This document shows, in pieces, positions 1 through 64,000 of a DNA stretch of 64,000 bases. The stretch comes from Candidatus Aldehydirespiratoraceae bacterium (GTDB lineage: Bacteria > Actinomycetota > Acidimicrobiia > Acidimicrobiales > Aldehydirespiratoraceae): the NCBI GenBank assembly GCA_965205465.1, contig OZ242187.1, positions 2,902,244 to 2,966,243 on the forward strand, given 5' to 3'. Made by a program: the position numbers and the translations under genes. Under the pieces are notes generated by a model, which did not search any database, was not told the DNA's origin, and worked only from the letters and a program-made list of their open reading frames with translations. How positions within the stretch are numbered: the first letter of the stretch is position 1; each line of letters begins with the position of its first letter.

Positions 1-1891
1 CGGGCTTGCAGTCCTCGAGCGGGATGGCGTCATAGGAGTTCCAGTCGAACAGTGACGTACCGTCGGGTGTGCGGATCTGGATGGCCGCGTCCAGCACCCG
101 TTGTGACGTGCTGAAGTTCCCGAATGTCAACCCGCTGAGGTCGCGGTCGGCCGGTTCATACGAGAAGAGGACGTAGTTGCCGTTCTCGAGAATCCAGGCG
201 TCGTGGTTGTCCGTTTTCGTCAGGGGTGCAACCGTTCCCACGTTGGCGATGAACTCCAGGTTCTGGTCCAGGATCTGCCAGTGTTGGCCGCCGCCCTTCT
301 TGTTGTAGAAGTAGCGGTACCCGCCTTCGGAGGCCACCCACGCGGCGCGGAAGTACCCGCCTTGCCATTCGGCGTTCTTGCGATGGAACCGCACGGCGCC
401 GTTGGCGTCGACTATGGCAACAGACTGCTCGCCGAACTTGCTGACTCCGAACAGGATGAGGTCCTCGATGACGCCGGTGGCGCCGGAGGCGGTCGTTGCT
501 GTCATGTCGAGCAGGTCACCTGACAGGCACCGCACAAAATATGTGGTAGCTGCGCCGCTGGCGGCGGCGAGCGTGACGCGGACCTCGCTGCCGGCATCCA
601 CGGCGGCTGTGTGGCTCTCGCCGCTTGTGACCTGGGTCCCGTTGATCGACAGCCGCACGCCCGTGCCCGCGGTCGCGGCCAGGGTCATCGTGTCGCTGGT
701 GGCGCAGCCGATGCTGTAATGCAGGGTGCCGGCGTCGAAGGAGGGCCTGAGCGCGTGGCCCGGGTTCGCGGTGGAGTCGGTGGTGGACACGGTCAGCGCA
801 GTCAACCGGTCCGCGGTGACGACTTCTGAGGTGCGCGCGGTGGCGGTGTTGGCGGTGCCGTGACCGTCCTCGTAGGTGGCGGTGACCCGCAGGAAGTGTC
901 CGGTGTCCGCGGCGGTGCTGACACGGCTCGCGGCCGTGTCAGCAAGCGTGACCCATGTGCCGCGGCCCACTGAACGCTCCCACACATAGGCGACGGCGCC
1001 GGTGACGCCGTCGGGATCGGTGAGCGTCGTCGTGAGGGTCTCGCCCAGCCGCGGCTGCGTCGACGACAGTGCCAGCGTGCCCGGCTCCGGTTCGTCGGTG
1101 ACGGTGACCTCCACATCGAGGGTCTGCTGATCGCCGCCGCCCTCGACATGCACGGTCACCTCATAGGTGCCGTCGCTGTCATCGTCGAGCGGGTCGTCGA
1201 AGTCGGGCAGCTGCAGGAACAGGTCGTCGCCGGTGGGCTCGATGCTGAAGCGAAGCGCCCCGCCGGGATCGTCGATGCTGAAACGCGCCGCATCGACACC
1301 CGACAGGCTCCACACCAGCCCGGCGGCGTCAGCGCCAGACGACGCCGAGTAGGTCGCGACACGGCCCGCCCAGTTCTCGGAGTGCTCGACGTCCGCGGGC
1401 CCCGCCAGCGTCGTCAACTCGATGACGTTGGTCACCGTGACCGTCACCGCCGCGGTGTCGGAGTCCGATCCGTCGCTGACGCTCACCGACACCTCATAGA
1501 CCCCGTCAGAATCCGAGTCGTCAGGGTTCTCGAAATCCTTCGCCGCCGCGAACGACAACTCACCGGCATCACTCAGCGTGAAATGGCTCTGATCGGCGCC
1601 GGCGGTGATCGACCACTCCAGATCCCCTGCGTCTGTGTCAGAGTCGTCCGCAGTCAACGTAGCCACCGCGGTCACCCCCTCGGCCACATCGAAAGGACCA
1701 GTGCTCGTGATCTCAGGACCAGCCGCGTTCTGCCCCCACACAGGCGACGCCAACCACAACACCGCGCCCACCAACACCACCACGCCAACCACACCCGCCC
1801 GACGCCCCAGCCCGACCGTCCCAAACGAAGTCAACAACCGCGACGCACTCACACGTGACCCCAAAACCGTCTCCTCCCGAAGCCGCTTCAT
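1..1891 (-). CDS. Secreted cadherin-repeat protein with C-terminal arylsulfotransferase-like propeller region (3' end runs off the window)
   Basis: Not in the ORF track (no stop inside the window). Reverse reading from ATG 1891-1889 stays open to position 1. It starts MKRLREETVLGSRVSASRLLTSFGTVGLGRRAGVVGVVVLVGAVLWLASPVWGQNAAGPEITSTGPFDVAEG (signal/anchor helix). Repeated DFENPDDSDSDGVYEVSVSV..VTVTVTNV cadherin-like units follow, then DNHDAWILENGNYVLFSYEP...FDWNSYDAIPLEDCKP. Confidence 0.7.
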   Translation of the reverse strand, partial: MKRLREETVLGSRVSASRLLTSFGTVGLGRRAGVVGVVVLVGAVLWLASPVWGQNAAGPEITSTGPFDVAEGVTAVATLTADDSDTDAGDLEWSITAGADQSHFTLSDAGELSFAAAKDFENPDDSDSDGVYEVSVSVSDGSDSDTAAVTVTVTNVIELTTLAGPADVEHSENWAGRVATYSASSGADAAGLVWSLSGVDAARFSIDDPGGALRFSIEPTGDDLFLQLPDFDDPLDDDSDGTYEVTVHVEGGGDQQTLDVEVTVTDEPEPGTLALSSTQPRLGETLTTTLTDPDGVTGAVAYVWERSVGRGTWVTLADTAASRVSTAADTGHFLRVTATYEDGHGTANTATARTSEVVTADRLTALTVSTTDSTANPGHALRPSFDAGTLHYSIGCATSDTMTLAATAGTGVRLSINGTQVTSGESHTAAVDAGSEVRVTLAAASGAATTYFVRCLSGDLLDMTATTASGATGVIEDLILFGVSKFGEQSVAIVDANGAVRFHRKNAEWQGGYFRAAWVASEGGYRYFYNKKGGGQHWQILDQNLEFIANVGTVAPLTKTDNHDAWILENGNYVLFSYEPADRDLSGLTFGNFSTSQRVLDAAIQIRTPDGTSLFDWNSYDAIPLEDCKP

Positions 1892-2144
1892 GCCCTTACT
1901 GACCCTACGAACTAGCCGATCAGCATACACACAGCGCTGACACAACACAGACACAACACTGACACACTGCAAACCCTAATCCCCGCCAGTCAGTACCACC
2001 GCCTTGGTGACAGTCCCACATAGCGCCACAGCGGCCGATATTGAGGCTGCGCTCGAGATCATTCCGCCCGCTGTCGAACGCCTTTTGCACCACGGCGGAG
2101 GCTGACGCGGAGCGGATCGACCGCGCTGAACCTACGCTGACAGT

Positions 2145-3224
2145 ATGTCGATGAACGCATCTTCGATCCACGGGCGTGGGGGACCGGTCATGGTCGCGAT
2201 GTCGGGTGGGGTTGATTCGTCGGTTGCGGCCGCGCTGTTAATGGAGGCCGGCCATGAAGTCGTTGGTGTCACCATGAAACTGTGGGGCGGGCCAAGCGAC
2301 ACGGGTTGTTGCGCGGTCTCCGATGTCGATGACGCTCGTCGGGTCGCTGATCGGCTCGGTATAGAACACCATGTCTTCAATTTCGGTGACGACTTCGAAC
2401 GCCGTGTTGTTGCCCCGTATGTGGCGGATCACGCGGCGGGTCGCACCCCGAATCCGTGCATTGAGTGCAATCGACATCTGAAGTTTGATCGGTTGTTGCG
2501 CCGTGCCGACGCACTCGGGTTTTCAACTATTGCTACCGGTCACCATGCCCGTGTTGTTGCCACTGCCGATGGGCCACGGATCGGGCGAGGCGCCGACACG
2601 GCGAAGGATCAGTCCTATGTGCTGCACATGCTCAACGACGCTGTGCTGAGGCGTCTGTTGCTTCCGCTCGGGGGTATGACCAAGACCGAGGTGCGCAGGA
2701 TTGCCGCCGACCTGGGCCTTCGCACCGCTACGAAGCCGGAGAGCCAGGATGTCTGCTTCATCACCAACCAGCATGGTCGTGTGGCGTTTCTCGGTGATCG
2801 GATCGGGCTCAAGCCGGGGGTTGTGGTTGATCGCACGGGTGTCACGGTTGGTCGAGTGGATTCGGTCGAGTTGGTGACAGTCGGTCAACGCAAAGGCTTG
2901 GGCCTCGCTGGGGGCACCGATCCGCATTACGTGATCGACGTGGACCCGTTGTCATCGACGGTCACCGTCGGAACCGCCGAGGATTTGTTGGTTGAGGTGA
3001 CGCCACTTGAGTCGTGGGTTTGGGCAGGTGAAGCCTTCAGCGGCGAGGTGGAGTTGCAGTGCTCGGCTCATGGTCGCCCTGAACTCGGCTCGGTTGTCGA
3101 CGGATTTGTGAGATGGCGTAACGAGCATCGTCGGATCGCCCCCGGTCAAAGCGTCGTTGCCTACCGCGACGACCGAGTGGTCGGTGGCGGCACAGCCGGC
3201 CGCGAAGCAGATGTGCCCGTTTAA
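2145..3224 (+). CDS. mnmA: tRNA 2-thiouridine(34) synthase MnmA
   Basis: PP-loop VMVAMSGGVDSSVAAALL, a conserved ..NPCIECNRHLKF.. motif, and a length typical of MnmA. Confidence 0.9.
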   Translation: MSMNASSIHGRGGPVMVAMSGGVDSSVAAALLMEAGHEVVGVTMKLWGGPSDTGCCAVSDVDDARRVADRLGIEHHVFNFGDDFERRVVAPYVADHAAGRTPNPCIECNRHLKFDRLLRRADALGFSTIATGHHARVVATADGPRIGRGADTAKDQSYVLHMLNDAVLRRLLLPLGGMTKTEVRRIAADLGLRTATKPESQDVCFITNQHGRVAFLGDRIGLKPGVVVDRTGVTVGRVDSVELVTVGQRKGLGLAGGTDPHYVIDVDPLSSTVTVGTAEDLLVEVTPLESWVWAGEAFSGEVELQCSAHGRPELGSVVDGFVRWRNEHRRIAPGQSVVAYRDDRVVGGGTAGREADVPV

Positions 3225-3383
3225 TACGACACTCAATCCCCCCAGCCACCGCCTGACAGGAAAGACCGGGCGCCTCGCTGTCAGTAGACCCCTTGGCGGT
3301 CAAGAACCGAGTCGGCCCATTCAAGGTGCTCACGGTCGATTGGACCTGCGTCTTCCTCCCAGGAAGCAATCATGTCCAGCATG

Positions 3384-5204
3384 TCAGTTCGCAGTGTCTG
3401 GTGTGCCCGCGGGTTCGAGCGGCTTGATGTGAACGGTTACAATATCGAGGTCGTGGTACTGCTGATGAAGTATCTCTGAAGCGTGATGTTGCAGCATCCG
3501 CAGAGAAATATCCCGTTCAAGGGGCAGATTAGTGGCCTGGGAGGCGAGTACCGAGAGCCGATCTTCGAGGTTCTCGTCGCTTGCTGCGGCGACGAATTCA
3601 AGAACGGCCCGCCCGTCCTGTTTGCTGGCGGTCAAGCGCAGCGTGCGTCCGGTGTCGTGGTCGAAGCGGTTGGCTGACTCCTCATCATCGAGCAGCGTGA
3701 GCAGCGTCTCCTCTGCGACCGCGTCCAGACGCTCTTGGGTGGCTGGGCCCCAACCGTTCCGGTCTGCGAACTCGCTGAGGAACTTGCGGATGCGTGGTAA
3801 CTCAGCGACCGACAACTCTGATCGAAAGCGTTTGCGGCGTGAACCGGTGAGTTCGGTGAACAGAGTCAAAGCGATTGCAGTGAGACCGCCGGTAGTCATG
3901 CCGTTCTCCAAGAAACCCCCGGCGAAACCCTCAAGGTATTCGGGGAAGATCTCTCCGCTCTGGAACCCGACCCCGACCCAGAACGAAACGCCTACGATCA
4001 AGCTGCGGCGGTAGTCGCCGGCGTCTTCGATCACCATCCTCATTCCGACCACGAACAAAAGAGCCAACAGCACCGTCAGGTATGCCGCCACAACTGCGTC
4101 GGGGATTGCGAGCACAAGCACCAGCACCTTGGGAATGAAGGCCATCACGACGAACGAGATGCCTATGGCGACACCGACGCGCCGTGCTGCGACACCGGTC
4201 AACTCCGTGATCGAGATACTGGTCGAGTACGTCGTGTTCGGCATCGTGCCGGCAATTCCCGACAGTAAGTTGCCGGTGCCGTCGGCGGCGACAGCGCCCT
4301 GCACGGCTCGATAATCCACGGCGCGGGGCCGACGCCACGAGACTCGCTGGATAGCCACCGAGTCACCAATGGTCTCCACCGCGCCGATAAGCGTCACAAA
4401 AACGAAGGCAGGCAGCAAGCCCCAGAAATCGCCGCCGAAACTGAGGTCGTAGCCGGGCCAGCCGCCGTCGGGCAGGCCGATCCAGGCCGCATCGACCACT
4501 TGGTCGGTGTCGTAGAGCCCGAACAGCGCAGCGACGATCGACCCGGCTGCGATCCCGATGATCGGTGCCCACAAGCGCATGCCGCGGGTAGCCGTGAGCG
4601 CGATGACGATTATCACACCCATGGCAGTGAGCGCACTCGCGGGTGCGCTCCACGACGAACTGCCCTCCGGTGAAGCAGCGACCATGTCGAAAATGAGCGG
4701 CATTACCGTCACCGCGATCAACATGACCACGGTGCCGGCAACCGTTGGAGTAAGCAACCGCCGAAACAGCGACAGCTTTGCCGCCAGCAGAAACTGAAAC
4801 AACGATGAAGCCACGACCAGCGTGGCAAGCAAACCGGGCCCACCCTTTTCGAGTGCGGTCACGCACACCGCTATGAATGCGCCCGATGTGCCCATGAGAA
4901 GCACGTAACCCGAACCAATACGACCGAGCCGCGCCGCCTGAAGGATGGTACTGATGCCGCTGATCGCGGCCGCGGCGAACACCGCCCACGCCAGGTACTC
5001 GTCTGTGCCCCCCGCTGCCCTGACCACTATCGCAGGGGTGAGCACGATCCCTGCGATAGCCAGAATGGCGAACTGCAGACCCAGACCGGCGGTGAGCGCG
5101 ATCGGTGGTTTGTCGTCGGCTTCGTAGCGGATGTTCCGAGGGGAGTTGGATGCTTCTTGCGGCATCGGCTGATTGTAAACGGAGGCTTGATCAGACGGAG
5201 CCAC
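3384..5204 (-). CDS. Nucleobase/xanthine-uracil (NCS2-type) permease with extra soluble C-terminal domain
   Basis: 606-aa ORF with about 12 hydrophobic helices and NCS2-like segments (GTMPNTTYSTSISITELTGVA). A roughly 150-aa charged non-membrane tail follows. Confidence 0.75.
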   Translation of the reverse strand: MAPSDQASVYNQPMPQEASNSPRNIRYEADDKPPIALTAGLGLQFAILAIAGIVLTPAIVVRAAGGTDEYLAWAVFAAAAISGISTILQAARLGRIGSGYVLLMGTSGAFIAVCVTALEKGGPGLLATLVVASSLFQFLLAAKLSLFRRLLTPTVAGTVVMLIAVTVMPLIFDMVAASPEGSSSWSAPASALTAMGVIIVIALTATRGMRLWAPIIGIAAGSIVAALFGLYDTDQVVDAAWIGLPDGGWPGYDLSFGGDFWGLLPAFVFVTLIGAVETIGDSVAIQRVSWRRPRAVDYRAVQGAVAADGTGNLLSGIAGTMPNTTYSTSISITELTGVAARRVGVAIGISFVVMAFIPKVLVLVLAIPDAVVAAYLTVLLALLFVVGMRMVIEDAGDYRRSLIVGVSFWVGVGFQSGEIFPEYLEGFAGGFLENGMTTGGLTAIALTLFTELTGSRRKRFRSELSVAELPRIRKFLSEFADRNGWGPATQERLDAVAEETLLTLLDDEESANRFDHDTGRTLRLTASKQDGRAVLEFVAAASDENLEDRLSVLASQATNLPLERDISLRMLQHHASEILHQQYHDLDIVTVHIKPLEPAGTPDTAN

Positions 5205-5235
5205 CGGCAGGGCTTGTTTGTTCAGGGCTCGCGTG

Positions 5236-6129
5236 TCAGGCGATGTTGATACCCCGCTGCTCTGCGGTGTGCATCACATCGGCCGGACGGGTGGGAGAGA
5301 GCAGCAGGGATCGGACACTGCGGTCGTGAGTCGTTTTTCGCCCAGTAACCAAGGGCAGAGTCGCCGCGGAGTTCAGTTTCAATTCAAGCGCCAGACCGAG
5401 CGCCGACGCGGTGAGATCGGTCGCACTGGTGTCGGCTCTGGCGGGGGCCAGACCGACGATTTGATTGCGGGCAAACAGTACGGGTTCACGTAGGACAGTC
5501 CGATCATTGAGCACCAGACCGTTCGGCACGAATACGATAAAACGGCTGGTGAGCCTATATAGGGCGTTGAAAGCTAGCGCCGCGAGGGCCCCTCCGACGA
5601 TGGTCGCCACCGCGCCCAGAAACCATTGTTGATCGGCCAACAAGATCGGTCCGGTGGTTGAGCCGAGGATCACAATCGCCCATGCGGGTACGACAAGAAC
5701 TACCAACACGGGCCCGGGTGCACGCAAGGCAAAGCGCCGCTCGTCTCCGTAGCTGGCACCGTCGATGAAACTGTCGGCAACTCCCGGGGCCAGCACCGCG
5801 GCAGTAACGCAGAGGCTGCCTGCGATCCCGAGGACTGCGGGGGTCGTTTCCTGCGCTTCGATAGCGGCCCACGCGGCCGCGGGCAGGGTGCCGGCCGCGC
5901 CGATGCGGGCAATAGCGAGAGTCACTGGAAGACGAGCCGCCAACGAGATCAGAATGCCCAACCAAAGAATCCAACTGGCCAAGGTGATGATGTCGCTGAA
6001 GGAGTCAGAAGCATGATCCAACGCTTCGCTTAGCAGTGGCCCCAATAGGAACGGTTGCAAGATCCACAGTCCGGTCGCCAGCCAGCACAATCGCTGTGCG
6101 GAGGTGGCAGCGCGGAGGCGTCGAAGCAC
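5236..6129 (-). CDS. Hypothetical integral membrane protein
   Basis: 297-aa ORF with several hydrophobic helices, then a soluble C-terminal part. No recognisable catalytic motif. Confidence 0.5.
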   Translation of the reverse strand: MLRRLRAATSAQRLCWLATGLWILQPFLLGPLLSEALDHASDSFSDIITLASWILWLGILISLAARLPVTLAIARIGAAGTLPAAAWAAIEAQETTPAVLGIAGSLCVTAAVLAPGVADSFIDGASYGDERRFALRAPGPVLVVLVVPAWAIVILGSTTGPILLADQQWFLGAVATIVGGALAALAFNALYRLTSRFIVFVPNGLVLNDRTVLREPVLFARNQIVGLAPARADTSATDLTASALGLALELKLNSAATLPLVTGRKTTHDRSVRSLLLSPTRPADVMHTAEQRGINIA

Positions 6130-6187
6130 GAATCTACATTAGGCATGTGCCAGCGAGCTTGGCTCGCATGTCGCATGCGATTGCTAG

Positions 6188-8661
<2,474 letters not shown>

Positions 8662-8706
8662 CAGTCGTTTGGACAAGCCGGCCGGTTCCCCGCTAACTCT
8701 TGCGCC

Positions 8707-9351
8707 ATGATCGAAGCAATCTGTTGGGATGTTGGTGGGGTGTTCTCTGCCCGGCCGGTGGACGCCATCGGACGGATCGCGCAACAGCACGGGCTTGATC
8801 CCGACGATGTCTTTGCAGCGGTCTTCGGGCCGTATCACCTAGACAGTGACCACGTTTGGCATCGGCTTGAGCGAGGGGAGTTGCCGCTGGCCGATGCTTG
8901 GGTTGAGGTGGAGCGTGCTGTTGCTGAACTCGGAATCGGGTTGGCTCTGGCGGATTTCTTCCGGCAGTTCCGCACCGACGAAGCCGATCGACAGGTCGTC
9001 ACAGACACCGCGCTTGAACTGCATGCCCAAGGCATCGCCATGGCGGTCGTCACCAACAACGTCGCCGAGTTCTCTGGCGGTGACGGGCCGGGATGGCATT
9101 CGATCGTTCCCATGGAGATCATGAACGTGGTGGTTGACTCGTCGGCAGTCGGGATGCGCAAACCTGGCGCGGCCATTTATCACCATGTTCTTTCCGAGTT
9201 GGGCGTCGCCGCGCCGCGAGCGGTTTTCGTCGATGACATGACCGCCAACGTCGAAGCTGCCCAAAGCATCGGTATGCACGGGGTTGTGGTTGGACCTGAC
9301 CCAGCCCCAGCCATGACCGAACTGAAAGCCTTAGTGAGGCGGCTGGGGTGA
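8707..9351 (+). CDS. HAD-superfamily hydrolase
   Basis: HAD motifs: N-terminal ICWDVGGV (DxG-like), VVTNN, K-P, and FVDDM near the C-terminus. Confidence 0.8.
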   Translation: MIEAICWDVGGVFSARPVDAIGRIAQQHGLDPDDVFAAVFGPYHLDSDHVWHRLERGELPLADAWVEVERAVAELGIGLALADFFRQFRTDEADRQVVTDTALELHAQGIAMAVVTNNVAEFSGGDGPGWHSIVPMEIMNVVVDSSAVGMRKPGAAIYHHVLSELGVAAPRAVFVDDMTANVEAAQSIGMHGVVVGPDPAPAMTELKALVRRLG

Positions 9352-9357
9352 TTCGAC

Positions 9358-9783
9358 TCAGTTAACGGTGAAGACCCACTCGATGTCTGAGAAACGTCCG
9401 GGAACAGAGATCTTCTCGATCGTGACGTTCACGCAGTTTTGGTCTGGGGCGAGCGCTTCTACCGGCAAACCAGACGAAGGCTGATAGATGAACTGCTGAA
9501 GCCCTTCTACTCGGCGGACGTGCTCGGTGACCACAACCGGGCGGGTACAGCGGCCATCGGCAGAAATTGTCATCTCCACGAGGCGATATTCGGGTTCTAG
9601 GTCGATTCCCACGCGCTGCTGTTGCAATACTTCGTCGCCGCGTTCTGGGATCAGACCCTCGACTCCAGGGACCGACAAGGCCGTATCCGGTTGGTTGCCG
9701 CTGTTGACGATCGCCGCCAAAGCAATCAAGGCGATGCCTGAGGCGATCAGGAGTCCGAAAATTATCTGCTGTTTGTGGAGCAC
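9358..9783 (-). CDS. Small membrane-anchored hypothetical protein
   Basis: Only the distal part of ORF 9358..10134 looks coding. A GTG at 9783 gives VLHKQQIIFGLLIASGIALIALAAIVNSG (TM anchor) plus a soluble domain. The upstream part overlaps the kinase gene. Confidence 0.45.
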   Translation of the reverse strand: MLHKQQIIFGLLIASGIALIALAAIVNSGNQPDTALSVPGVEGLIPERGDEVLQQQRVGIDLEPEYRLVEMTISADGRCTRPVVVTEHVRRVEGLQQFIYQPSSGLPVEALAPDQNCVNVTIEKISVPGRFSDIEWVFTVN

Positions 9784-9876
9784 AACTTGAAGTTTGCCAG
9801 ATTGCGAAGCCTGCCAATGGAGCGGGCACCAAAGATAGCCACTGCATCGGTGGTTGCCGAGGGTACTTTGGTGCCG

Positions 9877-11814
9877 ATGATTCCGTTTGACCCCGGCGCA
9901 GATGTCGGTCGTGTGTTGGGTGATCGTTACCGCGTGGTCGCGCCTATCGGCACGGGCGCGTCGGCGCGTGTGTATGTCGCCGATGACGTGGTGCTGCGTC
10001 GGCGGGTGGCTGTGAAGGTCCTTCATGAGGCACTCGCCCAAGACACCGCGTTCTTGCAGCGCTTCCAAGCGGAGGCGCAAGCGGCCGCCTCGCTCAACCA
10101 TCCCAATGTTCTTGGTGTCTACGATTGGGGCCAAGACGAAGTGCCATTTCTTGTCAGCGAGTATTTGGCTGGCGGAAGTCTGCGTTCACTTCTCGACGCG
10201 GTCGGCGTGTTGAGTCCCAGCCAGGGGCTGCTTGTTGCTTTGGAAGTGGCTAAGGGGCTTGACTATGCCCACACACAGGGTCTGGTTCACCGCGATATCA
10301 AGCCTGCAAATCTGTTGTTTGGTTCGGACAGGCGGCTGCGTATCGCCGATTTCGGCTTGGCTCGGGCTTTGGCTGAAGCCGGTTGGACTGAGCCAACGCA
10401 ATCGGTGGTGGGCACGGTGCGCTATGCAGCTCCCGAACAGGCGCGAGGAGAACGCCTGGGCCCCGCCTCCGACATCTATTCGCTGGCATTGGTGATCAAC
10501 GAAGCGGTCAGTGGCGAACTCCCCTTTGTGGCCGACACCACGATCGCCACTCTGATGGCTCGGGCTGAGAACCGACTTGAACCCCATCCGGCACTTGGCC
10601 CGATTCAGGGCATCGTGAGGCGAGCTGGAGCGCTTGACCCCGACCAACGCCCCACGGCCTCCCAATTGGTGACGGAATTGACGATTGCCGCGAATGGAAT
10701 GCCTCGTCCCGACCCGTTACCGCTGCCCCCCTCGTCGTTCAATCTGGACGCCCCGGCAGGTGATCAGACGCAACTCCTGTCTCAGCAGCACGAAACGATA
10801 GAGCGGGACCCGAGTCCGGTTCTTGGAACTGGCCTGGCAGATTCTCCGTTCGGCGCTGTCGCTGACTCCGACTCGAGCCGCTCGACTGCCACGGCGCCCG
10901 ATAACGACGACGGACCCAACCGCCATTGGTTTGCGTTGATTTTGACCTTGCTGGTGGTTGCTGCCGCGGTTGTTGGTGGGGCTGTGCTGTGGCGGGACAG
11001 TCAACCGGTGACCCATGTCGTTCCGGACCTGGTCGGTGCTGATCTGTCTGAGGCGACAGCTGCGGTTGCCGAGTTTGGATGGGTGCTGGAGAGACCCGAC
11101 GAGTTGCGGATGGACGGGACGATCGCCGGTGAGGTTTTAGCCACAGATCCAGAGGCCGGGGTCGACCTGGAAGAGGGCGAGACTCTGCGGATAGTCGTCT
11201 CGCTGGGAGAGGAATTGGTGGAAGTTCCTGACCTGGTGAACCTGACACTCGTCGAAGCACAGGCGCTGCTTGAAGCGAATCGTTTTGAGCTTGGCCAAGT
11301 GGAGTATGTCGCTGACGAAGTCGTCGCACAAGGCATCGTCTTGGATGTCTCCCTCGCCCCAGGCGTCGCCGACCAAGAGCCGGGTACCGCTATCGATTTG
11401 GTTGTTTCGGAGGGGCCGGAGGACCGCTCGGTTCCGTCGATTCCCGTGTCTCGTAGCTCCGAGGAGACCTCCGATTTGTTGCGGAGTCTGCGCTTGGTTC
11501 CGGTGATCGCGACGGATCGCCGACACTCCGAATCGGTCCCTGAAGGACAGGTAATCGCGCTCGTGCCCGCGCCGGGTGGGGTGCTACCGGTCGATTCTGA
11601 GGTTGTGATCGTAATTTCTGATGGCCCTGCGCCCCGTCCGGTGCCCGATGTGCTTGAACTCACCGTGACCGAGGCGACTCAAATCCTTGAGAACGCAGGT
11701 TTCGTCGTGGCTGTGCAGGGTGACGCGGGTTTTCCAGTGTTTGAGACGCTGCCGCGCAGTGGTGAGGTCCGAGAGTTCGGCGCCAGAGTGGTCATTATCA
11801 CCACTGGACTCTGA
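9877..11814 (+). CDS. pknB: Ser/Thr protein kinase with four PASTA repeats (PknB-like)
   Basis: Kinase motifs GTGASARVY..VAVK, HRDIKPANLL, DFGLA and APEQ, followed by a TM helix. Four VPD(L/V)..(L/S)..EA PASTA-like units. Start taken at the in-frame ATG 9877. Confidence 0.85.
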   Translation: MIPFDPGADVGRVLGDRYRVVAPIGTGASARVYVADDVVLRRRVAVKVLHEALAQDTAFLQRFQAEAQAAASLNHPNVLGVYDWGQDEVPFLVSEYLAGGSLRSLLDAVGVLSPSQGLLVALEVAKGLDYAHTQGLVHRDIKPANLLFGSDRRLRIADFGLARALAEAGWTEPTQSVVGTVRYAAPEQARGERLGPASDIYSLALVINEAVSGELPFVADTTIATLMARAENRLEPHPALGPIQGIVRRAGALDPDQRPTASQLVTELTIAANGMPRPDPLPLPPSSFNLDAPAGDQTQLLSQQHETIERDPSPVLGTGLADSPFGAVADSDSSRSTATAPDNDDGPNRHWFALILTLLVVAAAVVGGAVLWRDSQPVTHVVPDLVGADLSEATAAVAEFGWVLERPDELRMDGTIAGEVLATDPEAGVDLEEGETLRIVVSLGEELVEVPDLVNLTLVEAQALLEANRFELGQVEYVADEVVAQGIVLDVSLAPGVADQEPGTAIDLVVSEGPEDRSVPSIPVSRSSEETSDLLRSLRLVPVIATDRRHSESVPEGQVIALVPAPGGVLPVDSEVVIVISDGPAPRPVPDVLELTVTEATQILENAGFVVAVQGDAGFPVFETLPRSGEVREFGARVVIITTGL

Positions 11815-11824
11815 AGCGGTAGGT

Positions 11825-12283
11825 CTAAGGCCGTTGGGTGATCGCGTCGATTTGTTTGATCATCTTGTGGGCTGTCGAACCAAGACCTTCAACTGTTTCG
11901 AGGGACTCGTCTGACGGCAGGATGAAGTCGGCTAGCAGCAGAATTTTCGACGAGTCGCCGGTGAGCTTCACCTGTCCACCCAGCAGTACTGGAACTACCG
12001 TGGCGGGGTCTCGTTCGACGAATATCTCATAGGCCAGTGAGTAGGGCATCTCGATCATGAAATCGGCCTCGCTCAGATGCCCCTCGTCGAACAGCGGCGT
12101 GCCGCTGCTGGTATCGAGATGGCCCAACACGGTTGGCACCTCGAAGGGAGCGTCGACGATTGTGACGTTGGCCCGTACTCCCATGTCAGTTTCTTGCACA
12201 CCGATGTCGAGTTCATCGCGAACCCGTCCGACGGCTCTGGTCCAAGCAGGACTGAGGAACACATGGGCGGCCACCGTTGCCAC
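11825..12283 (-). CDS. SCP2 sterol-binding-domain protein
   Basis: 152 aa with C-terminal GGQVKLTGDSSKILLLADFI, typical of SCP2-type domains. Confidence 0.55.
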   Translation of the reverse strand: MATVAAHVFLSPAWTRAVGRVRDELDIGVQETDMGVRANVTIVDAPFEVPTVLGHLDTSSGTPLFDEGHLSEADFMIEMPYSLAYEIFVERDPATVVPVLLGGQVKLTGDSSKILLLADFILPSDESLETVEGLGSTAHKMIKQIDAITQRP

Positions 12284-12307
12284 GCTAATCCCTTATCCTT
12301 TAGGACC

Positions 12308-12610
12308 GTGGCTGAACGCATTACCCGTGATGAGGTGGTCCATGTAGCCCGCTTGGCGCGCCTTGAATTGGCTGACGACGAGATTGATCGGTTCACGCAG
12401 CAACTCGGCGCGATTTTGGAACATGCTGCTGACGTTGAAGCCCTTGAAGTGGCTGATGTTGAGCCGACTTCGCATCCGTTGCCGCTCAGCAATGTGATGC
12501 GCGCCGATGTGGTCTCGGAGTCATTGGAGCGTGATGAAGTGATGGCTCAGGCGCCGGACGTTCAAGACGGGCAGTTTCGAGTCCCGCCGGTGCTGGGCGA
12601 ACGACCGTGA
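12308..12610 (+). CDS. gatC: Asp/Glu-tRNA amidotransferase subunit C
   Basis: The in-frame GTG at 12308 gives VAERITRDEVVHVARLARLELADDEIDRFTQQLGAILEHA..., a canonical GatC. It overlaps the gatA start. Confidence 0.85.
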   Translation: MAERITRDEVVHVARLARLELADDEIDRFTQQLGAILEHAADVEALEVADVEPTSHPLPLSNVMRADVVSESLERDEVMAQAPDVQDGQFRVPPVLGERP

Positions 12611-14037
12611 GCGCAATAGAGATTGCCGCGGCGGTTAGCGCTGGTGAGCGCTCGGCGCTCGAGGTGGTCGACGAACATCTCGCTCTGATCGAACAGCGGG
12701 ACCCCGAACTTCACGCCTACAACCTCGTGACCGCTGAGAGCGCCCGCGAGCAGGCCGCGGCGATCGATGCAGCAGTGTTGGCCGGTGAGCCTGTGGGTCG
12801 GTTTGCGGGAGTGCCGTTGGCCATGAAGGACAACATGTGTACTCGGGGTGTCCCGACCACCTGTTCGTCGAAGATTCTGGAAGGTTGGAGACCTCCCTAT
12901 GACGCCACGGTGGTGTCACGGCTGCGGGAGGCGGGTGCGGTCAGCCTCGGCAAGACCAACCTTGACGAGTTCGCCATGGGTTCCTCCACCGAGCATTCGG
13001 CGTTCGGCCCGACCCGCAACCCGCACGACCCGTCAAGAGTGCCTGGAGGGTCCAGTGGAGGTACAGCTGCTTCGGTCGCAGCGGGTTTCACTCCTCTCGG
13101 CATTGGTTCGGATACCGGTGGGTCTATCCGTCAGCCGGCAGCGTTCTGCGGTGTTGTAGGGATGAAGCCGACCTATGGCGTTGTCAGCCGCTACGGCCTG
13201 ATCGCTCTCGCTTCGTCGCTGGATCAGATCGGACCCTTCGCAGCCAATGTGACCGACGCCGCGGCTCTCTTCGACGTTATTGCCGGGCATGATCCACTCG
13301 ACTCGACATCCATCCGTGACTTTGAACCGACAGCGGAAGCGGTGCTCGACCAAGGCGTTGATGGTTTGCGTGTCGGTGTGGTGAAAGAACTGACAGGGGG
13401 TCCCGGGGGAGTCCCGGGGTTGGCTGTTGATGTGTTGGCGCGAACTGCGAGCGCGGTTGAGGCTCTCGCCGCTGCTGGTGCGCTGGTTGATGAGGTTTCG
13501 GTTCCGTCATCGACGCTGGGTTTGAGTGCCTATTACCTGGTAATGCCGGCGGAGGCGTCGAGCAACCTGGCCCGTTATGACGGGGTTCGTTACGGCTTGC
13601 GGGTGGATGGTCCGACAACACCTGAGATGAACACGGCCACGCGCACGGCCGGTTTCGGGGCCGAAGTCAAGCGCCGGATCATGCTCGGCACGTATGCCTT
13701 GTCGGCTGGCTACTACGACGCGTTCTATGGCAAGGCTCTGAAGGTCCGCACCATGATGCTCGACGATTTCGCAAGGGTCTATGAGAACTTCGATGTGCTG
13801 GTCACGCCGACTACGCCGACTACCGCGTTTGAGCTGGGAGCTCGGACTCAAGATCCTCTGACGATGTACGTCAACGATGTTTGCACGATCCCTTCGAACC
13901 TCACCGGTCATCCCGCCATCTCGGTTCCGTTCGGGGTGGGTGATGACGGCATGCCGGTTGGTGTTCAGGTGCTTGCTCCGGCTTTGCATGATGCACAAAC
14001 GTTTCGGGTGGCCGCGGTACTTGAGGCTGCGTCATGA
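12607..14037 (+). CDS. gatA: Asp/Glu-tRNA amidotransferase subunit A
   Basis: Amidase signature GGSSGGTAASVAAG..GSDTGGSIRQPAAFCG. Confidence 0.95.
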   Translation: MSAIEIAAAVSAGERSALEVVDEHLALIEQRDPELHAYNLVTAESAREQAAAIDAAVLAGEPVGRFAGVPLAMKDNMCTRGVPTTCSSKILEGWRPPYDATVVSRLREAGAVSLGKTNLDEFAMGSSTEHSAFGPTRNPHDPSRVPGGSSGGTAASVAAGFTPLGIGSDTGGSIRQPAAFCGVVGMKPTYGVVSRYGLIALASSLDQIGPFAANVTDAAALFDVIAGHDPLDSTSIRDFEPTAEAVLDQGVDGLRVGVVKELTGGPGGVPGLAVDVLARTASAVEALAAAGALVDEVSVPSSTLGLSAYYLVMPAEASSNLARYDGVRYGLRVDGPTTPEMNTATRTAGFGAEVKRRIMLGTYALSAGYYDAFYGKALKVRTMMLDDFARVYENFDVLVTPTTPTTAFELGARTQDPLTMYVNDVCTIPSNLTGHPAISVPFGVGDDGMPVGVQVLAPALHDAQTFRVAAVLEAAS

Positions 14038-15509
14038 GCGAGCTAGCGCCTGCGGCTATGGCGGACACGCCGGTGGAACCAGCCCTTGTAGAGGGTTGGG
14101 AACTGATTGTCGGGCTTGAGGTTCACGTCGAACTCGAAACGGCCACCAAGTTGTTCTGCGGTTGCGTCAACCGGTTCGGTGCTGAACCCAACACCAACGT
14201 TTGCCCGACCTGTTTGGGTTTACCGGGCTCTCTGCCGGTGATGAACGAACGCGCTGTGGAACTGGCGATGATCTTGGGCCGGGCCTTGGGATGCGAGGTC
14301 AACAGATCTGTCATGGCTCGCAAGAATTACTTCTATCCCGACATGCCCAAGGACTTCCAAACCACGCAATACGACCAGCCAACCAATTCAGAGGGCCACC
14401 TGGAGTTGGCTGACGGGTTTGTGGTGGGTATCGAACGAGCGCACATTGAAGAAGACACCGGCAAGTCAATCCATGTGGGCGGTGGCGGACGGATCAACGA
14501 TGCGGTTTATTCCCTGGTTGATTACAACCGAGCCGGAGTGCCACTCGTCGAGATCGTCAGCAAACCGGACATACGAACGATTGAGCATGCCCGCAACTAC
14601 GTCGAGGAACTGAGAGCCATTGTGGTTGCGACGGGAGCCTCCGACGCGCGAATGGAGGAGGGTTCGATCCGGGTTGATGCCAACGTCTCGGTCCGCCCGC
14701 ACGGTTCGTCCGAACTGCGCACCCGTTGTGAAATCAAGAATATCAACTCGTTACGGTCGCTCGGTCGTGCTATTGAGCATGAGGCGCTTCGACAGATTGA
14801 TCTTTGGACGACTGGCAGCGGTCCGCAACAACAAACACGCCACTGGGATGAAGACGCCGGTCGCACAATCCCGGGCCGATCGAAAGAGGATGCCGACGAT
14901 TACCGGTATTTCCAGGAACCGGACCTAGCCCCCCTAGACCCGACGCCGGCCACGATCGCCGCGATCGACGAGGCAATGCCACCCTTGCCAGCGGCTCGCA
15001 GAGCCGCTCTCCGCGCGGCGACAGGTGCTGGCATCGACGCTGCGCGCCTTTTGGTTGAGCGCGGTCAAGATGTTTTGGCGATGGCTGCTGTTGCGGCGGG
15101 TGCGGACGGCACCAAGGCGGTCACTCGACTGGTCAATGACTTGGCTGTCGATGATTGGTCCAAGGTTGATGCCGAGTCTTTCGCGACCCTTGTCCAGATG
15201 GAGTCGAGCGGAGAGCTGTCTGCGAGTCAGGCCAAGCAGGTGCTTGGTGATCTCGTTGAGCGAGGGGGGGATCCTGCTGCTCACGCCGCGGCGCGAGGGT
15301 TTGAGGCTATGGACGCGACCGAACTTGAGTCGCTGCTCGACGGGTTGATCACCGCCAACCCCGATGAATGGTCGCGTTATAGCGGCGGAGATGAAGGTGA
15401 TCGCAAGAAGATGCAGGGGTTCTTTACGGGCCAGATCATGAAAGCCACGCGTGGTCAAGCTGATGGCAAAGTGGTTGCTCAGCTCCTGGCCCAGAAATCT
15501 GAGGGCTAG
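14034..15509 (+). CDS. gatB: Asp/Glu-tRNA amidotransferase subunit B
   Basis: Contains GLEVHVELETATKLFCGC, CPTCLGLPGSLP and a C-terminal GatB/YqeY tail. ATGA overlap with gatA. Confidence 0.95.
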   Translation: MSELAPAAMADTPVEPALVEGWELIVGLEVHVELETATKLFCGCVNRFGAEPNTNVCPTCLGLPGSLPVMNERAVELAMILGRALGCEVNRSVMARKNYFYPDMPKDFQTTQYDQPTNSEGHLELADGFVVGIERAHIEEDTGKSIHVGGGGRINDAVYSLVDYNRAGVPLVEIVSKPDIRTIEHARNYVEELRAIVVATGASDARMEEGSIRVDANVSVRPHGSSELRTRCEIKNINSLRSLGRAIEHEALRQIDLWTTGSGPQQQTRHWDEDAGRTIPGRSKEDADDYRYFQEPDLAPLDPTPATIAAIDEAMPPLPAARRAALRAATGAGIDAARLLVERGQDVLAMAAVAAGADGTKAVTRLVNDLAVDDWSKVDAESFATLVQMESSGELSASQAKQVLGDLVERGGDPAAHAAARGFEAMDATELESLLDGLITANPDEWSRYSGGDEGDRKKMQGFFTGQIMKATRGQADGKVVAQLLAQKSEG

Positions 15510-16840
15510 CGGTTCGCTCCCGTAACTTGCCATTTGGGGGTGCGAAAGCGGGCCAAGAGCATGATGGCACGGGACAGGAGCCATGCCATGAGGCAAAACC
15601 AAAGCCAGCCGATGCCGGCACCGGTCGCCAACACAACAAGGCCTCCACCGACAAGCACCACCGCGGAAATCCACATGGTGACGGCCAAGAAGCGGAGGTT
15701 GCCTGCACCGATGAGGATTCCGTCGAGAGCGAAGACGACGCCGGCGAGTGGCTGCTGGAGTGCAACATGGATGAGGAGAAAGGCGGTGAGGCTCAAAACG
15801 GCTGCATCTGCGGTGAAGAGATAACCGAGCAGAGGCGATAAGAGTCCGACGATGCAACCGAGGCCAACCCCGCACCAGAACCCCCACTGGATCATTCTTC
15901 GTCCTAACGAACGCGCCCGGGCCGCGTCTCCACTTCCCAAGGTCATGCCGATCATGGCTTGGGCGGCGATAGCGACCGAATCGAGGGTCAGAGCGAGAAG
16001 ATTCCAGATCTCGAAGGCGATTTGATGTGCGGCGAGGTCGTCGATGCCGATCCGTGCAGCCACCGCGAGCGTGATGGTCAGGCTCCCCCGTAGTGCTGCG
16101 GTGCGAATAAACAGGTCGAGTCCGTCGCCGGCTACCTGGGTGATCACCTTCAGGTCAGGTCGGAAATTAACCCCGTGCTCTCGTACAGCGTGGCGGATCC
16201 AGGCGACGAACACGGCAGCGGCGATCCATTGTGCGACGACCGTCGACAGAGCGGAAGCCCCAATTCCCTGGTCGAAACCGTATATCAGTACAAGTTCCAA
16301 GACGAGGTTGACAACGGCAGTGCCGAGAGCCACGTAGAGCGGTCGCTTCGTGTCCTGGAGACCTCGCAGGTATCCGACCCCGGCGAGAGTTATGAGCATG
16401 GCCGGCACGCCCAACAACGAGATCCGAAAGTAGACCTCGGCATGGTTGCCGACATCGCCCTTGCCGCCCATCAGCGAGATCAGATCACTGCCGAAGACGA
16501 CCCCGAGCACAGCTAGCAATATCCCGATGAGCGCAGCGAGCCAGATACTTTGCACTGCGTGGTGCGCGGCGCGACGCATTTCTTTGGCTCCCAGCAGCCT
16601 GGCCACGGTCGCAGTGGTGCCGTAAGCCAGGAAAATAAAGACCGAATATCCGATCAACAGTAGAGACGAGGCGACGGCGAGACCACCAAGCTGTGGTGTC
16701 CCGAGGCGCCCTACCACGGCGGTATCGGCCAGAATATAAAGCGGTTCGGCAACTAGAGCCGCCAACGCCGGTACCGCGAGGCGTAGGATTTCCCGATCTT
16801 CGCGGGTCCAGCGGACACGAAAACGAAGGAGGGACGACAT
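15506..16840 (-). CDS. MATE-family efflux transporter
   Basis: 444 aa with 12 hydrophobic helices. N-terminal ILRLAVPALAALVAEPLYILADTAVVGRLG is typical of MATE/DinF. Confidence 0.85.
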   Translation of the reverse strand: MSSLLRFRVRWTREDREILRLAVPALAALVAEPLYILADTAVVGRLGTPQLGGLAVASSLLLIGYSVFIFLAYGTTATVARLLGAKEMRRAAHHAVQSIWLAALIGILLAVLGVVFGSDLISLMGGKGDVGNHAEVYFRISLLGVPAMLITLAGVGYLRGLQDTKRPLYVALGTAVVNLVLELVLIYGFDQGIGASALSTVVAQWIAAAVFVAWIRHAVREHGVNFRPDLKVITQVAGDGLDLFIRTAALRGSLTITLAVAARIGIDDLAAHQIAFEIWNLLALTLDSVAIAAQAMIGMTLGSGDAARARSLGRRMIQWGFWCGVGLGCIVGLLSPLLGYLFTADAAVLSLTAFLLIHVALQQPLAGVVFALDGILIGAGNLRFLAVTMWISAVVLVGGGLVVLATGAGIGWLWFCLMAWLLSRAIMLLARFRTPKWQVTGANR

Positions 16841-16918
16841 GGGAGCGAATGCTACGGCTGCCGGTGAGTGGATTGTCCCTGCGGCAGGCTGTCATGACAC
16901 GACTGGTCGTCTCGCGGT

Positions 16919-17513
16919 GTGAGTGCAGTAACGACCGAGCGGGCCGAACGGCCTAAGTTTGGTTACATCCCGACGTTCGACGGGATGCGCGGATTCTGGG
17001 TTGTTCTCGGCCCCCTCCTCTATCACGCCCGTCCTGAAAGTATTCAGGGTGGACCTGAGATAGTCCCGGGCGGCATCCTCAGCCTCGACCTGTTCTGTGA
17101 GCCCCTGGGACATCACTGATCGACTCATTCCTGGGGTGGCCGGAGACGAGTGGACCAACATTGGCGAACCCGCTTTCGATGAGTACGCGGCGAGCGAGTA
17201 TGGCGCTGCTATGGAACTCCTGACATCGACGGGCGCTGAACTCTATTTTCTTGAAGGCGCCGACCACAATCGGCCGATAACCCCTCAAAACACCCCTGAA
17301 CGAGTGGCGCTGCTGAACCAACTGGTAGCGGCGGTGGCCGCGGATATAGATGCTCGGGTCACGATGGTCGATTATCCGGGTTGGATCGGGGAGGTGGGGA
17401 GTGATCGCGAATTGAACCTTAGAGACGATGGTCTCCACCTGTCGCGAGAGGGCCTAGACGAGGTCGTCGATTGGCTCTTGTTCGATGTCTTGGGCCTTGA
17501 TCCGCCCACCTAG
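16919..17513 (+). pseudogene. Acyltransferase-3 (OafA-like)/SGNH protein with a large internal deletion
   Basis: ORF 16919..17119 carries only the first acyltransferase_3 helices (RPKFGYIPTFDGMRGFWVVLGPLLYHA..GGILSLDLF). It then switches frame into ORF 17097..17513, which looks like the SGNH C-terminal end (..LRDDGLHLSREGLDEVVDWL). The roughly 10-helix membrane core is missing. Confidence 0.5.
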
Positions 17514-18079
17514 GTTCCTGAGACTTGCCAGCGTTGGTATCGAGCCGGGTCGGTCCAAGCCCCCGTTTCGGCGTCGAACTGAGCGGCAGCGACGGTCATC
17601 CATTCGGTGTGTCCGGCGCGAGCGGCAGTTGATGAGATTTCGAGCAGGTCGTCGGGAACCGGGAGCTGTAGTTCTTCTGGGATCACATGCGGTGGTCTAG
17701 GAACTAGCGCAACGGTCGGTAGACGGTTCACGGCTCTGTCTCGGGCCTCCACATCGTTGTTGTACCAGCCGGGATCGTTCACTTGGTGCCATTTGTCCGC
17801 ACCCATTACGACGATGTCGTAGCCATCGGCGATATCGGATATCAATTGTGCCTCGGTGACCACGACAGCGAGGCTCTGCTGATTGCGCAACGACGCTTCG
17901 ATCACTTCAAGCCGGTGTTCAAAGCTCGGCACCTCCACTTTGGCTTTGCCGAAAGGGCTCACGGACAAAGCGAAGTCGAGCCGTTGAAGCGAATGTTGCG
18001 ACACCGCAGCAAAGGCGATTTCGAGGTGCGCCTTGGTAGGCGGGTTGAACGATCCGGGATAAACGCCAATGCCTGCCAC
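17510..18079 (-). CDS. Nicotinate/nicotinamide-mononucleotide adenylyltransferase-like cytidylyltransferase
   Basis: N-terminal GVYPGSFNPPTKAHLEI (HxGH-type variant) and C-terminal ISSTAAR motif. Confidence 0.6.
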   Translation of the reverse strand: MAGIGVYPGSFNPPTKAHLEIAFAAVSQHSLQRLDFALSVSPFGKAKVEVPSFEHRLEVIEASLRNQQSLAVVVTEAQLISDIADGYDIVVMGADKWHQVNDPGWYNNDVEARDRAVNRLPTVALVPRPPHVIPEELQLPVPDDLLEISSTAARAGHTEWMTVAAAQFDAETGAWTDPARYQRWQVSGT

Positions 18080-18258
18080 CAGTTACAGATTCCCAAAACC
18101 AGACGTTCGATTGCGCGTGAGTGAGATCACGACTGTACTAGCCGTACGGGGCCCAACAACGATACGTTGCCCCCGAGGGTCTTCCGCGATGTCATCAGGT
18201 GCTGCTCCTGGTTCCGATCTAAGGTGGCGAGTTATGACCAACACCAGACCGATCATAT

Positions 18259-19353
18259 GAGCCTGCGCGTAAACGTGGGGCAGGGGGTGGTTGGGGGTCC
18301 CTGAGTGGGGGTCGAGGCACTGTTGGAATCGGTGGTTGACAAAACCAACGATCTAGGAGTGCCCTGATGGCTTCTGATGTTATGCGGGTGCGGTTGCATC
18401 TGCGCCAGGTCCGCGTGCTAGCGGTGGTTGTTGACACTCCCGAGGAGTTGTGGGTGAGGGTCGAGTCGACGGTGAGTCGGCCTCGTTGCCCGCACTGCGG
18501 GTTCAAGTTCCACAGGGTCCATGACATTCGCGAGCGCGAGGTGCGCGACTTGGAGGTGTCGGGGCGACCCGTGACGCTGGTGTGGATGCGGAGGCGCATG
18601 GTGTGCGGCAACTGCGCCAGCCGATGGCTTGAGGAGCACCCCGGGTTCGACGGGCGGTTGACCCGGCGCCTGGCGCATCGTCTGGTCGCGGACGCGCAGG
18701 TGATGACGATCGAGCACCGCAGCAGCGCAGCGCTGTCGGTGTTTTTGATGTCACAACCACACCGCTGGCGCAGAGGAGTCAAAGTCGTCGTCACCGACGG
18801 GTCACGCGCCTACAAGGCCTCCGTGGACGCCTGTTTGCCCCACGCCCGCCACATGTTGGACCGCTTCGGTGTGATCAGATGGTTCTGTGCGGGACTCACC
18901 GCGGTCCGCCGCGACATCCAACGCCGCCAGCCCGACCTGCGAGCCGACATCGACCGACTCCGCCGAGTCACCACAACCCAAGCTGTCCCCGTTCCATCAC
19001 CCGAAAGAGGATCAACCGAATCGCTGCGACAACGCCTCGTGGCCGCCCTCGACGAGATCACCAGACTCAACGCCGACAACCACCAGATCCGAGAACACCT
19101 CGCCCAACAACTCGGCCACCAGCGCCACAACCGCATCCCCGACCCGTCAACGACATGTCTCCCACACGAAACCCAAGCTCCGAACCACCACAGCGCCAAG
19201 CCCTCCAGATAAGCACCAACAACCTCCTGCAAGTGCTCAGAAGAACCGCCCACGGGTTCACCAACCCACGCAACTTCGAGGCCCGAGATATCCTTATAAC
19301 ATGACCCTCAACCGGTGCCAGCAACCCTCAATCCCACGTTTGCGCGAAGGGCC
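18259..19353 (+). mobile_element. ISL3-family element remnant (internally deleted)
   Basis: Terminal inverted repeats: GAGCCTGCGCGTAAACGTGGGG at the left end, and GGCCCTTCGCGCAAACGTGGGA as the reverse complement of the right end. About 1.1 kb, against 1414 bp for the intact copy at 62301. No target duplication found. Confidence 0.6.
18367..19212 (+). pseudogene. ISL3 transposase, truncated/deleted
   Basis: The N-terminal zf-ISL3 part (RPRCPHCGFKFHRVHD..VTLVWMRRRMVC) joins directly to a DDE fragment (VVVTDGSRAYKASVDACLPHARHMLDRFGVIRW). A non-homologous low-complexity tail follows. Confidence 0.7.
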
Positions 19354-19356
19354 AAA

Positions 19357-20022
19357 ATGAACGACCCGACCCCAACACCCACAAGCGGCCCCACCGAGTT
19401 GCAGCCAGCCCCACCAGGACGTCGCTTCGTAGCACGCCTGTTGGACTTCTTGATCTACCTCGCCGTGCCCGCCGGCCTTCTGATCGGCCTGTGGATGCTG
19501 CTCGGAAACCTCTTCCTTCACCGAACCGCCGACAGCATCGAGGGCATCGTCGAGAGCGACCATGCAGGAGAAGCCGTCGTGCGAACCTCGGACACGATCA
19601 TAGAATCCTTCTTCGCGTACCTGGTCATGATTGGTGTCGCGGTCATCGGGATCGTGATAATCATCGTCGTCCACATCGTCTCAGAAGTCGCCACACCGAA
19701 ACGCACCGGCCAGACCAGCGGCAAGAAATGGATGGGCTTACGCCTCGTGGCCGACAACCCCACAGCACCGCTGAGGGCCGGGCAACTGCTTGGACGGTGG
19801 GCGGTCCTGCACGTCGCACCGTTCGCCGTCATGGGGGTCATGCTGCCCGCAGGCGCCACCACAGCGAGATTTCTAGCCGTAGTAGGCCTTGCGGCGTTGG
19901 CCGCACCGATCTGGTTCACCACAGACAGACGAGGCTTGCACGACCGCCTCGTCGGCACAAAGGTCATCGACGTGAGGGGGTTACCGATAGATCACCCGAT
20001 GCACCCTCACAGCCGTACCTAG
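19357..20022 (+). CDS. RDD-family membrane protein
   Basis: Start taken at ATG 19357, 4 nt after the IS remnant end. Contains GRRFVARLLDFLIY..., and DRRGLHDRLVGTKVI at the C-terminus. Confidence 0.7.
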   Translation: MNDPTPTPTSGPTELQPAPPGRRFVARLLDFLIYLAVPAGLLIGLWMLLGNLFLHRTADSIEGIVESDHAGEAVVRTSDTIIESFFAYLVMIGVAVIGIVIIIVVHIVSEVATPKRTGQTSGKKWMGLRLVADNPTAPLRAGQLLGRWAVLHVAPFAVMGVMLPAGATTARFLAVVGLAALAAPIWFTTDRRGLHDRLVGTKVIDVRGLPIDHPMHPHSRT

Positions 20023-20228
20023 GCGCGCAAGGCGAACTGTTAGGTAGCGCTCGGTGGCGGGATGGGAGGACGGAACCAGGCGGTGCCTCGCAGTGAGCAT
20101 CTCTGTTTCGGCCCGGTCGAGTCCGTCGACGCCGATGGCCTGTGCACCCGACGCCTCGAGAGGCCCGAGATGCGACCCAGTCACGGGCCTCGCCGACCGG
20201 GGGGTCCCTGTCTTGTTGTCAAGTCTTT

Positions 20229-21475
20229 CTAGGCGGCTTGGGGCAGGTTCTGAGGTTGGGGTGCTTGGTAGGGGGTTTGGGTTTTGAGCATGGCGAGGAT
20301 GATGTTGCAGCGGCGTCGGGCGACGCAGATCACGGCGGCGTTGTGGTGTTTGCCTTGTGAGCGTTTGCGTTGGTGGTAGGCGCGGGCGTCGGGGTCGTGC
20401 TGGGTGGCGACGAAGGCGGCGGTGAACATGGCGTTTTTGAGGCGGTGGTTGCCGCCTCGGGGTTTGCGGGACACGGCGCTGCGTCCGGATTGCCAGTCGA
20501 CGGGGGCGAGCCCGGCGTAGGAGGCGAGGCGGCTGCCGTCGGCGAATCGGTGGGGGTCGCCGATCTCAGCGAGGGTCCGGGCGCCGGTTCGCGGGCCGAA
20601 CCCGTACAGGTTGGCGAGGACTTTTCCCAGCGGGTGGCCCATGAACGCTTCCTCGATGTCGGCGGCGAGGTGGTCGCGGCGAGCGCAGATCCGGTCCAAG
20701 TCGGCGGCGAACTCGGTGATGGTGTCGCCCAGGTCGCCTCAGCTGTGACGGTGACGCTCTGCGCGTCCAGCGTGCCCCAGATGGCGTCGGTGAGCCGGTC
20801 CGCTGTTCGGGGGGAGCGTTTGGCGATGCGGGTGCGTATTCGGGCGCGTCCGGCGGTTCTGAGCGCTGTGGGGGTGCTCCAGCGGGCTAGGGCGTCTCGT
20901 GCGTCGCCGCTGGAGGACAGCTTGTCCCCACGGCGCGCTCCAGCGCAGGCGACACGGCCAACAGGGCGTCTCTGAGGGCGGTTGGCGGCTCTGGTGGCGT
21001 CCGCGGCGAGGTCGGCGTCTCGGCCGTTGAGGATCCGCAGCCTCACCAGCAGCTCGTCGCTGGGTGTCGTCCAGCTCAACCGGTCGGCGTTGTGCCTGGC
21101 GTAGTCGGCGAGCACCAGAGCATCTTTGGGCTCGGTCTTGGCCGCCCCCGCGTAGAGGTCGGCGGCGCGGCGCATGGCCAGCCCGGTCACATAGGCGGTC
21201 GCCAGATGACGCTTGGCGGCTATCTCCATCAGCAGCGCCGCAGCCGAGCTGGTCGTGTCGATGACGAGAGCCACCCTGCCATGTGTGGCGTCGTCGTCGA
21301 TGAGCCAGCCGATCGCCGTCTCGTCGTTGGGCACCGCCCGCGACAGCACCTCGGTGCCGGCAGCGCTCACCGCGCAGGCGTAGTGGTCGCCTTTGGCTAT
21401 GTCGACGCCGACGAACACCTCGGTGTCGACGCAGTCGGGTTCTTGCATGGCGGGACTCCTTGGGTCTGGGAACAT
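20229..21475 (-). pseudogene. IS110-family transposase with multiple frameshifts
   Basis: The N-terminal DEDD domain lies in ORF 20330..21475 (VFVGVDIAKGDHYA). The C-terminal Transposase_20 part lies in ORF 20229..20699 (GFGPRTGARTLAEIGDPHRFADGSRLASYAGLAPVDWQSG). Frame breaks lie near 20735 and between 20927 and 20978. Confidence 0.8.
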
Positions 21476-21760
21476 TCTTGCTTGGATGCTCCTGGTGCCT
21501 GCGTCTCAACCACTTTACGTCCAGCCCCGAGGGGCATGTCCCTGTCAGAGGTCCCAGGCACCCGACCGTGACGGGCGGCAACACCCCCGGGCCATTGATG
21601 TGACAGGGGGCTACAGCCCTACCCGCCGCGGCGAGCAACCAGCCCCGACACTGCCACGCCAGAGCCGCTCAACAAGGTAAAGGGGGTGGCTGAAGGTCCC
21701 TGAGCAGGGATCCGATCCGTGTTCAGTTCCGAGTGCTGTACGACCGTTGTGACCGGTCGA

Positions 21761-22760
21761 TCAGTCGATTGCCGAGTCGAGCCCGAATGCCCTCTCGACG
21801 GTGGTGATGGTGTGCTCGTCGCGCAGTTTGCAGACGGTGACTCGTGAGGCGAAGAGCCCCTTCTCCCACACGGCTTGGTCGATGGGCCGTGTAGCGAGCC
21901 ACTCGACCGGCACGACCTTCTCGGTCACTTCGGGGTGGTCTGAAGCCGCTCTTTCCGACCACTCGGTGCTTAGCTCTGGTTGATCACCCGCATATCATGA
22001 GTTGTCCGTTGATATCGACTTTGGCATGGCGTGCGGGATCATCTCGCCGGTGACTCGGCCGATGCCGACGTAGCCGGCTCCGCTCACGTATGCGAACACG
22101 CGCTTTCCCGGCGTGAGGTTCCGCAGCGGCTTCCAGTACCACGCCGCCGCCTGCGTTGAGGAGCCCGTACTTGCTCGCTATCGCCCAGCGGTCGGTCTGA
22201 CCGGCTCGGCCGAGCACCATGTAGAAGTCCCGGCCGTTCCACGGCCGACTCTTGCGGCGCGATGGTCGGACGGCCTTGTCTTCGGTCTGTTGCGGATCGA
22301 GTAGCCACGTACGGGCGAGGTAGTCTCGGCCGTCGTCGCTGAAGTGGCGGAAGACGGCGTTGATGGGAACGCCGTAGAACTCTGCGAGGAACTCGACGAT
22401 GCGATCAGACGCCGGGTCGAGCTCGGACGCGATGATCGTGAACTGCTGCTCGGCATTGACGACATCCGGTAGCGGGCTGTCGAATCGCTCGGCGAAAGCC
22501 TTGCCCTGCGAAGCAGTCGACGGGTGAGCGACAGGCACCGAATGCCGGTAGCAAGTGTGTAACTGTTGTCAGGACTGCACGGTGGTGGGTTTGCGTCCAG
22601 AGATGTTGCCAAAGGGCCTTCGAAGCGCCATACTTCTCGTTGTGAACCTGCGCCCAGCCTCCGACCCGGTAGTACTCGGCAGCTAGCGCACGTACGCGAA
22701 ACCACAGCCGTTCGTGCGCCTCGACCTCCCGGAAGGGAGGTCGTTTCGTGTTTTCGGCGC
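21761..22760 (-). pseudogene. Multiply frameshifted conserved hypothetical (nuclease-like) gene
   Basis: Consecutive homologous-looking pieces sit in three minus frames. Examples: ..EQQFTIIASELDPASDRIVEFLAEFYGVPINAV.., ..WYWKPLRNLTPGKRVFAYVSGAGYVGIGRVTGEMIP.., and ..DQPELSTEWSE..VEWLATRPIDQAVWEKGLFASRVTVCKLRDEHTITTVERAFGLDSAID*. Confidence 0.55.
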
Positions 22761-22784
22761 ATACTTCAATAACAACCAGCAGAC

Positions 22785-24557
22785 ATGCGGGATGAACCAA
22801 TGAACAACAAGCAGCAGATGTGTGGCGGAGTGGCCTTGGTGAAGGCCCTTGAACGCGCGGGAGTTGAAGTGATGTTCGGCTTGCCCGGTGGCGCCATTCT
22901 TCCCGTTTACGACCCGATCATCGACAGTTCGATTCGCCATATCCTCGTGCGCCACGAGCAGGGGGCCGGCCACATGGCCGAGGGCTATGCCCATGCCACG
23001 GGAAGACCCGGCGTGGTCATGGTCACCAGTGGTCCGGCAGCTACCAACGTTGTCACTCCGCTATGCGACGCCTTCCTCGACTCGGTTCCGATGGTCTGCA
23101 TCACCGGACAAGTCCCCTACGCGGCGATCGGGACCGACGCCTTCCAAGAATGCGACACGACCGGCATCACCATGGCGGTCACAAAACACAACTTCTTGGT
23201 CACCGAAGCCCAGGACATTCCGCGAACCATCCGCGCCGCCTTCCACATCGCCACAACCGGGCGCCCTGGCCCGGTGCTCGTCGATATTCCCAAAGACATC
23301 GTCGATCCTGCCAACCCACGTTCGGAGATGACCTGGTATGAAGCAAGCGACACCGACATGGACCTCCCCGGTTATCACCCGATCACCCAAGGCGATCCTG
23401 AGCTGATCCGAGCAGCGGCGGAAATGATCAGCAAGGCGCAACGACCCGTGCTCTATGTGGGCGGGGGGATCCTCAAATCCCGTGCCGCCGAAGCGCTGCT
23501 GGAACTCGCGGAAATGGTTCAAATACCAGTGGTCACCACATTGATGGCCCGTGGTGCCTTCCCCGACAGTCATGACCTGTGCTTGGGCATGCCGGGAATG
23601 CACGGCAATTTCACCGCTGTCACGGCCATGCAACGGTCTGATCTGCTGATCTCGCTGGGTGCCCGCTTCGACGACCGGGTCACCGGCAAACTCGACGGGT
23701 TCGCTCCCGATGCCAAGATCATTCACGTTGATATCGACCCGGCCGAACTGGGCAAGGTTCGCCAAGTCGACATCGGGATTCAAGGTGACTGCCGACTCGT
23801 CATCGAAGACCTCATCACGGCAATGCGTGAGATCGGGGGTACGGACGCGCAAACAGATCGCAGAGAGTGGCGGTCAACTATCTCGGGTTGGCAAGAGAAG
23901 TTTCCGCTCGTCTATGAGCAGTCTGAGCTAGGTGAACGACTCAAGCCGCAATACGTGCTCGAGGAACTGCGCGACAACAACCCAGCGGACACCATCGTCA
24001 CCTCAGGTGTGGGTCAGCATCAGATGTACGCCAGCCAGTATTGGCGCTTCGATTACCCCTACACCTGGATCAACTCCGGCGGACTGGGCACGATGGGTTT
24101 CTCCATCCCCGCGGCCATAGGCGCCAAGGTCGGCAAACCCGACCGCCGTGTGTGGGCTGTGGACGGCGACGGCTGTTTTCAAATGACCGCACAGGAACTC
24201 GTCACCGCCTCGGTCGAAGACATCCCGATCAAGGTCGCTCTGCTCAACAACTCGTATCTGGGCATGGTCCGCCAGTGGCAGGAGATGTTCTACGACGAGC
24301 GGTACAGCGAGGTGTACCTTTCCGAGCAGACCCCCGACTACGTCAAATGGGCTGAAGCGATGGGTTGCGTCGGTATCCGGGTGGAATCCCCCGAAGAAGT
24401 CGCACCGGCCATCACCAAGGCCAACGAAATCAACGACCGTCCGGTCGTGGTCGAGTTCCGTACAGATCCCCGTGAGAACGTCTTCCCCATGGTTCCGGCG
24501 GGCAAAACCAACTCTGAACTCGTGGTTGACCCGAGCCAGCAGGGGTTGGAGCGATGA
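22785..24557 (+). CDS. ilvB: Acetolactate synthase large subunit
   Basis: ThDP enzyme motifs (GGLGTMGFSIPAAIGAK, DGDGCFQMT, NN..LGMVRQWQ). ATGA-coupled to ilvN. ATG 22800 is an alternative start. Confidence 0.95.
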   Translation: MRDEPMNNKQQMCGGVALVKALERAGVEVMFGLPGGAILPVYDPIIDSSIRHILVRHEQGAGHMAEGYAHATGRPGVVMVTSGPAATNVVTPLCDAFLDSVPMVCITGQVPYAAIGTDAFQECDTTGITMAVTKHNFLVTEAQDIPRTIRAAFHIATTGRPGPVLVDIPKDIVDPANPRSEMTWYEASDTDMDLPGYHPITQGDPELIRAAAEMISKAQRPVLYVGGGILKSRAAEALLELAEMVQIPVVTTLMARGAFPDSHDLCLGMPGMHGNFTAVTAMQRSDLLISLGARFDDRVTGKLDGFAPDAKIIHVDIDPAELGKVRQVDIGIQGDCRLVIEDLITAMREIGGTDAQTDRREWRSTISGWQEKFPLVYEQSELGERLKPQYVLEELRDNNPADTIVTSGVGQHQMYASQYWRFDYPYTWINSGGLGTMGFSIPAAIGAKVGKPDRRVWAVDGDGCFQMTAQELVTASVEDIPIKVALLNNSYLGMVRQWQEMFYDERYSEVYLSEQTPDYVKWAEAMGCVGIRVESPEEVAPAITKANEINDRPVVVEFRTDPRENVFPMVPAGKTNSELVVDPSQQGLER

Positions 24558-25045
24558 GCCATCCAGACCGGTTCCATACGATCGTCACGACCGTCGAGAA
24601 CAAACCTGGCGTTCTGGCCCGCGTGTCGGGGCTTTTTGCACGCCGAGGTTTCAATATTGAATCGTTGGCCGTGGCACCAACCGACGATGAGCGCTTCAGC
24701 CGCATCACCTTCACGGTTGATGTCGAATCAGCGCCTCTTGAACAGGTCGTCAAGCAGCTCAACAAGCTCATCAATGTGGTTGAGATCCAGGAGTTGCCGC
24801 CAGAGGACTGCGTATCGAGAGAGTTGATGTTGGTGACCGTTGCTGCTGAGGCGCACAACCGTCGAGAACTGATGGAACTCATTGATGACTGGCGGGCGTA
24901 CGTATTGGCAGAAAACACCGAGAGAATAATGTTGTCGTTCTCAGCTCGTACGGCTCGGCTGGATGAGTTCGAGGAATGTCTGCGACCCTTCGGGATTGTG
25001 GAACTTCAGCGAACCGGACGGGTTGCGCTCCCAGCGCTCGACTGA
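24554..25045 (+). CDS. ilvN: Acetolactate synthase small (regulatory) subunit
   Basis: ACT domain HTIVTTVENKPGVLARVSGLFARRGFNIESLAV. Confidence 0.9.
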   Translation: MSHPDRFHTIVTTVENKPGVLARVSGLFARRGFNIESLAVAPTDDERFSRITFTVDVESAPLEQVVKQLNKLINVVEIQELPPEDCVSRELMLVTVAAEAHNRRELMELIDDWRAYVLAENTERIMLSFSARTARLDEFEECLRPFGIVELQRTGRVALPALD

Positions 25046-26128
<1,083 letters not shown>

Positions 26129-26168
26129 GCCATCCCCGAAGCCCGCCGGCGAGGCTACCGGCGGCGAA

Positions 26169-26561
26169 TCAGGGAAACAGGCCTTGCAGTAGTTTGTAGA
26201 CGATCTGCGCGCAGAAGTAGAGCACGGTCCCCGGGAACCCCCAGAAGACAGCCCAACCCAACCAGCGAATCCACCTGGGCCGGTCCGCGAAGCGGCGATG
26301 GTGGTACGCGGCTTCGAGGGCCTGGATCTCTTCGTCAGGCTCGACTGCGTAGCTCAACAGTTCACGTGCATCCTCGGCGACTTCGTCGCGCACAACGACC
26401 CGAAACCCCGGGTCAGTCACAAGATGAGGAGCGACCGAGTGAGCGGGGTCCGCCATCACCGCTCCTTCCAGACCTGCGTCTGTAAGCATGGCCACTGCCA
26501 AATCAGCGTCGAACTTCGAGTTGTACTCCCCGACGATGCTCATGCCCGATAGTGGTTCCAT
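26169..26561 (-). CDS. DUF2007-like protein with C-terminal membrane anchor
   Basis: Contains SIVGEYNSKFDADLAVAMLTDAGLEGAV (putative signal-transducing fold) and a terminal hydrophobic helix. Start uncertain. Confidence 0.45.
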   Translation of the reverse strand: MEPLSGMSIVGEYNSKFDADLAVAMLTDAGLEGAVMADPAHSVAPHLVTDPGFRVVVRDEVAEDARELLSYAVEPDEEIQALEAAYHHRRFADRPRWIRWLGWAVFWGFPGTVLYFCAQIVYKLLQGLFP

Positions 26562-26654
26562 CCTCAGAAGTCTGGCACCGCAGCATCGCAAAGCGGCACC
26601 TGACCATCGGAGATGTTGTAGATTCCGGCGATCTGATGACTATCGTCACCTCAG

Positions 26655-27590
26655 ATGACCACGGCTATCAGAGTCCGCGAGCTCACCAAGTCTTATGGGA
26701 ATCTGCGTGCCGTCGATGGCATCAGCTTTGACGTCGCTGAGGGCGAGGTCTTGGCGATTTTGGGCCCCAACGGTGCGGGCAAGACAACCACCGTTGAGAT
26801 TCTCGAAGGTCACCGCAGCCGTGACGGCGGCGATGTGTCGGTTTTGGGAACTGATCCTGATCGAGGTGGACCCCGTTTTCGGGACCGCATCGGGATCGTG
26901 TTGCAGGCTGCTGGGGTTGACCGCGAATTGTCGACTCGTGAGGCACTTGAGCTTTACGGTGCGGCGTACTCGAACCCGAGATCGATCGATGAACTGATCG
27001 AACTTGTGGAGTTGACAGACAAGGCCGACGATCGGATTGTTTCGCTTTCTGGCGGGCAGCGTCGCCGGGTGGACTTGGCTCTTGGTTTGATCGGCAATCC
27101 CGAACTGATCTTTCTTGACGAGCCAACCACGGGGTTCGATCCGCGTGCGCGCCGTCGCAGTTGGGATGTCATCTCCAATTTGACTTCGCTCGGCAACACG
27201 ATCGTGTTGACCACGCATTATCTCGACGAAGCCGAGTACTTGGCTGATCGGGTAGCGGTGATGTCGAAGGGACAGATCGTTGCCGACGGTACGCCAGCGG
27301 AACTTCGCAAAACCGTACAGTCCGACACCAAGATTGCCTTCGACCTGCCCCGGCTCGACGAGCCTTTGCTGGGGTTGTTCGAGCCGCTGGCCGGTCAGGG
27401 CCGGGGTCGAGGACGCCGGGTCGAGATCCTGACTCCTGCTCCCACTGCCGATCTCGCTCACGTAACGAGTTGGGCCATGCAACAGGGAATTGAACTCGAC
27501 GGCCTAACCGTCGAATCTGCCGATTTGGAGGATGTGTACTTGAGTCTCGTGGGCGAAGACGAAGAACCCGAAGATTCCGAGGCGCGCTGA
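26655..27590 (+). CDS. ABC transporter ATP-binding protein (DrrA-like)
   Basis: Walker A GPNGAGKTT, signature LSGGQRRR, Walker B LIFLDEPT. Confidence 0.9.
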   Translation: MTTAIRVRELTKSYGNLRAVDGISFDVAEGEVLAILGPNGAGKTTTVEILEGHRSRDGGDVSVLGTDPDRGGPRFRDRIGIVLQAAGVDRELSTREALELYGAAYSNPRSIDELIELVELTDKADDRIVSLSGGQRRRVDLALGLIGNPELIFLDEPTTGFDPRARRRSWDVISNLTSLGNTIVLTTHYLDEAEYLADRVAVMSKGQIVADGTPAELRKTVQSDTKIAFDLPRLDEPLLGLFEPLAGQGRGRGRRVEILTPAPTADLAHVTSWAMQQGIELDGLTVESADLEDVYLSLVGEDEEPEDSEAR

Positions 27591-28420
27591 TGGGTGAGCG
27601 TCTTGGTCCGGGTCGCGTTTCGCTTGTTGTGCGGCATATCCGTGCCCAGAACAGGATCTTCTGGAGGGTGCCGATTGGCGCCTTCTTCGCGCTCTTCCTG
27701 CCAGTGATGATGCTGGTGTTGTTTGTTGCCTTGTTCGGTTCGGATACCTACACCACCGAGTACGGCGAGGTATCACGGGCACAGTTCTACACGCCTGCTT
27801 TGGCAGTGTTCGCGGTCGCCAGCGCGACTTTCACGAACCTTGCCATCAATCTGTCGATCCGACGCGATGAAGGGATTTTGCGGAGGGTCCGAGGCACGCC
27901 GCTGCCTCGGTGGATCTATTTGGCAGGCGTTATTGGTTCATCGGTCTATATGGCTTTGCTGGGCACTGTGGCGGTGGTGACGCTCGGAGTGGTGGCCTAC
28001 GGCGTCAACATCGAAATGGCGAAGGTTCCGGCGATGCTGGTGGCGCTCGTGTTGGGTGCGACGGCGTTCGCGACTTGGGGTGTTGCGATGGCGGCTCTCG
28101 CCCGAAGTGCTGCGGCAGCGCCTGCGGTGGCCAACGCAGTGATCCTGCCGATGGCGTTCGTGTCCAACGTCTTTGTCTCATTCGAGGGTGAAGCTCCAGC
28201 ATGGCTGCTGTTGGTCGGTGACACTTTCCCGCTACGCCACTTCGTGATCTCCTTCGGCGAAGCCATGAGTCCCTTCAGCGAGGCACCTGCTTTCCTTCCA
28301 GAACGTCTGGCTGTGCTGGTGGCGTGGACTGTTGTCGGGGCATTGGTTGCCTGGCGCAAGTTTCGTTGGGAACCAGCCGTCGGTGCTTCCTCAACCCGCA
28401 GCCGCCGCGGGAATCGGTGA
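27590..28420 (+). CDS. ABC-2 type transporter permease
   Basis: 276 aa with 6 hydrophobic helices. TGATG coupling to the upstream ATPase gene. Confidence 0.85.
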   Translation: MGERLGPGRVSLVVRHIRAQNRIFWRVPIGAFFALFLPVMMLVLFVALFGSDTYTTEYGEVSRAQFYTPALAVFAVASATFTNLAINLSIRRDEGILRRVRGTPLPRWIYLAGVIGSSVYMALLGTVAVVTLGVVAYGVNIEMAKVPAMLVALVLGATAFATWGVAMAALARSAAAAPAVANAVILPMAFVSNVFVSFEGEAPAWLLLVGDTFPLRHFVISFGEAMSPFSEAPAFLPERLAVLVAWTVVGALVAWRKFRWEPAVGASSTRSRRGNR

Positions 28421-28492
28421 GCCCAAACCTCGGCAGCATTCGACGCATGAGTCTCTTCAGTAACCTCACGCCAACGTTGTACGCACTTTGGG

Positions 28493-29680
28493 ATGTCCGT
28501 TACTTTTACCGGACAGACTTGTAGCGACGACAAGGAGCAGGCAGTGCTCAGCAAATTCGACGATTACCCGATCCACCAGACGCCGGAACCCATCGCCCAT
28601 CCGGCGAGCAGCGACAAGGACACCTACGAGCGCTACTGGTTCAACGGTTACTCAACAACCGGTGACATGTACCTCGGCATAGGAACCGCGCTCTACCCCC
28701 ATCTCAGCATCCAGGACTGCGGGATTTCTATTGTCTATGAGGGGCGTCAGTATGCCTTCCACGCATCGGCTCGCGCCGGCGCAGAACCCAGCGAGATGCG
28801 GGTCGGGCCGTTCAATCTCCAGATCGTCGATCCGATGCGGTCTTGTCGGGTGACACTTGATCGCAACGACACAGATTTCGCTTGTGACCTGCTGTTTGAG
28901 GGACGCACAGGCAATGTGGAAGAACCTCGTCACCATTTCGGAACCGGCCTTCGCAAGAGCATGGACACCACCCGTTTCGCTCAGCTCGGGCATTGGAGCG
29001 GTTGGATCGAGTTCGGCGGACAAAGGCTGGATCTCGAACGCTCCCAAACCTGGGGAACAAAAGACCGTTCATGGGGCATCCGACCTCTGATCGGCGGCGA
29101 TACCCGCGGAGCACCGCAACCTCCGCGAGAAGGAGGGATCTTCTTCCTGTGGGCACCGATCAATTTCGAGGACATGTGCATCCACTATCAACTCTTCGAA
29201 GACTTCAAGGGGCGCCCGCTCTTCAACGTCGGAGCGATTCTGCCGGTCTACGAATCGCCCGCCGACATTCCGGGTGTTGAGGATGATGCCGCAAACGACA
29301 TGCGCAACCTTGAGCACAAACTCACATTCAAATCAGGCATCCGGATGGTGAACGATGCCACCATCGCCATGACCTCGATTGATGATGGAACCCGCCACGA
29401 AGTGCACCTTGAGCCGATTTTCACCTTTCGCATGAAGGGCATTGGTTACATGCATCCCAAATGGGTGCACGGCCAGTGGCATGGCGAGTTGGAGATGGAG
29501 AGCGAGTCGTGGTCGCTTGATGGAGTAGATGAGATGGCATATGAGAATCAGCATGTCCAGCACCTCGTCTGGGCGGACTACGGCGACCGGCGCGGAATCG
29601 GCGTGCTTGAGCAAGTAATGCTCGGCCCATACCGCCCCTACGGACTTGAAGGCGGCTGGCAAGCCCCTTCCTACGACTGA
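28493..29680 (+). CDS. Conserved hypothetical soluble protein
   Basis: 395-aa ORF with coding-like composition. No motif I can name. Start uncertain. Confidence 0.55.
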   Translation: MSVTFTGQTCSDDKEQAVLSKFDDYPIHQTPEPIAHPASSDKDTYERYWFNGYSTTGDMYLGIGTALYPHLSIQDCGISIVYEGRQYAFHASARAGAEPSEMRVGPFNLQIVDPMRSCRVTLDRNDTDFACDLLFEGRTGNVEEPRHHFGTGLRKSMDTTRFAQLGHWSGWIEFGGQRLDLERSQTWGTKDRSWGIRPLIGGDTRGAPQPPREGGIFFLWAPINFEDMCIHYQLFEDFKGRPLFNVGAILPVYESPADIPGVEDDAANDMRNLEHKLTFKSGIRMVNDATIAMTSIDDGTRHEVHLEPIFTFRMKGIGYMHPKWVHGQWHGELEMESESWSLDGVDEMAYENQHVQHLVWADYGDRRGIGVLEQVMLGPYRPYGLEGGWQAPSYD

Positions 29681-29775
29681 TTCTCCGTTTCCGACTCGCG
29701 CCCCCGAAATCTGCGCGTTCAGCTACATCTAGTGTGGTTAATCGCGCAGATTTGGCGGGATTCAGCGGGGCTGGT

Positions 29776-30507
29776 TCAGCTTGCGGGGTCGATGAGACGG
29801 AACGCTTCGGCATACCGCACGCCTCCGCGGCGGCCATGATCTCGTGCTTCGCGCAGTATCCGTTGGCGAAACTCCTGTGCTTGAGTGCCGTCGTCGTCGG
29901 CGTCGATCTCCATGGTGGTTTCGAATTGAGACTCGTGAGCGAGTAGCGCCGAGACCTTGGCGTCGAGATGCGATTGCTCGACAGCTTCGAGGTGGTTGGG
30001 TTCCTCGCACTCAAACAGCAGCAGCGCCGCCGGCCGATGATGGGCGACGCCATGCTCGCGGTGGTAGTGGGGGTCGCGGGCGGCGACCACCGAGTCAACG
30101 GTCAGCCAGCCGGCGGCCCGATGATCGGGGTGAATCCGCCAGCGCTGCCACGGGTCGTGTCCCAACACCACCTCAGGTTGCAGCTCACGGATGATGCGGC
30201 TGAGGTGGCTGCGCCGCTCGACGGTGTGGTCGAGTTCGCCGTCTTCGGCTCCCAGGAAGCGCACTTCGCCGGTGGCCCCGAGTCGGCGGGCGGCTTCTTG
30301 CTGTTCGGTTTGTCGGCGGGCTGTGAGCGCAGCTGTGTCGGCGTCGACGTCCCAGGTGCCCTTGCTCCCGTCGGTACAGATCAGCAGATGAACTGTCGCC
30401 CCAGCCTCGGCCCACTTGGCCAGCGTGGCTCCGCACTCGAACTCCACGTCGTCTGGATGCGCGGCGACCGCTAGTGCGGAGGTGGGTGGTGGAAGGTCGA
30501 TACGCAT
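29776..30507 (-). CDS. PIG-L/LmbE-family deacetylase
   Basis: The motif AHPDDVEFECGATLAKW, followed by HPDH. Confidence 0.8.
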   Translation of the reverse strand: MRIDLPPPTSALAVAAHPDDVEFECGATLAKWAEAGATVHLLICTDGSKGTWDVDADTAALTARRQTEQQEAARRLGATGEVRFLGAEDGELDHTVERRSHLSRIIRELQPEVVLGHDPWQRWRIHPDHRAAGWLTVDSVVAARDPHYHREHGVAHHRPAALLLFECEEPNHLEAVEQSHLDAKVSALLAHESQFETTMEIDADDDGTQAQEFRQRILREARDHGRRGGVRYAEAFRLIDPAS

Positions 30508-30517
30508 GGCTCGGCAC

Positions 30518-31129
30518 CTAGCAGGTGGTGGGGGCGTGGTCGCGTGTTGGGTTGATCAGGCGTGATGGCAGATCAGCGGGGTTGTCCACATCCCAAGCCA
30601 AAGAAGCATCGTCGATCTCGGTGAAGTCGAGTCCCAACCGAGCCGATTCGGCACGGTGCTTTGCGAACGAGCCGAGGCCATAGGCGAAAGTGAAACCCGT
30701 GTTGGTAGGCAAACTCATCACATTGGAGCCGTCACGGTGTCGATCAGGAGCTATCGCTACTCCGGTACCGGTCACGACCCGTAGGTCCGACGCGTATGGC
30801 AGATCGGCGTGGGCGATGATGATCCGTGACGCCCCTGCGTCGGCCGCGACCGCGGCGGCCACTGTCATGGCACTGTTGAGTCCGTTCACGCCGACCGCGC
30901 AGCTTGAGGTTCCGAGCGCTTGTGCCCAGTTCGCCACCTCGTCGTCGTCGGTGACCACCCAGACCGGCAAGTCATGCGCGGCAGCTACCACAGTCTCTGC
31001 CATTCGGCGCATCAGCGCCTTGCGCGCTTGCGTGTCGAGTGAGGAGGCAAGACGGCTTTTGGCATCGTCGAACGAGCGGATCGGCACCAACACAATCGTG
31101 TCGTTCGCTGCAGGTTCGCTCAGAGCCAC
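30518..31129 (-). CDS. cofC: 2-phospho-L-lactate/phosphoenolpyruvate guanylyltransferase (F420 biosynthesis)
   Basis: Contains IVLVPIRSFDDAKSRL. Length and layout are typical of CofC/FbiD. Confidence 0.7.
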   Translation of the reverse strand: MALSEPAANDTIVLVPIRSFDDAKSRLASSLDTQARKALMRRMAETVVAAAHDLPVWVVTDDDEVANWAQALGTSSCAVGVNGLNSAMTVAAAVAADAGASRIIIAHADLPYASDLRVVTGTGVAIAPDRHRDGSNVMSLPTNTGFTFAYGLGSFAKHRAESARLGLDFTEIDDASLAWDVDNPADLPSRLINPTRDHAPTTC

Positions 31130-31212
31130 GATTTTGTGAGTCTACGGTTCCTTGTCACCCGGTCTTGCACGCGAGTCGGTTGGGGTTTGGTTTGCTGGCC
31201 TAGGGTGACGGC

Positions 31213-32202
31213 ATGGAAATGCAAGTTGCCGTTGTGGGAGCAGGATCCTGGGGGACCACAGTCGCCCATCTGAGCGCCCACAATGTTGCGACAACCCTGT
31301 ACAGCCGCCGTGAAGAAGTAGCGGAGGCCATCAATACTCGCCATGAGAACCCGCGGTACTTGCCCGGATACCAACTCCACCCGTCTCTGCGCTCCTCAAG
31401 CGATCTGGCCGCGGTGGTGTCTGCGGCTGATGTGTTGGTGATGGGAGTGCCGTCGGCGGGGTTTCGTGACACGCTCAAAGAGCTGCGCCCGAGCCTTCGA
31501 CCCTGGGTGCCGGTCGTGTCACTGGCGAAGGGTCTGGAACTCTCAACCCGCCAGCGGATGACCCAAGTAGCCGAAGACGAATTGCCCGGCCACCCCGTCG
31601 GCGTGCTTACCGGCCCCAACCTCGCCAAAGAAATCCTGGCAGGCGACGCCGCGGCCGCGGTCATCGCCTTTGACGACGAAACCATCGCCCAACGCCTCCA
31701 AGACGTGTTCTCCACGGACCTGTTCAGGGTGTACACCAACACAGATGTGCTCGGCTGTGAGATCGGCGGTGCATTGAAGAACGTGATCGCGCTCGCCGCG
31801 GGGATGGCCGATGGACTCGGCACCGGAGACAACACCCGGGCCGCGGTGATAACCCGTGGTCTTGCTGAGTTGACTCGGCTGGGCGTGGCGATGGGTGGCG
31901 AACCTGCCACCTTCGCCGGTCTTGCCGGAATGGGAGACCTACTTGCTACTTGCATGAGTCCGCAGAGCCGGAATCGCCATGTGGGAGAACAACTCGGACG
32001 GGGTCGTTCGCTTGACGACATCAACGCGGAGATGGACCAGGTGGCCGAAGGCGTCAAATCAGCGACAGTAGTGCTTGAACTCGCCGCCGAATACGACGTG
32101 TACATGCCGATCTCCCAGGAGGTGCACGCGTGTGTCCAGGGCCTCAAAGGTGCAGATGACGCATACCGAGGCCTCATCGAACGAGAGATAACCCGCGAGT
32201 AG
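31213..32202 (+). CDS. gpsA: NAD(P)H-dependent glycerol-3-phosphate dehydrogenase
   Basis: Contains VAVVGAGSWGTTVA, GALKNVIALAAG and EGV. Confidence 0.9.
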   Translation: MEMQVAVVGAGSWGTTVAHLSAHNVATTLYSRREEVAEAINTRHENPRYLPGYQLHPSLRSSSDLAAVVSAADVLVMGVPSAGFRDTLKELRPSLRPWVPVVSLAKGLELSTRQRMTQVAEDELPGHPVGVLTGPNLAKEILAGDAAAAVIAFDDETIAQRLQDVFSTDLFRVYTNTDVLGCEIGGALKNVIALAAGMADGLGTGDNTRAAVITRGLAELTRLGVAMGGEPATFAGLAGMGDLLATCMSPQSRNRHVGEQLGRGRSLDDINAEMDQVAEGVKSATVVLELAAEYDVYMPISQEVHACVQGLKGADDAYRGLIEREITRE

Positions 32203-32204
32203 CG

Positions 32205-33656
32205 GTGAGGCTCAGGTGGGGAATGTGGGGCCGGTTGGCTCGACGGGCTCGGGGTGCCAATAGTGAGCCCCCTCCGCTTGAGGGGGCGGTAATTGGTGAC
32301 CTCGAAGGTCCGGTAGCAGTTCTTGATGAACGTGGCCGGCTACAAATGATCGATCGCAGATGGTCGTTCGAATGGGGGGTCGGTGTCGGGGATCGTTGGC
32401 GTGTGGCGCATACCACCACCGGTCCTCGTCGGCACCGGATCGACGACGCACCGGTCTACGAGACTCGGTTACGGGTGCCCGCAGGTGACGTTGTCCACCG
32501 TGTGGCGGTCGCCAACGACGGGGTCAGCAGAGCTGTCGTCGTCGAGTTTGAGAACGCGTCCTCTGATGCTGTTGCGGTTGCGCTCGTGGGCCGTGCTTAC
32601 GGCGTTGAACTGGCAGCCACCCGCGATGCCGTCAGTCTTGGCGGTCAGGTGTGGATCCAGCCCGAGCGTCAAGCGGGGGGAGTGGTAGCAGTCTGTGGCG
32701 CACAGGACCCTTGGTCGGAAATCTCCCGAGACCCACCCACAGCCCCGGTCTCGGCTCGCGGCACAGAGGTAGCGGCGGGTCTGGTGATGACGTTGCCGCA
32801 TCGTCAAACCGTCACGTTCCAAGTGGCGATTGAAGGCGACCCGCCGCAACAACCAGCCACCCCAGCCGAGATTGCCTCGGGATGGCGGGCCGTCACCGCC
32901 GATGCGCTGACCGTCGATGTCGCAGACGATGATCTCGGCACAGCCTGGCGGCGGATCCTTGGTGACCTTGTCGTACAAGCAGGATCCGACGATCCCCGCA
33001 GCGCTGCCGAAGCCGCCCCGATTCTCGACATTGCCGGCCTCGACCGTGAAGCCGATAGGGCACGGACCGCAGTAGTTTCGTCCGCGGAGGCCGGACTTCT
33101 CAGTGGCGAAGCAGCCGTGGCTGCGTTGCGATCATTGGCCTCTCGGGAACTGCGAATCGGAAAAATCTCCGGTCTTGACGAACTCGCCGATGTGTTGGTA
33201 GCCGGCGCTTCGGCCTCGCTTGACTCTGAAACTGCGTCCCAGCTGGCTTGGGCTTTGGAAGCCAACGCACCGCGCTCCGCAGCCGCCGCAATCCGGCTTG
33301 CCGCCTCAGTTGATCCGGATGTCGGGTATCAGCCTTCGACGCCGGCTGCGCTGGCGGCAGATCGCGTCTTGAGCACATTGGTTGACGATTCGCGCCTCAA
33401 CCACATTGACCTGCTTCCCGAAATACCGCCTGAGTGGTTCGGCCGACCCGTTGATGTACGCGGCTTCGGTACCGTCTGGGGGCGCATCTCGTTCAGCGTG
33501 CGTTGGCATGGCCGTCGGCCCGCTCTGCTTTGGGAACGAACCGGTAGCCACGACCGAGTCGAACTGCGCTGCGGAGGCATCGACCCTTCATGGTCCACCG
33601 TCGAACGCCAAGGCGAGACCTTGCTCGCAGAGCCCTTTTGGGCGCCGCGTGAGTAG
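32205..33656 (+). CDS. Hypothetical protein
   Basis: 483-aa ORF with coding-like composition. No assignable motif. Start uncertain. Confidence 0.5.
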   Translation: MRLRWGMWGRLARRARGANSEPPPLEGAVIGDLEGPVAVLDERGRLQMIDRRWSFEWGVGVGDRWRVAHTTTGPRRHRIDDAPVYETRLRVPAGDVVHRVAVANDGVSRAVVVEFENASSDAVAVALVGRAYGVELAATRDAVSLGGQVWIQPERQAGGVVAVCGAQDPWSEISRDPPTAPVSARGTEVAAGLVMTLPHRQTVTFQVAIEGDPPQQPATPAEIASGWRAVTADALTVDVADDDLGTAWRRILGDLVVQAGSDDPRSAAEAAPILDIAGLDREADRARTAVVSSAEAGLLSGEAAVAALRSLASRELRIGKISGLDELADVLVAGASASLDSETASQLAWALEANAPRSAAAAIRLAASVDPDVGYQPSTPAALAADRVLSTLVDDSRLNHIDLLPEIPPEWFGRPVDVRGFGTVWGRISFSVRWHGRRPALLWERTGSHDRVELRCGGIDPSWSTVERQGETLLAEPFWAPRE

Positions 33657-33710
33657 TCCAGCCATACCACACAGGGTGATGGTTCAGGTCTCGGTTGCGG
33701 GTCGGTTAGG

Positions 33711-34418
33711 GTGCAATTGATGGTTGCCACCACTAGGCCGCTGCGCCCGTCGATCAAAAACAAAGCTCCGGGATTACGGCTCGAAAAAGACTTGTGGGCG
33801 GCCGGCAACCAGGTAGTTGCGGGTATCGATGAGGTCGGGCGCGGATCATGGGCCGGTCCGCTCACTCTTGCCGCGGTTGTAGTACCTCAGGGCAGACGGC
33901 TCTACAAGGTGCGCGACTCCAAGATGCTCACCGAACCCGAGCGTGAGGTGATGCACGATCGAATTCTGGACTGGGCTAGCCGGGTTTCTGTGGCGCACGC
34001 CAGCCAACAAGAATGCGATGAACTTGGCATGTCGGCTGCGCAGAAGCTCGCCGCGCAACGTGCCCTGAACGGTCTCGGTGAGCCGGTTGACCATGTCCTC
34101 GTTGACGGAAATTGGGACTTTGTGGAGTCTGTCCCGACCACCAAGGTCGTCAAGGGCGACGCGCTGAGCCTGTCTATTGCGGCCGCTTCGATCGTGGCGA
34201 AGGTCACCCGTGATCGCATCATGAGTGACTGGGACCGGTACTATCCGGCGTTCGGATTTGCCAGCAACAAGGGTTATCCCTGCCCCCGTCACAAGGCTGC
34301 GCTTGCGGCGTTCGGACCGACATCGGTGCATCGGCGCAGCTGGGTGTTCATGGATGACCTGCGTTGGACTGCCGTGCCTCGCACCGTCGAAGACGACCCC
34401 CAGTTGGGCCTCTTCTGA
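33711..34418 (+). CDS. rnhB: Ribonuclease HII
   Basis: Contains GIDEVGRGSWAGPL and DSKMLTEPERE. The start may lie downstream of 33711. Confidence 0.85.
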   Translation: MQLMVATTRPLRPSIKNKAPGLRLEKDLWAAGNQVVAGIDEVGRGSWAGPLTLAAVVVPQGRRLYKVRDSKMLTEPEREVMHDRILDWASRVSVAHASQQECDELGMSAAQKLAAQRALNGLGEPVDHVLVDGNWDFVESVPTTKVVKGDALSLSIAAASIVAKVTRDRIMSDWDRYYPAFGFASNKGYPCPRHKAALAAFGPTSVHRRSWVFMDDLRWTAVPRTVEDDPQLGLF

Positions 34419-34465
34419 TCCGTCTTCCGCTCAGCCCCGCCCAACCCGGGTAACCTGCTGACGCA

Positions 34466-34798
34466 ATGGGACAACCGGTCACCTTCATCCGCTCCAGTTC
34501 GCCTCAGCCCGGAGTCGTGCGTTTTGAACTCAACCGCAGCCTCACCGGTATGGGCCACGAGCGCTATGCCGCTGACGACGAGATTCTGGGCGACCGCCCC
34601 CCTGACGTGTTGGCTCGACGCATCTTCGAGTTGGGCAACGTGTCGTCGATCCACATGTACAGTTCGATGGTGACCATCACGTTTGCCACGACCGAGCAAA
34701 GTGACCTGGAGTCGGTGGTGAGTGATCTGTTCACCTATTACGTGCCTGGTGTTGAGATCCCCGATGACGAAGAACTCATTGCCATGGTCCCCGGCTGA
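34466..34798 (+). CDS. Nfu/NifU N-terminal-domain-like small protein
   Basis: 110 aa. The pattern ..VRFELNRSLTGMGHERY....SSMVTITF.. resembles scaffold Nfu_N domains. Confidence 0.45.
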   Translation: MGQPVTFIRSSSPQPGVVRFELNRSLTGMGHERYAADDEILGDRPPDVLARRIFELGNVSSIHMYSSMVTITFATTEQSDLESVVSDLFTYYVPGVEIPDDEELIAMVPG

Positions 34799-34813
34799 TC
34801 GACGTCCGATTCG

Positions 34814-34901
34814 CTTCGGTAACTATGTGGCCTTCGGTAACTATGTGGCCTTCGGTAACTATGTGGCCTTCGGTAACTATGTGGCCTTCGGTAACTATGT
34901 G
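34814..34901. repeat. Perfect 18-bp tandem repeat, about 4.9 copies (CTTCGGTAACTATGTGGC)
   Basis: Read directly from the sequence: four identical full units plus 16 nt of a fifth. It lies between convergent genes, and the last unit supplies the TAG stop of the minus-strand gene ending at 34895. Confidence 0.95.
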
Positions 34902-35686
34902 ATGTGTGCCCAGCGTCGAATCCAGGCGTGCATGGCTATGCCCGCGGCGACCCCTGCGTTGATCGATCGGGTGGACCCGTACTGAGCTATTGAACACACT
35001 TGCTCGGCGGCTTGGTGAGCAGCGGGGGAGAGGCCGGGGCCTTCCTGGCCGAACAGCAGCACACAGCGCTGTGGTAGCTCGGTGTTCTCGATGGGGATCG
35101 AGCCGGGCAGGTTGTCGATGCCGATGATGGGCAGGGCTTCTGTTGCGGCCCAAGCGACCAGATCGCCGATCGTTTCGTGGTGTGTGATGTGTTGGTAGAC
35201 GTCGGTCATCATCGCCCCTCGGCGGTTCCATTTGCGCTTGCCGACAATGTGGACTTCCGCGGCAAGGAAGGCGTTGGCGGTACGCACGACCGTTCCGATA
35301 TTGCGGTCGTGCTCCCAGTTCTCTACGGCGACATGAAAACCGTGGCGACGCTGGTCGAGATCTTTTACGATCGCCTCTACCGACCAGTAGCGGTATTGGT
35401 CGATGACATTGCGCCTGTCTCCGTCGGCTAACAGTTCTGGATCGAGCCGCTCATCATCGGGCCAAGGCCCCTCGAAGGGTCCCACCCCCGTCTCTTGTTG
35501 TCCCCCAACTTCAACCACGATTGACGGTCCTTCGATAGTCGCTACTGATTCGTTACCAATTGTTGTCAAGTTAGTAGCAAACCTCGGTGACCGGAGCAGG
35601 GTCGGGTCAGTCGAGCAGAGGGTCGGAGCGAACTGGTTGAGGGGATAGGTATCGAGGTCGATCAGGTCTTCGAGGGCGCAGGTCAC
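34895..35686 (-). CDS. TrmH/SpoU-family RNA 2'-O-methyltransferase
   Basis: SpoU motifs NIGTVVRTANAF, LLFGQEGPGLS and IAQYGSTRSINAGVAAGIAMH. Start set at GTG 35686, 4 nt after the upstream stop. Confidence 0.75.
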   Translation of the reverse strand: MTCALEDLIDLDTYPLNQFAPTLCSTDPTLLRSPRFATNLTTIGNESVATIEGPSIVVEVGGQQETGVGPFEGPWPDDERLDPELLADGDRRNVIDQYRYWSVEAIVKDLDQRRHGFHVAVENWEHDRNIGTVVRTANAFLAAEVHIVGKRKWNRRGAMMTDVYQHITHHETIGDLVAWAATEALPIIGIDNLPGSIPIENTELPQRCVLLFGQEGPGLSPAAHQAAEQVCSIAQYGSTRSINAGVAAGIAMHAWIRRWAHIT

Positions 35687-35690
35687 TTGA

Positions 35691-36626
35691 TCACTGCTCC
35701 GAGGGGGCAACCCAGTCCCCGTCGAGGCGCATGGACATGCCGGTGTCATCTTCGATGCGTTTGACGACATGCAGTTCGCCCACGTCGGTTCCGTAGCGTG
35801 CCGCGGCCTGATCGAACACTGCGTGCGCAGCGGCGGTCATGGGCAGATCCGTGTTCACGTTCTGGCCGAGTTCGGAAAGGAGGCCGAGGTCCTTGATACA
35901 GAGGTCAAGGGTGAAGGAGGGGTCGTAGTGCCCAGTGAAGACGCTCGGCGCGTCGTGGCGGACGACGAAGCTGTCACCGACGCTTTCTTTGATGGCATGC
36001 CACAGCGTTGCCAATTCAACGCCGTTCGCCATCCCCATAGCGAACCCCTCGCCGAGCGCTGCGGCAGAAATGAACCAGAGTTGGTTGGTTACGAGTTTCA
36101 CGACGTTGCCGGAGCCCAAAGAACCACACGTGATCACCAAACCGAGGTTCTCCAACACTTTTGTCGCCTTGGCAACGGGTTCGGTTTCGCCGGAGATGAA
36201 GAGTGTCAGAGTGCCATTGCGAGCACCGACGACCGCGCCGGTCACAGGTGAATCGACCACCTGCACGCCCGGGGGTGCCTCGCCCGCTAGTTCGATGATG
36301 AGGTCCTTGCGGTTGGTGGTGAGATCAACCCAGATCGATCCTGGCTGCATCGCCGCGAGCGCCCCGTCTGCGCCGGCCATGACGGTTTCGACATGTCTGG
36401 GATGAGGCAGCGAAGTCAACAACAGGTCGACTTGGCCGGCGCATGTCGGCGCTGAACCTGCAGCGGTGGCACCAGCGGTGACAGCCTCGTCCAATGCCGA
36501 GTCGTCGATATCGAAGGCGACCACGTCGTAACCGGCGGCGATCAGGCGGCGGCACATCGGACCGCCCATGTTGCCGAGTCCTACGAAACCGACCCTCGGC
36601 AATTTGGTTTTTCGTGTACGTGTCAA
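35691..36626 (-). CDS. 3-hydroxyisobutyrate dehydrogenase-family NAD(P) oxidoreductase
   Basis: VGFVGLGNMGGPMCRRL Rossmann motif and typical family length. Confidence 0.85.
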   Translation of the reverse strand: MTRTRKTKLPRVGFVGLGNMGGPMCRRLIAAGYDVVAFDIDDSALDEAVTAGATAAGSAPTCAGQVDLLLTSLPHPRHVETVMAGADGALAAMQPGSIWVDLTTNRKDLIIELAGEAPPGVQVVDSPVTGAVVGARNGTLTLFISGETEPVAKATKVLENLGLVITCGSLGSGNVVKLVTNQLWFISAAALGEGFAMGMANGVELATLWHAIKESVGDSFVVRHDAPSVFTGHYDPSFTLDLCIKDLGLLSELGQNVNTDLPMTAAAHAVFDQAAARYGTDVGELHVVKRIEDDTGMSMRLDGDWVAPSEQ

Positions 36627-36659
36627 GCCTTCACCCTTCTGAACGCAACGGGCGGTCTG

Positions 36660-37058
36660 TCATGCTGTCGACAATGGAATCCAGACGATTCCGTCGATGT
36701 GCTCGAAGTGGCTGTCGCCCGATAAGAGGTCGGCGCCGGTTTCCATGGCATGGGCGGCGATCCAGACATCGTTTGTCGGTATGGGGCAGCCCTTGGCTCG
36801 GAGGGTCGCCGCTATTCGGGAGTAGCGGTCGGCGGTGACCGAGCCCACGTCGACAAGGGTCGAATACGGGCTGTTGAGTATGGAACGCAGATCGGCGGCG
36901 TTCTGCTCGAAGCGCGTCCCGTGGCGGAATCCGTAGAGAAGCTCGCCGACGACGACGGCAGAAAACAACAACTCCTCGGCCTCCCTCACAATCTCTGCGA
37001 CCTGCTCATGTCCTCGCATGAGCATGGAGTATGCGTTGGTGTCCAATAGGACCCTCAC
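36660..37058 (-). CDS. vapC: PIN-domain toxin VapC
   Basis: Begins MRVLLDTNAY, with ..D...IAAHA.. acidic residues. 4-nt overlap with the upstream antitoxin gene. Confidence 0.85.
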   Translation of the reverse strand: MRVLLDTNAYSMLMRGHEQVAEIVREAEELLFSAVVVGELLYGFRHGTRFEQNAADLRSILNSPYSTLVDVGSVTADRYSRIAATLRAKGCPIPTNDVWIAAHAMETGADLLSGDSHFEHIDGIVWIPLSTA

Positions 37059-37318
37059 CCCCAGGCGTCCTCGTCAACGGTTTCGAGATCCTTGATGGCG
37101 GCTTCAAACTCGTCGGCCTCCTGTGCAGTCCAACTGCCGATCAGGTCGTCGAGGGACGACCCCACCGTCCAAGGCCGCTCAACATCCTCACTCAGCCCAG
37201 CGCCGCGTCGGAGCAGCTTCAGCGCAGCTTGATTGAGCGAGATCTTCTCACGAGCAGCGAGTCGGCGCATTGCCGCACTCAACTCATCGCCGAACCCCCG
37301 AACTGTGAGCTGGTCCAT
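37055..37318 (-). CDS. vapB: VapB-type antitoxin (RHH-like)
   Basis: 87 aa. Begins MDQLTVRGFGDELSAAMRRLAAREKISLNQAALKLL. Sits directly upstream of vapC. Confidence 0.7.
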   Translation of the reverse strand: MDQLTVRGFGDELSAAMRRLAAREKISLNQAALKLLRRGAGLSEDVERPWTVGSSLDDLIGSWTAQEADEFEAAIKDLETVDEDAWG

Positions 37319-37331
37319 TCCTGCCTCCCTG

Positions 37332-37375
37332 TATGACTCACTAGTGACTCACTATACCTCAGAAAATGAGTCATC
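37332..37375 (-). promoter_or_regulatory. vapBC promoter/operator with TGACTCA repeats
   Basis: ATGACTCAC (37333-41) and GTGACTCAC (37344-52) are direct repeats. ATGAGTCAT (37366-74) is inverted. On the minus strand they flank a TATAGT -10-like hexamer and the GGGAGG Shine-Dalgarno (SD) sequence of vapB. Confidence 0.5.
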
Positions 37376-37465
37376 AACCGGCGCCGTCACAGAAGGCCGG
37401 TCGGGGCGGAGCGGGCAAGTCGAGCAGGGGGTCTGAGCGGCGGTGGTGTTGCGGGGCGTAGCCGG

Positions 37466-38212
37466 CTACCGCTTCAGGCCCGCCCTTGCCACCGCGGTTG
37501 CGTGGGCGGCTTGTTCGAGTGTGTCGTCGAGGGGTTCGAGTTCAAGGTTTGCGCCGGAGTGATCCAGCGCCCATCGCAGCACGGTGTCGGCCAGCCAGGG
37601 GTTCTTGGGCAATAGCGGCCCGTGGAGGTAAGTACCGATACGGCGGCCAGATACGGCGCCCTCAAAGCCGTCCTCGCCGTTGTTCCCGTGGCCTTTCTCG
37701 ACTCGTCCCAACGGGGTGCACTCTGATCCCAGACGAGTACGACCGGCGTGGTTCTCATAGCCCACCACCGTGCCGGTTCGGCCGTCCAAGTTCACCGTGA
37801 GAACCACATCGCCGATAAGCCTGTCGGTTCCGGCGGTGGTTTCCAGATCCAGCAGACCCGTGCCGGCCATCTTTTGACCATTGGCGGCCACGTAACTGTG
37901 CCCCATGAGCTGATATCCGCCGCACACCGCCAGCACCGCGGCTCCGCCGTCGGCTACTCGCCTCAGAGAGTCGGCCTTGGCGACCAAGTCCTGGGCCACC
38001 AATAGCTGATCTCGGTCTTGGCCGCCGCCCAGGTAGTAGAGGTTGCAGTCGTCGGGTATTTCGTCACCGAGACCGACCTCGACCACCTCCAGCGTCAACC
38101 CCCGCCACTCCAATCGGCGCTGGAACACTGCAACGTTGCCCCGGTCTGCGTAGATGTTCAGATGGTCGGGGTACAGATGCCCAAGCCGCACCACCGGACG
38201 GTTCGTGCTCAT
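37466..38212 (-). CDS. gatD: Lipid II isoglutaminyl synthase glutaminase subunit GatD (CobQ-type GATase)
   Basis: Start at the internal ATG gives MSTNRPVVRLGHLYPDHLNIYADRGN... Contains ..AVCGGYQLMG.. ATGA overlap with murT. Confidence 0.85.
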   Translation of the reverse strand: MSTNRPVVRLGHLYPDHLNIYADRGNVAVFQRRLEWRGLTLEVVEVGLGDEIPDDCNLYYLGGGQDRDQLLVAQDLVAKADSLRRVADGGAAVLAVCGGYQLMGHSYVAANGQKMAGTGLLDLETTAGTDRLIGDVVLTVNLDGRTGTVVGYENHAGRTRLGSECTPLGRVEKGHGNNGEDGFEGAVSGRRIGTYLHGPLLPKNPWLADTVLRWALDHSGANLELEPLDDTLEQAAHATAVARAGLKR

Positions 38213-39594
38213 TGGTCCTCCCAGAATTTCCCCACCAGCCCGCGGTTCGCGAGCACATGGCGAAAGTCCAACATCGCCGTGTAAGTGGGTAAGACGTACA
38301 AGCGCCCGTTGGGGCCGCAAGCTTGCAAAGCCATGTCGAAGGCGGCGGCGGATTCAGGCACCACCGACATCCTGGTTGAGTCTGCACCGGCGTAGCGGAA
38401 CCGCAAAGCAAGGTCATGGGCCCGAGTTCCGCCCAGAGTGAGCGATGTGAGTCGGTCTTGATCCAACAGGAGTTCGTAGTCCACATCCCAAATCCAAGAC
38501 ACGTCCTGACCATCGGCGGTGCGGTCGTTGAGCAGGATCAGCAAATGCAGCGGATGGCTCTCGTTCAAGACCATGCGGAGGTTTTCGTTGGCTCCGGCGG
38601 GGTTCTTGGCCAACAGCGTGGTTACGCGCCTCTGCCCCACAGCGATGTGTTCTGCTCGCCCGAAAGCCGCGCCGCGCTTCCCCAGTGCTTCGGCGATGGT
38701 TTCGGGGGCCAGTCCGACAGCGAGAGCGGTTGCTGTTGCCGCAACAGCGTTGTAGGTGTTGGGTAGCCCAGGTAGACGCAGCGACACATCTATCGATCCG
38801 CCAGCGCTGGAGATGGCGACCCGCTGTCCGTCCATTCCCTGAAGCGCCACTGTGGTCGCACGCACCTCCGGTTGTGGTCGGCTGAGCCCGCACGACGGGC
38901 AACTCCACTGTCCGAGGTGGCCGATAGTGACCATCCGATAATGGAGCGGGGTGTCGCAGCGACGGCAGTTGGTGTTGTCCGCAGCATGTGAGAGGTGTTC
39001 TCTGCCGACATCTGGATCGTCGATCCCGTAGCAGACGGAGTTTGCGTGCTCGGCACCGATCTCAGCCAGTGCGGGATCATCCGCGTTGTAAACCAAGGTC
39101 GTGTCGGGGTCCAACTCGGCCACAACGGACCGCCACCTCTGCGCCAAGTGTTCAAGTTCGCCGTAGCGGTCGAGTTGATCGCGGAACAGGTTCATCAGGG
39201 TGACGACTTTCGGACGGGTTTGTTTCACCAACGCGCCTAGGGCGGCCTCGTCCACTTCGAACAGGGCGATGTCGGGGTTTTCGGCATGCATCAGAGCTGT
39301 AGCCACACCGCGTTCGAGGTTTGAACCAGCCGTGTTGGCCACAACCTGGGCACCGGAGGCATCGAGTGCTGAACGAATGAGTCGGGCAGTAGTGGTTTTC
39401 CCGTTCGTACCCGACAGAAGGATCACGCCATCTGGAATTGCCCTCGCCATCTCCGCGGTGGCTTGGGGGCGCAGGCGGTTGAGTAGCAGGCCCGGCAAGG
39501 TGGTCCCCCCGCCCCGACCAAGGCGACGTGACAGGCGACCGGCTGCGCGAGCGACTGTCGCAGCCAACCAGAGGGGTAGCGTCGGATACTTCAT
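38209..39594 (-). CDS. murT: Lipid II isoglutaminyl synthase subunit MurT (Mur-ligase family)
   Basis: Contains SGTNGKTTTARL, a Zn ribbon (CRRCDTPLHY..WSCPSCG) and a DUF1727-like C-terminus. Confidence 0.85.
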   Translation of the reverse strand: MKYPTLPLWLAATVARAAGRLSRRLGRGGGTTLPGLLLNRLRPQATAEMARAIPDGVILLSGTNGKTTTARLIRSALDASGAQVVANTAGSNLERGVATALMHAENPDIALFEVDEAALGALVKQTRPKVVTLMNLFRDQLDRYGELEHLAQRWRSVVAELDPDTTLVYNADDPALAEIGAEHANSVCYGIDDPDVGREHLSHAADNTNCRRCDTPLHYRMVTIGHLGQWSCPSCGLSRPQPEVRATTVALQGMDGQRVAISSAGGSIDVSLRLPGLPNTYNAVAATATALAVGLAPETIAEALGKRGAAFGRAEHIAVGQRRVTTLLAKNPAGANENLRMVLNESHPLHLLILLNDRTADGQDVSWIWDVDYELLLDQDRLTSLTLGGTRAHDLALRFRYAGADSTRMSVVPESAAAFDMALQACGPNGRLYVLPTYTAMLDFRHVLANRGLVGKFWEDQ

Positions 39595-39796
39595 CAGGCA
39601 GCCATCAATGCTTTTGGTCCAGCGGATATGGGCGGTCAACGGTTATATCGGCCACTGGGGTCCTTCGCGGGAGGCGGTTCGCAGCCGAATCTACCCGCGT
39701 ATAAGAGGGGCATTGCGGATCATCCGAGTCTGTGGGTCAACCGTGTAAAGTTGTTTCTCGGGAAATTTCCTAGGAGCGGAGAATCCGCGTGAGGAG

Positions 39797-40894
39797 TTGA
39801 ACATGGGTGTCGGACGCACCGAGATGGTTAACGGCGCGCTACCTTCGCCGTTTCCTGAAGGCTGGTATTTCGTCGCACGTCGTGAGTCCCTAGAGAAGAC
39901 CAAGCTCATCCAAAAGACCTGGATGGGCGAGGACATCGTCATCTGGTGTGACGAGAGTGGAAACGTCTGTGTCGCCGAGGCCTTTTGCGCGCACCTGGGT
40001 TCCAATCTGGGCCCCGCCGCAGGGGGATGTGTACGCGACGGCCGACTCGTGTGTCCCTTCCACGGTTTTGAGTACGACGCCGATGGCCATTGCGTTGCCA
40101 CTCCCTATGCCCCGGCACCGCCCGACATGCGCTTGCGAGTGTTTGAGACAACGGAGATGGTCGGTCTGATCTTCGCTTGGTGGGGGATCGGGGGAAGGGC
40201 GCCGCAATGGAGCCTCCCCGTGGAACCACCGGATCAAGCTGTTTGGAGCAATACCCGCATCTGGACCCACCGCTTTCCGGGTCATCCCCAGGAAACAACG
40301 GAGAATGCAGTGGATCTGGCCCACCTTCGTTACGTCCATGGCTACGACAGCGTCGGCCGCGTCGAAACGATAGCGGTGGACGGCCCCCGATTCGAGAGCA
40401 ATTTCGACTTCGCCACGACCCGCAGAGTTGCCGGAGTACCGTTGGTCAGTCTCAACTTCACCGCCCACACCGAGATCTTTGGACTCGGCTATTCGTTCGT
40501 GGGTGTACGCGAGCACTCGATTGGATTGGATTTACGCCTCTGGGTGCTGGCGACGCCAGTGGACGGCACGCTCATTGATTTGTCGATCGTCTCACAGGTA
40601 CGAGAGATCCGGAATCCGAGCCGCTGGATTCCAGGTCTGGGATTTCTCCCGCGGAAGCTGCGAGCGCCCCTGATGAACCGAATCGTGCTGTATTTTCAAC
40701 GGCACGACGTAATGCAGGATGTAGTCATATGGAGCCGCAAACAGTCCCGAATGCAGCCGCTCCTGTCACGTTCTGACGGTGAGATCATGGCGTACCGCGC
40801 ATACTGCGCGCAGTTCTATCCCAACGGTCTGCTTGTGGCGAGCGATGGAGAGAAAATCGACGACCAACCGGTAACCAAAGACGAACTGGAATAG
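39797..40894 (+). CDS. Rieske [2Fe-2S] non-haem-iron oxygenase
   Basis: Rieske motifs CAHLGSNL...CPFHGFEY. Mononuclear iron motif DLAHLRYVH (D-x2-H-x4-H). Confidence 0.8.
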   Translation: MNMGVGRTEMVNGALPSPFPEGWYFVARRESLEKTKLIQKTWMGEDIVIWCDESGNVCVAEAFCAHLGSNLGPAAGGCVRDGRLVCPFHGFEYDADGHCVATPYAPAPPDMRLRVFETTEMVGLIFAWWGIGGRAPQWSLPVEPPDQAVWSNTRIWTHRFPGHPQETTENAVDLAHLRYVHGYDSVGRVETIAVDGPRFESNFDFATTRRVAGVPLVSLNFTAHTEIFGLGYSFVGVREHSIGLDLRLWVLATPVDGTLIDLSIVSQVREIRNPSRWIPGLGFLPRKLRAPLMNRIVLYFQRHDVMQDVVIWSRKQSRMQPLLSRSDGEIMAYRAYCAQFYPNGLLVASDGEKIDDQPVTKDELE

Positions 40895-40900
40895 CGGGCA

Positions 40901-42289
40901 ATGACAACCACGCAGACGCGGGCAACACCGCGGCGAATTGCAATAATCGGTGGGGGCGTTTCGGGGCTAGGTGCGGCGTGGGCGCTGAACCATCATCCGG
41001 ATCGTTTTGATTTTCGGCTGTTCGAGGCGACCGAACGAATCGGTGGCAATGCAATCACCGCGGATATGCCGCAAGAGGATGGCACTTCGATTCCGTTCGA
41101 TATTTCGGTCACCGCCTGCATCCCGTCGGTGTATCAACACATTTTGTTGCTGTTGGACCGGTTCGACATCGACCTGATCGAAACCAGATTCAGCTACAGC
41201 GTCAAGTATGGGGGGCGGATCTACGCCCACGATTTCGATTCTGAAATACGCGAGCAACTGCAGGCCGAGATCGCACGATTCCAACGGCTCTTACGGCGTC
41301 TACACAAGTTCGGCTGGTTGAGCCGCTCGCCTTCCAAGTTTCTGAACGCCCTCAATCCGCTCAACTACATCAGCATGGGGACGATTCTGAACTGGGGAGG
41401 GTTCTCCGGTGATTTCAGGTACAAGATCCTCAAACCCATGTTCGTCAATTTCTTGATGGCAACGAACGTGTTCGACATGCCTGCGGCGCTGTTCGCGCGA
41501 TATCTCGAGTTCTTCGACATCGAATCTGCGACTCCGATGCAGACGTGGGACCAGGGAACAAGGCGCATCTACGAACACCTATCGGCTGACTATCGAGACA
41601 AGATCTACCTGAACCGGCCTGTTGAGAAGGTGTATCGCTCGGAGTCCTCGGTCGTGGTTGAGGACACTGCGGGCGTATGTGAGACCTTTGATGAGGTGAT
41701 CTTCGCTTGCAATGCGAATCAGACGCTGATGATCCTCGACAAACCCACCCGCTTTGAGCGCTATCTGCTCTCGTCGGTCCGTTACGAAAGCGAACTCCAC
41801 AACCACACCATCGTCCACTCCGACGCCTCAGTCCTTCCAGACAATGAGGTGAAACCCCTGACAACGCGGAGTAACCACATCGAACAATATGGGACGAGAC
41901 CAGACAATTACGAGATCACCTACATCATGCACAACCAGCAACCGTGGGCCAATCGGTCTGACAAGCCTTGTCTGGTGACCTACAACCCGATCACCCCCAT
42001 CGATGACGCCAAGATCGTCAAGAGGTGGTGGTTCCAACACATCGTGCACGATGTGCGTCACGTTGCGCTGACCGTCAACTCTTTCCGCTTTGTCCAAGGC
42101 AAGAGGCGAACCTGGCACTGCGGCGCCCACACGTTGATCAACAGCCAGGAGACCTGCCTCGTTACCGGACTGGCCGCGGCAAGACAGATCGGCGCGGACT
42201 ATCCCTTCGACGATGCCGAGACGACACGGCTGTTCAACTACTACGGCAGCATCCTGCACGGTGGGCGGTTCCGGAAGGTGAAGCGCTGA
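40901..42289 (+). CDS. FAD-dependent (amine-oxidase-like) oxidoreductase
   Basis: The motif IAIIGGGVSGLGAAWAL...FEATERIGGN is a dinucleotide-binding fold. Confidence 0.8.
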   Translation: MTTTQTRATPRRIAIIGGGVSGLGAAWALNHHPDRFDFRLFEATERIGGNAITADMPQEDGTSIPFDISVTACIPSVYQHILLLLDRFDIDLIETRFSYSVKYGGRIYAHDFDSEIREQLQAEIARFQRLLRRLHKFGWLSRSPSKFLNALNPLNYISMGTILNWGGFSGDFRYKILKPMFVNFLMATNVFDMPAALFARYLEFFDIESATPMQTWDQGTRRIYEHLSADYRDKIYLNRPVEKVYRSESSVVVEDTAGVCETFDEVIFACNANQTLMILDKPTRFERYLLSSVRYESELHNHTIVHSDASVLPDNEVKPLTTRSNHIEQYGTRPDNYEITYIMHNQQPWANRSDKPCLVTYNPITPIDDAKIVKRWWFQHIVHDVRHVALTVNSFRFVQGKRRTWHCGAHTLINSQETCLVTGLAAARQIGADYPFDDAETTRLFNYYGSILHGGRFRKVKR

Positions 42290-42359
42290 ACACCGCGGCT
42301 CCCCCTCAGCCGGTGGGCGATTCCCCGGCCCCGCGACCGGGAAGGTACAGTGACACGCC

Positions 42360-43090
42360 ATGACACGCGTGCTCGACAGGTTCAGTTGGCTGGTGACCTC
42401 CCGGCCGTGGATCACGATCCTTGTTCTGCTGGTGGTCACCGTTGGTCTCGGAGCGGGGGCGTCCCTCCGGGCCGAGCCGACTGAGGGAGCTTCGCTGGAG
42501 TTCCTTCCCTCGGACAGTCCCTACCTCGATGCGGTCGACGAGCTTGACGAGTTCTTCGGGGAGGCCGGCGACGTCAGTGTCGTGACTCTGGTGTTCCGCG
42601 GTGAGGCGTTCACACCCGGGGGCCTGTCGCAGATGGACGCCCTGGTGGACGAGATCATCGCGACTCCGGCCGTGGCGGCGCTGTTGATACCTCCAGATCC
42701 GATCATTGCGCCGTCTCTGTTGTTCGAGCACTTCGGGGGGGTCGGCGACTTCGGATCGGTCACCCAGCCAGAGATCGACGCGATCAGCGCCGTACCGGAG
42801 CTCGCGGGAGCGTTCGCGGCGATGTCGGGCGACGATGCCGACGGCACCTCGGTGACCGTCTCCACCATCCGCCTGCGCGACACCGGCGACGAGCGCATCG
42901 CCGAAGCAGAAAGGGCCGTCAACGACCTGGCGCTCAGTTCTGAGGGTCCGCTGCGCGTCAGCAGCGTGTCGCCGATCGTGGTCGAGGACGAGTACAAGGA
43001 GGCCACCGAGTCGGGCATGGGACCGTTGATCGGGCTGGCCCTGCTGTTGATCGCGGCGTTGATCCTGCTCTTCCTGCGCACATGGTCGGA
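42360..43090 (+). pseudogene. MMPL/RND transporter N-terminal fragment
   Basis: The first roughly 240 aa align by eye with the N-terminus of the intact MMPL at 44545. For example, VTLVFRGEAFTPGGLSQMDALVDEI matches VTVLFRGPSLSPDGLAQMDALGERV. Homology stops at ..LLFLRTWSD, and the ORF then runs out of frame. Confidence 0.6.
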
Positions 43091-44437
43091 TCGGTTGATC
43101 ACGAGGTTTCTCTCATGGACCGAGGAGCTATTGACTTCCCTGCGATGTTGCTTGGTATCAGCCGACTCCTGCAAACGGACGAATGGGTCCTCGGCCATTT
43201 TCGCAACCTCTATCGAGAAATACTCGTCGACGAGGGCCAGGACCTGACAGAAGTCCAAGCGAAGCTTCTGCGACAGCTCGCGGGCGACAGCGTCGGTCTC
43301 TTTGTCGTGGCGGACGACAAGCAGTCAATACGGGGATTCGCTGGCGGTGCTTTCGAGAATGCCAAGAAGCTCGTTCCTCGGGCGGCGAACGTTCCGCTCA
43401 CTCTTCGCCACAACTTTCGCTGTGCAAAGAAAATCTTGTGCGCGGCCGAATCCGTATTGCGGTCGCTGCCCGAAGATCAGTGCGAGGTGTACTCCCCAGA
43501 GAACATGCCGCCAGGGAAGGTCAGCACCATCGCGATGCGATCTCCTGAGACTGAGGCCGAATACGTCGCCTCGTGGGCATGCCGACTCATTGAACGTGGG
43601 CTAGACGGCGAAACGACTTCTGAGGGCGAGGACACTTCAGTCACTCCCGAGGACATCGCCATACTTGGAAGAACGAGATGGACTCTTGCCCCGCTGGTAG
43701 ACTCGTTGCAGGCTCGAGGCCTTGAACTGACCGTTCAAACAGACGCGGGAGTGTTCCTGAAGGAAGCGGAAGCCCGTCTGTTCGTCGATTGTCTTGCCTT
43801 CGCTCTGAACAACAATGATGCGCCTGCTGCACGTCGTGCGCTCGAGGAACTTCGGGAACTGATGCCTCAGCAGCGCTGCGACGATCCTCTGCAGGCGTTG
43901 AAGAACGCCGACGACGAGTCCTTGAGGGCCTTGGGGGATCTAGTCGCGTGCTCTGTGAATGGGCGAAGCGATTTTGCGATGGCGATGGATGCGCTGTCCG
44001 ACCACGGACAGGCGCACGGCTGGCAGGACGGAGCCCAGACCCTCAGCGATGAATGGAAGGACTACCGATCAAGGATGTCGGTGCAGGACCGATCCCCCAA
44101 AGGCTTCCTGGTGCATCTTGCGAGGACGCAGCGCACCCGCCCCACCGACCCGGGCGTACGGCTGTTGACCTTTGATCGTGCCAAGGGACTGGAATTCAAG
44201 GCCGTGGCACTGACCGGCGTCCGCGACGGACTGCTGCCGCACTACCGGGCTGATTCGGGGCAGGAGCGGGACGAAGACCGTCGCAGGCTCTACGTAGCCA
44301 TGACCCGGGCGTCTCGGGAATTGCTGATGTCATGGCCAGAGACCACCTACGACCGCTACGGCCGATCCCATGCGCAGACCCCCTCCCCCTTCCTGGTCGA
44401 AGCGGGACTCGCGACCACCGCATCCTCATCTCACTGA
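43082..44437 (+). pseudogene. UvrD/Rep-family helicase lacking its N-terminal (Walker A) region
   Basis: Homology starts inside domain 1A/1B (..AIDFPAMLL..FRNLYREILVDEGQDLTEVQ..). It continues to motif VI (LYVAMTRASRELLMSW). No GxGKT segment is present upstream. Confidence 0.6.
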
Positions 44438-44544
44438 AACGAGTCGGGATCATGAAGACGATCCTCGGTCTCGGTGTCTGGTACCCTGATTCGGCGTAAG
44501 GGCCAAATGACCGAGCCTCGACGGCAAGGACCGATTGATATCAC

Positions 44545-46998
44545 ATGAACCGCCTGATAGAGAGGATTGCCCGATCGGTCACGGCGCGCCCGTTCGCCAC
44601 CATCGGTCTGTTGGTTGTGGTGACGGTCGTATTGGCGTCCGGCGCGGCTCTGCGTGCTCCGCTGGACGAAACTGACGGCTTCATTCCACCGGACAGCGCC
44701 ATCAAACAGGTGCTGGACGAAATTGAAGAGTCCTTTGCGCAAGCGGGGAATGTCCGTCTGGTGACAGTGCTGTTCCGCGGGCCTTCGCTGAGTCCGGACG
44801 GTCTCGCACAGATGGATGCTTTGGGTGAACGCGTTGTCGCGGACCCGCAGGTTCGGGCGGCGCTCGCGGACGACGACCCGATTGTCTCTCCTACTAGTCT
44901 CATCCGCGCCGCGCTGCCACAGCAGCAGACCATCAGCATGGGTGGACTCAGCCAGGACGTGATCGACGCGGCCGCGTTCGCCCCGCCGATCTATGCGGCG
45001 CTGACGGAGATGACCGGCACGGATACCGACGGAACGGATGTGGCCATTGCCGCCATACGCCTGAATGCGGCCGACGACCAGCAGGTGCAGGAGGCCGAGC
45101 GCCTGATCAGTGAGTTCGCCGTTGAGTCGGTTGGGCCGCTGCAAGCGTCCACCGTGTCGCCGACGGTGATCGAGGACGAGTACCAGAGGGCATCGAGAGA
45201 AGGGGTGGCACCGCTGATGGGATTGGCGCTGGCGCTCATCGCGGTGATTCTCATTCTGTGCACCAGATCCCTCGCCGACGTGCTGCTCACGTTGGCAGGT
45301 TTGGTGATGTCGGTGTTGTGGGTCGTCGGCGCTGAAGGCTGGCTGGGTCCGAATGGACTGGGGTTTCTCGGCCGTCCGAGCGGGATCTCTGTGATGATCC
45401 CGATCATTCTGATCGGCCTCACAGTGGACTATGCGATCCAGACCGTTTCGCATTACCGTGAACAGCGAATTGCAGGCGATTCGCTGACGACCGCCATTCG
45501 AACGGGACTGCGTGACGTCAGCGTGCCTCTGCTGCTCGCGGTCGTCACGACAATGGTGAGCTTTCTCGTGGGGTTGCTCTCACCCATTCCCGCCATCAGG
45601 GATTTCGGCGTCGTTGCTGCGTTGGCCATCGCCATGAGCTTGATCGTGACGCTGTCCCTCCTGCCCGCAGCGCGGTTGATCATCGAGCGGCGACGAGAAG
45701 CACGGGGCAAGTTGACGGTGCCTCGCAGCATCTCGACGACCGTGCCGGGCGTCCGCTCCTTGGCGGGCAGGTTGGGTACCAGCGTGACACGTCGGCCGGT
45801 GACGTACATCGCAGTGACGGCGGTCGTCACGATCGGGTTGGGGTTCGCCGCCACAGATCTCAAGGCGGAGTTCAGCATCCGCGACGTTCTGCCCTCGGGA
45901 GGTTCCCTCATCAGGGATCTGAATACGCTGGATGCCGCCATCGGCGGCGCCACTGAGATGACCAACCTCTTAGTCAAGGCCGAGGCCACCGAAGCCCGAA
46001 CGCTGCTCGACTTGCGTGACCTGAGGTCGGGATTCGAGGATGGCGAACGCCGGCCGCTTGCCGCTGCAGGGCCCATAGAAGCCTCATACGACCTGATACT
46101 GCTCGATTGGATCAATGACAGCGGCGAACCTGGCGACAAGTACGACGCGGAGCTCGCGACGCTCTATCGCCAAGCCAATACGGGCCTCGGAACGGACCGC
46201 GCACTCATGCAGGAACTTCTCGGCAGGCTCTTGGTACTTGAACCCGCCACCGCGCGCCTGCTCGTCAACGATCCGGTTGGAATTGACACGATGCTGCTTC
46301 GGTTCCCGGCTACGGCGCTCGACGCCGAGTCGACCAAGCGCATTCAGGAGCAGGTCGAGGCGTTGTGGTTCGGCGACGACGAGTCCATCACGGCCGTGTC
46401 GCAGGGCATCGTCTCGGTCGCAGTCACTGACGAGATCTCGAGCCGGCAGACCGAGGCGATCGCGGCGACTATCATCGTCGCGCTCCTCATCCTGCTCGTT
46501 TTCTTCTGGGCGACGATGCGACAGCCGGTGCTGGCTTTCATTGCCGTTCTGCCGACAGTGATCGTGCTCGTTTGGGTCCTCGGCACGATGGCATTGCTTG
46601 GGATTCCTTACACATTGGTGACTTCCATCATCACGGCACTCACGGTCGGTATCGCCATCGACTATACGATCCATCTGGTACATCGCTATCGTGTGGAGTT
46701 CAGTCGATCGCGTCTGCCTGATCTTACAGCTGTCCGAACTTTGGAGATGACTGGTCCCGCATTATTCACATCCGCATTGACGACGATGCTCGGAGTCGGG
46801 GTGCTCGTGCTCTCACCCACATCCGCATTGAGAGATTTCGGGTTGACTGTGGCAATAGCGATCGGCTATGCGCTGGTGGTCTCCTGCCTCGTTGTGCCAT
46901 TGGCGATGACCATGTGGGGCACCTTTCGCAACATGCAGTTGCAAGCTGACCTCAAGCGAGTGTGGGATGACATCGACGTTCTTGTTGAATCTCACTAA
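44545..46998 (+). CDS. MMPL-family (RND superfamily) transporter
   Basis: 817 aa with two 6-helix bundles separated by soluble loops. Typical MMPL layout. Confidence 0.85.
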   Translation: MNRLIERIARSVTARPFATIGLLVVVTVVLASGAALRAPLDETDGFIPPDSAIKQVLDEIEESFAQAGNVRLVTVLFRGPSLSPDGLAQMDALGERVVADPQVRAALADDDPIVSPTSLIRAALPQQQTISMGGLSQDVIDAAAFAPPIYAALTEMTGTDTDGTDVAIAAIRLNAADDQQVQEAERLISEFAVESVGPLQASTVSPTVIEDEYQRASREGVAPLMGLALALIAVILILCTRSLADVLLTLAGLVMSVLWVVGAEGWLGPNGLGFLGRPSGISVMIPIILIGLTVDYAIQTVSHYREQRIAGDSLTTAIRTGLRDVSVPLLLAVVTTMVSFLVGLLSPIPAIRDFGVVAALAIAMSLIVTLSLLPAARLIIERRREARGKLTVPRSISTTVPGVRSLAGRLGTSVTRRPVTYIAVTAVVTIGLGFAATDLKAEFSIRDVLPSGGSLIRDLNTLDAAIGGATEMTNLLVKAEATEARTLLDLRDLRSGFEDGERRPLAAAGPIEASYDLILLDWINDSGEPGDKYDAELATLYRQANTGLGTDRALMQELLGRLLVLEPATARLLVNDPVGIDTMLLRFPATALDAESTKRIQEQVEALWFGDDESITAVSQGIVSVAVTDEISSRQTEAIAATIIVALLILLVFFWATMRQPVLAFIAVLPTVIVLVWVLGTMALLGIPYTLVTSIITALTVGIAIDYTIHLVHRYRVEFSRSRLPDLTAVRTLEMTGPALFTSALTTMLGVGVLVLSPTSALRDFGLTVAIAIGYALVVSCLVVPLAMTMWGTFRNMQLQADLKRVWDDIDVLVESH

Positions 46999-47055
46999 CG
47001 TCATCAGCACACATAGGCCTTGCCATCCATCACGTTCGGCAGAGGGACGAGGTAC

Positions 47056-49080
47056 TCAGATAGGGTTCAGAATTTCCGCTACTCGAAACTTCAGTTTCTT
47101 GCCAGGCGAGGATGTAGGTATTGGCTTGATGCGCAGTTCTCGCTCGGGATTTAGGGTTTCAAGCCTGACGTGGTACGTTATCAGCAATGTATTGAGGATC
47201 ATCTGCAAGTCCGCATAGTGCCGTCCGAGACATGCATGTGTTCCTAATCCGAAACGCACATACGCCCCCCGCGCTTGATGCTCTGAACGGTCAGGCAGGT
47301 AACGATCAATATCGAAGTCAAGCGGACTCTTATACAAGTCTTCATCGTAGTGAGGTGCCCCTTGACAGGTCATCAGGAGTGTTTTGGCTGGAATCTCAAA
47401 ACCTGCGATGGTGCAATCGTTCATCACTGTCCTGAGCTGAATCGGAAAGGTCGGATACAAGCGTGCCGCTTCCATACAGACGCGCTGCGTAACCTCAAAA
47501 CGATCGGCAGTAAAATTCTCGGCGCATAGTTCAGCACCATCTCCAAATACTGTCTCAGCTTCTTTGTACACTTTCTCACGCAGGTCGGGGCGTTGATTCA
47601 GGCAGTACATCACAAAACCGAGTCCAGAACCAAGGTAAATGGCCGCTGCCATTGAGAAGACGAACCAGAAAGTAATGTCAGTTTCCGGCAAGAACTGCGG
47701 ATCTTTCTGGTGCAATGCCAGAACAGCGTCGGCGATGTCGCCGGGTTGCCCGCGGCGCTGAGCCGGTGTGTGTGACTCTAGAACGGACTGTCGTAGTTCT
47801 TCCACGCGCTTGCGATAACGCTTCATTCTCGGTGTCCGTAACATGAAGTGCGGTAACATCCCTTGCACTTCTGTAGCCAATGCACGATGCTCAAAGTCAA
47901 TCAGTTCTCGGGCGTAGTGGCTGCAATCAACATTGATGAGCAGTCGTGAGGATTGACTGGCAATCATGTCCTCGAGTGTCTGCGTGGCGCGAAACACGCT
48001 CCCCTCGGTCCACTCCTTCAAGGATTGTCGGCACAGGTGGACAGCCTCGGGCAGTCGCTCTCGGAACGCAGGACCGGAGTACGCGGCCTGCATTGCGCGC
48101 CGCATCTTGAAGTGATCAGCGCCGTCCATGCCAGGAATGCTGTTGCCAGCACCGACCGCTCGTTCGAGACCCTGAACGTAGTCTTTTGAGCGAAGGTAGT
48201 AGCGCCCATAGGTGTTCACCCATTGATTTACTTCGGTCCCTATGGCGACGACAACGGGTGACTTGTGGATTTTGAACGGCATAGTCAGAATGGGGCCATG
48301 TTGTCGAGAAATTTCGAGCATTCCCTTCGGGATATTGCCTGACCGCAGGTCTCGCTGCCGCAGGAGATCAATATAGCGCAGCTTGTCCATTTGCTGGCGC
48401 GGTCGTGTGCGACGAAGTTTCGGTCGTCCGACGGAATCCACGATCGCCTGGGCTACAGTGCGACCGATGAGATCAAGATTGGCTAAGAACTCAATTCGCT
48501 CGTGCCATTCTTCGTAATCTTCCGCCGACAGCAATGTCTCGAAGCCCTTGATCGAGTGAAGCAATGACACAAGAATGGCATCGCGCGGGGATGGAATAGT
48601 GTCGTTCATAATGACACCAATGATTCGGGACTTGCACTCCTGAACCATCGCACGAGATTTGCCTGGATAGTGGCCCGAACGGGCCACATCACGCGAGAGC
48701 ATCCAGAATCCGCCGTTGAGATATTCAAGTATGCCCCGCTCGACCAGACGATTGAGCATGTTCGACACGACCAGCTCTGAATGTACTGCATTTCGCTCAA
48801 TCCAATATTGTGCATCTTTATCTTCTGAAGACTCAGCGATCTCTGATAGAATTGAGTCAATGGTTTCATCACCTACGGGATCGTCGTTGATAATATACAA
48901 CGTTGCCGGATCTGTATCTATTCGTCCGTCCAGTGCTAGATCTGCAATGACAGCACCAATAGTAACGCAAGAAAGCGGCCAGCCCGGCGCCTTTTCCAAA
49001 TAGCCCGTCTGCTCGTTGAGCATCAACATTATCAGTTCTTCGGTGAGAAAGAGCTTCTCAAACTGCTGGGGCGAATTCAT
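47056..49080 (-). CDS. GPP34 (GOLPH3/VPS74-like) domain fused to cytochrome P450
   Basis: The N-terminus LFLTEELIMLMLNEQTGYLEKAPGWPLSCVTIGAVIADLALDGRIDTD is a GPP34 signature. The C-terminal half has EAAR (ExxR) and the haem loop FGLGTHACLGRHYA. The gene is visibly A+T-richer than its flanks. Confidence 0.8.
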   Translation of the reverse strand: MNSPQQFEKLFLTEELIMLMLNEQTGYLEKAPGWPLSCVTIGAVIADLALDGRIDTDPATLYIINDDPVGDETIDSILSEIAESSEDKDAQYWIERNAVHSELVVSNMLNRLVERGILEYLNGGFWMLSRDVARSGHYPGKSRAMVQECKSRIIGVIMNDTIPSPRDAILVSLLHSIKGFETLLSAEDYEEWHERIEFLANLDLIGRTVAQAIVDSVGRPKLRRTRPRQQMDKLRYIDLLRQRDLRSGNIPKGMLEISRQHGPILTMPFKIHKSPVVVAIGTEVNQWVNTYGRYYLRSKDYVQGLERAVGAGNSIPGMDGADHFKMRRAMQAAYSGPAFRERLPEAVHLCRQSLKEWTEGSVFRATQTLEDMIASQSSRLLINVDCSHYARELIDFEHRALATEVQGMLPHFMLRTPRMKRYRKRVEELRQSVLESHTPAQRRGQPGDIADAVLALHQKDPQFLPETDITFWFVFSMAAAIYLGSGLGFVMYCLNQRPDLREKVYKEAETVFGDGAELCAENFTADRFEVTQRVCMEAARLYPTFPIQLRTVMNDCTIAGFEIPAKTLLMTCQGAPHYDEDLYKSPLDFDIDRYLPDRSEHQARGAYVRFGLGTHACLGRHYADLQMILNTLLITYHVRLETLNPERELRIKPIPTSSPGKKLKFRVAEILNPI

Positions 49081-49451
49081 GTGACATCCTCATGGTGGAT
49101 CGGGTTGACAACCACTGGGTCGACGATTGTCTCGGTGGGTGGGCGTGCGTGGTGGCGGGGGTGGGAGCGACCGGGATTTGATGGCTGGTTCGCGCAAGCC
49201 GTGTCTGTGCGCGGTGCTGAGCGGTTGGGTGACGCGGTGTTCGCGATGGTCGCGAACCGGTTGGTGGCGCCGTGCCCGAAGCGGCGACTGCCCGAGTGGA
49301 TCCGAGCTGATGTGTCGATACGGCCGATGAGTGACAGTTTGGCGCGCGCGGCACCGACCTTGGCACGGTTCAGGCTCCATTCGGGAACTTGATGGAAGTA
49401 GCCGCTCTCCTCGTTCAGCAGCGTCAGTACACCTTCGCCGGAGCGCGTCAT
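49077..49451 (-). CDS. Short GPP34-like N-terminal paralogue (possibly degenerate)
   Basis: Contains MTRSGEGVLTLLNEESGYFHQVPEWSLNRAKVGAARAKLSLIGRIDTS, then a low-complexity tail. ATGA overlap with the P450 fusion start. Confidence 0.4.
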   Translation of the reverse strand: MTRSGEGVLTLLNEESGYFHQVPEWSLNRAKVGAARAKLSLIGRIDTSARIHSGSRRFGHGATNRFATIANTASPNRSAPRTDTACANQPSNPGRSHPRHHARPPTETIVDPVVVNPIHHEDVT

Positions 49452-49543
49452 CAATTCTGCCTTCCGTGTCCTCTGCCGCGAACTATATCCGTTTCGGCCA
49501 CTTTGCAGCAACGCACGACCTACTTGAGCAGGTCGGGAGATCG

Positions 49544-50092
49544 CTAGTGGCGGCGTCTGCGGCGTCGCTTGAGATTGGGTCGTTTGCGCCAACGAGCCCG
49601 TTGCTTGGCGACACTGCGCTTGGCAAGTTCATCGGTCGGATTCACGTCCAGCCCGTACATCTCTTCGGTGCTCTGTCGTGACCGACGTTCGAGCAGCAAG
49701 ATCGACAGTAGAGGCAGGCCGAAGATGCAGAGGGCGGCGGCGCTGAGAATCGTGATCCAGGTCTCGCTGCGTTCAGCTATCAGGTACCACCCCGAAAACA
49801 CCAGCAACCCCAGCATCGCTAGCCAAAAGGCCACGCCTATCAACAGCATCACCGCCATCGCTACGTACTCGTATGTGCGGTCGTCTTCCCTTGGGCTGCG
49901 GATGTAGCGGGTCAGGAACATAGCAAGAAGAACCATGGCCCCTGCGGCCACTATCCGAACGGTGCCGATTGTCGATCCTGCCTCTTTGTCGGCGAGCACA
50001 GGGACCGCCGCTGCGATCGTTCCAGCCAAGAGGAGACCGATCGCCATCATCGCGAACACAGTCGGGTCCACGCCGGTGTCTCTACGAGCCAT
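49544..50092 (-). CDS. Hypothetical membrane protein with poly-Arg C-terminus
   Basis: Start taken at MARRDTGV. Four or five hydrophobic helices. The tail reads ..KRPNLKRRRRRRH. Confidence 0.5.
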   Translation of the reverse strand: MARRDTGVDPTVFAMMAIGLLLAGTIAAAVPVLADKEAGSTIGTVRIVAAGAMVLLAMFLTRYIRSPREDDRTYEYVAMAVMLLIGVAFWLAMLGLLVFSGWYLIAERSETWITILSAAALCIFGLPLLSILLLERRSRQSTEEMYGLDVNPTDELAKRSVAKQRARWRKRPNLKRRRRRRH

Positions 50093-50396
50093 GCCCCCAG
50101 CGTAGAACGATGCTCTTGTCACTTTCACCGTCTCTCTGACGAATCTCCCACGAGTGTGTGGGGTGTGCCCACGGACTGTGTGGTGAACTTCGACAACATT
50201 CCCATGATTCCTCGAGATGTGTTCCGTCACCGGTTAACCGCGCTCAGCCCCAAAAGGCTAGCCCGAGCCTGCCAAACCCTACGACGCCACCGGCTGCTGA
50301 ACCCGAGCGCGTTAGGTTTGGGGGTTGGGTGTGTTGGATCCTGCTACGCCAAGCTTCATGCTCAACCCAGGTCCATCAGCGCGATGCGTGTGGGGG

Positions 50397-53300
50397 CTAG
50401 GTGGGGGGCTGCCAGCGGTGGGCGATTATCTTGTCTCGTTCGGCGGGGTCGGTGATGGAGACAGTGGAGGTGGGGGTGCGGTGCCAGAAGATTTCCTGGT
50501 CACCTTTGCGTTCCTGGATGGGATGGCCGGATGGTTCGATACTGATGCGGGCCAGTTGGTTGCCGTCTACGGTGTGAAACTCCCAGTCGATGAGGTCAAG
50601 AACGGCGTCACCAAGACGGGAGCGGATGAGGTTCTCCAAGTGTTGGCCCCATAGGTCCTGGTCACCCCGCTCGCCGCGTTTGGTGAACGTGGCGTAGTCG
50701 TCTTCCAGACCGTGGACGGAGCCGTCGTCGGCCACACCGATGAGCAGGGTGCCACCGAATTTCGAGTTGGTGAAACCGGCGATGGTCTTGATGGCGGCGT
50801 CCTCGGTCACGCCGCCTTTGCGCTGTGCTTTGATGTCCCAGCGCAGCGTGGATTTGTATTCCAGGTGGAGCGTCTCGCGGTCGGGTCCGATCAGGTCGCC
50901 GATGGGGCAGGTTCGTTGGCGAGCAACGGTCGCGCGCTTCTGCACATCGGGGGCGAACACGGCGATGAGATCGGCTTGCAATTCGCTGTTGTCCAGATAG
51001 CTGAACACCAGTTTGTCGTTGCGGTCGAGGCGTGACAGCAGTGCGTCTTGGAACCGCGCGGGGAACACATGGTCGCGGAACGTGGCTTCGTCGTTGTTGG
51101 TTGCCTGATTCTGGATCTCTATATCGGAGATCAGATCTGCTGCGGCGGCTTGGAACACGAGTCGGTCATCTTCGGTCCAGTCCGTGCCGAAGCGTTCGTT
51201 GATGCGGGCGATGATCTTCGAAAGGTGTTCGGCTTCGGGATCGGCGAGTGGACCTGTGCCGGAGTAGATGGTGATTACCTCGGCTTCTCCGCCCGGAAGT
51301 TCGATCGAGCCCTCGAAGGTCAGGTCGTGTCGCAGGTGTGTCAGTTCCACTTCGGAACCCAGGTTGATGCGGTCGGTGCCTGTGCGGTCACGGATCAGTG
51401 CGGCCAAGGCTCGACAGAAGCGGTAGTCGCGCTCAAGCTCCGCGTTTCGGAACTGCACCACGAGCGACAGGAAGCTGTAGACACGCACAAACCGGCCCAA
51501 AGCGTCGCGAAATGCGTCTTGGTCTTCTTCGGTCAGCGCATTGAAACGGTCAACCGCGGGTTGCATGGCTGCGTCGATCTGGGCGTGGGTGCCTTCGCTC
51601 ACCAACAGGGTGGAGGCCCGTTCCATCTCGCCTTGGTCGAGCACGTCGAAGCGGTCGAGTTCGTGACGGGTGTCGAACAGCAGGTTGGGATCGGTGGGCG
51701 GGGCGACGGTCTTGCCGTAGTAAACGGCGAATGCTTCTTGAATCTCGTCGGCTTCGTTCACGAAATCAACGACGAACGTGCGAGTCTTTGCGGGGTGGAT
51801 CCGGTTGAGCCTTGAGAGGGTCTGAACTGCGGCCAATCCGGTGAGGGTCTTGTCGACGTACATGGCGGCGAGCTTGGGCTGGTCGAAACCGGTCTGGAAC
51901 TTCTCGGCGACCACCATGATCTGCCATTCGTCGGTGTCGAAGCGTTGAGCGGTCTGCGATTCTCCGAAGCCGTTGGCTTTGGTCTCGGTGAGTCCGTCAA
52001 CCTCGCCTGAGAACGCTACGAGCACTCCGAGGTCGTAGCCGAGGTTGTTGGCATGGTTCCGCAGCGCTTCCCACATCCGTACGGCGTGGGGCCGTGACGA
52101 GCACACCACCATCGCTTTGGCTCTGCCTCCGACCTGGCGGGCGATCTTGGTGCGGAAGTGCTCGACGATGATCTCGGCTTTCTGCGCCAGATTGTCGGGG
52201 TGAAGGGTCACGAATCTGGCGAGCGCGCTGCGGGCTTTGCTTGTTTCGTATGCCGGATCGTCGAGGATCGATTTTTCGAGGTGGAAGTATTGGTTGTAGG
52301 TGAGATAACCGGCCAGCACATCCATGATGAAGGCTTCTTCGATGGCTTGGCGCATCGGGTATTGGTGGAACGGCTTGTGTTTGCCGTCTTTGACCTCGCC
52401 GAACATCTCAAGGGTGCGGCCTTTGGGTGTGGCGGTGAACGCGAAGAAGGACAGGTTGGGCTGAGGACCCCGCGCTGTCACGGCTTCTGCGAGCAGTGTT
52501 TCGGCGTCGGTCGGTTCGTCTTCGCTGTTCGCCTCAACCTCCGGCTCGGCAGAACCCAGGGCACGACGCAGCTCAGCGGCGGCCTGACCGGTCTGCGAGG
52601 AGTGGGCTTCGTCGACGATGACCGCATAGTTGTGTTCAGGTACCTGCTCGATCTTGTCGAGGATGTAGGGGAACTTCTGCAGGGTCGTGACGATGATCCG
52701 GGCCTGCTCACCGATCAGGGCTTCGGCCAACTGCGCCGATGACTCGTCGATGCGCTGCACGACCCCGGTGGCGTGCTCGAACTTGTTGATGGTGTCTTGA
52801 AGTTGCCGGTCGAGCACGATCCGGTCGGTGATGACCACCACCTTGTCGAACACATTGGTATCGGTCTGGTTGTGCAGCGATGAAAGCCGGTGGGCCAACC
52901 AGGCGATCGAATTGGACTTGCCCGACCCTGCTGAGTGTTGAACCAGGTAGTTGCGGCCCGCTCCGTTTTCTTTGGCGTCCGCTTCGAGTTGGCACACGGC
53001 ATCCCATTGATGGAACCGCGGGAAGATCACTTCTGGTCTGGCCCGTGAGCCTTTTGATGGTTTCACCACATGTATGAACCGACCGAGGATGTCCATCCAG
53101 GCGTCGCGGCTCCAAACCTGTTGCCACAGATACGAGGTTCGGTGGCCGTCGGGGTTTGGCGGGTTGCCCGCGCCGAGTTGGTGCCCCCGGTTGAATGGCA
53201 GGAACCGGGTACGGGTGCCGGCGAGGTGGGTGGTCATCGCCACAGAGGATGGATCGACTGCGAAGTGCACCATGCCGGTCCGGTTCAGGGTCCGGTTGCG

Positions 53301-53855
53301 GGGCGACCGGTCGTGTCGGTATTGGGCGATGGCGTTCTCAACGGTCTGGCCTGTGTAGGGGTTCTTGAGTTCGGCGGTGGCCACCGGTATGCCGTTGACG
53401 AACAGGGCAAGGTCGACTGTCTGGTTGCTGGAGGGATCGAACGGTAGCTGCCGGGTCACCGTCAACACGTTTGCGTCGTAGCGTTCGGCCAGCTCTGGCG
53501 TCAGCCCGTGCGCCGGTTTGAAGTAGGCGAGCTTGATTGTGACGTTGCGGTCCACGACACCGTTCCGCAGCACGTCCACGGTGCCGCGCTTGTTGAGTTC
53601 GAAGGCGAGTCGCCGCACGAACCCGGACTGCGCTCTGTTGGGATCGCCTCCGTATGCGGAGTCCACCAGCCGCGCCCATTGCTCGCCCTGGGTCGCGCCG
53701 ATGAACACGAACAGATCGGCCGTGTCCACGCCCGCCTCAGCGTCGAAGTCCCTCGGATGGTCCCCAACGTTTCCGATCTTCACCTGCCGGTAGCCGCCGT
53801 GTTCAACCAGCCAGGAGGCGATGTCTTCTTCAAACGCCGCTTCAGTTACAGACAT
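50397..53855 (-). CDS. hsdR: Type I restriction enzyme R subunit with C-terminal AlbA_2/Schlafen-like domain
   Basis: SF2 motifs QHSAGSGKSNS, TDRIVLDRQL, VIVDEAHSSQ and FAFTATP. The N-terminus begins EAAFEEDIASWL. GGAGG lies 8 nt before ATG 53855. The extra C-terminal 155 aa begin LEYKSTLRWD...AGFTNSKFGGTLLIGVADDGSVHGLEDDY. Confidence 0.9.
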   Translation of the reverse strand: MSVTEAAFEEDIASWLVEHGGYRQVKIGNVGDHPRDFDAEAGVDTADLFVFIGATQGEQWARLVDSAYGGDPNRAQSGFVRRLAFELNKRGTVDVLRNGVVDRNVTIKLAYFKPAHGLTPELAERYDANVLTVTRQLPFDPSSNQTVDLALFVNGIPVATAELKNPYTGQTVENAIAQYRHDRSPRNRTLNRTGMVHFAVDPSSVAMTTHLAGTRTRFLPFNRGHQLGAGNPPNPDGHRTSYLWQQVWSRDAWMDILGRFIHVVKPSKGSRARPEVIFPRFHQWDAVCQLEADAKENGAGRNYLVQHSAGSGKSNSIAWLAHRLSSLHNQTDTNVFDKVVVITDRIVLDRQLQDTINKFEHATGVVQRIDESSAQLAEALIGEQARIIVTTLQKFPYILDKIEQVPEHNYAVIVDEAHSSQTGQAAAELRRALGSAEPEVEANSEDEPTDAETLLAEAVTARGPQPNLSFFAFTATPKGRTLEMFGEVKDGKHKPFHQYPMRQAIEEAFIMDVLAGYLTYNQYFHLEKSILDDPAYETSKARSALARFVTLHPDNLAQKAEIIVEHFRTKIARQVGGRAKAMVVCSSRPHAVRMWEALRNHANNLGYDLGVLVAFSGEVDGLTETKANGFGESQTAQRFDTDEWQIMVVAEKFQTGFDQPKLAAMYVDKTLTGLAAVQTLSRLNRIHPAKTRTFVVDFVNEADEIQEAFAVYYGKTVAPPTDPNLLFDTRHELDRFDVLDQGEMERASTLLVSEGTHAQIDAAMQPAVDRFNALTEEDQDAFRDALGRFVRVYSFLSLVVQFRNAELERDYRFCRALAALIRDRTGTDRINLGSEVELTHLRHDLTFEGSIELPGGEAEVITIYSGTGPLADPEAEHLSKIIARINERFGTDWTEDDRLVFQAAAADLISDIEIQNQATNNDEATFRDHVFPARFQDALLSRLDRNDKLVFSYLDNSELQADLIAVFAPDVQKRATVARQRTCPIGDLIGPDRETLHLEYKSTLRWDIKAQRKGGVTEDAAIKTIAGFTNSKFGGTLLIGVADDGSVHGLEDDYATFTKRGERGDQDLWGQHLENLIRSRLGDAVLDLIDWEFHTVDGNQLARISIEPSGHPIQERKGDQEIFWHRTPTSTVSITDPAERDKIIAHRWQPPT

Positions 53856-53978
53856 CACAGTCACCTCCCCCTCGGCCCGAACGCCCCACACACCCTAGAA
53901 GCAAGCGAACTGAACCGTGAAGCCGACCCCCGTTGGAACATCGAGCATCAGCGGCGTCCGTGACCATAGAGTCCTGGC

Positions 53979-54428
53979 GTGACCGCTATCTCCGAGAGGC
54001 CCGCGATTGTTTCGATCGGCTACGAGCAACGAGATGTCAGCGAACTGATCGGCCTCTTGAAGGCCAACGGGGTCGTGACGCTCGTTGATGTGCGCCTCAA
54101 TCCGGTCTCAAGAAAGAAGGGATTTTCGAAGAAGGCTCTGGCTGCTGCGATGGGCGATGCAGGAATCGAGTATCGCCACGAGCGCGAATTGGGAAACCCC
54201 AAGGAGAACCGTGATCCGTTCAGGCGAGGTCTGGAGTCGGCGCGGCAGAGGTACCGGAGTCACCTTCAAAACGATGGGTGCTCTGCCTACGAACGAGTCA
54301 TCGACCTAGCGAGCACCTCACGGATCGCGCTCCTCTGCTACGAGCGGGACCATGACCAGTGTCACCGATCCTGCATCCTCGAAACCGCGCAAACCGACCA
54401 CCCAACAATCAGCGTCCTCCGACTCTGA
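53979..54428 (+). CDS. DUF488-family protein
   Basis: The sequence IVSIGYEQRDVSELIGLLKANGVVTLVDVRLNPVSRKKGFSKKAL....GIEYRHERELGNP...CYERDHDQCHR is the typical DUF488 pattern. Confidence 0.8.
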   Translation: MTAISERPAIVSIGYEQRDVSELIGLLKANGVVTLVDVRLNPVSRKKGFSKKALAAAMGDAGIEYRHERELGNPKENRDPFRRGLESARQRYRSHLQNDGCSAYERVIDLASTSRIALLCYERDHDQCHRSCILETAQTDHPTISVLRL

Positions 54429-54464
54429 GATGGTAATCATTCCACGGAACCGGCTACCGGCAGA

Positions 54465-54596
54465 GTGACTGCTCGGCGGCTTTGGTATTGAGCTTTTCGG
54501 CCGTGGTGGCGGGGGAACATTACGTGGAGCGGATCCGCGTTTCGAAAGCATTGTGTTGTCACTTTCTTTGAACAGTTGGGATTGGCAGCCAGCGTG
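54465..54596. repeat. Direct repeat copy A (partner at 56215..56333)
   Basis: The core of about 85 nt (GTGACTGCTCGGCGGCTTTGGTATTGAGC...CGCGTTTCGA) matches copy B with 10 substitutions. Similarity decays with indels after that. Confidence 0.85.
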
Positions 54597-54692
54597 AGTT
54601 ACGAAGACCCGCGTCCAGAAGGCCAAAGTAGAGGTTGTAGCCATCAACGTAAGCGATCACCCGTTCGATTCTCATCGATCAATTGAACTTTC

Positions 54693-54722
54693 TTGACGCA
54701 TTGTCATACGGGTTGGTATTGT
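54693..54722 (+). promoter_or_regulatory. Sigma-70-like promoter candidate
   Basis: TTGACG (54693-98), an 18-nt spacer, then TATTGT (54717-22). Confidence 0.35.
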
Positions 54723-54728
54723 GGTCTG

Positions 54729-54838
54729 TAACCCCCCCAGGGTGAGTAACCCTGGGTCGACGGCTCCGGCTTGCAGCCGGGGCTGTCTAGTTTTTCGGCC
54801 TTGCGCGGCCATGCTTAGCCAGGCCGAAGGCCTTTTGT
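54729..54838 (+). ncRNA. Candidate structured small RNA (three hairpins plus U-tract)
   Basis: Hairpin 1 is CCCAGGG-7nt-CCCTGGG (54736-56). Hairpin 2 is GGCTCCGGC-TTGCA-GCCGGGGCT (54762-84). Hairpin 3 is TTCGGCCT..AGGCCGAA, or AGGCC-GAA-GGCCT, followed by TTTTGTT (54794-54838). No credible ORF. Confidence 0.3.
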
Positions 54839-55007
54839 TCGTTGATCGCACAGCTATCACCGTCATCCACATAACTCCTCCGCCGGATTCGCTACCTACC
54901 GCTCGCCGAGCACTGTGCATTCCGTCCTTGTCGGTAGGTTGCTCACGCTATCGGTTGCCTGGTGAATGTGAGCTTGACCCTCGGGAAGCCGATGTGGCGA
55001 GCGGACC

Positions 55008-56036
55008 CTAGTCCTGGGAGCGTTGGATTATCTGACGTCTCGCCTCCCCGCGGTGGATCGCGTGTGCGATGTGGTCAGAGGTAACGCACTTGTCGAGGCG
55101 GCGCACCATTACTCGGATGGCATCGAGGGCCACCGCCTCCACTTCAGCCGCGCTGAATTCTTCCATTTTCTGTGCGGCTCCAGTCAGATCGAAGTCGCAC
55201 CGCACCGATCTCAGCTTCAACGCCAGAATCTCGGATCGGGCGGTCTGGTCGGGAGACTCGAACTCGACTATCTCGTCGAATCTTCGCCAGACTGCGGAGT
55301 CCAGCAGCGTGGGGTGATTCGAGGTGGCTATGAAGAGCGAGTCGCTTCGGTGATCATCCACGACCTGCAGCATCGCGGCGACTACCCGACGCAACTCGCC
55401 ATGATCGGCCCGATCGCCTCGTTCCCGCCCGAGCATGTCGAACTCATCGAAAATCAAGACCCAGGATCCCACATCGAGAAAACTGAAGATCTGTTCAAGG
55501 TGCCGTGCTGTTTCACCCAAGTATGACGAGACGATTGTGGCCAACCGAACACGAGCGATGGGTAGCCCGAGTTGCGCCGCGGTGGCCTCGGCGCTGGCTG
55601 ACTTACCGCTTCCTGGGGGGCCTACCAAGAGTACGCTCGACCGTGGTGAGACTCCGTGTGCCCGCATTGCTGATCGTTGACGGAACTCTTCGACCAGCGA
55701 CTCGAACACGCTGACCACCGAGTCGGGCAGAACCAAGTCATGGAACGACACGCGTGGTTCCTCCAGCGAGATCAGTGGGAGGTCGTCGCGAGTCTTGGGC
55801 AGGGGTCGTAGCGAAGAAACCTGGGGAGGTCTCCGCCGGTGGCCGGGTTCTTCGAGGATCGCTTCAAGCTGCTCGGCGACGAGATCGTGCCGTTTGCGCC
55901 TCTCGTCATCGATCAATTCTTTCGCAGCGCGCTGAAACCCAGCATCGTCGCCCCGCTGATGACTGCGGAGCAGCGCTTTCACCAAGTCACTGCGTGCCAC
56001 GCCATGAACATACTCGCGCACTGTGCCACCGACCAC
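55008..56036 (-). CDS. Classical AAA+ ATPase with helical N-terminal region (orphan)
   Basis: Walker A LLVGPPGSGKSASAE, Walker B VLIFDEFDML, sensor-1 IATSN, arginine finger region SAVWRRFDE. GTG start. Confidence 0.85.
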   Translation of the reverse strand: MVGGTVREYVHGVARSDLVKALLRSHQRGDDAGFQRAAKELIDDERRKRHDLVAEQLEAILEEPGHRRRPPQVSSLRPLPKTRDDLPLISLEEPRVSFHDLVLPDSVVSVFESLVEEFRQRSAMRAHGVSPRSSVLLVGPPGSGKSASAEATAAQLGLPIARVRLATIVSSYLGETARHLEQIFSFLDVGSWVLIFDEFDMLGRERGDRADHGELRRVVAAMLQVVDDHRSDSLFIATSNHPTLLDSAVWRRFDEIVEFESPDQTARSEILALKLRSVRCDFDLTGAAQKMEEFSAAEVEAVALDAIRVMVRRLDKCVTSDHIAHAIHRGEARRQIIQRSQD

Positions 56037-56214
56037 GCGGAGGGTTGACTACATGGTCTGCCGGTTCTTCATCGTTCCGAGGACCGCAAACGCATCGCAG
56101 AACTAAACGGAATGGAACCCATGAATTCCAGCCCGCATCGTTCCCGTTCGAAAGACCCGGCGAAACTCTCGCTCGAACCGACAGCTAGGGGTTCCCGGCG
56201 AGACGAGTGTTTTT

Positions 56215-56333
56215 GTGACTGCTTGGAGGCTTTGGTATTGAGGTTTTTGGGCGTGGTGGCGGGGGGACATTCCGCGGAGCGGCTCCGCGTTTCGAGCGCT
56301 TTGTCCCGCGAGTTTGCCGGTCAGCCATGCGTG
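56215..56333. repeat. Direct repeat copy B (partner at 54465..54596)
   Basis: Same orientation as copy A, 1750 bp away. Contains the palindrome CGCGGAGC-G-GCTCCGCG (56273-89). Confidence 0.85.
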
Positions 56334-56727
56334 GGAGACTATCAGATACCTCGTCCTGCCGTCGAACCAGCCGTCTCCTACGGGTGTGCCGAGGCGACCG
56401 GTGAGGCCTCGAAGGCCGGTCCATCAGTCCAACCTCGCCCGCCGCAGTTTGAGCTGAAGCGGTGGTTGCGCCGGTAGCACGTGAAATCAGAGAGCAGAGC
56501 GACGCGAGAGTGAAGGCTGTTCTTCGAGGGTTCTCGCCTAAAGCGGAAGTTCGCGGCCCATTCCGGGCAGACTCTCTACGGATTTGAGTTCAGGCGGGGA
56601 GGGTTTGATGACTGCGAGCAAGAAGAAGCAGAAGAAGAAACAGGAACGGCGGCGGTAGCGCGACGAAGCTGAACTGGCCGGGGCGAGGGTTGCGTACGAG
56701 TCTGGGGTTCACTGGCTAGATGCCAAC

Positions 56728-57159
56728 GTGAGGGCCTTGGAAGCGCTCCGGACACGGTCGCTCGCACTGGTCTCGATTGTTCTCATTGCGGCCACTGTCG
56801 TGGCAAACCTTGCTCCAGATGCAGTCGAGCAGGATGCTCTAGGATTCCGGGGTTGGCTGGGAGCCGTGACATTCGCTTTTGGCACGGCAGCGGTATTCGT
56901 GACGAGCGCGTGCGTGTCGTGGCCTGCCGTGTTCACCGCAGAGCTTGGCCCAATGAAGATCATCAAGGCGCATGTAGATCTTCACCTGACGTCGCCCTCC
57001 GCAAAGCTATACAAAGCGCTCGCGAAAGACCTGGACGGTTACGCCAAGAAGTCGCGAGAGACGCTCCGTAGGCGCGCCCAGTTCTATACGGTGGGCATTG
57101 TCGCGGCAGGCGTGGCAGTGGCTGGGATCGCGCTATTCTGGGCCGATGCCACCTTCTGA
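56728..57159 (+). CDS. Small three-TM hypothetical protein
   Basis: 143 aa from GTG (frame open from 56659). Predicted helices are SLALVSIVLIAATVVANLA, GWLGAVTFAFGTAAVFVTSACVSW and FYTVGIVAAGVAVAGIALFWA, with an amphipathic linker. Confidence 0.5.
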   Translation: MRALEALRTRSLALVSIVLIAATVVANLAPDAVEQDALGFRGWLGAVTFAFGTAAVFVTSACVSWPAVFTAELGPMKIIKAHVDLHLTSPSAKLYKALAKDLDGYAKKSRETLRRRAQFYTVGIVAAGVAVAGIALFWADATF

Positions 57160-57635
57160 AGCTGAATCCACACGACTGTCCCGCCGGAACCGCAACGGCA
57201 ACGGCACAGGCGAAGACGAAACGCGCGGACGCCGTAGGCCAGCCTCAAAGAAGGCGACTTCACGGAGCCAGGTCGAAGGTGTGGGCGAGGCCGAGGTGCG
57301 TAGCCGCAATCCTGACGGCCCAGTACACACCAGAGAAGCAACCGACGGCTGAACCTAGGAGCACCGCTGTTCAAACTTGCACGGCGGTTCCCGGTACCTC
57401 GGAGCGATAGCTGCGGCTTCTGCGCCCTGAGTATCTGGATGGTGAGGTAGATGGACGGGACTGCCGGTTCTTTTTGAATCCAACGTGTGGTCACGGCCCA
57501 GTCGCGTCTGCCGTCGATCCAACCCTTGGTGGACAGATGAGCTAGGTGTCGGTTCGCGTGAGGTTCGACCTAGTCGGTGGTGCGGTTGTCGCAACGCAAC
57601 TGAATCGCTGCCAGGAACTCTTCGTCGCTATCGCT

Positions 57636-57902
57636 TCATCGATTGCGGTAGACGTCGCGGCGATGGGCGACCCTCACGACTTGTACGACTAGGCGCCTGT
57701 CGATCACCTCATAGATGATCCGGTAGTCTCCGACGCGCACCCGGTAAACGGAGTCCTCCCCGACCAGAGCGACGCATCGAGGTGGCCGCGGCTCGGTGGC
57801 CAAGAGGTCTATCGCAGTTCGAACCCTGATCTGATCGTTACGCGGCAGCCGAGCGATCGACCGGACCGCGCGCCTGGCGATCTCAACTTGGTACCGCTTC
57901 AC
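57636..57902 (-). CDS. RelE/ParE-family type II toxin
   Basis: 88 aa. The pattern ..LPRNDQIRVRTAIDLLATEP..YRVRVGDYRIIYEVIDRRLVVQVVRVAHRRDVY is typical. Confidence 0.8.
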   Translation of the reverse strand: MKRYQVEIARRAVRSIARLPRNDQIRVRTAIDLLATEPRPPRCVALVGEDSVYRVRVGDYRIIYEVIDRRLVVQVVRVAHRRDVYRNR

Positions 57903-58150
57903 TAAAGGCCCAGCGCGGCCTTGACATCATCCCAAGGAACGTAGTCATCGTCGATCCGCGCGGCGGCGAGTTCACGGCGGTCTTCGACATCGTCAGCGTG
58001 GTCGACGAGCCGGTCGAATGAATCGATGTCGAGGATCACCGCTACCCGTCGGCCGCGCCGAGTCACCATGACCGGCTCGGCTGACCTGCGTGCCTCCTCG
58101 AGCACTTCGGCCAGTCGGCTCCGTGCTTCGCTCACCGCTACCTCGTTCAT
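57902..58150 (-). CDS. Phd/YefM-family antitoxin
   Basis: Start at the internal ATG gives MNEVAVSEARSRLAEVLEEARRSAEPVMVTRRGRRVAVILDIDSF... Its TAG stop overlaps the toxin GTG by 1 nt. Confidence 0.75.
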   Translation of the reverse strand: MNEVAVSEARSRLAEVLEEARRSAEPVMVTRRGRRVAVILDIDSFDRLVDHADDVEDRRELAAARIDDDYVPWDDVKAALGL

Positions 58151-58368
58151 GTACGAATCGTACATATCAACCGCCGACGGATCAACTCTGGGTTCCATCG
58201 GCGAACTGTCTGGTGTCATCGAACCGGTCCAGCACACGACGCGTGCCACGCCGCCGTTTCCATGTCATTCGGTGGTGCCACCAGCCTCGGCTACGCCCTG
58301 GATGCTACTGGCCATCGAGGGGCCGTGAGCGGCGACATCGTGCCCGCTTAGTAGCCGGTTCGTGACTG

Positions 58369-59241
58369 CTAGAGCCCGTCCGGTGCGGCGGAGCGCGTGT
58401 TTGGCTCGTGCTCGCTGGTGATGGCTGCTACTGCCTCTGCGATGGACTGATGGTAGGTCGACGGCCCCCACAGCGGCTCAGACGAATCGCGTGACGGTCG
58501 CACTCTGAGCGCGTCGAGGTCTCGGCCGTGTGCGTCCCAGATGCGTAGTGTCTCCCATCCGATCATGATCGGGATCGGTGGTGCTGGGGCGAATAGCTCG
58601 CCGTCATGTGTGTGCCGCTCGTCGCCCCACCACGGGTTGCCGTACGACTCGACACGTTCCGCTACGGCTTCGTGCCACGGCTGGTCGGAGACGCGCTCGG
58701 CAAGTTTGGATCGCATCCAGTTACTGATCCTCGACCACGGTCCGTAATGAGCACTGCACATGAGTCCTCCCCAGGTCATCGGCGGGGCGTGCTGACCGCA
58801 GAATGTGCACGGCATCGGCGGCGATCCGCCCGGCGGCGGTTCGTGCTGTGCTATGAGACGGTCTGGCGAGCCCCTGTTCACCGAGACGCAGAGACCGTCG
58901 AAAGTGTCTGCCATCGTCCAACGCACTAGAGCGCTCTCGGAGCGGCGAGCGTCGGCCAGCGTGTCGCATCGCTTGACGGCGCGGATGGTCTTGGTGGCGT
59001 TCTGCCAAGCAGGCTGCGCCACCATCCCCGACACAGCCGCTCCGTCGTGTCCGCTTAGTCGTTTGGCGAGCATCTGTTCGTCGGTCTCGTCGTCGCCACC
59101 GCTTGTCTGCCCGACGTACACCATCACCTTCCGTGCGTCGGTCGCATCGGAGTAATTGACTGTCTGGCCCTCGTAGAGAGCCGACCCTTGCACGGGCTCT
59201 GTGGTCTCTGCGGTGATCTCGTAGATGAGCCAGCGGGTCAC
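58369..59241 (-). CDS. GIY-YIG-like nuclease domain protein with Cys/His-rich C-terminal half
   Basis: N-terminal elements in GIY-YIG order: WLIYEI...VYVGQTSG...LAKRLSGH...ARRSESALVRW...SVNRGS. CTFCGQH..CSAH then follows. GTG start overlaps the stop of the upstream remnant ORF. Confidence 0.5.
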   Translation of the reverse strand: MTRWLIYEITAETTEPVQGSALYEGQTVNYSDATDARKVMVYVGQTSGGDDETDEQMLAKRLSGHDGAAVSGMVAQPAWQNATKTIRAVKRCDTLADARRSESALVRWTMADTFDGLCVSVNRGSPDRLIAQHEPPPGGSPPMPCTFCGQHAPPMTWGGLMCSAHYGPWSRISNWMRSKLAERVSDQPWHEAVAERVESYGNPWWGDERHTHDGELFAPAPPIPIMIGWETLRIWDAHGRDLDALRVRPSRDSSEPLWGPSTYHQSIAEAVAAITSEHEPNTRSAAPDGL

Positions 59242-59378
59242 GAGATTAGTCCGTTGCGGCGGAGCACTCGTCGCGCCGCTGATGACTGCGGAGAAGCGCC
59301 CTTCACCAAGTCACTGCGTGCCACGTCATGAACATACTCGCACGGTGTGTCACCCACCACGCGGAGGGTGAACCACAT
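59238..59378 (-). pseudogene. Duplicated, frameshifted 5' end of the AAA+ ATPase gene (acts as a 46-codon upstream ORF)
   Basis: Positions 59268..59382 match 55945..56058 at roughly 88% by eye. The peptide ..VVGDTPCEYVHDVARSDLVKG.. compares with the AAA+ N-terminus MVGGTVREYVHGVARSDLVKA... A 1-nt indel then changes the frame. Confidence 0.6.
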
Positions 59379-59474
59379 GGTCGCAGCAGACCCAGCGGCG
59401 CGCCGCCGGCCTCTAGTCCTGCACCCTCGACCCGAGTAGGTCGTTGGACAAGGGCCTCAGGGTACGATCGCGGA

Positions 59475-60311
59475 ATGGCCAAAGATACGATCCCGCTGTT
59501 CACTGCCGATGTTCTGCGCGGCATCACCGATGTGTTGGGAGCGACCGACGACGGACTTACGGGGTCGGAGATCGCGCACAATTTGGCCCAGGCTCGCGTC
59601 CTCGACGTCAATCGAGGAATGACGAAGCGTCACAGACTGTTCAACGCCCTAGCCGAGCGGCAAAACAAGGATCGGGTCGGCAACTGCGTAGTGGCGTTCA
59701 TGACCGAATCCATGTCACCGGTGCACTACCGCAACGATCCCGCTGGTTTCTCTCGGCGGCAGGCCGACCTCAACGAGGTGTTGGTATTCGCTGGGTATCG
59801 CATCAACGACGAAGGCAAAGTAGAACGGCCCCGTAGCGGTAAGGCGTCGACCCTTGACGAGGCGGCGGAGCGCGCGAACACAATCCGCGTCGAACTGCGT
59901 CGTCGAGACACGCATCCAGACCTGTTGCGCTACTGCACCGTCGAACTATTGATGAAGAACAACTTCCACGCTCTATTGGAAGCGTCAAAGAGCATGCCTG
60001 ATCGAATCCGGTTGATGACGGGCGAGACCAGCGATGGAGCGGAGCTGATCCAGGCCACGGTTACGTCTTCGAGCGGACCGCTGGTGGCTATCAACGCTGG
60101 AGCAACAGAGACTGATCGGAAAGAGCAGTCAGGGTTCGCCAATCTGATCATCGGCCTCATCGGTCTTTACCGCAACCCGACGGCTCACGATCCCAAACTC
60201 CATCGGACCGTAACCGACGAAGAACTTCTTGAGGCTCTGACGACGATGTCGATGGTGCACCGCCGACTTGACGACGCATCCTTGGACACGACAGTGAATG
60301 CGGACCGTTAG
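59475..60311 (+). CDS. TIGR02391 (Hypoth_Ymh) family protein with N-terminal extension
   Basis: The C-terminal half reads HPDLLRYCTVELLMKNNFHALLEASKSMPDRIR..TSDGAELIQ...EQSGFANLIIGLIGLYRNPTAHDPK...EALTTMSMVHRRLDDA. Start taken at ATG 59475. Confidence 0.75.
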   Translation: MAKDTIPLFTADVLRGITDVLGATDDGLTGSEIAHNLAQARVLDVNRGMTKRHRLFNALAERQNKDRVGNCVVAFMTESMSPVHYRNDPAGFSRRQADLNEVLVFAGYRINDEGKVERPRSGKASTLDEAAERANTIRVELRRRDTHPDLLRYCTVELLMKNNFHALLEASKSMPDRIRLMTGETSDGAELIQATVTSSSGPLVAINAGATETDRKEQSGFANLIIGLIGLYRNPTAHDPKLHRTVTDEELLEALTTMSMVHRRLDDASLDTTVNADR

Positions 60312-60383
60312 CCTGTCTCGGACAGTGGACGAAGCCTAGACTTGAACTGAACTCTCGTCGGGCGTGCATAGAAGGGAGCGATC

Positions 60384-61859
60384 GTGAATCAAGCGGATCT
60401 CCGACTCGTCGTTGACAATCTCGGGCCGATCCGGCATGCCGATGTCGCGCTTCGACCTCTCACCGTGTTGATCGGACGAAACAACACAGGCAAGACCTAC
60501 TTGGCCCAGGCGCTTTATGCCGCGCACAAAGCGATTGACCCTTTTCCGCGGCGCAGACCGGAGACTCTAGCTGTCAGCGAGTTTGAAGCCTTAAGGGCGG
60601 TACTTGTACCTCTCATGGCATCAGAACACACCGAGCCATCTCTCCGGGTCAATGATCTGCCTCCGGAATTGCAGAAAAAGATGACAGAAGCCGTTCGTAG
60701 CGCGCTCAAAGACACCGGCGCGAGGCTTGAGCAACGGCTATCCGCCTATTTCGGAGTATCCGATCTCGTCGATATCACGAGGTGGGGTGCGAACAACATC
60801 ATCGTGAGATTATTGAATGACAAAGACGATGCACTTTTGTTTGATAGCAAAGGCAACGCATCGGTAGACCCGTCCGCGGTGCTGTCGATGTTTATTGATG
60901 ATGAGGAGGCTCTTGGATTTCCACCCTTAGCGAGGTTGCTCACCCATAATGGCGACGACCAAGACAACGAGATCTTTCGACAGGAACTATCTTGGATCCT
61001 TGTTTCAAAGGTTTGGCAAGGATACATAAGGCAAGCACATCTTGGCGGGTTGGCCCACTATCTTCCTGCTGGCCGGTCGGGTTTGCTGCACGCTTGGACT
61101 GATGTCGTGAAGTTACGTCTGCAGCTAGAGAGAGATCGCTACGGTCTGGTCAGACCGGATTCGGATCTGGGTGGTGTTGCGCTTGATTTCATTTCGTCAT
61201 TGGCAGATGTGCTCGGAAGAGGTCCTCGGTACGGTTACGGGAGGCAACTCTCGCTGTTTCATGATGAAGGATCACGCAAGAATCCTGAATCACTTGCCCT
61301 CTTGCAGGAACTAATGGACGGCAAGATCTTGGCTGGATCGGAAACTGATATGGTTCCCACTCTCGAATATGAGCAAGACGGCCATCAGTTGCCAATCCGC
61401 CGAGCTTCGTCGATGGTTGCCGACTTAGCACCGCTGGCTATGTGGATTGATAGGCTCATCCGTCCCGGGGATTTGCTCGTTATCGATGAACCTGAATCGC
61501 ACCTGCACCCCGAAGCCATCCGTCTGGTTGCTCGTGTTCTGGTGCGACTTGTCAATGAGAACGTGCGGGTCGTGTGCGCCACTCACAGTTCTGTTTTGTT
61601 GCACGAACTCACGAACTGCATCCTGAGGAGCCAGCTGAGCAAATCAGAGCGAGATTCGCAAGATGAGTTCACCCAAGGGGATATCCTGGCTCTTGAAGAC
61701 ATCGCAGTTCACCGTTTCCGTCGCTCCAGTCCTGCTGATCCCGTGGAGGTGGAACAGGTCAATATTGAGCCTGATTGGGGTATACCCGAGGACGAATATG
61801 TGGAGGTGGCTGGTGACTTGTCAGACGAGACTGCACGCCTCATTGATTTGCTCGCGTGA
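60384..61859 (+). CDS. ABC-type (SMC/RecF-like, AAA_15/21-class) ATPase
   Basis: Walker A VLIGRNNTGKTY, a roughly 200-aa helical insert, signature-like LPAGRSGLLH, Walker B LLVIDEPESHLHP, H-loop VVCATHS. GAAGGGA SD sequence before the GTG start. Confidence 0.85.
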   Translation: MNQADLRLVVDNLGPIRHADVALRPLTVLIGRNNTGKTYLAQALYAAHKAIDPFPRRRPETLAVSEFEALRAVLVPLMASEHTEPSLRVNDLPPELQKKMTEAVRSALKDTGARLEQRLSAYFGVSDLVDITRWGANNIIVRLLNDKDDALLFDSKGNASVDPSAVLSMFIDDEEALGFPPLARLLTHNGDDQDNEIFRQELSWILVSKVWQGYIRQAHLGGLAHYLPAGRSGLLHAWTDVVKLRLQLERDRYGLVRPDSDLGGVALDFISSLADVLGRGPRYGYGRQLSLFHDEGSRKNPESLALLQELMDGKILAGSETDMVPTLEYEQDGHQLPIRRASSMVADLAPLAMWIDRLIRPGDLLVIDEPESHLHPEAIRLVARVLVRLVNENVRVVCATHSSVLLHELTNCILRSQLSKSERDSQDEFTQGDILALEDIAVHRFRRSSPADPVEVEQVNIEPDWGIPEDEYVEVAGDLSDETARLIDLLA

Positions 61860-62365
61860 TCAATACTAAGACAATCAGCAACCAGCATGCACGGTGTGGT
61901 TGCATCATGATCCGCGTGACAGGACCTTCATCGTCTCCAACCGCCGTGGAGCACTCGGACTGTAGCCTACAAGTAAACGGATTACTTCTAGCCATAGACT
62001 GCAATGTGTGTAAAGCTTTTCACGAAAGACGGAAACGGCCCGATCTCTTGGTCCTTCGAGAAGTGAATCACAAGGCACAGTGGCTCGTGATCGAGATTAA
62101 GTCGACTGCGAGAATGAAAGCGATCCAGCAATTGAACGCCGGTTTGAATTCCCTTGCGAATAGCTCTCTATTTTTGGAATTTGCGCACGACCGACCGCGC
62201 GCTGTTCTAGCTACCAAACGACAGCGGACCGCTGATTTAGGATGGCTGCGCAAACCATTGGACACGGCATGGGGCGCTGTCTTCGTGCAACCGGTTAAGT
62301 GGCGCTTCGCGTTTCAGGTCGGAGTGAGGGTGTCGAGCAGCGTCCAGTTGGGTTTGCCTGCGTAG
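61856..62365 (+). CDS. Small PD-(D/E)xK-motif protein, 3' end replaced by an ISL3 insertion
   Basis: GTGA overlap with the ATPase stop. Core reads RPDLLVLREVNHKAQWLVIEIKSTARMKAIQQL (PD...ExK...Q). From 62301 the ORF reads into the IS. The native end (..VQPVKCGDAEAI*) resumes at 63723-63745. Confidence 0.65.
   Translation: MINTKTISNQHARCGCIMIRVTGPSSSPTAVEHSDCSLQVNGLLLAIDCNVCKAFHERRKRPDLLVLREVNHKAQWLVIEIKSTARMKAIQQLNAGLNSLANSSLFLEFAHDRPRAVLATKRQRTADLGWLRKPLDTAWGAVFVQPVKWRFAFQVGVRVSSSVQLGLPA
62293..62300. repeat. ISL3 target-site duplication, left copy (GGTTAAGT)
   Basis: An identical 8-mer occurs at 63715-63722, immediately outside the inverted repeats. Confidence 0.85.
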
Positions 62366-63714
62366 AGCAGGACTCGGATGCGGTAGTTGTTGAAGTTGGT
62401 GAACCCGAACGCGGCGCGTTTGACGCGTTTGGCGAGGTTGTTGGCGGCCTCGGTGGCTGCGTTGGTTACTCGCGCCGCGTGCCAGTTCGAGATCTGTGTG
62501 CGCCAGCGCCACAGGGTGCGTCCGAGGCGGTTGATCTCTGGTGCCAGGCTGAGGTCTTGGAAATCGACTGCGAGTTGTTTGACGGTATCGGCGCCGAGTT
62601 CGGGATCGTCGATGTCATAGATGCGTCGCAGGGTCTCTTTGGCGTGCCAGGCCAGACGGACCTCGCCTTTGGGGTCGCCTGCATCTAGCAGTCCCCGCAG
62701 CCGGATCCGGCCGTTGTCGGTGATGCGCTCAGAGGCCGACACCAACAGCTTGCGTGCCCGGTACAGCGGGTCGTGTTTGAGGCCGCGATGCCCGAGCGTC
62801 TGGTTCTGGACCCGGCGGCGGACCTCGTCAAGGGCGTCGTTGCCCAACCGCACGACGTGGAACGGGTCCGCGACCTGCTTCGCGGCGGGCAACGCGGCAT
62901 CGAACGCGGCCCGATACGGCCCTGAGAGGTCAAGCACCGCCCAACCGATGGCGCAACGCCATGCGCGGGGCCGCTCAAGCAGCCACTTCGTGGGCGCTTT
63001 GGCCGTCCGGCCTCGGACTACGTCCAACAACTGGCCCCGCCCAACATCGACGATGCTAGTCGCCCAGGCCTTGGTCCGGAACCGTCCCCGCCGCCACATC
63101 AGGTGTTCGTCGAGGCCCAGCGCCCGCGTGTCGCCGATCCTGGCGGTGTCGGCGGCCAGCAGCGCCTCGCCCCAGCGGCTCACCGACATGTTCACCGGAT
63201 GCCAACTGCATCCCAGCTCCGAAGCGACCTCTTTGAGCGGGCGGCCACGGCCCGCCTGGCGCGTCGCCCAGCGGCCCGCCCGTGTCGTCAGCCGCTCCCG
63301 AGGCGGCGCGATAGCGGAGTCCTGTTCGGTGACGGTGCCAGACAGGCATCCTCGCTGCCCGCAACGCCACCGGCGCTTGTGCCACACCAGCCGCGCCGCC
63401 CGCCCGAACGCCGGGAGGTCCACCAACTCCACCGGCCGCTCCCCGTCAGACCACAACCGCCCGCCACAGCCCACACAATCCGGTCTCGGTGCCCGCCGGC
63501 GGACATGAACCCGCAGCGGCCCGCCCGCTTCGTCCTCAACGCCGAGCACCTCAACGTCGCCCAGTCCCACCAACAGCTCACAAACACGCGTAGGGTCAAC
63601 TTCCACAGGGATCCTCCAGATTCTCGGTTGCCTATCAGCACCGATTCTGGGGGATCCCTCGCGTTCAACCGCGGACCCTCACCCCGCTGACTCCGACCTC
63701 AAACGCGGAGAGCC
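62301..63714 (-). mobile_element. Intact ISL3-family insertion sequence (1414 bp)
   Basis: Inverted repeats are GGCGCTTCGCGTTTCAGGTCGGAGT and GGCTCTCCGCGTTTGAGGTCGGAGT (reverse complement of the right end). Flanked by an 8-bp duplication. Carries one full-length transposase ORF. Confidence 0.9.
62314..63606 (-). CDS. ISL3-family transposase
   Basis: 430 aa. N-terminal zf-ISL3 (RPDCVGCGGRLWSDGERPVELVDLP..ARLVWHKRRWRC). DDE region ..LGLDEH...VLDLSGPYRAAF...ADPFHVV... Confidence 0.9.
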   Translation of the reverse strand: MEVDPTRVCELLVGLGDVEVLGVEDEAGGPLRVHVRRRAPRPDCVGCGGRLWSDGERPVELVDLPAFGRAARLVWHKRRWRCGQRGCLSGTVTEQDSAIAPPRERLTTRAGRWATRQAGRGRPLKEVASELGCSWHPVNMSVSRWGEALLAADTARIGDTRALGLDEHLMWRRGRFRTKAWATSIVDVGRGQLLDVVRGRTAKAPTKWLLERPRAWRCAIGWAVLDLSGPYRAAFDAALPAAKQVADPFHVVRLGNDALDEVRRRVQNQTLGHRGLKHDPLYRARKLLVSASERITDNGRIRLRGLLDAGDPKGEVRLAWHAKETLRRIYDIDDPELGADTVKQLAVDFQDLSLAPEINRLGRTLWRWRTQISNWHAARVTNAATEAANNLAKRVKRAAFGFTNFNNYRIRVLLYAGKPNWTLLDTLTPT

Positions 63715-63722
63715 GGTTAAGT
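63715..63722. repeat. ISL3 target-site duplication, right copy (GGTTAAGT)
   Basis: See 62293-62300. Confidence 0.85.
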
Positions 63723-63849
63723 GCGGTGATGCGGAGGCGATTTGACCGGACTCCAACGGTGGCCCGCATTGTCGTGTGTTGCCTCGCTGGGCTAGGTTCT
63801 CAAGGTCGGTTGTCCGTGGCTACAAGAGTTGAGTATTCATGTGGCAAAC

Positions 63850-64000
63850 CTACGCTAACGAGACTCCTCCGGTCACGGCTGCGGTGATCAGCGACGCCCG
63901 GTACTCTTCTAGGAGCTTGATCGCATTTTCCGTGCGTGAGGACAGCGCGTCGATACGGGTTGTTTCGGTATCGAGATAATCAGCGATCGCCCGTTGCTCG
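63850..64000 (-). CDS. hsdS: Type I R-M specificity subunit HsdS, C-terminal end (5' part beyond the window)
   Basis: Not in the ORF track. The reverse frame reads EQRAIADYLDTETTRIDALSSRTENAIKLLEEYRASLITAAVTGGVSLA*. This is the conserved HsdS C-terminal coiled-coil/central conserved motif. Stop at 63852-63850. Confidence 0.75.
   Translation of the reverse strand, partial: EQRAIADYLDTETTRIDALSSRTENAIKLLEEYRASLITAAVTGGVSLA

Follow-up and report, generated by a model that had tools for sequence, protein, structure and literature searches.

The fusion of a GPP34 domain with a cytochrome P450 is already published as GPP34_L, a set of 656 proteins from sponge symbionts of many phyla (Microbiome 2025;13:4; PMC11706023), which is present in roughly 76-100% of the symbiont genomes of several phyla, is expressed in metatranscriptomes of the sponge Aplysina aerophoba and has been proposed to be a secreted effector that binds phosphatidylinositol-4-phosphate (PI4P), the only published idea on its function (PMC11706023). 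A search of the text of that work found no account of an RND/Rieske/SMT gene neighbourhood, of a changed I-helix or of the PI4P residues. Other described systems of the same habitat are the sterol gene sets of sponge symbionts, namely SMT clusters, the enzymes of which methylate sterols in vitro (Brown et al., 2023; PMC10070321), and ERG24-CYP51-LSS clusters (Kelly et al., 2022; PMC9531527). Neither Brown et al. 2023 (text and supplements) nor Brown and Welander 2025 nor Kelly et al. 2022 reports GPP34-P450, Rieske or efflux genes beside the sterol genes.

The window analysed here is a stretch of 64,000 nucleotides from a Candidatus Aldehydirespiratoraceae bacterium. Its GPP34-P450 fusion shares with GPP34_L the two-domain architecture, the length (~673 aa) and the clade, but differs in that it appears to be a xenologue that displaced the genus's own, 37%-identical member. 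The locus comprises the following features:

39797..40894, plus strand: KshA-like Rieske oxygenase, native module gene (Pfam Rieske and KshA_C)
40901..42289, plus strand: FAD amine-oxidase-fold oxidoreductase, native module gene (Pfam Amino_oxidase and NAD_binding_8)
42360..43103, plus strand: native MMPL stub, first 248 codons (amino acid identity of 77-94% with MMPL residues 1-248 in seven congeners)
43104..49311, no strand assigned: putative foreign replacement segment of 6,208 bp with helicase fragment, MMPL, GPP34-P450 and a 231-bp leader (blastn against congeners)
43082..44437, plus strand: UvrD-like helicase fragment, 5'-truncated, at the left edge of the putative foreign segment (Pfam UvrD-helicase and UvrD_C)
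44545..46998, plus strand: MMPL/HAE3-type RND transporter, complete, 817 aa, putative foreign allele, convergent with the fusion (Pfam, NCBIfam)
47056..49080, minus strand: GPP34-cytochrome P450 fusion, 674 aa, putative foreign 'type A' allele (ORF, Pfam and tree)
47158..48342, minus strand: cytochrome P450 domain, residues 247-641 (Pfam PF00067, E 1.3e-35)
47230..47232, minus strand: codon of Cys617, haem thiolate ligand in the loop FGLGTHACLG (invariant in 95/95 fusions)
47629..47646, minus strand: I-helix core A479-A-I-Y482-L483-G484, with Tyr and Leu where related fusions have Asp-Thr
48439..49047, minus strand: GPP34 (GOLPH3/Vps74-like) domain, residues 12-214 (Pfam PF05719, E 5.5e-27)
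49312..49592, minus strand: native GPP34-P450 stub, 5' end (62-72% amino acid identity to the N-termini of congeners' fusions)

The sequence-only reading of this DNA had recognized GPP34 and P450 in one protein, with an ExxR motif and a cysteine haem loop, and all of this is borne out. The gene is one unbroken frame of 674 codons, without stop or frameshift and with a Shine-Dalgarno-like GAGGA 6 nt upstream of the ATG; Pfam finds both domains in it, GPP34 at 95.6 bits against a cut-off of 29.1; ExxR is E537-A-A-R540 and the haem loop, which matches FxxGxxxCxG, is F610-G-L-G-T-H-A-C617-L-G619. Two genes joined by a frameshift are ruled out by the single frame and by more than 300 relatives of the same length. 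Relatives are encoded at 313 loci of species-representative genomes, and both domains are present in all 120 relatives listed, each of ~673 aa, the closest being at most 66% identical among these matches. Across 95 fusions of two clades G611, G613, T614, H615 and C617 together with G619 are invariant, as are E537 and R540 of the K-helix, and D590-I-D-R593-Y, with a PERF-like Arg, is conserved. Most family members carry a Pro-rich hinge between a basic stretch and the P450 fold (consensus K-P-I-P-K-L at 229-234), both prolines of which are missing in the window copy (P230Q, P232D).

The AlphaFold model of the fusion has a mean pLDDT of 78.5, and the solved structures nearest to the P450 domain are CYP120A1, CYP51, CYP184A1 and CYP170A1 at 17-22% identity (for CYP51, CYP120A1 and CYP184A1 E 5e-19 to 1e-15 by sequence and target-normalised TM 0.75-0.80 by fold), with CYP46A1 and CYP102 also among the nearest and pentalenene oxygenase as the best NCBIfam match. 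Compared with the CYP51 structures (Methylococcus capsulatus 6mcw/7snm; human 6uez), identity is 17-20%, far below the family level of about 40% or more in P450 nomenclature, and the I-helix reads A-A-I-Y-L-G instead of A-G-H-H-T-S, I-Y-L aligning with H-H-T. The CYP51-ferredoxin of M. capsulatus is likewise a bacterial P450 of a eukaryote-like class with an extra fused domain, but the partner in the present fusion is N-terminal and not a redox protein.

The suspicion that the I-helix has no obvious acid-alcohol pair proved correct, as the absence is real and clade-wide in the alignment. In the stretch A478-AAIYLGSGLG, A479, Y482, G484 and F489 are invariant in 95/95 fusions of both clades, residue 482 is never Thr or Ser and residue 483 is Ser in a single fusion. 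In place of Asp-Thr these fusions have an invariant Tyr followed by Leu, Val or Met, while distant GPP34-P450 fusions and stand-alone relatives have AG(L/I)DT in the A479-L483 columns. The register is that of the gap-free alignment to the AGLDT-type fusions, in which Y482 corresponds to Asp and L483 to Thr; an alternative register counted 16 residues back from P498, which puts Thr at Y482, was set aside in its favour. The (A/G)Gx(D/E)T I-helix pair is typical for P450s, though not universal, and is lacking in CYP74 allene oxide synthase, CYP8A1, CYP5A1, the CYP152 peroxygenases and P450eryF, to which the fusion, likewise without Asp/Glu-Thr, can be compared. Its Cys loop is canonical without the CYP74-type insertion, and we know of none among these enzymes to which a Tyr at the acid position can be assigned. 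From the Tyr and Leu/Val/Met in place of the Asp-Thr proton-relay pair we infer that the P450 chemistry is probably non-canonical, and with the pair absent, substrates of the peroxide type, a peroxide shunt or oxygen activation assisted by the substrate are possibilities.

The normal locus of the genus is conserved and consists of the Rieske/KshA-like oxygenase, the FAD oxidoreductase and an MMPL transporter, with the GPP34-P450 gene in convergent orientation to the last. A full-length fusion is found in 15/17 congeners at the same syntenic site, only 36-39% identical to the window copy, and the congeners' MMPL at this site is 51-54% identical to the window MMPL, compared with 80-97% for the flanking genes. 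In blastn comparisons with three congeners the 86-94% homology ends at 43103 and restarts at 82-90% from 49311/49312, the breakpoints being identical against all three, and in one of them (G013) 3,583 bp lie between these points instead of 6,208 bp. To the left the native MMPL stub still gives a weak Pfam MMPL match, and to the right the native fusion stub is 38% identical to residues 5-57 of the resident fusion. The interpretation that 43104..49311 is foreign DNA, which replaced the genus's own pair of MMPL and GPP34-P450 in situ, is strongly supported by these comparisons. The incoming DNA, of about 6.2 kb, would have overwritten both native genes, MMPL and fusion, in their 3' portions and left the 5' stubs; besides the helicase fragment, it would have contributed full-length genes for a divergent MMPL and for a GPP34-P450 of an Acidobacteriota/Rhodothermota clade. 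In a tree of 95 fusions, which fall into two clades, the window copy groups with the copy of Candidatus Poriferisodalis (support 100) and this pair nests in the 56-row Acidobacteriota/Rhodothermota clade (support 100), away from the native actinobacterial fusions, which form a separate deep clade with one Chloroflexota copy. With the replaced segment, the stubs and nearest relatives in other phyla or families, the horizontal acquisition suggested from the letters alone holds.

That suggestion had been based on a visibly A+T-richer gene, which the windowed G+C and codon-position calculation confirms: G+C of the fusion is 0.522 (codon positions 1/2/3 = 0.603/0.401/0.561) against a genome mean of 0.603, only 0.5% of the 2,025-bp windows of the genome are this low, and GC3 is 0.56 compared with ~0.72 for the genome and 0.68-0.77 for the neighbouring genes. 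A family trait is ruled out, as mean GC3 over 85 fusions is 0.737 versus 0.701 for the other ORFs of the same loci; low GC3 is restricted to three copies, the window copy, Candidatus Poriferisodalis (0.49 vs 0.68) and one further copy (P0003; 0.66 vs 0.75-0.83). Within the segment GC3 differs between MMPL (0.74) and fusion (0.56). The MMPL (Pfam MMPL, Patched and sterol-sensing; NCBIfam HAE3 and HpnN-like) and the fusion were considered as a co-evolved, co-transferred pair, which is not supported since the 61% relatives of the MMPL pair with 'type B' fusions and the window fusion is 'type A'. The segment is, on these grounds, best described as a mosaic; as the clade norm for a 'type A' fusion is an AcrB-type pump, the pair is probably not co-evolved and may not cooperate. 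The ORF of the native fusion stub extends as far as 49077, where its end overlaps the start of the foreign fusion (ATGA); as the stub leads into this start, transcription of the foreign gene may come from a native promoter.

The helicase fragment, covering only positions 181-265 of 271 of the UvrD-helicase profile plus UvrD_C, is without counterpart in the congeners' locus and was discarded as a donor clue, since tblastn (E <= 1e-10) gave no match in any fetched locus, even in that of the 66% relative, which carries a UvrD gene. A plus-strand ORF at the right junction (49081-49392), IS-like by eye, has no Pfam match at E <= 1 and was dismissed as a transposase remnant, and the 231-bp junction stretch 49081-49311 has no second copy in the genome. 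An 86-nt tRNA-Ala called by ARAGORN inside the helicase ORF (44069-44154), considered as an integration site, has no Rfam match and was judged a false positive; over the whole of 42000-50500 Rfam has no match at E <= 0.1. The segment is not flanked by convincing direct or inverted repeats, and no promoter or terminator signal was convincing above shuffled expectation.

In 72 of 78 species at least one of an RND pump, a KshA-like Rieske protein, an SMT homologue and an FAD oxidase is encoded within 3 kb of the fusion gene. Within 10 kb, an AcrB-type RND is present at 61 of 80 loci, a membrane-fusion protein at 50, an outer-membrane factor at 36, Rieske/KshA_C at 43, a CMAS plus Sterol_MT_C methyltransferase (the SMT homologue) at 30 and the FAD oxidase at 22, and a ferredoxin or reductase partner does not recur in these 80 loci. 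In the window, the Rieske protein (64-98% identical in congeners) has 3-ketosteroid 9alpha-hydroxylase KshA as nearest solved structures (E 4e-24); it is not an SdmA orthologue, at ~40 bits against a model cut-off of 600. The FAD oxidoreductase (86-95% identical in congeners) is nearest to LkcE (E 1.7e-29), with fatty-acid isomerase also among its nearest structures. Three relatives of the window MMPL (61%, 61% and 56%) each adjoin a GPP34-P450 and a Rieske/KshA_C gene, the set in a Chloroflexota MAG having an SMT homologue and an FAD oxidase as well. Candidatus Poriferisodalis, which has the closest relative of the window fusion, has no module gene within 10 kb of that relative. The transporters match BstA/HpnN models weakly, far below the cut-offs. 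Proteins with RND, FAD-oxidase or P450 folds serve hydrophobic substrates in general, which weighs against the sterol-module reading given below, as do the low SdmA score, the lack of a recurrent redox partner and the module-free neighbourhood in Candidatus Poriferisodalis.

With habitat and lateral spread across phyla the module resembles the published sponge-symbiont sterol gene sets, and it includes an SMT homologue, like the SMT clusters, and an RND/MMPL transporter, comparable to the sterol/hopanoid RND transporters BstA and HpnN; unlike the published sets, it has no cyclase, CYP51 or ERG24. The Sterol_MT_C domain of the module methyltransferases scores above cut-off and the GWGxSxHFAP motif is kept, and the window's genome has an SMT gene with a YEYGWG motif. 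No triterpene cyclase was found in this genome (93.9% complete) and a strong cyclase match in only 2 of 10 other module genomes; since most module genomes tested are without cyclase, the lipid is probably taken from host or food.

Our main reading, to which we give a probability of about 60%, is that the fusion is the membrane-docked oxidase of a module for tailoring and transport of a sterol-like lipid, whereby we infer the substrate of the P450 from the neighbour genes only. The lean towards sterols draws on KshA as the closest solved Rieske protein, on the Sterol_MT_C domain and the motif of the methyltransferases, on CYP51 and CYP46A1 among the P450 structures nearest to the fusion and on the in vitro methylation of sterols by sponge-symbiont SMTs (PMC10070321). 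The fusion would be a cytoplasmic enzyme sitting at the membrane, docked by GPP34 to the inner membrane or to the RND/MMPL transporter, or receiving the lipid from this domain. The P450 would oxidise a sterol-like polycyclic lipid, probably derived from host or food, on which the KshA-like Rieske protein, the FAD oxidase and, in many genomes, the SMT homologue would also act, and the RND pump would carry the lipid, before or after its conversion, across the envelope. Eukaryotic microsomal (class II) P450s have their membrane anchor at the N-terminus, for which GPP34 may stand in; in both cases an N-terminal non-catalytic module would precede the P450 fold, in the fusion, however, a 200-residue soluble helical domain and not a transmembrane helix. 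The lipid- or membrane-directed oxygenase which the sequence-only reading had envisaged is thereby plausible, as gene context (transporter, KshA-like Rieske, SMT) and domain placement agree with it.

A general unit for detoxification and efflux of xenobiotics or non-sterol lipids, in which P450 and Rieske protein hydroxylate hydrophobic sponge metabolites, terpenoids or hopanoid- and carotenoid-like lipids that the RND pump expels and sterols are not involved, appears unlikely. In its favour, AcrB-type tripartite pumps are the classic multidrug exporters, the nearest P450 structures include the fatty-acid and terpenoid enzymes CYP184A1, CYP102, CYP120A1 and CYP170A1, the pentalenene oxygenase and LkcE/fatty-acid isomerase matches fit, and the SMT homologue is restricted to 30 of the 80 loci. 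Yet the recurrent methyltransferase has a sterol-methyltransferase C-terminal domain, the nearest solved Rieske protein is a steroid hydroxylase, the transporter of the monoderm-type genomes is an HpnN/Patched-like MMPL, and the genes of the set stay together from phylum to phylum, as is more to be expected of a dedicated pathway than of general detoxification.

The published effector hypothesis, according to which GPP34 binds host PI4P on phagosomes and blocks their maturation with the P450 in an accessory or host-directed role, we consider very unlikely. It gains from a family reported only from sponge symbionts and expressed in hospite (PMC11706023), from nearest relatives that all bear sponge-MAG style names (e.g. 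Candidatus Poriferisodalis and Candidatus Porisulfidus 'lac_sponge') and from true homology of the domain to GOLPH3 and Vps74, the family profile matching human GOLPH3 (3kn1) with E 1.2e-13 over ~195 positions and yeast Vps74 (2zii) with E 6e-10 over ~150 positions. However, the PI4P-binding residues of GOLPH3, W81, R90, R171 and R174 (PMC3596250), are not conserved; in the sequence alignment of 95 fusions these columns read V/A, A/V, D/E and V/I, with A31, I41, E102 and V105 in the window copy. The R90 column is basic in none of the 95 and A or V in 89, the R171 column is D or E in 94 and the R174 column V or I in 91; the only invariant residue in this comparison is a Trp, W34, three columns off W81. 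The fusion moreover has neither signal peptide nor hydrophobic N-terminus, the GPP34 domain starting ~10 residues past Met and the I-helix being its sole strongly hydrophobic stretch; a haem thiolate enzyme requires haem loading and usually cytoplasmic redox partners, and the tight linkage to transporter and lipid-enzyme genes speaks against an effector as well. From the phosphoinositide analogy drawn by the sequence-only reading the homology of the fold remains, but as the contact arginines are replaced in all 95 fusions the analogy for the GPP34 domain of the fusion is weakened; unlike GOLPH3 and Vps74, it is covalently joined to an enzyme and resides in a bacterium without Golgi or PI4P.

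That the window copy is a decaying or non-functional xenologue, carried along when the insertion destroyed the native genes, is highly improbable. It has a long branch (0.42 + 0.22), departs at 18 of 155 residues that are >=97% conserved in the clade (median of the others 0), is not ameliorated in composition and lies in a locus scarred by two gene stubs and a helicase fragment. Against decay, the frame and the GAGGA before the start are intact and all catalytic invariants are kept (Cys loop, ExxR, DRY, A479/Y482/G484/F489); the sister copy, 66% identical and from a distantly related actinobacterial genome, departs at 12 of the 18 positions too, with the same substitution at 8 (including A475F, V544T/I545F and P609R), which argues for a conserved sub-lineage and not for random decay. 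Because of the kept invariants and the eight shared substitutions the enzyme looks alive.

Scarcely credible, finally, is bacterial GPP34 as a haem or tetrapyrrole accessory that, for example, helps to load or regulate haem enzymes and does not serve lipids or membranes, for although the stand-alone GPP34 of the window's genome lies in a haem-synthesis operon (hemC-hemD-GPP34-hemB-hemL), all four hem genes surround it in 5 of 6 congeners fetched (the sixth has hemC and hemD only) and 656 of 663 GPP34 fusions are to a haem enzyme (PMC11706023), no hem operon surrounds 16 GPP34 genes of 11 other genomes of the phylum or the relative from another genus, such that this setting holds within the genus only, the few remaining partners to which GPP34 is fused are a Rieske domain and an ABC ATPase and not haem proteins (PMC11706023), and no haem-binding motif was identified.

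Extending the main reading of a docked oxidase, we tentatively consider that the fusion belongs to a mobile cassette with which symbionts of many phyla remodel host sterols and return them. Such a cassette, as a doubtful but possible scenario, would include the Rieske protein, the FAD oxidase, the SMT homologue and the RND/MMPL pump and move laterally; its P450 might work in a peroxide-type or substrate-assisted manner without dedicated redox partner, and its oxidase-transporter alleles might be exchanged between phyla, displacing each other in situ. If so, a part of the unusual 'sponge' sterols used as fossil biomarkers would be bacterial and the published role of GPP34_L in phagosome evasion would need revision.

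The locus provides a natural experiment in which one transporter-oxidase allele seems to have displaced another at the same site with both stubs left behind, and the replacement would show that the module is exchanged between phyla, an enzyme of a diderm clade being retained in a monoderm-type locus. The I-helix change of Asp to Tyr and Thr to Leu marks a P450 sub-family with probably non-canonical chemistry. Few of the proteins reported are as consistently specific to sponge symbionts as GPP34-P450. Its gene context and the loss of the PI4P residues indicate that it acts on lipids, probably sterols, at the membrane of the bacterium; this reading is relevant to the question of which organisms produce or alter the sterols of sponges and to the debate on sponge biomarkers.

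The GPP34-P450 fusion is encoded by 674 uninterrupted codons in one frame (window 47056-49080, minus strand), and the sequence-only reading, which had placed a GOLPH3-like domain and a cytochrome P450 in a single A+T-rich gene, is borne out by both Pfam domains, the ExxR motif and the Cys loop.

Features of the fusion protein (674 aa, encoded on the minus strand)
Residues 12-214: GPP34 domain (Pfam, E 5.5e-27)
Residues 247-641: P450 domain (Pfam, E 1.3e-35)
E537-R540: ExxR motif
F610-GLGTHAC617LG: haem-thiolate loop

That a sequencing frameshift had joined two separate genes, which that reading named as its refutation, is excluded because each of the 120 listed database relatives has both domains and a length of about 673 aa, and scanning a single genome per species gave 313 loci that encode a relative. 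The gene has a G+C content of 0.522 and a GC3 of 0.561 against a genome mean G+C of 0.603 and a GC3 of 0.68-0.77 in the adjoining genes; only 0.5% of equally long windows of the genome are as low in G+C. The architecture was named GPP34_L in a 2025 Microbiome paper, in which 656 GPP34+P450 proteins were counted in sponge-symbiont MAGs of many phyla, were found in sponge symbionts only, and were expressed in Aplysina aerophoba metatranscriptomes (PMC11706023). The fusion is therefore of a known kind, and the window copy is a new, divergent member.

Of 17 congener genomes, 15 have a full-length GPP34-P450 gene, with an identity to the window fusion of only 36-39%; none of the sampled relatives has a closer copy, and the genus-type copy is absent from the window's genome. 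The 20 kb fetched around each of eight congener fusion genes are syntenic with the window through MurT/GatD, Rieske/KshA_C, FAD oxidoreductase and the MMPL transporter, followed by a convergent fusion gene in six of the eight; downstream, the 228-aa membrane protein is present in 3/8 and HsdR in 4/8. While most flanking genes share 80-97% amino acid identity with the congeners, the MMPL protein shares 51-54% and the fusion 36-39%. Nucleotide alignment with three congeners gives the same breakpoints each time, with 86-94% homology up to 43103 and its return at 82-90% from 49311/49312, between which lie 3,583 bp in congener G013 and 6,208 bp in the window.

Leftovers of the native genes and content of the inserted DNA, in order
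42360-43103: native MMPL stub, residues 1-248 of the genus's MMPL at 77-94% identity
Inserted DNA, part 1: UvrD-like helicase, 5'-truncated
Inserted DNA, part 2: complete MMPL
Inserted DNA, part 3: complete GPP34-P450 fusion
Inserted DNA, part 4: 231-bp leader
49592-49308, minus strand: native fusion stub, encoding the N-terminal end of the genus-type fusion at 62-72% identity

The frame of the native fusion stub stays open to 49077 and overlaps the start of the resident fusion in an ATGA, with a GAGGA preceding this start. Horizontal acquisition, proposed earlier from composition, was thus the right call and took the form of in-situ replacement with shared breakpoints and native stubs: the genus's own transporter-oxidase pair is displaced by foreign alleles, caught in the act and specific to the window. 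No IS element, credible tRNA or flanking repeats were found at the edges of the segment. Within the helicase-fragment frame ARAGORN reports an 86-nt tRNA-Ala(CGC) (44069-44154, minus strand), which is a probable false positive as Rfam has no tRNA there. The HsdR of the window (50397-53891, minus strand) carries an extra C-terminal Schlafen/AlbA_2 domain (residues 1006-1141, Pfam E 9e-12); four of the eight fetched congener loci encode an HsdR 87-94% identical to it.

With respect to the origin of the incoming alleles, a FastTree phylogeny of 95 fusions with local supports, the long branches of which call for caution, resolves two deep clades. One, type A, includes copies from Acidobacteriota, Rhodothermota, Pseudomonadota and Latescibacterota; the other, type B, includes the genus's native copies, one Chloroflexota copy and two copies adjoining the 61%-identical relatives of the window MMPL. 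Sister to the window fusion (support 100) is a 66%-identical copy from a Candidatus Poriferisodalis MAG, itself distantly related to the window's genome (about 66% nucleotide identity over aligned flanking genes), and the pair, on a long branch, falls within type A in its Acidobacteriota/Rhodothermota portion of 56 rows (support 100). Low G+C as a family trait is ruled out by a mean fusion GC3 of 0.74 versus 0.70 in neighbouring genes. A low GC3 is common to the window copy, the Poriferisodalis copy (0.49 versus 0.68) and a 64%-identical copy (P0003; 0.66 versus 0.75-0.83), which suggests that a low-GC3 sub-lineage moved repeatedly into G+C-richer hosts. As the foreign MMPL, with a GC3 of 0.74 and relatives that adjoin type B fusions, has a history different from that of the fusion, the 6.2-kb segment is a mosaic. 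Two GPP34-P450 genes lie less than 10 kb apart in several genomes (loci L007, L009, L029, L053, L064 and L073); in three loci of Pseudomonadota, the two copies represent different deep clades.

The acquired gene is probably functional, judging from its conserved positions. All residues invariant across both clades are kept, and of the 155 positions at least 97% conserved among the other type A proteins the window copy deviates at 18. Since the Poriferisodalis copy also deviates at 12 of these 18 positions, with the identical substitution at eight, the pattern reads as that of a conserved, re-specialised sub-lineage rather than of decay. The identical substitutions include A475F in the I-helix, V544T/I545F directly past the K-helix, a region that would generally line the substrate pocket in P450s, and P609R in the Cys loop.

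The P450 is unusual inside its own superfamily. Residues 478-488 read AAAIYLGSGLG and fall midway along the predicted I-helix (H466-496; AlphaFold model, mean pLDDT 78.5). With just the P450 domain as query, a search of the whole library retrieved mostly fusions 650-690 aa in length, their identity reaching down to about 25%, and both domains were present in eight of nine long relatives tested. In the I-helix, most of the distant fusions and the closest stand-alone P450s carry A-G-(L/I)-D-T; in the same gap-free columns, A-(S/A)-x-Y-(L/V/M)-G is confined to types A and B and their close kin, and one cluster shows an intermediate A-G-H-Y-T. Because these columns match, the proton-relay Asp seems to have been replaced by an invariant Tyr and the Thr by a hydrophobic residue throughout this sub-family; the acid-alcohol pair that had not been obvious at first sight is indeed missing. 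The putative oxidase could conceivably use a peroxide-type, shunt or substrate-assisted mechanism, and the function of the fusion is one that we infer. The distant relatives include two variant architectures: P0267, one of the long relatives tested, is an 872-aa protein whose P450 is preceded by two GPP34 domains, and P0332 is a 711-aa P450 with C-terminal cyclic-nucleotide-binding domains.

In the published proposal, GPP34 proteins are secreted as effectors, bind PI4P of the host and keep phagosomes from maturing (PMC11706023). A profile of the fusions' GPP34 domains matches human GOLPH3 (E 1.2e-13), in which R90, W81, R171 and R174 bind PI4P (PMC3596250). The aligned columns were compared in the 95 fusions of both clades.

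Residues of the fusions at the GOLPH3 PI4P-binding positions
R90: A or V in 89/95, never basic
R171: D or E in 94/95
R174: V or I in 91/95
W81: V or A, with an invariant Trp three columns off

Of the analogy to the phosphoinositide-binding GOLPH3, drawn from the sequence, the homology therefore holds, while the PI4P residues are replaced. No signal peptide was found in the fusion, the GPP34 domain of which starts about 10 residues past the start, and the secreted-effector model does not fit its two domains well. The GPP34 domain is followed by a basic stretch and, in most members, by a K-P-I-P-K-L hinge, a layout that we consider to resemble the anchor and hinge of microsomal P450s; because of this likeness, GPP34 may serve as a docking or lipid-presenting module at a bacterial membrane or transporter. 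The window's genome also has a stand-alone GPP34 gene (220 aa, Pfam E 5e-44) inside a haem-biosynthesis operon (G000:C1:2175635-2180432, beyond the window; locus L001) in the order hemC-hemD-GPP34-hemB-hemL, with a P450 gene about 3 kb downstream. All four hem genes surround it in five of six fetched congeners and hemC and hemD only in the sixth; the arrangement is absent in a relative of another genus and around 16 GPP34 genes in 11 other genomes of the phylum.

To describe the surroundings of the fusion, ORFs of 79 species loci and the window (80 loci) were clustered and families within 10 kb of the fusion were counted.

Families within 10 kb of the fusion
AcrB-type RND permease: 61/80 loci
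Membrane-fusion protein: 50/80 loci
Rieske/KshA_C oxygenase: 43/80 loci
Outer-membrane factor: 36/80 loci
CMAS + Sterol_MT_C methyltransferase: 30/80 loci
FAD amine-oxidase-fold protein: 22/80 loci

In 72 of 78 loci, at least one of the six families is found no more than 3 kb from the fusion. Monoderm-type lineages have an MMPL/HAE3 transporter in place of the tripartite pump; all three sampled relatives of the window's MMPL adjoin GPP34-P450 and Rieske/KshA_C genes, and a Chloroflexota MAG holds the full set of MMPL, SMT homologue, fusion, Rieske protein and FAD oxidase. No recurring ferredoxin or reductase gene was found with the module. Two conserved proteins of about 490 aa near the fusion (24/80 and 11/80 loci; representatives L084:18406-19884 and L020:2232-3689), with no Pfam or NCBIfam match, may be further components, e.g. 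envelope proteins.

Our best guess for the substrate is a sterol-like compound. The closest solved relatives of the Rieske protein are the steroid 9alpha-hydroxylases KshA (E 4e-24), the module methyltransferases combine a sterol-methyltransferase C-terminal domain with a variant, GWGxSxHFAP, of the SMT region I motif, and the closest structures of the P450 domain include CYP51 and cholesterol 24-hydroxylase, with just 17-22% identity. Sponge-symbiont SMTs methylate sterols in vitro (PMC10070321), and sterol genes have spread laterally among sponge symbionts (PMC9531527). Elsewhere in the window's genome, an SMT homologue with the classical YEYGWG motif (G000:C1:1198399-1199463, outside the window; Sterol_MT_C E 7e-21, YEYGWGKSFH) shares about 41% identity with the methyltransferases linked to the module and has two P450 genes within 15 kb. 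A squalene/oxidosqualene cyclase was not found in the window's genome (93.9% complete), and just two of ten other module-bearing genomes gave a strong match, so that the substrate, if a sterol, would mostly be exogenous. A strong cyclase match (E 4.7e-55, G196:C1:42785-43759), in a module-bearing Pseudomonadales MAG (G196, the genome of locus L058), sits inside a 1,670-aa open frame, which suggests a fused cyclase. A generic oxidation and efflux unit for hydrophobic compounds is a serious rival to the sterol-like substrate.

Text searches of the paper that named the family (PMC11706023) turned up no treatment of the long form's gene neighbourhood, of the P450 active site or of the residues that contact PI4P, and the literature examined holds no description that we found of a linkage to a Rieske/FAD/SMT/RND module. 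What goes beyond this literature is the tight link of the fusion to that module, the loss of the PI4P residues in the fusions, and the apparent I-helix exchanges of Asp to Tyr and Thr to Leu.

Follow-up and report, generated by a model that had tools for sequence, protein, structure and literature searches.

A lone AAA+ ATPase gene in an actinobacterial defence island is probably an orphan ietA that has lost its protease partner

To which system does a classical AAA+ ATPase gene belong when it stands alone in a defence island, and what could its partner be? The question is raised by a gene located in the 64-kb stretch of Acidimicrobiales DNA analysed here, designated the window. An original prediction, made from the letters of the window, placed this gene in a cassette with a convergent structured RNA and a divergently encoded protein with three transmembrane (TM) segments, bracketed by direct repeats. 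The ATPase was compared with IetA of IetAS, which is said to have been found to be an anti-phage system by Gao et al. 2020, and its partner would have to be the RNA, the TM protein, or nothing. We compared the locus with related islands, which are numbered with the prefix L. With a probability of about 80%, the lone ATPase gene is an orphan ietA, the antidote half of an IetA/IetS pair; because what happened is the loss of the protease partner gene, this would be a common orphan, and no new type of system is called for.

The ATPase and its missing protease partner

The gene (recognised by its open reading frame, PADLOC, Pfam, motifs and an AF2 model) and its motifs are located as follows.

55008–56036, minus strand: ietA, encoding an IetA-family classical AAA+ ATPase
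55599–55622, minus strand: Walker A motif, GPPGSGKS (residues 139–146)
55512–55526, minus strand: pore loop, YLG (residues 171–175)
55437–55448, minus strand: Walker B motif, DEFD (residues 197–200)
55314–55325, minus strand: sensor-1, TSNH (N240)
55275–55289, minus strand: arginine fingers, WRRFD (residues 250–254)

The reading frame is intact and specifies 342 residues from a GTG at 56036; most homologues use an internal GTG, at 56000, which is likely the true start and yields a protein of 330 residues. The protein matches the PADLOC IetA profile PDLC04232 over its full length (E 2.2e-78; residues 14–336 on profile positions 2–322 of 330), three more IetA models (E 7e-74 to 5e-49) and the Pfam AAA family (E 1.3e-27). 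Its single classical AAA+ module contains intact Walker A and B motifs, sensor-1, arginine fingers and pore loop, all of which are invariant in the 42 homologues compared. The assignment to classical-clade AAA+ ATPases in a defence island beside a type I restriction gene was thus correct, as was the statement that the ATPase stands alone, since it has neither a fused effector nor an intact co-directional neighbour. The N-terminal part, originally taken as a helical region of about 130 residues, consists in the AF2 model (pLDDT 81) of a four-helix region of about 60 residues (3–62) and a disordered linker (63–87), and the N-terminal 62 residues have no sequence match in the PDB. IetA has the same architecture, with about 330 residues made up of a short helical N-domain and, after it, one classical AAA+ module.

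The top Foldseek matches of the model were Rpt/PAN, FtsH and p97/Cdc48 (E 4e-16; TM-score 0.6–0.66 when normalised to the query and up to 0.85 when normalised to the target), with which the protein shares the AAA+ fold and lid, the YLG pore loop and two arginine fingers. A phmmer search of the PDB likewise linked it to classical-clade unfoldases (E 1e-40). Unlike these proteins, it has a single AAA module and lacks their OB ring, protease domain and N-domain. That it is a housekeeping ATPase (CbbX-like, FtsH-associated or SpoVK-like) present in the island by chance is exceedingly improbable. Database sources do name some homologues generically as 'SpoVK/Ycf46/Vps4 family AAA+-type ATPase', but the full-length IetA match is far stronger than that to any other family, and all of the 12 close homologues whose neighbourhoods were inspected by gene content are located in defence or toxin-antitoxin islands (with type I R-M, CBASS, HEPN, AAA_15/21, ParE/Phd and DUF488 genes), not mainly in housekeeping operons.

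The related islands also reveal the usual partner. In 16 of 26 distinct related loci, full-length ietA is followed in the same direction, after 150–180 nt, by a gene for a subtilisin-type protease of about 743 residues (Y4kK_N and Peptidase_S8 domains), which matches PADLOC IetS with E 1.9e-102, and the IetA orthologues of the paired loci are 77–97% identical to the window protein. In the 64-kb window, ietS was found neither by tblastn nor by a search of all six reading frames with an HMM built from 16 IetS sequences (best E 0.11). Blastn breakpoints place the end of similarity to the ietA-ietS loci 6 nt past the ietA stop codon, short of the expected ietS start. By these comparisons, the window ATPase is identified as an IetA orthologue whose canonical partner, present in most close relatives, is missing here. 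The original comparison with IetA was therefore apt, although the protein is more than an IetA-like ATPase in search of a partner. As an alternative partner, an SDH/ClpP-like protease was considered, the gene of which follows ietA in L007 and precedes it in L002; tblastn with the L007 protein detected none in the other loci of the set L001–L034.

The first description of IetAS, by Yamamoto 2009 as cited in PMC13069673, concerned a toxin-antitoxin pair that stabilises the Agrobacterium plasmid pTiC58. In the published polarity, the ATPase is the antitoxin and the protease the toxin: deletion of the antitoxin alone is lethal, deletion of the toxin is viable, and co-expression neutralises toxicity (PMC8562856; PMC13069673 citing Yamamoto 2009). 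In Mycoplasma mycoides, TA132/133 consists of an AAA-ATPase antitoxin and a subtilisin-like protease toxin; the ATPase does no harm by itself, the toxin can be lost, and 'a few orphans' are reported in some Mycoplasma strains (PMC8562856). The relatives of the window gene follow the same two-gene logic, but the Mycoplasma pairs have no intergenic gap. Whereas the antitoxin role has been shown for Agrobacterium and Mycoplasma homologues, the window clade is actinobacterial (Acidimicrobiales) and known from its sequence.

From the published polarity, orphan ietA genes are to be expected: cells that lose only the antitoxin die, whereas those that lose the toxin survive, so that a decaying module would leave ietA behind. 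In the proposed scheme, IetS would be a subtilisin-type protease, both toxin and effector, that is restrained by IetA. 'Nothing' was the right one among the partners originally considered and is the expected state of an orphaned antitoxin. Since the gene is ietA without ietS, annotation should record a degraded IetAS here instead of a new system. Comparison of neighbourhoods can thus settle the identity of a classical AAA+ gene that stands alone in a defence island.

Origin of the window copy and its mosaic surroundings

The DNA around ietA comprises the following elements, in the order of their position.

50397–53891, minus strand: HsdR type I restriction subunit with a C-terminal Schlafen/AlbA_2 fusion, at the edge of the embedded defence island
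53979–54428, plus strand: DUF488 gene, convergent with ietA, used as synteny anchor
54559–54675, minus strand: remnant of an NYN/HEC-09 RNase gene (tblastn of the L006 NYN protein; translation)
54676–54996, minus strand: upstream region of the NYN/HEC-09 gene, designated X, 100% identical to L006 13898–14218
54997–55007: boundary at which the stop codon of ietA meets foreign DNA from upstream of NYN (blastn breakpoints; alignment of the window, L001, L013 and L030)
56067–56187: relic homologous to L006 6846–6967 (L006 comparison)
57636–58249, minus strand: ParE-Phd/YefM type II toxin-antitoxin pair, within the block collinear with L035
59268–59373, minus strand: 5' stub of ietA1 (106 nt, about 26 codons), antisense to the mis-called start of a Hypoth_Ymh ORF

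A sister island, L035, contains an ietA1-ietS pair and a second ietA gene, ietA2, which was called as 247 residues at source and on re-translation has an intact frame of 342 codons. Positions 55008–58349 of the window are collinear with L035 at 94% nucleotide identity over 3.4 kb, a block comprising ietA2, the repeat upstream of it, the TM gene and the ParE/Phd pair; the window gene is orthologous to L035 ietA2. Where L035 has the full ietA1-ietS pair, the window has a gene for 290 residues and the ietA1 stub. The window gene would accordingly be ietA2, a second, stand-alone copy, and the ietA1-ietS pair, which is located a few kb away in the sister genome, would have been deleted here with the 106-nt stub left behind. 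It thus differs from IetA of a complete IetAS in being a duplicated copy with its own upstream region, in having no ietS in cis or elsewhere in the 64 kb, and in its replaced downstream flank.

This flank is derived from an unrelated NYN/HEC-09 cassette. In L006, the counterpart of region X immediately precedes an intact NYN gene, at a distance of about 4.9 kb from ietA; the product of this NYN gene gives a full-length match to PADLOC HEC-09 (E 1.2e-80). In the window, the first 30 codons of this gene are intact (54586–54675; residues 1–30 match the L006 protein at 100% in tblastn), after which about 520 bp are deleted internally and the frame soon stops, so a full-length NYN protein with its catalytic aspartates is absent from the window. 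The remnant is co-directional with ietA and begins 333 nt downstream, and the claim that ietA lacks a co-directional partner gene therefore holds for intact genes. HEC-09 is an NYN RNase candidate defence gene (Payne et al., bioRxiv 10.1101/2024.01.29.577857) that did not protect E. coli from the phages tested; embedding in a type I R-M locus, as described there for such candidates, is also seen here, and the window remnant differs in retaining only 30 codons.

A gene for 295 residues upstream of ietA in L006 is missing from the window, the DUF488 gene lies 0.6 kb downstream of ietA in the window, 3.5 kb in L002 and 6.1 kb in L006, and hsdM and hsdS are located on the opposite side in related islands.

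The arrangement in L035 raises the possibility that the window copy is still paired in trans, i.e., that ietS or a full ietAS is present outside the 64 kb and that this copy serves as an extra antitoxin or regulator, as ietA2 of L035 may do. In L035, the pair and ietA2 are both intact at a distance of about 6.4 kb, L015 and L031 each have a second, distant ietA-like gene nearby (that of L031 beside an ietS-like fragment), and selection on orphan copies is maintained. Against it stand the lack of ietS within the 64 kb, its absence from the 24 kb of chromosome OZ242337.1 spanned by L011 and L032, and the replacement of the pair at the L035 position. We regard a partner in trans as possible, but rather unlikely.

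The neighbouring RNA, repeats and membrane protein gene

The elements originally grouped with the ATPase are listed below.

54730–54795, plus strand: candidate small RNA of about 66 nt (promoter/terminator scan), antisense to the NYN 5' UTR and convergent with ietA
54693–54698, plus strand: candidate -35 element, TTGACG
54717–54722, plus strand: candidate -10 element, TATTGT
54737–54755, plus strand: candidate RNA hairpin with the loop UGAGUAA
54759–54787, plus strand: candidate terminator hairpin followed by a U-tract
54465–54554, plus strand: repeat copy 1, the native NYN-DUF488 intergenic element (whole element about 54429–54599)
56185–56385, plus strand: repeat copy 2, a diverged version of the element found as copy 1 (core 56215–56304)
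56608–57159, plus strand: three-TM protein gene of 183 codons with TAG at codon 17 (56656–56658)

The region convergent with ietA folds better than shuffled sequence (z about -3), and in at least 18 loci, many of which lack ietA, its motif recurs at 43–62 nt upstream of NYN. It is found there even before NYN genes that are only 41–50% identical. In the alignment of the RNA, 97% of cells are paired and nine pairs covary, values reached by none of 500 shuffles. In L006 and L012 the RNA lies 2.5–5 kb from ietA and still upstream of NYN, and it is also located upstream of NYN in unrelated metagenomes without ietA. The metagenome matches came from a pattern scan with a degenerate, palindromic 19-mer, in which about 14 of 33 matches, lacking the second hairpin, were attributed to chance and discarded. 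The motif was also seen in L071 and L073, two loci found via the protein and not via the motif. On this comparative evidence, the element is considered a real, covarying small RNA that would be antisense to the adjacent NYN/HEC-09 gene and not an RNA of ietA; the original prediction of a structured RNA was borne out, that of an ATPase partner was not.

A scan of viral contigs with a single NYN protein gave no matches, and a scan seeded with an NYN alignment yielded 80 loci. The RNA architecture is present only in the two closest of these, L071 and L073, which indicates that the RNA is confined to one clade and is no general feature of NYN genes. Rfam gave no match in the whole window at gathering thresholds, and at a permissive threshold the segment 53.8–57.4 kb yielded only a chance-level S10-leader match (E 3.1) at a different site. 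The conserved antisense RNA is not mentioned in the relevant passages of Payne et al. and has no Rfam entry; located upstream of one clade of HEC-09 NYN genes, it may be a missing component of the HEC-09 system. An ORF of 82 codons on the minus strand (54672–54920), which overlaps the NYN start by ATGA, was considered as a protein antitoxin and rejected, as its frame is broken by a 2-nt deletion in L013 and L030, where nucleotide sequence and hairpins are conserved despite the deletion.

The direct repeats (54465–54554 and 56215–56304) comprise 90 nt with 87% identity and are the only two copies in the window. Copy 2 is 85% identical to L006 14950–15120 and also present in L026, L011 and L035, and the element, of about 100–170 nt and intergenic, occurs in one to three copies in many related islands. 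Judging by this distribution, the repeats reported as bracketing the ATPase are genuine but are copies of a recurring intergenic element and do not delimit a cassette. As the covariation is low (RNAalifold term only -0.32) and protein identity is below nucleotide identity in either frame, neither a structured RNA nor a coding fragment was accepted, and the repeat is regarded as non-coding. An att site at the 3' end of a tRNA or tmRNA was also rejected, since the sole tRNA is located at 44069–44154 and no tmRNA is present.

The protein with three hydrophobic segments, first read as an ORF of 143 residues (56728–57159), is the tail of the 183-codon gene interrupted at codon 17. Its family, with members of 173–183 residues, has no match in Pfam or PADLOC, and homologues are absent from 33 of 34 related ietA loci examined, the exception being L035, which is orthologous to the window.

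These results bear on the proposal of a new stand-alone cassette, delimited by repeats, in which the RNA and/or the TM protein would replace the protease effector. In its favour, no more than 3 kb separates the elements, structure and conservation of the RNA are genuine, and the junction of the ietA stop with region X recurs in L001, L013 and L030. However, the RNA follows NYN and not ietA, the TM gene carries a stop codon, the two other loci of its family that were examined (L036 and L037) have different contexts, and the repeat element occupies many other positions in related islands. A new toxin pairing of IetA with NYN, suggested by the recurring junction, was discarded, since no locus has both genes intact and adjacent. 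ATPase, RNA and TM gene do not travel together in related genomes, and the neighbourhoods of homologues reveal no constant association of ietA with either element, so that a new cassette is highly improbable.

Selection on orphan ietA genes and their possible role

The preferred reading as an orphan ietA is paralleled in related genomes. Orphans account for about 35–40% of the related loci and for 6–7 of 17–18 loci among species-representative genomes. They are polyphyletic on the gene tree: the 11 orphan copies, all full length, represent roughly eight or more independent origins. Their downstream neighbours vary by locus, and L012 corresponds to L006 with a precise excision of ietS. Complete chromosomes with an orphan ietA include OZ242337.1, OZ240617.1, OZ220692.1, OY759762.1, OZ242194.1 and OZ246892.1. 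The reverse situation, ietS beside a truncated ietA, was found in none of eight cases. Frequency, repeated origin and purifying selection of the orphans fit the published toxin/antitoxin polarity of IetAS.

Purifying selection is evident from a pairwise omega of ietA of about 0.12 and from the terminal branches of the gene tree, on which nonsynonymous and synonymous changes number 161 and 378 in orphans and 182 and 455 in paired copies (Fisher p 0.65). These terminal-branch values could also arise if ietS was lost recently and repeatedly, or if paired copies converted the orphans, either of which would mimic maintained function; ietA1 and ietA2 of L035 are each other's closest relatives on the gene tree.

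As Walker A and B, pore loop and arginine fingers are kept, we infer that the window IetA may still be made and assemble as a hexameric, substrate-threading ATPase, which by itself would have no effector output. Any activity would probably consist in neutralising IetS-type proteases in trans, encoded by another ietAS copy or an incoming mobile element, i.e., in a classical orphan-antitoxin or anti-addiction role. Orphan antitoxins can act as anti-addiction modules of type II toxin-antitoxin systems. The window gene resembles them as an antitoxin homologue with an intact frame, kept under purifying selection without a cognate toxin in cis in a frequently recombining region; unlike them, IetA is an ATP-driven AAA+ machine and not a small DNA-binding protein.

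That orphan ietA genes are kept by selection as ATP-driven antidotes against IetS in trans, with the NYN antisense RNA of about 66 nt possibly a second orphaned antidote, is a tentative proposal which we consider less probable than its negation. If it is true, the source of IetS could be another ietAS locus or an invading plasmid or phage, and an anti-addiction or immunity function would be present in about a third of the genomes of this Acidimicrobiales family. HEC-09 would then represent a so far undescribed module for defence or of the toxin-antitoxin kind, type I-like and controlled by RNA. The orphans are in any case natural material for the questions of whether IetA acts in trans and which of its surfaces recognise IetS.

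Similarly doubtful is the view that the orphan ietA is an inert remnant without selected function, which has not yet been hit by a disabling mutation and will decay. Its neighbours are decaying, as seen in the internal deletion of NYN, the nonsense codon of the TM gene and the ietA1 stub, and ietA fragments are common in related islands (L001, L013, L027–L030 and L032). On the other side, all 11 orphans, with their roughly eight or more independent origins, are full length, their nonsynonymous/synonymous ratio equals that of paired copies on branches with up to 50–75 synonymous changes, and the window's own branch carries nine nonsynonymous and 21 synonymous changes, all conservative, none of which alters a motif residue.

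Identity and architecture of the window ATPase

The ietA gene of the window, which codes for the AAA+ ATPase of an IetAS system, and the conserved motifs of its predicted product are located as follows:

55008-56036, minus strand, ietA open reading frame, 342 aa from GTG
IetA residues 139-146, Walker A-type motif GPPGSGKS
IetA residues 171-175, YLG pore loop
IetA residues 197-200, DEFD
IetA residue N240, sensor-1
IetA residues 250-254, WRRFD

Most homologues start at the residues VARSDL and comprise 330 aa, which corresponds to an internal GTG at 56000 of the window reading frame. Pfam assigns one AAA domain to residues 135-260 (E 1.3e-27) plus a weak AAA lid, and all five motifs are unchanged across 42 aligned homologues down to 55% identity, so that the reading frame call, Pfam and the alignment bear out the AAA+ protein that had been proposed. 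Its N-terminal region, originally put at about 130 aa, is shorter: in an AlphaFold2 model built from the same alignment (mean pLDDT 81), four helices (residues 3-62) and a disordered linker (residues 63-87) precede the AAA+ module, and the N-domain therefore comprises about 60 aa. Foldseek matches in the PDB were proteasomal Rpt/PAN, FtsH, and p97 (E ~4e-16, query-normalised TM-score 0.6-0.66), and a sequence search of the PDB retrieved VCP-like ATPases and p97 for residues 88-315 (E 1e-40) and no match for the N-terminus.

The protein matches the PADLOC IetA model over its full length (residues 14-336 on profile positions 2-322 of 330, E 2.2e-78), and three further IetA models in PADLOC also match. 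Over 4,000 relatives were retrieved from 5.8 billion proteins; those nearest to the window protein belong to Acidimicrobiales metagenome-assembled genomes, and a scan of species-representative genomes placed the window among the Acidimicrobiales/Candidatus Aldehydirespiratoraceae. In 16 distinct loci, whose IetA proteins are 77-97% identical to that of the window, ietA is followed on the same strand, 150-180 nt downstream, by a gene for a protein of ~743 aa with Y4kK_N and Peptidase_S8 domains, which matches the PADLOC model of IetS, the subtilisin-type protease partner (E 1.9e-102). The IetA profile match and the ietS gene downstream in relatives establish, at the sequence level, that the window gene is orthologous to the ATPase gene of the canonical IetAS system. 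Both the family and the kind of state in which it is found, that of an antitoxin left orphaned within a shuffled defence island beside a type I restriction gene, are already known.

Absence of ietS and the mosaic island

A tblastn search with two IetS proteins as queries detected no ietS remnant in the 64-kb window, nor was ietS found when an HMM of 16 IetS sequences was applied to every stop-to-stop reading frame of the window (best E 0.11). One of the two main rival explanations, namely that the window IetA serves an ietS located elsewhere, places the protease gene outside the region covered by these searches. The features surrounding ietA are the following:

50397-53891, minus strand, HsdR, 1164-aa type I restriction R subunit with a Schlafen/AlbA_2 domain fused at its C-terminus
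54586-54675, minus strand, remnant of an NYN gene, first 30 codons followed by an internal deletion of ~520 bp
59268-59373, minus strand, ietA1 stub of 106 nt, IetA reading frame broken after the first ~26 residues
59328-62365, plus strand, three adjacent genes (Hypoth_Ymh, AAA_15/AAA_21 ATPase, 169-aa gene)

DNA comparison shows these surroundings to be a mosaic. Similarity to ietA-ietS loci ends 6 nt past the ietA stop codon, and the 410 nt that follow (54587-54996) are a 100% match to part of the related island L006, located 4.9 kb from the L006 ietA, immediately upstream of and extending into an intact 213-aa NYN gene. Beyond the NYN remnant of the window follow the native NYN-DUF488 spacer, which is the first copy of a direct repeat, and the DUF488 gene. 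Positions 55008-58349, which hold ietA, the second repeat copy, a gene for a transmembrane (TM) protein, and a ParE/Phd pair, are collinear with the related island L035 (94% identity). In L035, ietA is present twice, as ietA1 with ietS behind it and, ~6.4 kb off, as an intact ietA2, to which the window gene is orthologous; the place held in L035 by a 403-aa gene, ietS, and ietA1 is taken in the window by a 290-aa gene and the ietA1 stub. The stub underlies the mis-called N-terminus of the Hypoth_Ymh reading frame (59328-60311); judging by the PADLOC match, which aligns from residue 54 onwards, the true start of this gene probably lies around residue 50. The simplest history consistent with this evidence of duplication and deletion is loss or replacement of the ietA1-ietS pair, leaving ietA2 alone.

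The window contains neither hsdM nor hsdS, and in related genomes both are found across the variable island from hsdR, which places the defence genes inside a split type I R-M locus. The Hypoth_Ymh protein matches PD-Lambda-3_B (E 9e-71) and the AAA_15/AAA_21 ATPase matches PD-T4-4_A (E 7e-40); the overlapping 169-aa gene has no family match and comes after the ATPase gene also in L001, L008, L011, L026, and L035. The order of these three modules relative to ietA varies among genomes. Just outside the island, in a stretch of lower GC content (52-53%), a 674-aa protein is encoded (47056-49080, minus strand) that represents an unusual fusion, with a GPP34 (Golgi phosphoprotein 3-like) domain at the N-terminus and a cytochrome P450 domain at the C-terminus.

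Antisense RNA, TM gene, and repeats

The original prediction had joined the ATPase and a convergent structured-RNA candidate into one cassette bracketed by direct repeats, with a 3-TM protein encoded divergently. A cassette of ATPase, RNA, and TM protein is not supported: the RNA goes with the NYN gene, and the TM gene is broken and rare near ietA. On both strands, the DNA downstream of ietA gives more stable folds than its shuffled versions (z about -3), and it contains these candidate RNA features:

54693-54796, plus strand, whole RNA element
54693-54698, plus strand, promoter -35 element TTGACG
54717-54722, plus strand, promoter -10 element TATTGT
54737-54755, plus strand, 5' hairpin with loop UGAGUAA
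54759-54787, plus strand, terminator hairpin followed by a U-tract

Together, promoter, hairpin, and terminator predict an RNA of ~66 nt antisense to the NYN 5' UTR. The element is also found in L006 (14100-14218) and in the loci L041, L044, L059, L067, L070, L071, and L073. In a pattern scan of metagenomes, the two-hairpin unit preceded, by 43-62 nt, NYN genes whose products are only 41-50% identical to the L006 protein, with a TAnnnT -10 element and the U-tract kept on the antisense strand; L071 and L073, which were found via the NYN protein and not the motif, have matching architecture with compensating changes in both stems. Among 13 sequences, 97% of cells are paired and 9 of 19 pairs have changes on both sides, values reached by none of 500 shuffles, and pairing falls to 55% or less when the partner columns are slid. 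The wobble pairs, which are G-U on the plus strand, favour the antisense strand as the folded one. The element has no Rfam match and is absent from more distant NYN genes. It lies 2.5-5 kb from ietA in L006 and L012, most other instances have no ietA nearby, and it persists despite NYN deletion in the window, L013/L030, L038/L039, and L047/L056. The RNA thus stands as a real element with a promoter-like site, hairpins, and covariation, but its ties to NYN loci and its distance from ietA assign it to the NYN cassette and not to ietA. In PADLOC, the NYN protein is a match to the candidate HEC-09 (E 1.2e-80), which gave no protection against the phages tried in the original test (bioRxiv 10.1101/2024.01.29.577857). 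Conserved upstream of one NYN/HEC-09 clade and previously undescribed, the antisense RNA retains interest; it might be an RNA antitoxin or regulator.

The remaining parts of the proposed cassette are located as follows:

56608-57159, plus strand, three-TM protein gene, TAG in place of CAG at codon 17 (56656-56658)
54465-54554 and 56215-56304, direct repeat of 90 nt, 87% identical, two copies only within the window
54429-54599 and 56185-56385, two diverged copies (~100-170 nt) of an intergenic element

The divergent reading frame does encode three hydrophobic segments, but the gene is interrupted by the TAG codon and, among the loci examined, its association with ietA is confined to the window and L035, a homologue being absent from the 34 other ietA loci. 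Thirty-nine members of the TM family are detectable, all of 173-183 aa and restricted to relatives of the window clade, and the family has no Pfam or PADLOC match; the two other members whose loci were examined (L036 and L037) are in unrelated contexts. Both repeat copies exist as proposed, but rather than bracketing a cassette they belong to an element with a conserved core (GGCTTTGGTAT...GTGGTGGCGGGGGGACATTCCG...CCGCGTTTCGAG) that recurs 1-3 times each in L001, L002, L006, L007, L011, L012, L026, and L035, where the gene junctions it occupies differ. The element is non-coding, a conserved structure is weakly supported, and it may be a recombination joint.

Orphan ietA genes and their possible role

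Counted over full-length ietA genes with enough flanking sequence from all sources, 16 loci are paired with ietS versus 11 orphans (the window, L001, L007, L011, L012, L013, L014, L017, L019, L021, and ietA2 of L035); in the species-representative set alone, orphans account for 6-7 of 17-18 loci. The orphan copies are dispersed across the gene tree and have unlike downstream neighbours (DnaB, an ORC-like ATPase, nitrilase plus reverse transcriptase, M78/DUF4411, an AAA_15 pair, HsdR). L012 resembles L006 from which ietS has been cleanly removed, a 403-aa gene being located 43 nt past ietA. The islands often contain fragments of ietA, from its 5' as well as its 3' part (L001, L013, L027-L030, L032, and the window stub), and none of eight truncated copies has kept ietS.

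The first description of IetAS was of a toxin-antitoxin pair that stabilises plasmids (Yamamoto 2009, as cited in PMC13069673), and the authors of PMC13069673 were unable to build a plasmid in which the system had a mutated ietA. In Mycoplasma, deletion of the AAA-ATPase alone is lethal and deletion of the protease or of both is viable, and in E. coli protease toxicity is fully neutralised by co-expression with the AAA-ATPase (PMC8562856). The protease is the toxin and the ATPase the antitoxin (PMC8562856; PMC13069673), a polarity by which a decaying module could lose ietS first but never ietA first, and the loci seen here agree with this expectation.

Pairwise dN/dS is 0.12 for the window gene versus both its nearest orphan (L001) and its nearest paired relative (L006), and the window branch carries 21 synonymous and 9 nonsynonymous changes, all conservative and none in the motifs. 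When codons were reconstructed by parsimony over a neighbour-joining tree built from 27 sequences, nonsynonymous:synonymous counts on terminal branches were 161:378 for orphans versus 182:455 for paired genes (Fisher p 0.65); orphans therefore show no detectable relaxation of constraint, with the caveats that some ietS losses may be recent and that gene conversion is suggested by ietA1 and ietA2 of L035 being each other's closest relatives. The other main rival, that the window IetA is an inert remnant, would fit the decay of its surroundings; the constraint on orphans speaks against it.

From what is known of the family, the window IetA would form a hexameric, substrate-threading ATPase, which in a complete system would restrain or remodel the IetS protease and alone would have no output. 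We prefer the reading that it keeps antitoxin competence and could neutralise IetS-type proteases supplied in trans. Trans-neutralisation, an inert remnant, and an ietS elsewhere do not wholly exclude one another. What is of interest, besides the antisense RNA, is how often orphan ietA genes occur in this clade and that they are apparently maintained.

Two ietA genes occur in one island in some genomes, as in L035 (4371-5399 and 11541-12552). L015 and L031 contain a second ietA-like gene (about 1600-2470) whose product shares only 35-37% identity with the window IetA; the L031 copy has a distant IetS-like fragment next to it. A ClpP-like SDH_protease/NfeD-type serine protease gene adjoins ietA in two loci, downstream of the orphan gene in L007 (7614-8837) and upstream of the paired gene in L002 (6971-7630), which could be coincidence or could reflect an alternative protease partner.

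Follow-up and report, generated by a model that had tools for sequence, protein, structure and literature searches.

A gene pair for an ABC-type ATPase and a putative PD-(D/E)xK nuclease, probably a divergent branch of the PD-T4-4/WonAB anti-phage class

Do the two overlapping genes near the end of this 64,000-nucleotide stretch of DNA (the window hereafter) form a defence system of a new kind, or do they belong to a class that already has a name? The pair consists of a gene for an ABC-type ATPase (60384-61859, plus strand, 491 aa) and, directly behind it, a small ORF that is now read as 169 aa (61856-62365, plus strand). We argue that the two probably represent a branch of the PD-T4-4/WonAB class of anti-phage systems that is divergent and mainly of Acidimicrobiia type.

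The ORF list agrees with the GTGA overlap that had been proposed to couple both ORFs, the GTG start of the second gene overlapping the ATPase stop. A Shine-Dalgarno-like AAGGGAG is present 6 nt 5’ of the ATPase GTG at 60384, while a promoter and terminator scan gave a signal no better than that of shuffled sequence. As also noticed earlier, the pair is richer in A+T than its flanks, with a G+C fraction of 0.51-0.54 versus 0.58-0.65 in the flanks and 0.67-0.72 in the adjacent insertion sequence (IS). The identical 4-nt overlap is found at the relative loci L001-L004, L006-L009, L012, L013, L018 and others, and this recurrence in other genomes indicates that the pair is more than a chance arrangement.

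The small ORF does not end natively, as an insertion sequence has displaced its last codons:

61856-62300, plus strand: effector gene up to the insertion point (native codons 1-148 and the first base of codon 149), with a GTG start overlapping the ATPase stop
62293-62300, unstranded: left copy of the 8-bp target-site duplication GGTTAAGT flanking the ISL3 element
62301-63714, minus strand: ISL3-family insertion sequence of 1414 bp (Pfam DDE_Tnp_ISL3 8.5e-51, NCBIfam transpos_ISL3 5.4e-81)
63715-63722, unstranded: right copy of the duplication GGTTAAGT flanking the ISL3 element
63723-63745, plus strand: displaced effector 3’ end, i.e. the rest of codon 149 (Cys), GDAEAI and a stop; this tail agrees with CGDLEAI of the homologue P0002

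The transposase of the element is encoded on the minus strand (62314-63606), the inverted repeats at its two ends are imperfect, and the insertion point is effector codon 149. The IS ends and the 8-bp duplication show that the IS-free join put forward in the original prediction, 62300 to 63723, was exactly right. The restored ORF, expected at about 155 aa, indeed comprises 155 aa and ends in ...VKCGDAEAI*, while the undisrupted homologue P0002, of 155 aa and 76% identical to the effector, ends in ...VKCGDLEAI; the IS-free pair measures 1940 bp. Only the last seven effector codons are replaced through the insertion, but these include the conserved C149, and for this reason the copy in the window is probably inactive. 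It is probably best seen as a recently inactivated remnant, the intact form of which is found at L001.

The ATPase and its motifs are located as follows:

60384-61859, plus strand: ATPase gene, PD-T4-4_A / PDC-M47A-like (ORF; Pfam AAA_21 2.2e-19, AAA_15 8.7e-19)
60474-60497, plus strand: Walker A GRNNTGKT, aa 31-38, with G31, N33, N34, T35, G36, K37 and T38 invariant in 33 homologues
61473-61511, plus strand: Walker B / D-loop LLVIDEPESHLHP, aa 364-376, of the OLD-family-type DEPExHLHP form
61578-61589, plus strand: H-loop ATHS, aa 399-402, with T400, H401 and S402 invariant in 33 homologues

All three motifs had been pointed out before, and their key residues are invariant across the 33 homologues: K37 is the Walker A lysine, D368 and E369 form Walker B within an invariant set that further includes P370, E371, H373, H375 and P376, and H401 is the H-loop histidine. 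Together with an Arg-containing motif at the Q-loop position (R231, within an invariant PAGRSGL), these make up the OLD-type motif set. The C-terminal extension adds an invariant WGI-E motif at aa 465-469 (W465, G466, I467 and E469 in the same 33 homologues). Altogether 422 homologues of the ATPase were found. Its AF2 model (pLDDT 79, pTM 0.82) is matched best in Foldseek by PtuA, Rad50 and RecN at about 1e-9, with retron Eco8 also matched, which points to an ABC fold, and the match to the OLD family nuclease 6p74 in a PDB sequence search spans the Walker B / D-loop stretch. Against phage records, tblastn of the ATPase gave only partial matches, in three Vibrio phage records, and a scan of IMG/VR gave three full-length relatives, two of which have a PD-T4-4_B-like partner, while the effector subfamily of the window is absent beside all three.

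The effector has two conserved parts:

61886-62011, plus strand: N-terminal His/Cys-rich segment (H11, C14, C16, C36, C49, D50, C52), from family conservation
62036-62134, plus strand: PD-(D/E)xK core RPD63...E80-I-K82...Q92, from conservation and predicted secondary structure (strands 64-70 and 73-82, helix 88-102)

The core motif recognised in the original prediction is real, although its spacing has to be corrected to RPDLLVL-x9-LVIEIKS-x7-QQL, with nine instead of 13 residues in the first gap. P62, D63 and E80 are invariant, while K82 (43 of 45 members) and Q92 are nearly so, in a subfamily for which an exhaustive HMMER search gave at least 65 cluster representatives. An AF2 model of the effector shows a confident alpha/beta fold (pLDDT 93.4) in which D63 opens strand 64-70, E80 and K82 close strand 73-82, and helix 88-102, with Q92 on it, precedes strand 115-120; as modelled, D63...E80xK82 has the catalytic layout, on consecutive beta strands, of an alpha-beta-beta-beta-alpha-beta PD-(D/E)xK core. 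The top Foldseek matches in the PDB are nearly all PD-(D/E)xK proteins, namely the restriction endonucleases EcoO109I, Bse634I, BamHI and Cfr10I, as well as XisH, Cap4, AddB and DdmD, but they are weak (best E 0.029, TM at most 0.39); the best match in BFVD reaches an E of 8e-4. A few family members show weak matches to Pfam VRR_NUC or UL24. The effector of the window itself matches no Pfam, NCBIfam, PD-T4-4_B or PDC-M47B model, nor anything in PADLOC at E <= 0.1, and its profile finds nothing among PDB sequences. Neither protein of the pair carries an HNH or TOPRIM domain according to Pfam, NCBIfam and PADLOC, as had been supposed for the effector. In sum, motifs, profiles and the conserved core agree with the initial view of an ABC-type ATPase (OLD/AAA_15/AAA_21-like) coupled to a small PD-(D/E)xK protein.

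Judging by the family alignment, the distinctive feature of this effector subfamily is its conserved set of one His and six Cys. Cysteines ahead of the core had already drawn attention, and they are found at positions 14, 16, 36, 49 and 52; among 45 members, H11 is conserved in 43, C14 in 39, C16 in 42, C36 in 42, C49 in 42, C52 in 44 and C149, near the C-terminus, in 40. This set is absent from the PD-T4-4_B alignment. Such a pattern of conservation suggests that the His and the six Cys, C149 included, most likely constitute a structural or regulatory metal site for Zn or Fe-S.

So where does the pair belong? That it would be undescribed and without named relatives does not hold, as profile search assigns the ATPase to PD-T4-4_A (PADLOC PDLC04033, 6.9e-40; PDLC04032, 2.3e-27) and PDC-M47A (3.8e-31), the latter being part of PDC-M47, a PADLOC candidate for which a literature search by name found nothing. 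The PADLOC PD-T4-4_A match is local, falling into two stretches of which aa 298-470 is the best, and taken by itself this would suit a truly new two-gene system, in which the ATPase shares only the generic OLD/ABC scaffold and a Cys-rich PD-(D/E)xK effector was recruited separately, possibly with a trigger and target of its own. However, BLASTP aligns the ATPase end to end, C-terminal extension included, with the PD-T4-4_A-type protein of L005 (22% identity, E 4e-26).

For the effector, the same two readings compete. That it is missed by all PADLOC, Pfam and NCBIfam models and by the PDB sequence search, and that its His/6-Cys set is not shared by PD-T4-4_B, would speak for a new system. The PD-T4-4_B profile matches none of 48 effector family members, with weak PDC-M47B core matches in seven, and a direct hhalign comparison of the curated effector alignment with the curated PD-T4-4_B alignment reaches only 14.5% probability over 38 columns. 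In contrast, the effector profile (group G1) aligns with a broad PD-T4-4_B-like profile (G4) at 86% (E 4.8e-6, 44 core columns), and passage through two intermediate groups raises this to 96-99% (G1-G2 99.1%, G2-G4 96.5%, G3-G4 96.2%), the catalytic core always being in register, although some profile drift is possible in this link, since the intermediates were picked for their adjoining homologous ATPases. A jackhmmer search from the effector at Z=1e6 likewise arrives at PD-T4-4_B-like ORFs, their motifs being aligned in register. Since the comparison of the curated alignments and the structural matches are weak and no model matches, the homology rests on the broader profiles and the intermediates, and at this level of sequence comparison it is supported that the effector is a remote homologue of PD-T4-4_B. 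Missed by the PD-T4-4_B models, and tied to them through profile-profile comparison and intermediates only, it is better taken as a divergent subfamily than as the mark of a new kind of system.

The survey of relatives bears on this same point. Starting from the ATPase alignment, 80 genome loci were surveyed, and in nearly all of them a downstream ORF of 150-200 aa adjoins the ATPase gene, so that the co-occurrence that was to be checked is indeed found. Around 36 of these downstream ORFs match the effector family of the window and around 26 match PD-T4-4_B, while one (L040) matches both effector HMMs. Effector type follows ATPase similarity, i.e. clade, and shifts in small steps across the ATPase family, where intermediates are present. 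This, like the equal gene order, size and overlap of PD-T4-4, speaks against a separately recruited effector, and we consider a truly new system unlikely. The effector had also been called unusually small, which does not fit the family size, PD-T4-4_B measuring about 198 aa. The hosts of the pair are Acidimicrobiia and other MAG lineages, and not Enterobacteria.

The surroundings of the pair invite two further explanations:

50397-53891, minus strand: HsdR, type I restriction subunit with a C-terminal Schlafen/AlbA_2 domain, one edge of an embedded island of about 10 kb
63853-64000, minus strand: hsdS 3’ end, the other edge of the island; its translation closely matches the C-terminus of the L001 HsdS

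Flanked by hsdR and the hsdS 3’ end, the pair does lie inside a type I restriction-modification (R-M) locus, as was originally stated, on a defence island that further carries an IetA-like gene, a ParE/Phd pair and a PD-lambda-3B-like HEPN gene. Its hsd location might be functional in the manner of PrrC: the Hsd complex would keep the pair silent, and a phage anti-restriction protein that disables Hsd would trigger it. In the window and its closest relatives with enough context (L001, L002, L003, L004 and L006), the pair is indeed next to or between hsd genes, and ABC-ATPase defences embedded in R-M loci have been discussed along with the precedent of PrrC (bioRxiv 10.1101/2024.01.29.577857). 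Beyond these, HsdS/HsdM relatives are found within the 6-kb flanks of just one (L067) of about 75 other loci, which makes the hsd association a property of one syntenic lineage and not of the family. That embedding in type I R-M loci characterises the whole family was rejected on the same grounds, its occurrence being confined to the closest relatives and L067. Moreover, WonAB and PD-T4-4 are described as protecting on their own in E. coli (PMC12137116 and PMC9519451), and it is quite unlikely that the pair functions as such a guard.

A more elaborate version combines the location with the His/6-Cys set: the effector would then be an Fe-S or Zn dependent nuclease gated unlike PD-T4-4_B and WonB, and in the Acidimicrobiia lineage the hsdR-hsdS-embedded pair would be a PrrC-like backup that fires upon neutralisation of R-M. 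We regard this as improbable, yet if true, it would turn the subfamily into a mechanistically distinct branch, beyond a sequence variant.

The second explanation involves the gene directly upstream. A Ymh/HEPN gene at 59328-60311 matches PADLOC PD-Lambda-3_B at 8.8e-71 and ends 72 bp 5’ of the ATPase gene on the same strand, and PD-lambda-3 is listed as ‘Nuclease, HEPN’. With the same arrangement in L001 and L002, one could envisage a three-gene unit in which the HEPN RNase is a second effector, or in which the small nuclease is its PD-lambda-3A-like partner. However, the ATPase gene is preceded by a ribosome-binding site of its own, and Ymh relatives are absent beside the pair in L003, L004, L006 and all other loci. 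As an obligate third component the Ymh/HEPN gene was rejected, since no locus other than the window, L001 and L002 has it beside the pair, and a three-gene unit appears highly unlikely to us.

If the pair is a branch of the PD-T4-4/WonAB class, its mode of action can be sketched after the model of WonAB, Septu/retron PtuAB and PARIS. The ATPase would dimerise head to head around ATP, with its variable helical inserts (approximately aa 50-220 and 250-300) possibly acting as the sensor of a phage cue, and the nuclease may be held by the conserved C-terminal extension (aa ~415-491, with the WGIPEDEY motif). Upon sensing, ATP binding or hydrolysis would free or activate the nuclease, which could then cut nucleic acid and thereby abort the infection.

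The pair opens no new category of immunity. What it does is widen the PD-T4-4/WonAB class to Acidimicrobiia, Dehalococcoidia and further lineages that have received little study, many of which are sponge-associated. Current defence-finder profiles detect the ATPase half alone, and with a profile built on the 65 effector clusters, annotation tools could recognise such systems, while the His/Cys set offers a concrete handle on the folding or regulation of the nuclease.

How, then, does the pair compare with known systems? PrrC, in the EcoprrI hsd locus, is likewise an abortive module based on an ABC-type ATPase inside a type I R-M locus, but there the anticodon-nuclease domain belongs to the same single polypeptide, and the effector shows no homology to PrrC. 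Septu (PtuAB) and the retron Ec78/Eco7 PtuAB share the plan of an ABC ATPase scaffold that holds a nuclease, PtuA being the best structural match of the ATPase model and also among its PDB sequence matches, whereas PtuB is an HNH nuclease and the sequence similarity to PtuA does not extend beyond the Walker B / H-loop region. With Gabija (GajA), PARIS (AriAB) and P2 OLD, the ATPase shares the OLD-type DEPExHLHP motifs (PADLOC AriA, Old and GajA at 1e-15 to 1e-23), yet these systems use a TOPRIM nuclease, fused or separate, and the pair has no TOPRIM. Membership in Septu, Gabija or PARIS was rejected because the effector is of the wrong type, PD-(D/E)xK instead of HNH or TOPRIM.

Closer is WonAB of the V. 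cholerae WASA-1 prophage, a validated system of an OLD-type ABC ATPase and a small variant PD-(D/E)xK nuclease, in which both genes and the catalytic residues are required and infection is aborted (PMC12137116). The ‘OLD-ABC ATPase + novel REase’ operon of Krishnan et al. 2020 follows the same logic as recounted there, and PD-T4-4 is placed in the same larger family as WonAB (PMC12137116). The likeness to WonAB and to the novel REase operon (AWB73975.1/AWB73976.1, SHI83489.1/SHI83462.1) is drawn from the published description. By that description, the mutated WonA residues K34, R182, E300 and H333 are plausible counterparts of K37, R231, E369 and H401, with a nearly equal spacing from E to H (33 in WonA versus 32 here), and WonB K71 would match effector K82. 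WonA is shorter between its motifs than the present ATPase, WonAB is described as prophage-borne and mainly from Gram-negative bacteria, and the account of WonB, as far as it was available to us, mentions no Cys cluster (PMC12137116), in contrast to the His/6-Cys effector here.

Also among the closest is PD-T4-4 of E. coli ECOR58 (Vassallo et al. 2022), listed as ‘ATPase, nuclease’ in Table S1 and validated against T4 (PMC9519451), and classed among the PD-(D/E)xK nuclease-NTPase systems (bioRxiv 10.1101/2025.07.10.664194). The E. coli PD-T4-4 shows no DNA cleavage in vitro. L005, with whose ATPase the present one aligns end to end, is a verified PD-T4-4 operon on E. coli plasmid NZ_CP051743 (PD-T4-4_A 3e-123, PD-T4-4_B 1e-43). 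The pair differs from PD-T4-4 in its effector, which has 155 aa versus about 198 aa, is missed by the PD-T4-4_B HMMs, has its first catalytic Asp in ‘RPD’ where PD-T4-4_B has ‘KSCD’, and carries the His/6-Cys set that PD-T4-4_B lacks; the ATPases have unlike inserts and 22% overall identity. What the two have in common is the ATPase gene coming first with a small PD-(D/E)xK protein directly downstream (1973 bp in PD-T4-4 versus 1940 bp here), ATPases that are homologous over their full length, an effector core D...(D/E)xK...Q in register, and mobile or defence contexts for both.

We show that the module in the window is a conserved, translationally coupled pair of an ABC ATPase and a PD-(D/E)xK protein, here called the effector. 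Both ORFs are present as described in the original prediction, including the GTGA overlap. The pair lies, as had also been stated, inside a type I R-M locus, within an island of about 10 kb between hsdR and the 3' end of hsdS. Besides the pair, this island encodes a DUF488 protein, an IetA-like AAA+ ATPase, ParE and Phd, an uncharacterised 290-aa protein and a PD-lambda-3B-like Ymh/HEPN protein. With a G+C of 0.51-0.54, versus 0.58-0.65 for the flanks and 0.67-0.72 for the IS, the pair is indeed A+T-richer than its flanks.

Features of the window around the pair
47056-49080, minus strand: 674-aa ORF with an N-terminal GPP34 (Golgi phosphoprotein 3-like) and a cytochrome P450 domain, an unusual fusion
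50397-53891, minus strand: hsdR, 1164 aa, with a C-terminal Schlafen/AlbA_2 domain (9.3e-12)
54465-54554 and 56215-56304: 90-nt direct repeats, 87% identical, 1750 bp apart
55008-56036, minus strand: IetA-like AAA+ ATPase (PADLOC IetA 2.2e-78; NCBIfam IteA 4e-59, below its cut-off)
57636-58249, minus strand: ParE toxin and Phd-YefM antitoxin pair
58369-59241, minus strand: conserved 290-aa gene
59328-60311, plus strand: Hypoth_Ymh/HEPN gene (PADLOC PD-Lambda-3_B 8.8e-71), true start probably near 59475
60384-61859, plus strand: ATPase, 491 aa, GTG start
61856-62365, plus strand: effector ORF as now read, its GTG start overlapping the ATPase stop codon
62293-62300 and 63715-63722: 8-bp target duplication GGTTAAGT, bracketing the ISL3 element
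62301-63714: ISL3 element with imperfect terminal inverted repeats, interrupting the effector ORF
62314-63606, minus strand: ISL3 transposase (Pfam DDE_Tnp_ISL3 8.5e-51; NCBIfam transpos_ISL3 5.4e-81)
63853-64000, minus strand: 3' end of hsdS

The ATPase gene has an AAGGGAG ribosome-binding site immediately 5' of its GTG, and its product carries Walker A GRNNTGKT (aa 31-38), Walker B/D-loop LLVIDEPESHLHP (aa 364-376) and the H-loop ATHS (aa 399-402). Pfam assigns AAA_21 (2.2e-19) and AAA_15 (8.7e-19), while the top PADLOC models are PD-T4-4_A (6.9e-40; second model 2.3e-27) and PDC-M47A (3.8e-31), with AriA, HEC-02A, Old, GajA and PtuA far behind. The protein has hundreds of homologues, 38-80% identical; positions invariant across 33 of them include the Walker A residues G31, N33, N34, T35, G36, K37 and T38, a PAGRSGL motif (R231), DEPE-H-HP (D368, E369), T400-H401-S402 and, in the C-terminal extension, a WGI-E motif (aa 465-469). 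The folds closest to its AlphaFold model (pLDDT 79, pTM 0.82) are PtuA of Septu and retron Ec78/Eco7, followed by Rad50, RecN and retron Eco8 (E ~1e-9), and the nearest solved chains by sequence are the OLD-family nuclease 6p74 and PtuA. Taken together, profiles, motifs, fold and solved chains bear out the reading of an ABC-type ATPase, specifically an OLD/PtuA-like one.

The effector has no Pfam, NCBIfam or PADLOC match of its own, and a word-indexed search returned only itself and P0002, a homologue that is 76% identical. An exhaustive HMMER search yielded 65 cluster representatives at a threshold of E <= 1e-3, and 29 of them also pass E <= 1e-10. Nearly all of the 65 measure 110-175 aa, and a few family members weakly match Pfam VRR_NUC or Herpes_UL24, and PADLOC SduA. 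The residues of the predicted core motif stand, with a corrected spacing of RPDLLVL-x9-LVIEIKS-x7-QQL instead of x13. Among 45 aligned sequences P62, D63 and E80 are invariant, and H11, C16, C36, C49, D50, C52, F55, W76, K82, Q92 and G96 nearly so; C14 is kept in 39 and C149 in 40. In the confident AlphaFold model (pLDDT 93.4, pTM 0.90), D63 lies at the start of strand 64-70, E80 and K82 at the end of strand 73-82, and Q92 on helix 88-102, ahead of strand 115-120. The predicted topology is the classical PD-(D/E)xK arrangement. Foldseek matches in the PDB are mostly PD-(D/E)xK enzymes but weak (best E 0.029, TM <= 0.39), comprising EcoO109I, Bse634I, BamHI, Cfr10I, XisH, the Cap4/AddB/DdmD nuclease domains and Hjc, with no close solved relative among them; comparison against BFVD gave one match (8e-4). 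As such, motif, predicted topology and the nature of these weak top matches support the suggested nuclease fold. The window's effector subfamily also conserves one His and six Cys (H11, C14, C16, C36, C49, C52, C149), from which we infer a putative metal site, Zn or Fe-S.

The effector ORF of the window is not in its original state. Joining 62300 to 63723, as originally proposed, restores a 155-aa ORF ending in VKCGDAEAI*, and P0002 is exactly 155 aa with the C-terminus VKCGDLEAI. The ISL3 element entered at codon 149 and swaps out the final seven residues only; because C149 becomes W and the tail is exchanged, the window's copy has probably lost its activity in part or altogether. The intact transposase ORF (430 aa) and the perfect 8-bp target duplication suggest a recent insertion. 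The element's G+C of ~0.70 is far higher than the ~0.52 of the gene it hit.

Homologues of both genes recur together, which the original prediction had put forward as a check. Loci L001 and L002 have the arrangement of the window, with Ymh upstream and hsdS/hsdM downstream; L003 has DUF488 upstream and the pair between hsdR and hsdS; in L004 the pair is preceded by a CBASS operon and followed by hsdS/hsdM. All four share the same 4-nt overlap. The ATPase alignment, run against a single genome of each species, retrieved 80 loci, the closest in Acidimicrobiia MAGs (Poriferisocius, Poriferisodalis, Spongiisociaceae, Aldehydirespirator), the next in Dehalococcoidia, a Thermoproteota archaeon, Vicinamibacterales and others. 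ORFs were then called in these loci and searched with HMMs. An ORF of 150-200 aa adjoins or overlaps the 3' end of nearly every ATPase. HMM matches to the window's effector family were obtained for about 36 of these ORFs, most beside window-like ATPases (HMM >~190 bits), and matches to a PD-T4-4_B profile for about 26, beside remoter ATPases (~100-140 bits); only the ORF of L040 matches both, and some 15-20 match neither at first pass. These counts show that ATPase and small downstream gene co-occur essentially always, and that effector type co-varies with ATPase clade. In the archaeal MAG (L018, 1938-3925) the pair includes an effector rich in Cys (E 2e-46 with the effector HMM), and the subfamily thus spans the boundary between bacteria and archaea. 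Some genomes have two pairs side by side (L007, 3456-5419, minus strand; L052, 4274-6279, plus strand), both copies matching ATPase and effector HMMs.

The surroundings are less constant. Embedding in an hsd locus is common to the closest relatives and not to the wider family, and the Ymh gene stands beside the pair in the window, L001 and L002 only; therefore, we rejected both as parts of the conserved module. The Ymh gene, with no recognisable PD-Lambda-3_A nuclease adjoining it, is divergently paired with the 290-aa gene, as in L001 and L002. L001 has a Phd gene at the equivalent position, and L003 the same HsdR-Schlafen/AlbA_2 fusion (1151 aa). No IetS protease partner can be recognised near the IetA-like gene, which is flanked by the 90-nt repeats; this suggests a cassette-like insertion or remnant.

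How, then, does the pair relate to described systems? PD-T4-4 of E. coli ECOR58, catalogued as 'ATPase, nuclease' and validated against T4, has two ORFs spanning 1973 bp (PMC9519451, Table S1/S2); HHpred gave AAA_15 and AAA_21 for PD-T4-4A and only weak PD-(D/E)xK matches, around residues 77-119, for PD-T4-4B (PMC9519451). It was later treated as a PD-(D/E)xK nuclease-NTPase system forming higher-order complexes, inactive in vitro on a DNA panel (bioRxiv 10.1101/2025.07.10.664194). The ATPase of a genuine PD-T4-4 operon carried by E. coli plasmid NZ_CP051743 (PADLOC A 3e-123, B 1e-43) aligns with ours over its full length, C-terminal extension included (22% identity, E 4e-26). The B family motifs AFTLD, KSCDL, DLKS and Q-xx-NS follow the same order as AIDCD, RPDL, EIKS and QL in the window. 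Most of the His/Cys set is missing from PD-T4-4_B and from the intermediate effectors. Direct comparison of curated effector profiles is weak (hhalign probability 14.5%, E 0.0019), with 38 core columns in register. Broader profiles built from downstream ORFs gave stronger links: by hhalign, the window subfamily matches intermediates (99.1%, E 5e-19), a Dehalococcoidia group (90%, E 1.5e-6) and a broad PD-T4-4_B-like set (86%, E 4.8e-6), to which intermediates (96.5%, E 9.1e-10) and the Dehalococcoidia group (96.2%, E 2.2e-9) also connect. Furthermore, jackhmmer from the window effector (conservative Z 1e6) reaches PD-T4-4_B-like ORFs (L081 3e-10, L084 1e-6) with the D...ExK...Q columns in register. 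Bearing in mind that intermediates were chosen by genomic position and that iterative profiles may drift, we conclude that both effector types probably belong to one superfamily. Given these links and the PD-T4-4_A match, the claim of an undescribed system falls, while the proposed logic of ATPase plus nuclease is upheld. Current PADLOC models would detect the ATPase alone, not the whole system.

On the model of WonAB, PtuAB and PARIS, the ATPase may form an ATP-sandwich dimer whose variable helical inserts would sense a phage cue, with the nuclease held by the C-terminal extension; the nuclease, released or activated in an ATP-dependent way, could then cleave nucleic acid and bring about abortive infection. 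As described in PMC12137116, WonAB of V. cholerae combines an OLD-type ABC ATPase with a small variant PD-(D/E)xK nuclease, requires both genes and the catalytic residues of each, and acts via lysis-independent abortive infection, WonB being predicted to dock onto the C-terminal extensions of dimerised WonA. Its authors assign WonAB and PD-T4-4 to a single larger family together with the 'OLD-ABC ATPase + novel REase' operon (PMC12137116). Subject to the same possible profile drift, and for WonAB by its published description, we conclude that the pair in the window represents a divergent branch within the PD-T4-4/WonAB class.
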